From contig LWCA01000250.1 in NCBI GenBank assembly GCA_001642005.1, forward strand, positions 1-36,695: a DNA stretch of 36,695 bases, in the 5' to 3' direction. Position 1 is the first letter of the stretch, and each line of letters opens with the position of its first letter. A program made the translations under genes and the position numbers. The notes under the pieces are model-generated. The model was not told the DNA's origin and did not search any database. It saw nothing but the letters and a program-made list of their open reading frames with translations. The DNA is from Intoshia linei (Eukaryota; Animalia; Orthonectida). Positions 1-36,695 of the stretch are shown one piece after another.

Positions 1-43
1 CTGTTATGTACTACGTAAACTCATTAATCAGATAGAGAAATTT

Positions 44-900
44 CTATATAAAATATTGGTAAAAAGGTATTTTTTCCTTAAGGGTTGGTAAAATTTTAGT
101 ATTTACAGAACATGTGTCAGATATTACCATCTTAATATTATCTTGGATGGAATATCTTTCAATTATTTTTTTTATAGCTAAATAAATAGTTTCTGCTTTA
201 CCGTTTGGTAGATATGAAACTCCAATTGGTAATCCTGTTTTCATGTTTTCGGATTCAAAGCATACTACTTGCATTTCAGTTACAGTACATTACAGTGGTT
301 TCTGTACAATATGAATATGAATTTTTCGTATTTCAAATATTTTTTTAATTGTATCCACGATGATTTTATTTCTTTGCGCTTCGTTTTCCAGATTGAAACA
401 TGACTTGGTGTTTCATTTATTAATTAAGCGATAACACCCGCCGATTTTCGTGAAGACAAGTTAATTTTTCTGGAAATATTTACTCCTTCTTTTAAAGATA
501 AATAAGGTTTTTTAATAATTGGCTCATCATATGACTCATCGGCGGAGACGTCACTTTTAAAATAACTGTCAGTGACCGTCCGAAAATCGAAATTTTTAGG
601 TACTAGCACATTTTTTGAAGGATAAGGAGGTTGTAAGTTTTCAATGTGAGATGTACAATGTCCCATACCATTGACGATTTGAATTTTATACCATTCTTCG
701 TCTTCTTTGTGATTGTTATGCGAGTAATCTTTCATATTAAACTTTTCTGTTGTCTTTGTTAAAAATTCTTGACTTTTCTTTGTATTAGGATGTCGCTTAA
801 AACCATCATAATCAGTCATGATTTTTATCACTAATTATTATCCAAAACACACATAATGGCTTTAGGGCCTCATATCAACAATAATCTCCGTTGCATAATC
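44..900 (-). pseudogene. Decayed DNA transposase fragment, hAT-like (hATm-type), broken into several frames
   Basis: ORF 44..274 reads LPIGVSYLPNGKAETIYLAIKKIIERY..KMVISDTCSVNT, resembling the GVxxLxxGxA...DTxxxNT RNase-H core of hATm-like transposases. ORF 424..831 is a plausible N-terminal part. Frameshifts and stops separate the pieces. Confidence 0.55.
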
Positions 901-1071
901 ATTGTCATAGAGTACGTAAGATACATGTTCTGTCGCGTAAGGGTTAATAACTTTTAAATTTATTATAATTTACAATTAATCCAAATTTCAATATTATATT
1001 AATTAAATATCAAATACTTAATCAAATTAATGTTAACGATTCTAATTTAATTTTAAAATTTTTCTTAAATC

Positions 1072-2006
1072 TGCGGACCCCTCAGACTCTGTAGGCCCCC
1101 CATTTAAGAAACACTGTCATAGACTACATTACAAAAATTAATAATTTTATATTCACAATGTAAATAATGATTGTAAATCCATTTTAACATAATTAAATAT
1201 TCATTATCCTTATGGTGCACGATTTAAACGATATTAATTACGATATTCTATATGAAATTGTAAGGGATATAGAGAAAACAATCAAATTTTGCAAAGAATT
1301 TAAGCTCATTAAATCAACACAAAATTGTATAGACTGTGGAGGAATAATGAACTTTAACAAAAAAATTTATTTAATCCCTCCTTATAAACATAAACAATTT
1401 TTTATATACTCCAAACATCTTATCAATTAACATTAATGAAAAAATTAAAAAAGCATATTCATTTTTATTTATATTTTATACTGTGTTCAAATTCTCACGA
1501 CCCCCTGATAACTTTCGCGACCCCCCGGTTGTAAAACCACTGGTATAGTGGTTTGTACCGATCGTGTTATGGTAAGAATATGTATAATTAATAGTAATAA
1601 GATATATAATGTGGTATTTGATCGTTCAAAAATTAAAAATCGGAAATTTTAGTGATTCGTAAACTTTCAATCAACGATTTCTCTATGAAATGTTCATAAT
1701 GTGCGATTAATTGAGGTCCGTAGCCCGATTCCATCGTGGTTTTATCGTTAACTATAAGTTTGGTATACGTCTTCATGGATCTGAGAAGTTTATTTGTATT
1801 TATTATTACACCAGCATTCAAGGTAAATTAAAAATATAATTTCTTTCTAAAACTACATACAAAATATCAACAAAAAATTCTGTAATAATATAAATTTGTA
1901 TATTTTATTGCATATATTCTATGCAATATAAACAATCAATTTCAAAATTTGAATGTAAACATAAGTATGAAGCATGATCTCGCGGGCCGTAGTTTGCTCA
2001 CCACTG
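1072..2006. mobile_element. Cluster of solo hAT-type MITE right ends
   Basis: GC-rich subterminal tracts end in aagaaacactg (~1115), aaaaccactg (~1542) and tttgctcaccactg (~2006), i.e. CAGTG-type termini. No partner left ends were found. Confidence 0.5.
1212..1360 (+). pseudogene. Merlin/IS1595-like transposase N-terminal zinc-finger fragment
   Basis: EKTIKFCKEFKLIKSTQNCIDCGGIM fits the helix plus CxxCG..M start typical of Merlin transposases. It is truncated and lies among solo transposon ends. Confidence 0.45.
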
Positions 2007-2263
2007 CGATAGAATCAAATGTAAAGTGTAATAGTGCGTCTATAAAACCTAGTTTATTATGTCATGAGGACACCACACATTGTTTACGTAAAATTATAAA
2101 ATAGTTGATGGTCCAAAATACAAGGCTGACTAGTGGTCAGTGACCACTGCCTTAAATTGGAGAGAAAGTGATAATTTATATTTGATAATTTTCAGATGTA
2201 AACAAAATGTGTAAATTACATAATTCAAAAGTAACTATAGTGGTAAAAATAAATATAGTTACA

Positions 2264-2898
2264 ATGTCGAAATTACTGAAATTCAATCGTATTTTGATAA
2301 ATAACAGTGTGAAGAGATATGCAGGTACCCACGATCCGACAAAATTGAAACAATATGAAAAGTTTTGGACCTTTGTTTGCATTGGAGGTGCACCGGTAGA
2401 TTTTTAATTTTAAAACAAAACATTACTAGGTAAATAAATTATACATTTTAAAGTAGATACTAGTGGGTGCAATGGCTTATGTGGTTATAAATTACAAACA
2501 TCCTAAAAGAATTCCGTACAAACCATACGAGTATATGTATAAAATTCAAAGGGTAATTACATTTAAACTGATATTCTTCATTCTATTTTCTTATTCGATC
2601 AATAATTTTTGAAATTCTGACCCGATATTTTTAATTAACAAAGCTATAAACGTAGATCTAAATAGTAACCTGGACACGGAACTATTTTGTAATGTTATAT
2701 ATTTTAATTTTGAAAAATGTTAAATTTCTTTTACAGTGGGAGGCAGGTAATCCAGGTTGAATAAAATGTTATTTAAATTAATTAACAACTCCATTTTAGC
2801 CTTTTCCATGGGGCGATGGCAATCACTCATTCTTCCATAACCCAAAGTTAAATGCTGTACCCGGAGTCGGATATGAAGAGGAAGAAGAATCACATTAA
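2264..2898 (+). CDS. COX6A: Cytochrome c oxidase subunit 6A (mitochondrial), 3 exons
   Basis: Exons 2264-2395, 2457-2552 and 2800-2898 with GT..AG introns. The protein has a basic presequence, one TM segment and the diagnostic [27 protein letters not shown]. Confidence 0.95.
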
Positions 2899-2925
2899 TT
2901 TTATTAAGTTTTAATAAAAGTTTCT

Positions 2926-4358
2926 TCAAATTTTTACAAGTTGTTGTAGTACTAGAATAAAAATTAATTAAGTAATGTTAATTTTTTTAACTACCATCAA
3001 AACTCATGTTTTCGCTTTTAGGGTACATGTCGATTACATTTCGACCAGAATAATCAAGTTTATTTAAATAGTCAACTAAAAATTTGAATTGAGTACATTA
3101 GTTACTTTAAATTACGATTAGCATATTGTTCAATAACTTTTACAATAAATTCTGTATGGTTTCCTTGTGCTGCAATGTGTAATGCGCTTAATCCCTAAAT
3201 GTGATGAATAATTAATAAAAAAGTTTTACCTCCTACAATCAAAGTTATATTTATCCATCAAATGTACCTTCTGAAATAAATTTACATAAAAATTTTATCA
3301 TCATTTAGTTACAGTCAAAATATCCAGTGTATTGTCAGTATTGGCACTTAAAATCAAATTTGCCATCTCCACAGATCCGAATCTACCCGCCCAGTGCAGT
3401 GCAGACTAAAATTGTATAAAACGTAAAAAGATTTGTACCATCTAAAAAAATAGAATTAAAATTATTTTTATTGATCCATAGAAACTACATATTACCTGTC
3501 CAAACCGTTTAAATTTGGCGCAAAAATATATGAATAATTAAAAATCAAATTAAAAATTACCGTAAAAATATCCTAAAAATAAATTAACAAACTTGGAAAG
3601 GATATAATCATTACCTGAGTGCATGCCAATTTTCGATTGTTCTTGATGAATCTTTCCATAGAAGCCACATCTTGCTCATGAACAGCGACAAACCAGGCTT
3701 CGTTCTAAATTTTTATTATGATTTGTTAAACAAAACATACCAAATCGTAATTATTTGTTTCAATTACATTACCAATATGCTTGTCAATCTTTGGTGTTTC
3801 GAATAACGCAGTTTTGGTTTTTTCAATTCGATTGATTTCATGATAAACAGAAGGTGTGCATCGGATTATGCCTTCGTCTGATGTGTCATTGTTTTTATTA
3901 TTGTTTTTTATTTTATTTTTTACATCTCCATCCATAAAATCCTCTAGCGCAATGTTTTTGTCGTATGTTAAATCAGATTTATGCACCTGAACTATGTTTT
4001 CTAATAATTTTTTTGTTTGTTTGACGTAATCTCCACCCCATTCACTGTCATTTAAATTAACTGAAGTAATGTAAGTCGTGTCAATAGATTTCTTTCGATG
4101 TTTAATATAATATTCTGGTTTTAATCCTACCAATTTTCCGTTAAAGTTGTTGGTAATTGATACAATGGTAAACTTTTTTAAATATAGTTTCAAGGTTTTT
4201 ATGTTTTCGTCTCTATTAATGTTGTGTTTCTTTATAAATGGGTAAAATCGTCTTTTTATAGCATCTTCACATACCGTCGTTTCTGGTTGAGGTAATGTTT
4301 CACGCAGAAATGCCAATACAGTTTCTCCTGTCAATACCAATTCGTTATTCTTTGCCAT
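2926..4358 (-). CDS. SOWAH: SOWAH (sosondowah)-like ankyrin repeat protein with micro-exons
   Basis: Predicted exons: 4358-3741, 3704-3615, 3572-3561, 3441-3439, 3405-3313, 3270-3268, 3232-3230, 3194-3116, 3075-2995, 2951-2926. N-terminal LTGETVLAFLRE, then EAWF.., SALHWAGRFG, GLSALHIAAQ and DYSGRNVIDM, which matches the SOWAH layout. The last exon is tentative: without it the frame stops about 8 nt into that intron. Confidence 0.8.
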
Positions 4359-4683
4359 AATTTAAAAGTTTACAATATATGTAATCATGGTGACACTGCT
4401 ACAAATACTTTTATAACCTTATTAGCTTTATTATTTTTCTCTTATTTTTCATACAAACTGTAGTTAGCTCTGCCGAGGCGTACGCTTCCAGATTTAAATT
4501 TTTACTAACAATTTAACAATTAATCTATAATTATGGATGATATTGGAAGATAATATAGGACACTAAAATTTCATTTTTAATTTAAATCAGGTGTGTCATT
4601 TGAATTCACTCAATTCCTAAAAATAGTATTTATATTTATGAGCATATTAATGTCATTTAAATGGATAATTCAAATTTAAGTAA

Positions 4684-4800
4684 TAATATGGTCATACCAA
4701 GGTGGAAACGCCTCTTCTCGTCTGATCACGGAAGTTAAGCGTCTTCGGGCTTGGTTGGTACTTGGATGGGGACCGCCTGGGAAGACTAAGTGTCGTATTT
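4684..4800 (+). rRNA. 5S rRNA (single dispersed copy, divergent)
   Basis: Contains GGTCATACC, CTCGTCTGATC, box A GAAGTTAAGC and box C GTACTTGGATGGG-GACCGCCTGGGAA. The ends pair (aatatggt / gtcgtatt) and are followed by a TTTTT Pol III terminator. Confidence 0.93.
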
Positions 4801-5460
4801 CTTTTTATTGGCTTTTTTATTTTTATAAGAAAATTTTATCTGTTTACATGATAAAAATTTGCTTAAAATCTAATTATAATTTATTGATTTATTGAAAAAA
4901 CAAAGTTTTCCTAGAAATGAATACCAATTTGTAGGTAATTAATAATATAACGTTTTTACCCAGTTGGACCTGCCTAATCAATAGTGACACTTAAATTAAA
5001 ACTTTTATAATTTTCTTAACCAAAAATGCAATTCCAATCAATTTATCGATCAATTTAGATCAATTTAGATCAATCAATTTAGAAATAATAATAAAGTTAT
5101 ATCAATTTTTGCAAAGTTTTAAATATTGCGTAGGAATGATGGAAAAACGCGAGAAATCAATTTCTCACACTGAAACCAAAATTTTTGTATTTAAAATCTG
5201 TAAGTTTATGCTCAATTTTTTTTTTTGAAATTGTAAGATGAATATTTACGTTTTCGTTTTAAATTGGATTCAAATTGAATTCAAAAATTTGAAAAACATT
5301 GGTTGATAAATTATCAATTATAATATATTAAATTCGTTGCTGACTATGAATATGTGAATTTTTCATAAAGAAATTTTTTTTCAGAATCTACTTGAATAAA
5401 ATGTATGAGTGTAACCATTGGCAGATAAGAGCTCTGATAAGTTTATCTTAAATAAAAAGA

Positions 5461-5532
5461 TGTCCAAATCTCGATTCGAACCTAGCCACGCAGAATACAA
5501 TTATATGACTATAACCACTCTGCCACATCACA
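5461..5532 (-). pseudogene. tRNA-like relic or tRNA-derived SINE head
   Basis: Minus strand shows A-box TGGCAGAGTGG and B-box GGTTCGAATC at tRNA spacing, followed by TCTTTTT. Acceptor, anticodon and T stems pair poorly. Confidence 0.5.
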
Positions 5533-5672
5533 AGTGGGTTATATCAAAAGTATATATTCGAATCTCGATTAGTATGATAGCGATATATTACTACAATGAG
5601 ACTCATTATTTTTTTAAATTTTAGGACGATTAATTATTGATTATTTTTAATTTTAATGAAATAATTTGTAAA

Positions 5673-6415
5673 TCTTTACTTATATAAAATTAGAATGTCA
5701 GTCTGTGTTACCACTTATTTAAAAAATTAACAGTCTTAAAATTAAATAAAACTAAATGTCTAATTATGTTTTTCACAGGTGATGTTTATATCAACGTTTT
5801 TTTTATGAATTTCAGTTATTCAGGGTCAAAAACCTAATTTCCCCTTATTTTAAAAATAAAATCATCCCAAAAATTAAAAAAAACATAAATTCTAGGATGC
5901 GTTTTAAAATTATTAACGTTACTGTAAATTCCAGCCTTAGAAATGCACAGCTTTATGGACAAAACCACAATTACCCTTGCTTTAAAAACGAAAATGTCTT
6001 AACCCTTCCACTGTCTATAATTTATGTTTTAATTTAAACTTGTATAATTTTTAAATTGCCTATGTGAAAATGTATGAAAATAAAAGAATAAAATTTTTCA
6101 AAATTATGCTGTGTATAATATAAAATACACAGACAGTGAAAGGGTTAAAATTTGATAAAACACACATTCTGAGACAGTTTTTAAAATTATAATCATTATC
6201 ATAAATCACAATCCATTTAACTATAAATTTAATTTAATGTAAACTGATTGATTTAGAGCGAAATAAATTGGTGAACCACTCGAATGTAGAGTTAAATAAG
6301 TGATAATAGTGAATAGTAACATTATATTAAATTTATTTTTTGATAGAATTTAAAAATTTCTTTCTCTGCAGAGGTAGTTGGTGTATTTTTACAAAGTACA
6401 CAACAGTCAAGCTAG
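5673..6415 (+). mobile_element. Non-autonomous Helitron (apparently complete), carrying a piggyBac-type MITE
   Basis: A|TCTTTACTTATATAAAA..GTCTGTGTTAC 5' end and CTAG|T 3' end, preceded by an imperfect hairpin (gttggtgtat..gtacacaac). No TSD. Body sequence recurs at 22971, 24615 and 29067. Confidence 0.75.
6003..6144. mobile_element. piggyBac-type MITE, 142 bp
   Basis: TTAA at 5999-6002 and 6145-6148. 14-bp TIRs CCCTTCCACTGTCT / AGACAGTGAAAGGG with one mismatch. Confidence 0.88.
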
Positions 6416-7260
6416 TAAAAAAATAAATAGTAAATAATTAGTGAACTGGTAAGTATAGCATAAGTAACAATGTGCAATAAAATGAAAATTTTATTTGGGA
6501 TTTCGAAAATATTTTCAAAATATTTTAATATACTTAGTACAAACCTACTTGTTAATTTTTATAAAAATTTATTTAAAAAATTCAGGATAGGAGCTAAAAC
6601 GATCAAAAATGGCGATTTTTCGGTTAAAGTTTAGTAACTGGTTAATGTCGGCATTACATAAAGTATATCTAAAATCGTCAATTGTAGAGGGATTTTAATA
6701 TTAAGGGTACTCATTCAATTCCGTTTGCCCTCAAAATGACAAAGAAATGATAAAAAAACTATAAATTTAACTTTTTACATAAAATTTAATTAAAAAACTA
6801 ATTAAAATTTGCAATACAATGAGTTTATTTTAGTATGATCGAATGCGAAAATTTTCAAAAACGCAAGTGTATATTAAATATAAAAGGTGGAACTATTTTA
6901 TATGAGAAGAAAATTCTTAGTGAGACTACAGGTATTTTACAATTAATCAATTAAAATCAAACAAAAATGGTATTATATATTAAATGTTTATTTACATATA
7001 TTCATATACATTGTACATTATATTTACACCTCAAAATATTATCTGCCAGCATATTAGCGGCATTTGACTATTTAAAGTGTTTTTAATCATATATTGTTAT
7101 TTGATGGTATCTCTTGCCATGATTATAATTATAATTTATAAATTTGTAATATAAAACATTACAAATAATAAGAAAATAAGTATCGTATTTATAATATCCT
7201 AGTAATAAATAAAATATATGTAATTTAATTTTACACTAAATGTATTAAAATTTATTCGAC

Positions 7261-10200
7261 ATGACAATCAATCGACCATTTAAACTACCGTGGCTAGATT
7301 CTTGCTACGACGAATCAAAACTACCAACTGAAACATTTATCAAAGTAAAACGACTAAATTCCGTCTAAAAAATGTATTAATAATATTTAGTTTTGCGATG
7401 AATTAAAAAAGACATATGTTAAAAATATCAAATCCATGTGTTCTTTAGATGACGATTTATACAAGTATATAATTAAAAAGCACACACCTGAATTTGAGAA
7501 AAATTATTTCGGCGTAGAAGAAGATGCCATTGTTTTATTTTAATTCCAGTATAATAAATATTAATATAGGTTGATGTTACCCTCGAAAATGTTGCAAATT
7601 CGGTGATTTCGAATGCAATATTCAAAACAACATCAGATTTAAAAAGGTTTGTAATATTGCAACGTTAATATACCTCATTAGTTTAAACACTTTGGAAATG
7701 AAAGATTTATTACATGGGATCATAGAAAAGGGTGTAAATCGACATTTAAATCAAATTTCGTATACATTTGAGGTTATTTGAATACTTTGGATGTATTATA
7801 GTATTTATAGTATCAACTTTCCACTACCACTGATTCAATTTCATCCAACAAGTTATTAAATATTTTGAATTTTAAAAATATTGAATCAATAAACGATGCC
7901 GAAAATATCGAAAAAACTCAAAGTAATAATGAAAATTAAAAATTGTAAATTAAATATACATTTGCATTTTAGTTGGAATATTGAGTGACGCATTGGGCAG
8001 ATCAATAGTTGGTTTACTCAAGCAAAATAAGGTGGATATGTACAAAATTTGTTTATTTTTAAAAAATTTACCCTTATCTCCGTCTTTAAGGATGTACCTT
8101 TGGAGTAATGGTATTTTTAATGCAGAAAATTTAATAAAAAGCGATAATTTCAAAAATAAATCTAGGTACCGTAATTTTACAATTCTATTATGTCATTTTA
8201 GTAATTATGACAAGAAACAATATCGAAAAACTTTTCATAATAACATTGAAAGAGGAATACGTCAACTAGATATTGTTAATGCAGTTAAATCACCAATTGA
8301 TTCTCTTATTTCTAAGAATATTAAAAACGTAAATGATAAAATATTTTTATAATTTCTCCGTAACTACAATTATAATTGAAACTTAATATACTATACTATA
8401 ATGTATACTAAAAACATTAATATTAATAGATTTACTTTAATGAAAGATCTACATTATACAATCGATCTACTGATGAGTTTGTCAAGGATTTACTTAGAAT
8501 ATTAAACATAATTTACACTGCGACAAACAAATTTGAAGCAAATTTTATATATGTTTTGTATCCGCTGATATTGGCTTACCAAAACATATCCAAAGAACGT
8601 AATAATAATAATTATTAATTATATAGATTCTTTGTTTTGTACAACGTACAACGTACAAATACATTCTTAGTCCCAATGACATTATTTTACAATTTTTACT
8701 AAGCTAAAATTTAGCTAAAATGCCGAAATTATAATAAAGTTAAGTTCAATTAAATGAAATATTGGTTGATAAAATGTTAAAATACGTTTTTAACAGCGAA
8801 GATGTAAATTGCCCAGATTCAATTTTATGATAAAACAGTGACAGGAAAAAAATATCCTAGAATTTTGTAAAACATAAATTTTAGAACTATGAGTTTATAA
8901 AATAAATCGTTACAAACAGTTAACAAACAAATAACAAATAGACATAAATTGACGTTTATACATATGTATAAGCAAGGATATAATAAAAATGAAAAAAAAT
9001 TAAATTTTAGAAGGATTTTACTACGAAATGGCCATGTTGAGTTCCCTATTTATGAGTTATGTATTCCCTCAAACTGACAATATTTTATCCATTACTGATA
9101 GAACAATGCAACAACTTAATTTGATTGACCAAGAATTGTACAATTACTTATTTGATGGTGAAAAATATGAGGTTAAATGCAAAATATATGAACCTAACTA
9201 TTAAAATTTAGAAACTTAATTTGTCTGACAAAAAAACTACACAACAATTGACGAGTTGTAAGACCATTCAACGAAACGTTGTAAATTGGATAAATAGATT
9301 ATATTGTACAATTTTAACAAATCAACAAGTCTTATTTTGCTGGGATCAACTTTTTCTCAATTTTTGGTCACTCAATTCGTTTGTTAATATCAATTTGACC
9401 ATTTTGCTCATTATTAAAGATATCCTAATTTGTAATACTACAATCGATGAGGTTATTTTTGATCTATTATTGTATAACGTCCTAGGAAACCGCTAATTCA
9501 TATTCAAAGCCGAACCTACCCAGCTCGAGGCCTACCGAAAATGGAAAATGGACCTTAAAAAATTTAAAAAGCTATGTCTAGTGTCATATAGCCCTAGCAA
9601 CCTCTCCAAGGCTCTTGACTTAAAATTTTAAATTTAACACACAAAATATAATGTATAATATACATTGTATATTGTACAATAAAAGTAGTTGATATTCAAA
9701 AATATAATTTGTTAATGCTCAATTTGGAAAAATTACGTTCCATTTTACAAAAATTTCGTCTAAATTCCAAAGTGGTCTCGGCTAAGGTATGTTTGTCCAT
9801 GAAAACGTACAATAAACAATGTCTATATTTATGCAATTTATACAACAATATTTATGAAAAACGGTTTTTTGACATCGTGATTTCTATTCAAAAATACACA
9901 TGGTCTACCTGGTACGTTTTAAAATATTGCAAAATTTCAAATAAATGTGACACCCTAGTAACTAGGGTTTAGTGCACATTTAAGAGCACCCTAAAGCCCC
10001 ATGTGAATTTTTGAAAAAAAATAATAAAACTATTTAAATTATAATTAATTATCTAAAAACATTTTAATTTTCAATTTAGTCAATTATTTTTCAATTGATG
10101 AAGTCTTCAAAATTATCACATTTTATTCAAATGTATAAAAATGTACAAAAAGAAAAATACGCGTAATTTAATGATTAGCAAATTAAAATAAATGAATTAT

Positions 10201-13200
10201 AATTCTAGGTGTGATGAAACAATTTACATTTTAAAAATTCCATTATTTACATTGTCACATTTTAGCATTGATTTATCTTTTGATGAATTAAATCAAGACG
10301 AGGTAAATTATTAAAATCATTAATCTATCTATTAAACATATTATTTTTTCAGTTGAGTGCCATTGTAAGCCAATCCTGTACGTGGGTATAATTTTTTGGA
10401 AAATTTTATTTTATTTCATAAGAAAACAGGGGACCAATGCAGAACCGAATCTTTTATACTGAGATTTTACATTTTACGATATTTTACATCATTTTTATAA
10501 AATGCGGGCTAATTTTTTTAAATTGAGCATTTAAATTTAAAAAGAAATGTAAAAAATTTATTTGAAAAGTGAAAAATTGTTGGTAAAATTAAAAAATTTG
10601 CTAATTACTAAATGTTAATATATTTTTAGAAAGTAATATTAAACGAAATTATGAAAATGAAATTATTTCAAATGGAATTAATTTTATGTCATTTACAAAA
10701 CATTAATGAAAATAGCTCAGAAAATGTTGAAGGGTTGCGAAGTTTTGATTATAATTATGAAAATGAATATTTTTATCAAAAAATCGACGGTATATATTTT
10801 GATGTAACCGAAAAAATGGTGGATAGAAAAAATGAAAATAAAAATGATGACATTAATAAAGATGGTGAAAGCAATGATAAAAACAAAAATGATGAAAAAG
10901 ATGAAAAAAACGAATCGACAGTATGTTACAATTTAAAGTTACATTCAATGAAGACATATGCATTATTTGACGCAATAGAAAAAAAAGTCAAAACAAAAGA
11001 AAACTTGTCAGAAAATTTAGTAGTTTACGTTATATTTACTGCAGAAATAAGTAAAATTGATAATGTTGATAAATTAAAAATATATGAATCGAATGAAAAA
11101 TTAAATTATCTTTTCAATAAAGATGAATGTATGGCACGTGTATACCTGGGTAGTTTTATAATTCATCCATTCAATATTGAAGAAGGTAAAGATAACGATT
11201 TGGATGATTGTCTCCACATCATTCGACCCAAAATAAGTATCGGATTTTGTAATGATAATTTCGATGATTTTGTCAAAATTAATGTACAACACAGCATTTA
11301 CAGAGAACTAATTTCTCATATAATTTCGTGTAAGTCTTATTATACTTTTATGTAGTTCCTGTTTTATTGTTTCAATTTCTTTTTAGCATTTAAGATTGAG
11401 AAATCTTTTTATATTTCTGATACACCTGGTACAGATAAACCTACAACAGCAATTGAATCCGATAGTTCCATGTAATTCTTTTTTATTGTAATTATCAAAA
11501 AATTAATATTTGCATTACTCATTCTTAACTGATAAAGTTTAGTCTAAACTGGGAGTCGACAACCTTTTACATATCGTGGGTCATTAATGACTCATTATTA
11601 TATATCAATAAATTTACGGATTTCGTCTTTAAAAATTTACACATGATACATTTCAATTTTAATCAAACAGAAACGGTTTTAGCATATTAAACACAATAAC
11701 ATTCCGGGCGATCTAAAAATTCAGTATTAAAATGATTAAATATGGAACCAATTATAGTAGAAAATTATTAAAACGGTGTTTAAAAATATAAAAGTAAATA
11801 ATGTACATATTTAAGCAAGGGTTACCAAAATTATTATGTGGGTTACTGGTTGGCGACACCTGTTTTAAAATAATGTTTGATTGTCTATAAGAACAACTCA
11901 AAAATGGTTCTTATTAGCAGTTTATTGCATAGTACATTATATTATTTTCTAATAAACTAATTAATTAGAGATGAAGGTGAAGAGATTGAAAATAATGTAA
12001 ACCTAAAATTAAATAAAATTGAAATTTTGCCTGAAGGAGCTATATTAATTGCAGTAATATTTATAAAGTAGACATTTTATGTATTTATCTATGTTAAATA
12101 AAATTAGCTGTATAAGAATAATCTTATTTTTAAATTCTGGGACCATTAATTCTTTGAAATTTTTTGTTTTACAAAATGATTCATGAATGTCGGATGAAAC
12201 AATATTATCAACATCATAAATCTTAAAATTATAATAACAAAGTTATACTTAAGTTGATTTTAAAACTAAATTTGAAAGTGTTTGAAAATGATAAATTGCG
12301 TAGCAATGATAAAAAAACAGAAGGAATCAATTAATGAAATTGAAACTCATATTTCTGTATTTCAAATGTGTATACAATGAATTCCCACTTTTTTTTAAAA
12401 ATGTAGGATGAATATTTAATTTTAATTTTTAATTTAAAAAATGAAAAATTGGTTGATAATATATTAAAAATTTTTCTGTAGATCGACTGGAATAAACTGT
12501 ATCAGAATAATCTTTTATTTAAATTCTAGGACCATTAATTATTTCAAATGTTTTGTTTTTGTTAATGAATTTATTCCCAAAAATTTTTTTTTGAAATTTA
12601 AGTTCATGATAACGTTCATGCTTTTAAAGCTGTATATAAAATAAAGTGGCCAGAAAAAATACGTACTATCAATTTTAGTTTATTTGGTGTTGAATGTAAA
12701 GCCAAAACTACTTATCTATGATGAACGAAAATTTTTGGCTTAAAATTTATTCCAAATAAACTAAAAGTGATAGTACGTATTTTTCTGGCCACTTTATATA
12801 AAGTGTACATTTGTTTAAATTCTAGGAATAGTTTAGTTTTTAAAATAAGGATAATTGAGGTTTTTGACTTTAACCGACCAAATTTCTGAAAATGAAATTT
12901 GCGATAAAACCTCACCCTTAAAAAACTGTATTAGAAATTTGTATTTGTAAAACTCTACGCCTCCTATTTTCTGATATAAACGGTAACAGATAAGCAGACA
13001 TTCATTTTTAGTTAACATTTTTTGTAAATTATTTTATACCAGTTGATATGAAAATCGAGTTGATAGGATATAACATTAATTCATTATTGTGTCTTATTTT
13101 ACGCATGATCCATGCATCTATGACAGTGGAAGGGCCCTGGAGAGATAGATAGGGTTATATGGCCCGGTCTACAATCACGATGGGCCTAATATAGTAATTT

Positions 13201-16200
13201 AGTAATACTAATGTTGGAAAATTTGTTAAGTATGTCAAAATTATGACGACCAATGCGATTTAAAACTGTTATCCTCAGTTTTTAGGCAATAAACGATTGA
13301 TTAAACAATGTAATTTAATGTAAAGAGACGTCCCAATTCAAAAAAAATTGTATGGGTCTAAAATTTCCTTTTGGATCGGTCTACTGCTGGCTCTCCACGG
13401 CCCTGGCCAGTGGTACAGATTCAAATAATGTACGGACCCCACTTCAAAATATTTATTTTTTTTTTGACACCAAAGGAAAAATGAAATATAAAACATTTAT
13501 GAAAAAATTAAAGGTTTTTTCTCAAAAGATTAGCTAAAATTGTGTTTTTCAAAAAAATATTGGAAAAAAGAGGATATTTCCTTAAGGGTTTGCAAAATTG
13601 TAATTTTTATTTTGTGGTTTGATTAAGTCGATTTTTCTCATAAGATTTGGTAAAATCGTGTTTTTCAAAAAAATATTAAAAAAATGATTATTCCCTTAAG
13701 GGTTGGGAAAATTGCATTTTTTATTTTGTGGTTTTATTAAGTGGATTTTTCGAAACAATATCGGTAAAATTTGATTATTCCCTGATGTTTGAAATGGTAT
13801 TTTTTATTAAATTTTATTAACGGTGGAATGAAAGTGCGATTTTTTAAATAATAATGTAGATGTGGTCTTCGCTTTGAGATAAATTGCCAAAATCTGGCAA
13901 CTTTAGCATTTTTTTATATTGTATTTGAATCTCACAGACCCAGGTATATAGTTATCGACCCAAGGGTACAGGGATCTCCAATCGTGCACCACTGATGTAT
14001 GCTTAAAATCCATTTCCTTTAACTTGTAAAGTTGACTGAATTATCATTCTTCGATATTAAGCGGATCGATAAATATTAAAATTATAAGACATAATTATGT
14101 AATATATTTTTAACTATAAAAATAAAATATCACTTTAAACGTATTTAAACCCACTTTGAGCTATCCAAAATCATTGCATATCACCTATGAAAACTCCTGG
14201 TTGAAACGTAATTATATTTATAAGAGTATAATTAAATTTTTAGATTAAAATAACCCAGATTAAAAATCATGTCATAAAAGATGAAAAGATTGTACTTTGC
14301 GATTTGTCATCAAATGCTCGATATCCAAGTATAATCTCTGATAAAATTAGATTAAAAGAAAAATCTGACAAAGATTGTTCTATTCGAGTATTTGTCTATG
14401 CATTGAGCTATCCAAAATTAACGTTAGAGTTACTGGGAGAATGTGAATTAGTTTTATTCAAAAACGTAATTTTTTAAAATATCTATGTAAAGATTTTCCA
14501 GTAACTTTTAAGCAATTATGATTAATTTGTTATTTCTAAACCTTTAATAAGATTTATTTAAATTAAATTTTAAATTTTAAATTTTAAATTTTATTAATTA
14601 TCAATTTAATATTTTAGTTCAGACTAGCTTGTCTGCTCTGCCAAGACAGAGGTTTCCAGATATATTTTTTTGTTTTTATTTTAATTCAAGTAATTTAATT
14701 TGTTATATGTTTTTGACAGTTAAAGAGTTGGTTCCATGTATTTTAAGGTGGTTTGTGACATTTGAAAGTAAATTGTGACATATAAAAGTGTAATTATAGA
14801 ATTGTGCGATTCGTAGTTTTTGCTCAAACGTGTAACATACAGACAATTTTAAATTCCACATTCCATTATAATAATAGTAATTCGCAGTGTTAGAGTTATA
14901 ATGTTCTATATGCATTTTTGTCAAAAATGAGGTTTTTGATGAAAAATGTTTTAAATCATATCTTTTACATTTTTACCAAAAAAATTAAGCTTGAAAACGT
15001 ATTTTATGATATAACGAACATTTACTGGTTCAATTACTAAATCTTGACTTGATAATTACTTAAAAAATTATCAAATTCCTATTAAAAATAACTTTACAGA
15101 TTCTAAAAAGAAAGATATTAAAAGTATATTAATCAAAATGGACAATGAGTAAAAAATTTTATAATTTAAACATATAAATTGATAAAAATTAATTTTGATG
15201 ATAAAAATGTTAAATGTTAACAGTTTCTATAGAATAATGTTTTAATTGCAATTTTTTCAAATCAAATAGACAGATTGTTCTATTAATGAAATTTAAGTTC
15301 TGAAAAACCCTTATTTTTTTATTTTTATCGTACGAAACTTTTCAATATACTTTAACAAATATTAAAAAACTAAATTGTATAATTAAATTTCAACATAAAA
15401 ATTATATTTTAGGCAATATAGTACTTTTAAACTTTAAAATCGATTTATGGAAAACTATATTTATGCAGATAGAACATTATAACTCTAACACTGCGAATTA
15501 TTAATTATACATATAAAGATATTCAATAATATTTTTATATCAACAGAATAGTCTGCTGAATGATGGTCGTTATTATGTCCCAATTTATCAAAATCTACAA
15601 AGCGGTAAATCTAGCAATAAACAAGATAAAAATGATCAAATCAAATATCCTACCACATATCTATATTACTCTGTATACAAAGAAGGTTTTATAGCAAAAT
15701 GATTATAACACTAGTCAACAAAAATCGACTTTCAAAAATCTTTCTATTTTGTATCATTATACATATATGTAGTTTTTTCTTGGCGTCATTATGTATATTA
15801 TTTTTTTATTGGTGTACGTCAGGTACCCGAAATACAGGGTAGCAAAAATAAGGTAATATAATGAATAAATGGATATATTAGCTTTGTTTTTTTAGTGTTT
15901 ATTTAGCTATGACTGTCATATTGTTAAATATATAATTTAAATCTTATCTAAAAAAATAAAAAAAATTTGAAAACAGTTATCTGCAGTACGCACCTGAAAT
16001 AAAATAAATTTGTTGAAATCAAAATCTTTATTCACGAATCTTATCTTGTATAAAAGAAAATTTAAAAGTACTGATACAGTTTATTTCACCGAAATGGTCT
16101 ATGTCTACATCAAGCGTAATTAATGAATTAAAAACGAAATACAAAATAAAAATATTAACAATGTAAGTTTATTTTATTATTATTAACAAAAAATATTTTT

Positions 16201-19200
16201 GATTCATGATTTTACACCGCCATGTTTTTTAAATTTGTTTTGTGAAATCGTTGTTCATATATTCCCAATGTTTTGTCAAACCGTTATCCCTTCTCGTCCG
16301 AGAAAGCTCCGCAATTTCGTATAAATAAATTAGCATGAGAATCATCATCAAATCATATTTATATAAACACTTTGATTCATTTTCATCACTCATTTTATAA
16401 TCAGTGTCTTCCACTTCAGGTGCATATTCAAATATAAAAATATTTCCATAAATTTTCACCGTTATAAGTGAAATTTGAGATGAAAGCGTACCAGGATAAT
16501 TGCCCAGTTTAAATTTTTTTTATTCAATAACTTCGCTTGACAAAAATAGCATTCTTCTGGATGATACTTTGGTGTAGTCAAATGCGTGGTATTTCAAACA
16601 TAGGTTTTTCTTTTCTCAATGTCGTACAGCCACATAAATTTAGGCGTCAAATGTGATCTGTTACTTCAATTGAAAAATCACATTTGTAGGAGAAATATAA
16701 AAATAAAGATTAATCTTTTTTAGATAAAAATGATATAAAATTGTTTAATATTAATTTTAGATTAGTTATCTTATGCTAATTTTAATCAAATATATTTTAA
16801 AGTGTAGATAAAAGGCGATTTTAGCGAAAAAGTGTCTTATTTTATAATTACATATTATGTATATCGAATAATCTTGAAATAATGATTTTTGAATTTTAAA
16901 ATTAAGTACTATGACAAATATTATTATTTTTTAAAATAAAAAAGAATCAACTTAAAATTTTGTCTTATTCTGACGTAAGCCACAAACATGTTTAATATCA
17001 TTAGAATCGCAAAGAAAAACTACACCAAACTAAATACATATTAAGAAGAAAGATTTTTGAGTGTTGACTAGTGTAATTACATATTCGTGTTATTTATCAC
17101 ATTAGAATATCCATTAGAATCAGAATTAACTGAAGATTACAGTGCTTTATTTGACCAACAAAAAAATGCAAATGAATTGGAAAAAAAATATTTAAAAGAA
17201 ATATACGACCCCAATAAAAAAAAATTCAACTTTCATGTTCAAGAAATGGTACAATATGCGTACGCTCTAAAAAACAAAAAAGACATATTAGAGAAAGGTT
17301 TAGTTGGAAAATCAATAATATTATATTTTATATAACAGAATGCAAATCCTTCTATAAACAATTATTTGAGAAGTCATTGCTACATAAAGACCTACCTTTA
17401 ATGGAAATATCAAAAATTATATCATACAAACAAAAATATGGAATATTTACAAGAGTTGTTGATGCCTTTAACTTGCCAGGTAAATTTTTATTTATATTTT
17501 TCAGTTTATCCTACCAATATTAACTGAATTATAATAAAAAATATTAATTAAGATCAACACTTTCCAAGTTGTTATTGTCACATAAATAAAACAGAAAATA
17601 GAAATAACTTGAATCATTTTGTCTCTCAAAATCTTATATTTGAATCCTTTAAACGGTGGCCAAAATGGAACGATATGGACTCGGTAATCTTAATTCAATA
17701 TTTTTTTAACCGAATTTCCACAAACCTTCGTGGATAGGTTTTAACCTAGGATGCCGGCACCCAGGGGATGTCAAACCTTTTTTGGGAGTACCAGAAAATT
17801 TTCGAATAAAAATCATTTTACAGCTATATTTTTTAAATTTGAACCAAGTTTTAAAAATAAAGTTACATTAATGTCAAATTCTGTTTATTAATTTAACATT
17901 TTTATATATTAAATATTTTAATATGTAAATATTAAAATGTGACAAAAAAATAGAGTGATGATCATATTCGTCATATATTCACTAAAATAAATGATATTGA
18001 TAAATCGGACAAATTTTTTTTTTACTAATTTGAGTAAATTGTTGTAAGTAATTTTTAATCAAAATTGAACAATATCAAGCTCTGTGACCAATCAGGTCAC
18101 GAACCACGGATTAATTTTAAAAACGTTTACATTGAATGTAGGTTTTACATATTAATAAAGCAGTAAGTGACGCTGTACTGTTGATTCAATTTTTCAATGT
18201 AAAACATGTATATAAACCTACAGCAGAGCATAAATCACCTGGAATTCTAGTCCCTGACAAATTACAAATACGAAAATCAAATTTTTCTTGTTGGAGTGCT
18301 GTGAGCTTGATTGACAGGTTTTATTGGTAAATCCAGTCTTATTTAATAAATTTAGTAATTTTGTAAATGATGGTATATATATACTTCCATTGTTTGCTGG
18401 ACAACCGTCTAAAGAAATTTTATCCAAAATTAATTCTAACAATATTGAATCATTGCTTAAATCAGAATATGATGATGGGAATAAAGTAAATTTAAATATA
18501 TATTATACATGTAGCTTGTTATTGTAATAATAATTTTAATCAGAATTGTTATTACATTTATTTTATAATATGTTCACTTCAATACTGATCAGGGATCATA
18601 TGAATATTTTGGCTTTTTATTAATTTTTATTTATTTTAAGATTAAAATTTTTAGTTAAAATCGACAGTAACAATATCAATCAGAAATGCTTTTTTCGAAA
18701 CATTTGATGAAATTAATGTAGATTTTAAGGTAAATATAAATACTTATTTTTGAATATATGATGGGTAATTAAAAAATATTCAAAATATTTAACAAATATT
18801 GTATATAATAATATTGTATTACTTTTAGTAATTCGTTGTTATATGATTATCGAAATATTTGAAAAATATTGGTTGATAATATATTAAAAATTATTTTTCA
18901 CCCGGGGAATGCGTAGATTTCCGGGGTTGAAATTTTGTCTTTATATCAACTGGAATAAGCTCCATTAGAATAATCTTCTTTTTTTAATTTCGAACCGTTA
19001 ATTATTTCACATTTTTTGTTTTAATAAAATATTTTATAAAAAAAATATATGAATACTAAAATGCTTTTTTGATCGTGAAGTCGTCACTTATTCAGATTTA
19101 AATTTTTAAATTCTAGGGCTGTTTTCATTAAAAAAAGAAGGCTAATTTTGTGAAGATGTGTATACAACCAATTCCCACTTTTTAAGAAATTGTAGGATGA

Positions 19201-20436
19201 ATATATAATTTTAATTTTAAATGTTAATTCAAAAGTATGAAAAATTAGTTGATAATATATTAAAAGTTATTTTTTACCTAGAATTCGTGGATTTTTGTTC
19301 AAATTTTTTCTGTAGATCAACTGGAATAGGCGGTATCAGAATATTTTTTTTTAATAGATGGACGTTAATTATTTAAAATTTTTTGTTTTAATAAAATAGT
19401 TTCGAAATAAAAAAAAATTGATTACTAAAGTGCTTTTTTGACCGTGACGGCGTCATTTTGTCAGAATGCAATTTTTGTGTGTGCTTACTGGATATAACTG
19501 TTTCAGCTAAAATTTTTTTAATTTGTAGGACTTCATTTTTTAAAAAAAGCATAATCTGTGGTTTTAATCGTGAAAATGCACTTATTTGAGGGCGTCATAT
19601 ATGATAATTCTTATAATTTTAAAAACTATCTTGGAATTTATGTTTTATAAAATTGTGTGAAATTCAATTGTTAATAAAAAAGTAATTTGTGATTTTGACA
19701 ATGAAGTTGTAAGTTTCTGAGGTATAAATTTATGAATAATAAAGTGATTTTTTGACCACAAAGACTTCAATTTGTGAGATTAAAAAAATTTTCTGTATAT
19801 CAACTGGAAAAATCTGTATTAGCTGTGATTTTTTTAAATTTTAAGAATACATTCATAATGTCCTGTATTTGTTTTTTTCATTTTTGAAAATTACAATGTA
19901 ATGGATATTTGTACTTTTGGTCGTGAAGGTGTATATCTTTAAATTAAATTACTTTCTGCACCGAAAAAAATTGACTTGAAATTATTGTGTTAGAAATTTC
20001 AGAGACTGTCAGTTTCTTCAATAAATGATTATACACATTTTAACACATTTTTAACGAGTTTTACTTTTATTTAACGGTTACGTATGGACCATTGTAAATC
20101 CGGTTAATAATTACATTTTTTAGTCACGAAATGAAAAAATAATCAAAAGAATAATCTCCGAAGTAGATTATAAAAATATTACTACATTAAAACCGACCGG
20201 ACAGAAAATTTACGAATATGTAGTACGAAACTTAAACGACCAAACCAAACGACTAGGCCCAACCGGAAAAATTTACAACATTGAAAAAGATTACTACATT
20301 TCATTAATGAATCATATATTTCAAGAATATTTGGTAAATATATATAAATGTTTAAATATAATGTACCTTTAGAATAATAAAATATATCTTTATTTAGGAG
20401 GAATATCACCCGTACCAAAAGAAGAGAAAAAAATAA
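7261..20436 (+). CDS. Large uncharacterised multi-exon protein with a Rab-GAP/TBC-like domain and C-terminal C2-like beta domains
   Basis: More than 20 phase-compatible GT..AG exons run from ATG 7261 to TAA 20434-20436. TBC-like motifs: LSPSLRMYLWS, IDQELYNYL, WINRLYCTILTNQQVLFCWDQLFL. C2-like segments: IRVFVY..LLGECELVLF, LLNDGRYYVPIY, FVNDGIYILPLFAGQP. Exon structure around 17700-18320 is uncertain. Confidence 0.7.
11550..11862. mobile_element. Degenerate hAT (Charlie/MER5-like) MITE in an intron
   Basis: Ends TGGGAGTCGACAACC / GGTTGGCGACACCTG. Flanks gtctaaac / ttttaaaa look like an eroded 8-bp TSD. Confidence 0.55.
12642..12796. mobile_element. Foldback MITE with ~45-bp TIRs (copy 1)
   Basis: TAAAGTGGCCAGAAAAAATACGTACTATCAATTTTAGTTTATTTGG and its near-perfect inverted copy, with TA at both ends. 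A second copy lies at 30605. Confidence 0.85.
13124..13994. mobile_element. hAT MITE (CAGTGG termini) with internal ~110-bp direct repeats, interrupted at its left end
   Basis: Left end CAGTGG..TACAGAT, right end ATCGTGCACCACTG. Flanks atctatga / atgtatgc. Repeated unit aaaat(c/t)gtgtttttcaaaaaaatatt..cttaagggtt. Confidence 0.7.
13130..13405. mobile_element. hAT MITE (CAGGGCC-type termini) nested in the previous element
   Basis: TIRs AAGGGCCCTGGAGAG / CTCTCCACGGCCCTG. 8-bp TSD gacagtgg / gccagtgg. Confidence 0.8.
14624..15519 (-). mobile_element. Short non-autonomous Helitron interrupted by a MITE
   Basis: Minus strand has an A|TCTTTATATGTATAA 5' end and GTCTGTATGTTAC. The 3' hairpin CTCTG-TCTTGG-CAGAG lies shortly before CTAG|T. 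Confidence 0.7.
14878..15500. mobile_element. MITE with 38-bp TIRs
   Basis: TAATTCGCAGTGTTAGAGTTATAATGTTCTATATGCAT at 14878 has an inverted copy ending at 15500 with one mismatch. Confidence 0.85.
18850..19990 (-). repeat. Internal Helitron-family repeat array (inverted relative to the 22971 copy)
   Basis: About 18860-19150 is the near reverse complement of 23270-23620. Recurring units with caactggaata and ttttgaccgtgaag. Confidence 0.75.
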
Positions 20437-20617
20437 TTAAATAATTTTAATCTTAATTTTTATATACGAATGTATTCATTTTTTAAATTAAAAGTGTATA
20501 TTAAGTTGATATTAACTCGTCCATTTTTATTTTGTTATATAAATTACAGTATTCTTAGTTGCTTAGAATAAATAAATATATAAAATTTAGCATAATATAG
20601 CTAAAAAACTAATTATA

Positions 20618-23600
20618 ATGAAATTAGTTAGCAATGTCATTTATTTAAAATTAAAAACATTAAAATTGGAAGAATTTCCGATAGGAAACAAAAATTCCAA
20701 ATGGGTAAAATGCTTTCCATATTATAATATAAAATATTTTCAGCGTAGTGGGAAAAAGTTCATTTGCAATGACGTGACCAAATTTAGTACAGAAGAACTT
20801 GTAAATTATTTAACTGACGAAAAATCAATATGGAATGAAAAAAAAAATTGGTCAAATGATTTCAGAAATATAAGAATACAATATACTGTCAATAATACTA
20901 AATATGACATTTTACAATTAACGTATTTGAAATTAAACAATGAAGAAGTAAATTATTTTTAATTTGTATTTTAAGCTTTTGAACATTTAATTTAGATAAC
21001 AAAAATTGATAAAACTTTGACGATATTTAAAAATTTACAAACGTTGGTTTTGTCGGCAAATTATTTGGAAAATATTAATTGCAAAAATATACCAAAAACT
21101 TTAAAAGTAATTATAAAACAATAAAATTAATCATTTTTTTAAGAGTTTGGAATTATGTGCTAATCGATTGGAATTTATTGAAGAATTTATACCTAAAGAA
21201 ATTCCAAAACTACAATATTTAGGGTTAAGTTGGAATAGATTTGAAAGTATTTTGAAGTTTTTGAATCCTCCGGAATGGCAACATTTATATTTTTTGGATT
21301 TAAGTTACAATAATATAACAGATTTATACAACACAGTTAAAATTATCGGTGAAATTGATAAATTGCGAATGCTGTGCTTGATGGGAAATCCAATATCTGT
21401 AATTTATTAATCTGTAATCTATCCGTATTTTTTATCGGTACACTATGTAGTCGGTTTATTTTACTGGGATTCAAGATCAATATAAGTCTCCTACTTGAAG
21501 TTAATTTTTTTACATTGTAGAACATTTTAATGACCATGATTATACTTTCGAATCCAAAGCTTGGATTAAAATTACATGTTTTGTATTATACAGTGTACAG
21601 TAGGGCTGTTTGTTTTTTACAAAAATTGATTTTTGTTGAAAATACCCTATACCACGCTGAAGAAAGTACTTAACAACTCCTAAAAAATATATTTTTCGAA
21701 AAATTTACCGTAAAAATATTAAGCGGTTTTCCTTTGTAAGGTTTTCGCGCGCTTTTCCTCCGTTTTTTTTAATTGGCATCAAGGATTATATTTTAAACAT
21801 AAATACGATTAATGTACGACCTACTAAGACATATACCAAATTTAAAGAGAAAAATGAAACATTTAACTTCACAAGGCGTTTTTTCCATAAAAAGGGGTTT
21901 TTGGTAATATTGGTCAAATATAAAAATTCAAAAATTTATAATTACCAAAAATTTATTTTAACTGAAAATTTGAGTGTATCATTTGAAATTTAGTTATTTA
22001 CGTTTTAAATACATTTTAATGAAAAAAAGTAATATGACTCTAAAAGCCGAGCTCTAAAAAAATTTTTTTTTGAAAAGTTCTACACCACATTTTAATCAGA
22101 TCGATAGGGTCCCTCTCAGAGGAGTTTAGATTATTATTATATATTAATTTAGTTATTTTAGTAATTTCATATCCTCGTTTGAGATAGAAACGTTACACCC
22201 TATTTATTAATTTTCAATTAGTTAATATCAGAATACAGGATATATATCATTGATTACTTGAATAAATTATCATATTTGGATGAAAACGAAATTAAGTTGG
22301 ATGAAAAACATAAATGTAGAACGACAAGTAAAAGATTAGGTAAATTGAAAATAATAAAATTTCAAATATAAAAAAAGAGTATTTATTATAATATTTTCAG
22401 TTGAGTAAAGATTTTTGTTTTTTAATTTTTTAAAGGTTTGGTAAAATAATTTGCATATATGAAAAAGTTTTTCACCTCTCAACTCAAGATTTTAATATAT
22501 TTTAAATAATAGTATAATATTCTAAATTTAAATTTATTTTATAGAACTAAACACGAGTACTGTTAGAATCAACATGATGTTTTCAAATTTTGAAAATATT
22601 GATATAGAGAATAATCAAATAGTGGTAAAACTTTTAAAATATTATTAAACCAAAATTACTGTTGTGTATTTTGTACAAACTGTAGCTAGCTCTGCCGAGG
22701 GTTTTTTCATTTAAGATCGTTTTTTTAATTGATTACACTACTATACCAGATTTTTTGATCTAACCTAAGAGATATATGTAGGTACAAGTTTACTACGTTG
22801 ATTAGTGTAGTATAATTTGTTTTTTTTAGTCACATCAATTTTTCGGGTTACATTTTTATTAATTTCGGTTATGCCAATTTTGATACGGCTATATTTTATT
22901 GACTAAGGTATCAAAAATTTTATAAAACAACATTTGAAAGGTTAAAATCAATGGCTTATAGTTTTCTATATCCTTACCTATATAATATGCTATGCAATAT
23001 TTGTTTGTGTGCGTGTCTTACCGTTTATTTCAATAACTACCTATCTTAAAATTTTATACAATCCACATTTCGAATACAGTTTTTTCCGGGAGTGTTAGTA
23101 AAATAAATTTCAACCTCCCAAACTCACATTTTACGGGTCAAAAACCCCAGTTGTCCCTTTTTTTGAAAATCAAACAAGTTGGAGAATTTAAAAAATTATA
23201 TACTCTGATACAGATTTTAAAATCATAAATATTATCATAAATTTATATTTTAAAAAAATATATTTTCAGGGTCAAAACCACAAATTACCCCTTTTTTTTA
23301 ATGAAAACAGCCCTAGAATTTAAAAAAATTTAGAGGTGTTACAGTTGTATCCTGTTTTTCAGAATTGTACACACAAAAATTTTCAATCAAAATAAATGAC
23401 GCCTTCACGGTCAAAAAAGCATTTTAGTATTCATATATTTTTTTCCGAAATATTTTTATTACAAAAAATGTGAAATAATTAACGGTTCGAAATTAAAAAA
23501 TGAAGGTTATTCTGATAGCGCTTATGCCAGTTGATATAAATACAAAAGTTCAACCTGAGAAATCTACGCATTCGCGGTGAAAAATAATTTTGAATATATT

Positions 23601-26442
23601 ATCAACCAATATTTTTCAAATATTTTGATTAAAATGTAAATATTGATCCTACAATTTCAAAAAAAATGTGCATTGAACGTCTACACATTTCCAATTAAAT
23701 ATAATGAAAATTTATATAATTCATTCCTTCGCAATTTTTCAATCTCAAATTTTCATTTTTAAAACATTTTGTTTAAAATTTAAATTAAAATTACAACAAC
23801 GAATTACTAAAAATAATACTCCTACTTTGTACTACTGTGTTATTATTATTTTTATATATATTACAATCTTTTGCAATATTGGTAAAATTCATCTGGAATA
23901 TGTTTATATGCTATTTATGAAAATTTGTAGGATTGGACTGTTTTTACTTTATTTTTAATATTATACACACATTCTATCTAATAAATTAAAAAAATGGGAC
24001 AATAATTGTTTTTAAAATTCTTTATGCAAATGTTAAAACAAAATTAAGATGGAATAATTCACTTTAAAGTAAAAAGTAATGTGATATGAGGTTTTACCTG
24101 AAACAAGATTGGGAACCACTCTTTTAAAGGATTGTATAATAGTGAATATATATGTAAATACATACATAGATAATAGTGAATACATATGTAAATACTTACA
24201 TAGATAATAGTGTAGTAGGATTTTTAAGTTAGATTTTCAACGTGAATTTTTTTGGTGGAATAAAAATGTGCCCTCGGTAGAACTAGGTATTGTTTGTACG
24301 TAGTACATAACAGTCAACTTAGTTTGGTTTATAAATATGCAATTTTAAAAAAGTTACAATTAAAAAACTATCAAAATAATTAAAAAAAGTTATTATTTTT
24401 GTGTTAATATTTTCATAACATTTTTTTGCTAATATTTAAAACGAAATATTAGATCTACAGCCAAATTATTTGATAAATAAATTAAATCGCACTACCCAAC
24501 ATTGTACAATTTTCTATAATTATGTTATTACAACACCTTTTAAATTTTATCATTGTGCTCACTATTGCATAATATAATATTCAATACTTACTAAGTGAGT
24601 ATAAAGGATAATTATCTTTTACATTAAAATGTAATGTCTGTCTATGTGTTACTGTTTATTTAAAACATTAACAGTCCTAGAATTTAAACAAACAACATTT
24701 CTATTACAGTGTTTCGCGGGGATGTTTATATCTATTTTTCATTTTTCGAATTTGAGCTCTTTAGGGTTAAAACCACAATTTGCCCTTTGTTGTAAAAATT
24801 AAATGAACCGAAAAATTTAAAATAACATAAATTCTGGAACCAATTTTAAAAGCATTAACATTTTCGTAAATCTGAGCCTCAGAAACGCAAACCTTCAAGA
24901 TCAAAACGACACATTACCCTTTAATTTAAAAATGAGAAAAGTCCTATAATTGTACGTGTAATTTTGTTGTAATGAAATGCAATACATTTATTTATTAGTT
25001 TATTTAAATTCATCATTTATAGAGCAAACCCAATGCAGAAACACCAATGGTGGAATATAAGTATTATATAGAATTAGACCTACCTAATAATTACAATGAT
25101 GAAAAACCAATATCAGAGTATTCATTTGCCACGCCATCCACAGATTTAAAACCAGAAAATGAGTCACTAATATCACAACAATCTGCAAAATCAATAAAAT
25201 CTACAAACGCATCGCGTAATCGTTCTCAAGGTCGATCTAAATATAAAACGCCCTCAAAATCTAACGATAAAGCCAATATACCAAAAATAGATTTTTTTAT
25301 TATAGAAAATGATGATGGGTATATTCTTAGAACCAAAATGCTTTCTTTAACGGATTTTAACGAGAAAAAGTTTGTAAATCAAATAAAAACAAACAATATA
25401 TTACCCATCAGAAATTGGTTTAAAAACATAGTAAATGTTAAAATTTGTCGTCAATCGGTAATTTATATGATAAATATCGATTTTTTAAGTAATAGTCTAA
25501 TAAATGTTGATAATAACCTATTTAGATCGTATATACTCAATTACAAAAACGAAATTCTTCTCCAGTAAACGCAAAAAAAGTTGACCCAAAAAATGTTAAT
25601 ATATTTTAAAGTTTACCATGTATTAATTATGTGAAGTCATTTTGTATTTTGTATAATACTTTGTAAAATAATGGGTAATAAAATTGTACTTTACGTTTTT
25701 GACTGAAGTCTTCAGTGAAGATGCAAATTTATGAGGTTAAAATCTTTTACGTATAAAAAATTAACTTTTTTCAAATAATGAGAATGTATACAAATGTTTA
25801 AAAAAAGTACTTTTGGTTTGTCACACTCAAGGACTCAAATTTTGAAAATGAAATGCTCACTAAAACTTTGCTCTCGAAAAACTATTTAATAAATTGGTAT
25901 TTTTAAAACGGCACAATGTGCAGTGCACATTTTACTTTTTTGAATAAATCGTAACAGACAAACAGATAGATTTACACTAAATTACTTCATATAAGTTATG
26001 ATTGATTTATATTCATGTAATTAAAAAGTTTTAGGACTTGACAAAAAAACAAAAAAAAAAAAAAAACGATGATTTTGAAATGCAAATATCAGAACCCATC
26101 TATGAAACCCTTGCCAACTACAAAATAAACCTTTCGTCTTTATTAGATGGAAAAACTAAACATCATGAATCAACTCCATCTCAACAAAATGAAATGGATC
26201 CAAAAACTGCAACATCAAAAGAAGAGCCGAAAGGTTGTCAATATCTTATTAATAATATATTAATATAATTAGATAAAAAGTTGAACATTAAAAAGAAAAA
26301 TAACAAAGCAAACATGACAAGTATGGACGCATCAGTAGAAACAATGACATATGAGACGAATTTTAATCTGAATATAGATTTAATTCTATGGCAAAGTACA
26401 TTGGAGGCACTAAGATATTTAAAATTGGAAAATCAATTGTAA
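20618..26442 (+). CDS. LRRC43: Leucine-rich repeat-containing protein 43-like
   Basis: Spliced LRRs LQTLVLSANYL, LELCANRL, LQYLGLSWNRF, WQHLYFLDLSYNNITDL and LRMLCLMGNPIS, followed by the cap EYRIYIIDYLNKLSYLDE and a Lys-rich C-terminal region. About 9 exons; stop at 26440-26442. Confidence 0.82.
22971..24322 (+). mobile_element. Non-autonomous Helitron, long variant, in an LRRC43 intron
   Basis: A|TCCTTACCTATATAA 5' end. The 3' end gtacataacagtcaacTTAG|T is homologous to that of the 5673 copy. Contains internal repeated units. Confidence 0.72.
24615..24950 (+). mobile_element. Helitron 5' fragment
   Basis: A|TCTTTTACATTAAAATG..GTCTGTCTATGTGTTAC, colinear with 5673-6000. Confidence 0.7.
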
Positions 26443-26512
26443 ATTGTAAGTGTACAACAAATAAAGTTTTAACTTTTAAAATCGATTATGTACTTATGGT
26501 TATAAAGCATAC

Positions 26513-26974
26513 ATGACACAGTCAAAACTATTTGGTATAATAGCAGATGAAGTAAATATACATAATAATTAACCATTTATTAGGATACGTGTACAGGTTT
26601 TTTATTGGGAGGAATCGGGCACATAAATAAAGCGGAATCAAATTTTTTCATAGTTCGAAAAGGTGAATAAATTATGAATGAATGAATGAAGGACATTGTA
26701 GAAACAAATGTAAAAGATATTGAGAAAAAGTTTAATCGACTGACAAACCGATCGGACATTGCCATTTTACTAATAAATCAATACATTGCAGACATGATTA
26801 GACCAACAATTAATAAGTTGGACATTCGTAGCACTATTCCAGTTATTGAAATTCCTAGTAAAGATACAATTTACGACCCCAACACGGACCCTCTTCTCAG
26901 ACAAGCAAAGGTTATTGAAAAAATTAAAAAATTAACAATTAATTTAGAAGTTTTGTGGGGGTGAATACAAATAA
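26513..26974 (+). CDS. ATP6V1F: V-type proton ATPase subunit F, 4 exons
   Basis: Exons 26513-26551, 26584-26662, 26702-26910 and 26948(or 26951)-26974. Motifs: KLFGIIADEDTCTGFLLGGIG, RSDIAILLINQYIADMIR, IEIPSKDTIYDP. Confidence 0.96.
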
Positions 26975-26984
26975 ATTTTAATAT

Positions 26985-29900
26985 TTATTTATCAGCAATT
27001 GTTAGAATCTCTACATTACATAATAATGAGATCAGCAATCGTTACCATTAGTAGCCTTTTCGTTCCATTGTCTCAAAGTTGCTTTTACCTCATCTTCCCG
27101 AGCTGCTTTTTCCTCAATCATCAGTTCCATATAATATGCATCCTCGTCAAAATTATCATTTAACTTTTGATTGGCACTTGATTGGAAGATTCCTTTTTCA
27201 GCGTTTTGTTTTCTTAGAGACAATATTTCCAATTTTAAAATTTTAACCTCGTTAGACTTGTCTGTCATGGCCTAAATTGATACACGTTAATTAGATTGAT
27301 ATTAAAAAAATTACTGATATTTCTGCCTTCAAATTTTTAATCTCGTTAACGCTGGAATCGTACATTTTTTTTAATTCGTTATGTTGAGATTTAAGAGAGG
27401 TGAATACTTTGTTAAGGCCTACCAATCTTGCGTTAGTGTTTTGCATATTCAAAATTCTAGTTCTCGCTTCATTGAGGTCATTCAAGTACTGGGCACTGTT
27501 TATTTTGCTAGATTCAATTTTCTAAAAATTTAAATTGATAATTTAAAAAAATTTAAATGATTACTCCCATCAGACCCTTTCTTTCCTCATTAAATTTTTC
27601 CAAAAGATCAATTTTATTATTTGATATACGGGCCATTTCTGTTTTGGATAAAATTATTTCTTCTTCCATGGCTTTGCTTTCTTTTCTAAGACTTTGATGT
27701 TTTTCAGATAATGTGGTTAAAGCTTTTTCCATTAATTTATTGTTGTATTCTAAAGCGTTCTGCTTGGACTCTGATGAAGCAATTTCGTTTCGTACATTAT
27801 CCAATTGACTCTAAAAAAATATAAATTAATGTGATTTTTTTTATTTATTAATTTAATATTTAAAAATAGATACAAACACGTTTACCTCTAATTTTGCAAT
27901 ACATTCTTTATTTTTAATTTCCTTCTTTTCTAATGCTTCAATAATCGCACTGAAACTTGTTTCCTGTTCTTCCAAATTGAGTGATAAAGTTTTTATTGTT
28001 TCATCCTTGTGTATTACATCTATTTTCAAGTCTAGATGAGCTTTTGCAGTTGCATTTGTCGTTGCCTATGACGTTTTAGACTTGTTTAAAACATTGTTTA
28101 CCTCATATTCCTCCAATTTATCGTTCATAACCATAATTGTCGATTTTAATAACGTTACTTCTTCCTGGAGACCGTGCTGAATGTTTTTAGATTGGTCAAG
28201 TTGTGCGTACACTGTTTTTGATTCGTGGAAGTGCTAAACTGTGTTTATTAAAAATTTTTTAAATTTACCATAGATTGCTTTGCAGACATTTCTTTTTTTA
28301 TTTCAGCTACTCTCCACCTTTCTTCGTCTAATTTACTGATTTTATCTAATAGTTGTAGTTCGCTCTTCTATGTTAATATTTTTTATATAATTTTTAACAT
28401 AAAAAATAATAATTAGTGGACATTTTAATTAATTATTTACTTTTTTTTCATCGCAAACTAACTCATATTTCTTTTTTAAGTCCGAATGTTGAGTTTTTTC
28501 TTCGTCACGTTGTATTTTTGTTTCATTATATAAATCTAACAGTGTAGCTCCTTCAAATTTAAGTGTGGAAATTTCTTCATTAGCGATTTCCATATCATCT
28601 TCTAGTAAATTATATTTGGTTTTGATTATAGTCAAATTATTTTCATCGTCTTCATAAGTGGAGAAGTCACCAATTTGGGTTGTTTCTACTTGTTTATTTT
28701 CATTTTTTTGTAAACTGAATGGATAGCTAATAGAAAAAATTTCTTCTTTTTCTGTATGATATACTACTTGACAAGTATCAGGTATTTTGTCAATAGTAGA
28801 CACTAAATATACATTTTATTAATATTATAAATAAAATATTAAATTAATATACATTTGTATGCATTTATATTTGCATTATAAAATATAAATTTAAAATATA
28901 GAGACTAAAAATGGTAATTTTCAAATTGTCGGGCAGCCAGAAATGCATCTTTCGTAAAAATTTTAGTTAATTTTTCAACACTAAAATCTCCGACACATTT
29001 GGATCCCATAAAGGTGGAAAAAATTTAAATTATTGAAAATAATTCATAGATTTACTTAGAGAGATACCTTTACTTATATAAAATTGAATGTGTATCTGTG
29101 TGTTACCGTTATTTAAAAAATTATTAGTCGTAAAATTTAAAAAACCCATTTTCTAATGAATTTTTTCGTAGGTGATGTTCATATCTATGTTTCAATTTCA
29201 GAAATTCAGTTCTTCAGGATTAAAAACCCAATTTCCCTTTTTTTTTAAAAATAAAATCAACCCTAAAATTTAAAAAAACGTAACATTCTGGGACGCGTTT
29301 TAATATTATAAGCATTATCATAAATAGCAACCAAAGAAAGTGCAGTTTCACTATCAAAACCACAGATTACCCTTTATTAAAAAAATGAAAATAGTCCTAG
29401 AATTTTTAATAAAATTACAGCTGATACAATTAAATCCAGTTAACACACAAAAAAATTTCAATTCTGACAAAATGACGCCTTTACAGTCAAAAAAGACCTT
29501 TTATATTAATTTTTTTATTTGAAAACTATTTTATTAAAACAGGGTAAACAAAACAAAAAATTAATGTTTTTACTTTATTTTTAAACATTTTAAAATGCCT
29601 CCCAAAATGTACGTTTTATTAAATTTTTGGGTTGATTCTATTTTGATTCAAAATGGCAAATTGGGTTTTTCACCCCGAATGACTCAAATTCAGAAACTGA
29701 AAAATAGATATAAACACACCCTAGGAAAAACAGTATTAGAAATTATGTTTTTTTAAATTCTACCACTGTCAATTATTTAAATAAACGGTAACATACAGAC
29801 ATTCAATTTTATGTATATTTGCTTTAATAAATCCATATTATTTATAATCTAGTTCAAGTATGCACAACCTGCGGCCTTACAGCCAGAGCCGTTTTAAGGC

Positions 29901-32192
29901 ATGGGAAATATGGACTGTAGCCATGGACCCCTTATTAAAAAAGGCTTCCAAATTAATAACTTGTGACTGCATAGTGCATATTTTGAAATGAAAAAGTAAA
30001 CTTTGTTCATTAATTAATGTAAGTAGGTTTTGTAAAATAAATAAAAGTTACTAGAAACCTACATAATATCTTTTAATGTTTTTATTAATACTGAATGAAA
30101 TAAGACGCTAAGTCTCCAACCAACAGTATGTCCTGTCTTCTAAACAGGGAACCTATTATTATTTTTTTTATTTCTTCGCTCGAAATTTTAAAGGTCCCGG
30201 CACTTTGCTTAGCCCAGGGCCCCGAAGTGGCTTAAGACGGATCTGCTTACGGCCGCATGCTGCCGTCAGAGCGTTTATGTGCGGCCGTAGGCAATGCATG
30301 TCATTATAATGCACTATATCATTTTACTTCAAATTCAAGGGAAATAATTTTATCAAAATGGATTTAAACTCTCTCAATGTTAAATTAAATTTTGTGTGGC
30401 CGTAGTATCAATGAGTAAAGTAGTTTTGCGGCTGAATTAATGGAAAGGTTGCGCACCCCTGATCTAGTTATTCTATATATCAAAAATATAAGTAGTTTTT
30501 GAAAAATAAGTAGATTAAAACGCTTTATAATGTTTTTTAAGTACATTTAGTAATACATTTAGTATCAATTTTAATTTATTTTTAATAAATTTTAAGGCTT
30601 AAATTAAAGTGACCAGAAAAAATACGTACTATCACTTTTAGTTTATTTGGAATAAATTTTAAGCCGAAAATTGTTATTCGTCAATGACGAATATTTAAAA
30701 TTATAAATTTAAATAGATAAGTAGTTTTGACTTTACATTACACCAAATAAACTAAAATTGATAGTATTTATTAAATCTGGTCACTTTATTTAAACTTTAA
30801 ACATCGATAAAATAAAAAGTAAATGAGCAACAATTGAATTTTAAGATACAAAATGAATAACCAAAGATGGGGATCAACACAAGACCACTCAAACCACAGT
30901 TATCATACCCCATGATAACATTACATAAAATAAAGTTATGTTTTAATTTTTGTAGAACATTTTTGTATGGAATCTTTAAAATGGCAAGCCCCTCCACAAA
31001 TTTTTATCTAATTGAATTATTTGTTTGGTATTGTCCTAACTTGTATATTATTCAATTGTAATGTATATTACCTGAAAAAACTAAAAAATTAGCAAAACAT
31101 GAAACAATATCGGTAGTATCAATTATTAATTACAATTATTACATTCGGCGTTAGCTTTGATGTGTACTATGACATTGATTATATTAACCTTCCAATATCA
31201 CTGAGTTATATTATATCGTGATAATACATCAACAAACTGATATTACATTGCCAATATAAACAAGATTGAAAATTTAATAAAATAAATTAATAGAAACTAT
31301 TAAAATGGATTCAGTGAACTATGCTTAGTTGTTGATTGTTTATCTTAAATATGTATTAAAATACGAGTGAAATTAAGAAAATATAAAACTAATCAAAATG
31401 ACTACCACTTTAACATATACTTGACTGTCTTTATAAAATTTAAATAATGAGAAATTCAATAAATAGATTCAAGATAATCGTATATTAGTACAAATATATG
31501 GCATAAAATATAACTGTAGGAGATGCAATATATCTATTCTATAGGTGTGATACATTAGGTAAGTCTGCTCTTCAACCTTTTTTATCTCACGGGACACCTA
31601 TTCATTGTATTCATGTTCACCTAATTACTTCATACGATCATTGTACACTATAATGTTCTCGGAACAATAGTAGAATAGCAGTATACAAATAATGTCAGCA
31701 TATATAAGATGATACTTAATGTGTAAAACAACTAAAAACTTACAATCCATTTTGACAAGGTAGCAATAGTGGCTATAATCAGTAGTACTATGCCCTTCAA
31801 CTACTTTTGTATTTGATTTACACTTAGTACACTGTAATTTTTCAGAATTTTCCATGCTAAATGCGGCAACTCTGTCAGCAAATTTATCCGACTCGACAGG
31901 GAATATAGCTACATGGTCAAATGCTACAACGTCTTCAAAAGATTGAAGAGAAGCTTGTTGGGCTCTATATACAAGAAAATTTTTGCTTATGTGTACATGA
32001 AGTTCTATAACATCATCACTTCTGTACTGTTGATTAACATTGTCAAGAAAAATCTAATATAAAATTAAATATAATTTAAATGAGGATAATAAGACTTACG
32101 TTTTCATTAAAGTCGATTTCTTCAAACCCCTCAGATATACCAGTTTCACTAGCTATGCTATTCTTTTCCAATTGTATATCACTGTCATCCAT
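26985..32192 (-). CDS. SKICH-domain plus long coiled-coil protein, TAX1BP1/CALCOCO-like
   Basis: Exons 32192-32100, 32053-31744 and 28802-28441, then coiled-coil exons down to 27046 and a tentative last exon 27010-26985. SKICH-like motifs: IFLDNVNQQY, DHVAIFPV, CQVVYHTEKEEIFSISYPF. Splice phase is conserved across the 2.9-kb intron. The ATG directly follows an AG, so an upstream exon may exist. Confidence 0.65.
29067..29520 (+). mobile_element. Helitron 5' fragment
   Basis: CCTTTACTTATATAAAATTGAATGTG..GTGTTACC, colinear with 5673. Confidence 0.72.
29560..29817 (-). mobile_element. Helitron 5' fragment, inverted
   Basis: ggtaacatacagacattcaattttat is the reverse complement of the family 5' motif. 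Confidence 0.68.
29855..30461. mobile_element. hAT MITE (CAGGGG-type) with a perfect 8-bp TSD
   Basis: ATCTAGTT at 29847-29854 and 30462-30469. Ends CAAGTATGCACAACCT / AGGTTGCGCACCCCTG. Confidence 0.85.
29884..30245. mobile_element. hAT MITE (CAGAGCCG-type) nested in the previous element
   Basis: TIRs CAGAGCCGTTTTAAG / CTTAAGACGGATCTG. TSD cttacagc / cttacggc. Confidence 0.85.
30605..30788. mobile_element. Foldback MITE (copy 2, opposite orientation to 12642)
   Basis: TAAAGTGACCAGAAAAAATACGTACTATCA..CTGGTCACTTTA. The interior is homologous to copy 1, with an extra stretch. Confidence 0.85.
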
Positions 32193-33649
32193 CTAAGAGA
32201 AAAGTTAGAAATGCAAGTTATTAAGTTAAACAAAATAAATATTTTATTTGTATTTACACTGTTACTAAAACCATACTTGAATATATGCGCAATACGTACT
32301 TTTATTTAATGTAAATTACCTTTTCTCAAAAATTATTTATAATATATTTAATGTATTGTAAATAAATCTGATCTACAAACTCCATTCTTATTTGGACTGC
32401 TCGGCAACTGCACTCAGATTCAATGAAAATCCAACTAATACCTCTGAGCTCATTTTAATGATTGCTAGGATATTTTCTACATTGATTTTAAAATTCTACG
32501 GAACAGGCTGTAATCAGACTCGTGTTTACTTTTAGTCATACAATAAATATATCCTTTAGTATACATGAATTACTACATGTAACGTGTGATTAATAAAGTT
32601 ACCTGTTCCCCTACTTGTTGTTCCACATTTTAGTTGTATTTGCTAGTCAGTGCATTATAAACGTAACGTGCATGATCAACAAAATGTATCGAGTTTTAAT
32701 TAAGGATTATTTTATATTGTTACATTAATATCACAATGATTGGTACAGTCTACAATACAGTGAATCATAAAAGTTTTACTATTTTGCTACATTTTACATC
32801 CGGTATAAATAATAAATTATTATTTATGAAGTCTTATAACATAAATAATTTAATTTGTCAAACAAATTGTCATTATTAAATGCGAAATTAAACACGACAT
32901 TGTAAAATACTTACACATTACAAAATATAAATGTCGATGTGTATATTTGATATTTATATAGCTTCGTTATTTCAATTTATGTTCTTTATTTCCTATTATG
33001 TATTGTATTCATATAAGTAAATTATGATTTCTACAATAACTTTTAAAAAATTTGCATATTTTTTATCATTTTTTGTTGCAGTTTTAAGTCATTTCAATTT
33101 TCAATTTGAAATTTAAAGCTTTTTTTATAAGTAGTAACTTGGCTTGATCATAAATATTAATAAAATAATTAAATAAAACCGCTGCTCCTAAAATAGAACA
33201 ATGGAGGTTTCCCAATAAGTTTTTACACTTGTAAGTAATTTAATTTAATACAAAATAATTTACTTTTATATGATTTGCACGTTTTATATTAGCATTTCTG
33301 AGCCGTTATGTTTTAAAAACGACTTTATGTTACTGAAAATGTCTATAATATGTAATAAATGTATATAATTTTCATGGAGCCCAAAAAATGCTGTGGACCT
33401 CAAAGGGGTCCACATGAACACCGTTGAGAATGGCTGATATACATCACGTAGAAGTATAAAAACAAATTCTATTATATCATATCTACATGATTTTAGAAGT
33501 ATGAGACGTAGTATTTTTCCATTATTGCCTAAAAAATAATAAGATCAAATATAGAAATAGAACTTAAAAGATTCAATATTGACGACAATTTTAGTGAAAA
33601 AAAACAAACCAACAAAAATAATAATATATGTCATTACATTGAAAATTAC

Positions 33650-34243
33650 AAAATAAGTTTTTATAATTTTATTTTTTCTGGAATTTATGCTATTTATGAC
33701 AAATTTTTAATGAGTGTTTTTACTTTATTGTTAAGATTATACAACTCATTCTGTCTAATAAATTATTTCTTTAATTTTATTTTTTCTGGAATTTATGCTA
33801 TTTATGACAATTTTTAGGATTGGACGTTTTTACTTTACTTTTAATATTATACACACATTTTGTCTAATAAAATTGGACTGTTTTTACTTTATTTTTAATA
33901 TTATACACACATTCTGTCTAATAAAATTAAAAAGTTTTAACTTTATTTTTAATATTATACACACATTCTGTCTAATAAATTAAAAAAATTGGACAAAAAT
34001 TGTTTTTAAAATTCTTACGCAAATGTTAACAAACAAAAAATTAAAATGGAATAATTCAGTTTAAAGTAAAATATAATGTGATATGATGGTTCCACCTGAA
34101 ACAAATTTGTGAACCACTCCTTTAAAGGATTGATAATAGTGAATAATAGGATTTTTAAGTTAGATTGGATTGATTTTTTTGGTATAATAAAAATGTTCCC
34201 TCGGCAGAGCTATGTGCTGTTTCTACGTAGTACATTACAGTAA
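33650..34243 (+). mobile_element. Helitron 3' portion containing a ~54-bp tandem repeat (about 3 copies, ~33826-33981)
   Basis: Colinear with 23890-24320. The unit tactttatttttaatattatacacacattctgtctaataaa is single in the 22971 copy but triplicated here. Confidence 0.75.
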
Positions 34244-34509
34244 ACCTAATATACATATATAATATTGATCTGATAAAATATGTAGTAAACAATTAATAAT
34301 GTACTGTAAACAATACCTGAAAAACATGTTTAATTTTGGGAACATTGACGGGTTAAAGATAAATATTAATAGTTCATCAAGTTTATCATTTCGCAAAAAT
34401 AGAGTACTCCATGTCTTTTGACCATCATTCGTTTCACCCAAATGTAATGATTCATTAAAAATTGTCATTATTATTAATTTTTTTGGGATCCACAGCGAAA
34501 AAGAGTTGA

Positions 34510-35636
34510 GAATGCCCGATTTATATCGTTTAAAAATAAAGTCATAAAATTGTAGGGAAATAGATGTATTAATTGATTTAAGTTTTTTAAGTAAAAATTG
34601 CATAGATGATTCTGCATCAAAAACATTAGTATTTTTATAGCATATATTTTTTGTAACAACTTCTATAGGACTTAAAACATTGATAAGATGTTGTAAAGTA
34701 GTTAATTCTGTTTTGTTAATTGTATACGTTGATCTAATTACTCTGAGAGCTTTATGTATACAATTATTTAGTTTTATAAACCGTGTTATCATAGGTAATA
34801 CACTATTCCATTTAATTTTAATGTCGATTAATAGATTCATTTCTTTACCAAATTAGCCATAAACGAAATCTTGCAATTTTTCGTTTTTAATCGAGAATTT
34901 TCTAAAAATTTTACTAATTGTTCGTACTTTATATATATTTTTTTTCATAGTTTTCGTTTAATTCAAGATTAGTTATGTTTTCAATATATTCGAAATCGTC
35001 AAATTCTTCTACATCGATGTCTTCACTTTCAGCATCTGAATCCGAAAGATTATTATCATTATTTGAGGTGTATAGTGTATCACTTATCGCTAAATGGATT
35101 GTGTGAGCTACATTTTGGTATACAGATTTGGTCAAGTCGTTCAATATCTTTTCCAAATTTAATTATAACTGACGCTCCATCTGTTGTACATCCAACTATG
35201 TGTTTATTTAGATAAATATTGAATTCTTTTAATTTTTTGGAAGTATTTCAATCAGTTTAGTACTATCAATTGATCCATTTAATTTCATAAGACCTAATTA
35301 CCAATGTTTTGCTTTCTTATGAACATTACTGTTTATGTAGCGTTTGTTTTTAATGGAAGTGTACTCATCTAGGGTTAGGGAATACCTAGTGCTCAATTCA
35401 ATTTGTTCTTTCAAATATTTTTGTAATTGTTGTTTTTGGTCAGCAGCAAATCTCAAAATAATATTTTTTACGGAACAATGACTCTTTGGTGGTAAATTAT
35501 CATAATTATATTTTTTAAAAGATTCCTGAATCAATGAACTCTTGGCTATAACATTAAAGCTTACATCTTTACAAGCTAGTCGCGCAACATCTTCATCTAT
35601 AGATATTTTTGTTAAATAATTATCTATCATTATCAA
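34510..35636 (-). pseudogene. Decayed hAT transposase
   Basis: Ordered motifs across frameshifts: ARLACKD-VSF, RYSLTLDEYTS, VGCTTDGASV, AHTIHLAI, LIDIKIKWNSVLPMITRF, VLSPIEVVTKNI. The C-terminal dimerisation domain is missing. Confidence 0.88.
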
Positions 35637-35965
35637 TTTTTTTCACAGAAAGCCTGGGGTTTTATACGCTAATACTGATTTTAAAATCATAAACATTATC
35701 ATAAATTTAAATTTAAAAAAATTATATCTTCAAAGTCAAAACCATAAATTACCCCTATTTTTTTAATAAAAAACCCTAGAATTTTACAGGTTGTAAAGTT
35801 GTATCCTGTTAACACATAACAAAAATCGCGTCGCATATTATATAAGTTAGGATATACATTAATATATTTATATTAAATATTTTGTATGTTTAAAGCTGTA
35901 TATACTTACATGCTTATTTATATTCAAATCTTATGAGATATTCATTTTAATTTAAAATATAAATA

Positions 35966-36604
35966 ATGTCAAAGATTTTCATTCTAACCATCAGTATTTT
36001 ATTGTGTTACTTTAACACCGTCCGGATGGATCATGCCAATATTATTCAATATGCTGTTAAAATTTTTGACAATTTTTCGTGGTTTGATGATGATTTAGTT
36101 ATAATTAAATTTATTGGTTTTGGAGCCTATATTATATCGGAATTGTTGATAAAGTGTATGAATAGTATAATTTTGTTAAATTTAGTATATTTTAATAAAA
36201 TAACTACAATTCAATTATTTGACTTCGATACCTGGCAGATGCACCGTTATATTAAAATTCCAGTAATATTAGAGCATTATAGTCAAATGGAGGCTGTGAT
36301 ATTCAGTCTGCCACAATTTTCGATGGTTCTTATCAACTTATTGGATATTGTATTAGATGGGCATTTTGATTCGGAAACATTAAAGTATTCTGGAGTAATG
36401 ATAATATACAGTGTTATACATTCAAGACTTACCAATTACGTATTTTCAGAGTTTTGTATGGTTTCAAAGATGGTAATGAATATAGTTTGTCAATATATAT
36501 TCATTAATTACATTTATCAAATTGATCTCTCATTCACTGAAATTTTTAACTGGATTAACAAGTTCAATAATGAAATCAAACATCAAAGCACAAATTTTAT
36601 GTAA
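35966..36604 (+). CDS. Putative multi-pass membrane protein, possibly XK-related
   Basis: 212-codon open frame with several hydrophobic segments. MEAVIFSLPQFSMVL resembles the XK EAxxxSxPQL motif. The gene may continue by splicing near 36600. Confidence 0.5.
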   Translation: MSKIFILTISILLCYFNTVRMDHANIIQYAVKIFDNFSWFDDDLVIIKFIGFGAYIISELLIKCMNSIILLNLVYFNKITTIQLFDFDTWQMHRYIKIPVILEHYSQMEAVIFSLPQFSMVLINLLDIVLDGHFDSETLKYSGVMIIYSVIHSRLTNYVFSEFCMVSKMVMNIVCQYIFINYIYQIDLSFTEIFNWINKFNNEIKHQSTNFM

Positions 36605-36695
36605 CGTTTCTTATTTATATTTTAATAAATAAACATTATTCATTTTACCTTTTTTGGACATAGTTTCCAATTTAAATCAGGATAAATCTCGAGTC

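What the first reader, a model, noticed from the sequence alone, without database searches (positions are those of the whole stretch)
3195..3312. Two consecutive single-codon (3-nt) exons build an ankyrin loop
Seen on the minus strand: TTG ACT | GTAACT..TTTCAG (42 nt) | AAG | GTACAT..TTGTAG (35 nt) | GAG | GTAAAA..ATTTAG (35 nt) | GGA TTA AGC GCA. The 118-nt gap divides exactly into three introns of the size typical for this window. Including both codons gives LDILT-K-E-GLSALH, which restores the ankyrin (D/T)xxGx(T/S)ALH spacing; skipping them deletes the hairpin. Known: 3-nt micro-exons exist, but tandem ones are rare. Both exons are NAG, so each site could also act as a NAGNAG or zero-length recursive site, allowing 0, 1 or 2 residues to be inserted. 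Inference: splicing by intron definition, with codon-level tuning of an ankyrin surface.
Basis: partly seen in the sequence, partly recalled or inferred. Interest (0 to 1): 0.88.

Follow-up and report, generated by a model that had tools for sequence, protein, structure and literature searches.

The report
Two possible one-codon exons, unproven
In an ankyrin-repeat gene of the tiny parasite Intoshia linei, a 118-base gap annotated as one intron is laid out as three mini-introns separated by two single-codon exons; chance explains this layout poorly, but no RNA could be read to show that the two codons reach the mRNA.

Summary
On the minus strand the gap 3195-3312 reads 42 nt | AAG | 35 nt | GAG | 35 nt. 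It lies between two ankyrin-repeat exons of Intoshia linei gene A3Q56_02605.

The GenBank protein skips both codons (DILT|GLSALH).

Without Lys-Glu the repeat has the canonical 33-residue period, and 375 of 431 alignments to other ankyrin arrays cross the junction ungapped. With Lys-Glu the loop is 2 residues longer.

The splice-signal layout is still hard to get by chance, about 4e-5 per 118-nt gap for YAG-NNN-GTA twice and about 2e-8 for YAG-NAG-GTA twice. The next gap upstream has the same design (ATG).

Across the genome, 3-nt spacing between acceptor and donor signals is about 1.5-2x enriched over 2 or 4 nt, singly and in tandem. The scan had already noted 3-nt exon arrays elsewhere in this genome, some reportedly with RNA support.

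Odds:
- about 0.5 that both codons are spliced in;
- about 0.2 that it is one plain intron;
- about 0.2 that removal is stepwise or variable.

The parts
2926..4358 (-). Coding region of Intoshia linei gene A3Q56_02605 (332-aa GenBank model, including the TGA stop): N-terminal SOWAH-like part followed by ankyrin repeats
   Evidence: One search gives a 100% identity hit to the NCBI protein. One search gives its sequence. maps the protein back onto the window: exons 4358-3741, 3704-3615, 3572-3561, 3405-3313, 3194-3116, 3075-2995 and 2951-2929.
3313..3405 (-). Exon encoding ankyrin repeat 1 (SALHWAGRFG...NTLDILT), ending in phase 0
   Evidence: Pfam Ank hit with E 0.004 on this exon alone.
3271..3312 (-). 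Candidate mini-intron 1, 42 nt, GTAACT...TTTATTTCAG; no YTRAY branch-like word 8-30 nt from its 3' end
3268..3270 (-). Candidate one-codon exon AAG (Lys). It lies between the acceptor CAG and the donor GTACAT, and its own AG makes a NAGNAG and an AG|GT join.
3233..3267 (-). Candidate mini-intron 2, 35 nt, GTACAT...TTGATTGTAG; TTGAT words 25 and 6 nt from its 3' end
   Evidence: It is one of 87 genome-wide matches to the tandem mini-intron pattern.
3230..3232 (-). Candidate one-codon exon GAG (Glu), between the acceptor TAG and the donor GTAAAA
3195..3229 (-). Candidate mini-intron 3, 35 nt, GTAAAA...ATTTAG, with a TTAAT branch-like word 17 nt from its 3' end. This 3' end also serves the single-intron reading.
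3116..3194 (-). Exon encoding ankyrin repeat 2 (GLSALHIAAQGNH...), starting in phase 0
   Evidence: Pfam Ank hit with E 0.00076.
3406..3572 (-). Neighbouring gap of the same design. An annotated 12-nt exon (3561-3572, DIFT) is followed by 65 nt, an AG|GT join at 3496/3495, 54 nt, ATG (3439-3441) and 33 nt before the SALH exon.

Best explanation
The 118-nt gap is most likely three mini-introns (42, 35 and 35 nt), each recognised across itself (intron definition). This leaves two one-codon exons, AAG and GAG, in the mRNA. The protein would then read ...DILT-K-E-GLSALH..., with two extra residues at the tip of the loop between ankyrin repeats 1 and 2, and the GenBank model would lack them.

Shown: the signals, their spacing, the frame, and the statistics. 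Inferred: that the internal sites are used, and that the first AG of each NAGNAG (CAG, TAG) is the acceptor. If so, the codons are included rather than skipped. Lys-Glu would be an addition to an otherwise canonical 33-residue repeat, not a repair of it.
For: 1. The layout is as described, and the unit sizes equal the gene's uncontested introns of 36-43 nt.
2. Chance is a poor explanation. P is about 4e-5 (YAG-NNN-GTA twice) to 2e-8 (YAG-NAG-GTA twice) per 118-nt gap. In 302 kb of sampled genome the word YAGNAGGTA occurs only twice, and the finding's own AAG and GAG sites both fit that word.
3. Both internal donors carry AG at -2/-1. About 8 of 21 curated mini-introns show this, against about 5% expected from composition.
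4. The adjacent gap of the same gene has a third in-frame 3-nt candidate (ATG) and an AG|GT join. Two of the 87 genome-wide matches to the tandem mini-intron pattern lie in this one gene, about 200 nt apart.
5. Three-base spacing between splice signals is enriched in this genome. TTTYAG-N(k)-GTAAKT gives 101/155/128 for k = 2/3/4. The tandem pattern TYAG-N(k)-GTA..30-60..TYAG-N(k)-GTA gives 32/59/28. The matches form same-strand clusters.
6. Lead only, not checked by me: earlier follow-ups in this scan report transcript contigs that join strings of 3-nt exons in this species (s1-789309, s1-775761).
7. Annotation pipelines routinely miss exons of 15 nt or less (PMC8831610).
Against: 1. No RNA evidence was available to me.
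2. The GenBank model skips both codons.
3. The skipped form has the canonical 33-residue ankyrin period. 87% of 431 alignments are ungapped at the junction, and only about 3% of natural repeat pairs carry 2 extra residues there.
4. The donors GTACAT and GTACAA are a rare type, 1 of about 33 curated mini-introns.
5. Unit 1 has no YTRAY branch-like word in range, whereas 22 of 33 curated mini-introns do.
6. 3-nt spacers flanked by 32-48-nt units are not enriched over 2 or 4 nt (86/87/87).
7. The YAG-NAG-GTA double is a singleton, not a class.
Confidence: 0.5

Rival explanations
1. The gap is one ordinary 118-nt intron, as annotated. The internal acceptor-like and donor-like words are unused decoys, arising by chance or left over from former sites. 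The protein is DILT|GLSALH.
For: - The GenBank model reads this way.
- The skipped form gives a perfect 33-residue ankyrin period, with 375 of 431 alignments ungapped.
- The 3' end has a good TTAAT word at -17 and no AG after it.
- The median annotated intron in this species is 57 bp, so 118 nt is not extreme (PMC6543705).
- The tandem mini-intron pattern shows no preference for 3 nt.
- The YAGNAGGTA double is as rare genome-wide as composition predicts.
- The internal GTAC donors are unusual.
Against: - The joint chance of the layout in a coding gap is 4e-5 to 2e-8, on top of a similar site in the next gap.
- In a genome whose introns are mostly recognised at 30-60 nt, a complete 35-nt unit with AG|GTAAAA, a TTAAT word and TTTAG would have to be ignored.
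- 3-nt spacing is enriched in the genome.
Confidence: 0.2
2. The internal sites are used, but the product varies or is unchanged. Removal could be stepwise through the second AG of each NAGNAG (AAG|GT, GAG|GT, zero-length exons, units of 45+38+35 nt), which regenerates a donor each time and yields the annotated protein. Alternatively, isoforms with 0, 1 or 2 extra residues could be mixed.
For: - Both sites are YAG-NAG|GT. The annotated protein maps onto the window through a 45+38+35 path with zero-length exons.
- The neighbouring gap has a plain AG|GT join at 3496/3495 that splits 119 nt into 65+54.
- This reading keeps the canonical 33-residue repeat and still explains the non-random signals.
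Against: - From established knowledge of NAGNAG acceptors, the upstream AG with C or T at -3 is normally preferred, and GAG is the poorest acceptor. If the sites are used, inclusion is therefore the expected outcome.
- Known recursive splicing serves introns of many kilobases, not 118 nt.
- No RNA data were available.
Confidence: 0.2

Closest known systems
Single 3-nt micro-exons in animal genes (mouse Ncam; the Drosophila troponin T 3-nt Lys exon), as cited in PMC8042270
   Same: Each is a one-codon, frame-preserving exon between a normal acceptor and donor that adds one residue (Lys in TnT). Such exons are hard to map and are often missed.
   Different: Those exons stand alone between long introns and depend on special exon-definition or enhancer factors. 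Here two would stand in tandem between 35-42-nt introns in a short-intron genome.
Plant micro-exons of 1-15 nt, including 1-nt exons in APC11 and VPS55 and adjacent 5-nt + 12-nt exons in rice (PMC8831610)
   Same: They are constitutive tiny exons inside conserved domains that annotation systematically misses. Adjacent micro-exons occur.
   Different: They belong to a different kingdom and were validated by RNA and by conservation across species. This case has neither.
NAGNAG tandem acceptors
   Same: CAGAAG and TAGGAG are NAGNAG words. Choice between the two AGs would add or drop one codon.
   Different: In a classical NAGNAG the exon continues after the second AG. Here a donor GT follows at once, so the 'exon' is only the 3 nt, or nothing.
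Recursive splice sites (ratchet points) of Drosophila and vertebrate long introns
   Same: An AG|GT juxtaposition could regenerate a 5' splice site after the first step.
   Different: Known cases subdivide introns of tens to hundreds of kilobases. Here the whole gap is 118 nt, and an optimal YAG sits 3 nt upstream of each join.
Micro-exon gene arrays (schistosome MEGs) and the 3-nt exon arrays noted by this scan elsewhere in Intoshia linei
   Same: They show strings of very small symmetric exons, and this genome shows the same enrichment of 3-nt spacing between splice signals.
   Different: This is an ordinary, annotated, domain-bearing gene with only two (perhaps three) such exons. It is not a secreted-protein gene built mostly of micro-exons. 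Its introns are 35-42 nt, against about 38-67 nt in the tandem hits.

Membership tests
Spliced micro-exon (here 3 nt) | An acceptor AG lies immediately upstream and a donor GT immediately downstream of the exon | tested here: met
   TTTCAG|AAG|GTACAT and TTGTAG|GAG|GTAAAA.
Spliced micro-exon (here 3 nt) | The flanking introns are no shorter than introns the species demonstrably uses | tested here: met
   The units are 42, 35 and 35 nt. The annotated introns of the same gene are 36, 42, 40 and 43 nt, and curated mini-introns elsewhere are 29-75 nt.
Spliced micro-exon (here 3 nt) | Inclusion keeps the reading frame and adds no stop | tested here: met
   Both flanking exons are in phase 0. AAG encodes Lys and GAG encodes Glu.
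Spliced micro-exon (here 3 nt) | The exon is present in mature mRNA | not testable with these tools
No transcript-derived protein fragment was found.
Spliced micro-exon (here 3 nt) | The exon or its residues are conserved in orthologues | not testable with these tools
   No orthologue was retrieved. The Intoshia variabili genome is not in the collections.
NAGNAG tandem acceptor | Two AG dinucleotides lie 3 nt apart at a 3' splice site | tested here: met
   CAGAAG at 3273-3268 and TAGGAG at 3235-3230.
NAGNAG tandem acceptor | Both AGs are used, giving isoforms that differ by one codon | not testable with these tools
   No RNA data.
Recursive (zero-length exon) splice site | An AG|GT join regenerates a 5' splice site | tested here: met
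   AAG|GTACAT and GAG|GTAAAA. The annotated protein maps through a 45+38+35 path.
Recursive (zero-length exon) splice site | It serves a very long intron (kilobases or more) | tested here: not met
   The whole gap is 118 nt. The size of known host introns is from general knowledge.
Ankyrin-repeat protein | 33-residue repeats with the TPLH / GH / LL landmarks | tested here: met
   Pfam Ank hits on both exons, 17.9 and 20.1 bits against a cut-off of 21.1 for single exons. PF00023 and PF12796 are precomputed for the whole protein. 431 domain alignments to ankyrin arrays were found.
SOWAH family (WHD_SOWAH plus ankyrin repeats) | An N-terminal SOWAH winged-helix domain (PF25877) | tested here: inconclusive
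   Pfam gave no hit at E up to 1 on exon 1. The ESM Atlas nearest cluster by features is WHD_SOWAH at 0.81 (a lead only), and the nearest by structure is WHD_SOWAH+Ank at TM 0.54.
Schistosome-type micro-exon gene (MEG) | Most of the coding sequence lies in symmetric micro-exons between a signal-peptide exon and a terminal exon | tested here: not met
   The gene has a 618-nt first exon and ordinary 79-93-nt exons. I did not file it under this family.

The most novel reading that the evidence does not exclude
In Intoshia linei the spliceosome works on units of about 30-65 nt, and gaps that annotation calls 'long introns' are often strings of mini-introns joined through 3-nt or zero-length exons. 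This gene would be the first case in an ordinary, domain-bearing gene. It would link normal genes to the codon-by-codon split genes the scan noted elsewhere. It would also show introns being gained at neighbouring codon boundaries (ACT^AAG^GAG^GGA, two of them AG|G proto-splice sites).
Probability: 0.2. Interest if true: 0.85.

Novelty: new variant of a known kind. Interest (0 to 1): 0.58.

Why it matters
If the two codons are spliced in, a 3' and a 5' splice site only three bases apart can be used twice in a row between 35-nt introns. That constrains how U1, U2AF and U2 can sit on a pre-mRNA, and it argues for strictly intron-defined, probably ordered, splicing. It would also mean that the published Intoshia proteome is systematically wrong wherever such gaps occur.

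This case is useful because the protein context, a canonical ankyrin repeat, gives an independent ruler. The two residues would be an insertion into a loop, so the case bears on how tiny exons are born. If RNA instead shows a direct join, the locus becomes a clean example of strong decoy sites being ignored in a short-intron genome, which is also informative.

Tried and rejected
- Transcript-derived protein fragments. I searched exon by exon and by region, and only the GenBank protein came back. A 31-aa exon was too short a query.
- More genome sequence. I therefore could not check the reading-frame context of the genome-wide pattern hits.
- Intron prediction from open-frame pairs was too noisy for long introns. 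Only about 33 hand-picked mini-introns were used.
- Tandem duplication as the origin was not supported. TRF found nothing in the gap. Similarity between the two gaps is at chance level, p about 0.1-0.2.
- Branch-site words do not discriminate. 3 of the 6 candidate units have one in range, against 22 of 33 real mini-introns and about 1 in 3 expected by chance.
- AG depletion in the 3' part of mini-introns is real (5 observed against 17 expected) but says nothing about long introns.
- A sample-wide scan for ORF / mini-intron / k-nt / mini-intron / ORF configurations gave only 1-4 per k, which is uninformative.
- SOWAH orthologues for a loop-length comparison could not be retrieved.
- The Intoshia genome paper itself is not held.

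Full report
**What and where.** The window is a whole contig of the orthonectid Intoshia linei (G000:C950). It has about 25% G+C. On the minus strand, 4358-2926, lies gene A3Q56_02605, a 332-aa 'hypothetical protein' in GenBank.

I mapped that protein back onto the DNA. The exons are 4358-3741, 3704-3615, 3572-3561 (12 nt), 3405-3313, 3194-3116, 3075-2995 and 2951-2929. The uncontested introns are 36, 42, 40 and 43 nt. Two longer gaps remain, of 155 nt (3560-3406) and 118 nt (3312-3195). The 118-nt gap is the finding.

The C-terminal third is made of ankyrin repeats. The N-terminus resembles the SOWAH winged-helix domain only at the level of a lead, and Pfam itself gave no hit.

Both flanking exons are in phase 0, so 0, 1 or 2 codons can be included without breaking the frame. 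Read-through from ACT hits TGA after three codons, so the gap cannot be coding as a whole. GenBank joins DILT directly to GLSALH.

I counted from S of SALH in repeat 1 to S of SALH in repeat 2.
- The annotated protein has a period of 33. The landmarks L3, H4, A6, G10, L17-19, A21, D24 and G32 are all in register with the consensus. With Lys-Glu the period would be 35.
- I aligned the annotated protein locally (phmmer) to the 149 ankyrin proteins returned by the exhaustive search. Of 431 domain alignments that span the junction, 375 (87%) have no gap within residues 259-279. Only 12 place two extra residues in the target.
- So skipping does not delete the hairpin. Inclusion would lengthen a canonical loop. 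This counts against inclusion by a factor of roughly 15-30.
- Loops do vary, however. The next repeat of this very protein has a 36-residue period.
- At the upstream junction (DIFT|SALH), 68% of 119 alignments are ungapped and 18% want one more residue. That is neutral to mildly favourable for the ATG candidate there.

**Is the splice-signal layout chance?** I measured word frequencies in 302 kb of this genome, both strands. The probability that a 118-nt gap holds two YAG-NNN-GTA sites leaving three units of at least 28 nt is about 4e-5. For YAG-NAG-GTA twice it is about 2e-8. A third-order Markov simulation gives about 5e-5 for the first figure.

YAGNAGGTA occurs only twice in those 302 kb, and the AAG and GAG sites of the finding both fit that word. 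Genome-wide, the double with a 22-50-nt spacer occurs twice, once here. That is about what composition predicts for 83 Mb of sequence. It is a singleton and not a class. Its improbability lies in sitting in frame in a coding gap.

The neighbouring 155-nt gap repeats the design: 65 nt, an AG|GT join, 54 nt, ATG, 33 nt. An in-frame site of that kind has about a 3-6% chance. Two of only 87 genome-wide matches to GTA-N24-40-TKYAG-NNN-GTAM-N24-40-TYAG fall in this gene, about 200 nt apart. I found no sign that duplication made the structure.

**Do 3-nt exons exist as a class in this genome?**
- The pattern above, with 2, 3 or 4 spacer bases, gives 86, 87 and 87 matches. That shows no preference.
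- With strong consensus sites the picture changes. TTTYAG-N(k)-GTAAKT gives 101, 155 and 128 for k = 2, 3 and 4. The k = 4 count is inflated by two repeated words.
- The k = 3 hits cluster on one strand of certain contigs (C586, C1017, C1593, C1697).
- In tandem, TYAG-N(k)-GTA..30-60..TYAG-N(k)-GTA gives 32, 59 and 28. That is a two-fold excess for 3+3.
- So consecutive 3-nt spacers between acceptor and donor signals, about 38-67 nt apart, are a statistically real feature of this genome.
- This agrees with earlier notes of this scan on arrays of 3-nt exons in I. linei. Two of those notes report transcript support (s1-789309, s1-775761). I treat them as leads, because I could not check them.

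**Site quality.**
- Curated mini-introns start with GTA or GTT and have AG at -2/-1 in about 8 of 21 cases. They end in YAG, and 22 of 33 carry a YTRAY word 8-30 nt from the 3' end.
- Both internal donors here have AG|GT, which is favourable.
- Two of the three micro-exon donors in the gene are GTAC, which is rare (1 of about 33).
- Unit 1 and the 33-nt unit of the other gap lack a YTRAY word in range. Units 2 and 3 have one.
- This evidence does not decide the matter.
- If the sites are used, general knowledge of NAGNAG acceptors applies: the upstream AG with C or T at -3 wins, and GAG is the poorest acceptor. That predicts inclusion rather than zero-length stepwise removal, although the annotated protein is also reachable by a 45+38+35 path.

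**Weighing.** Pure chance is very unlikely for the layout. The canonical 33-residue spacing argues for the skipped product. The genome-level enrichment shows that this species very probably can and does splice strings of 3-nt exons. My odds are:
- about 0.5 for inclusion of both codons, constitutive or predominant;
- about 0.2 for one unbroken intron whose internal signals are unused;
- about 0.2 for stepwise or variable use giving 0-2 residues;
- about 0.1 for something else.

**What could not be done.**
- No transcript-derived protein for this gene is in the protein collection.
- I did not build, search or fold the joined protein with Lys-Glu.
- No orthologue, SOWAH or Intoshia variabili, could be retrieved for comparison.

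**Known context.**
- Single 3-nt exons are long known, in mouse Ncam and in Drosophila troponin T, where the exon adds a Lys (cited in PMC8042270).
- Plants have validated 1-nt exons and adjacent 5+12-nt exons that annotation misses (PMC8831610).
- The median annotated intron of I. linei is 57 bp (PMC6543705).
- I found no paper that mentions micro-exons in orthonectids.
- Two adjacent one-codon exons between 35-42-nt introns in an ordinary gene would be a new variant of a known kind.

Noticed in passing
window 3406-3572 (minus strand): The preceding gap of the same gene has an annotated 12-nt exon (DIFT). After it come 65 nt, an AG|GT join at 3496/3495, 54 nt, an in-frame ATG (3439-3441) between TTTTTTTAG and GTACAA, and 33 nt. 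GenBank skips the ATG. 18% of ankyrin alignments want one extra residue at this junction.
   Followed up: partly
G000 contigs C586, C1017, C1593, C1697, C970, C2237, C2698 (coordinates): These contigs carry same-strand clusters of strong acceptor + 3 nt + strong donor sites. 3-nt spacing is 1.5-2x enriched genome-wide over 2- or 4-nt spacing, singly and in tandem. This fits the 3-nt exon arrays noted elsewhere by the scan.
   Followed up: partly
loci L016, L018, L019, L021, L023 and window 26233-26272, 26949-26995 (+ strand): Many well-supported mini-introns start with GTT (GTTTTT...), not GTA, usually after an exonic AG or G. The 5' splice-site consensus of this species is very loose beyond GT.
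   Followed up: no
window 2395-2456 (+ strand): A 61-nt candidate intron between two long open frames contains an internal CTAG|GTAAAT join that would split it into 33 + 28 nt. This is another possible zero-length subdivision.
   Followed up: no
window 8328-8429 (+ strand): A 101-nt candidate intron lies between open frames of 125 and 62 codons. It has no AG dinucleotide at all before its terminal TAG, which has about a 2% chance from composition.
   Followed up: no
G000, many contigs: The words TTTCAGTATCGTAATT (at least 12 copies) and TTTTAGCATTGTAATT (at least 10 copies) recur on many contigs. They probably mark dispersed repeat families, and they inflate motif counts.
   Followed up: no
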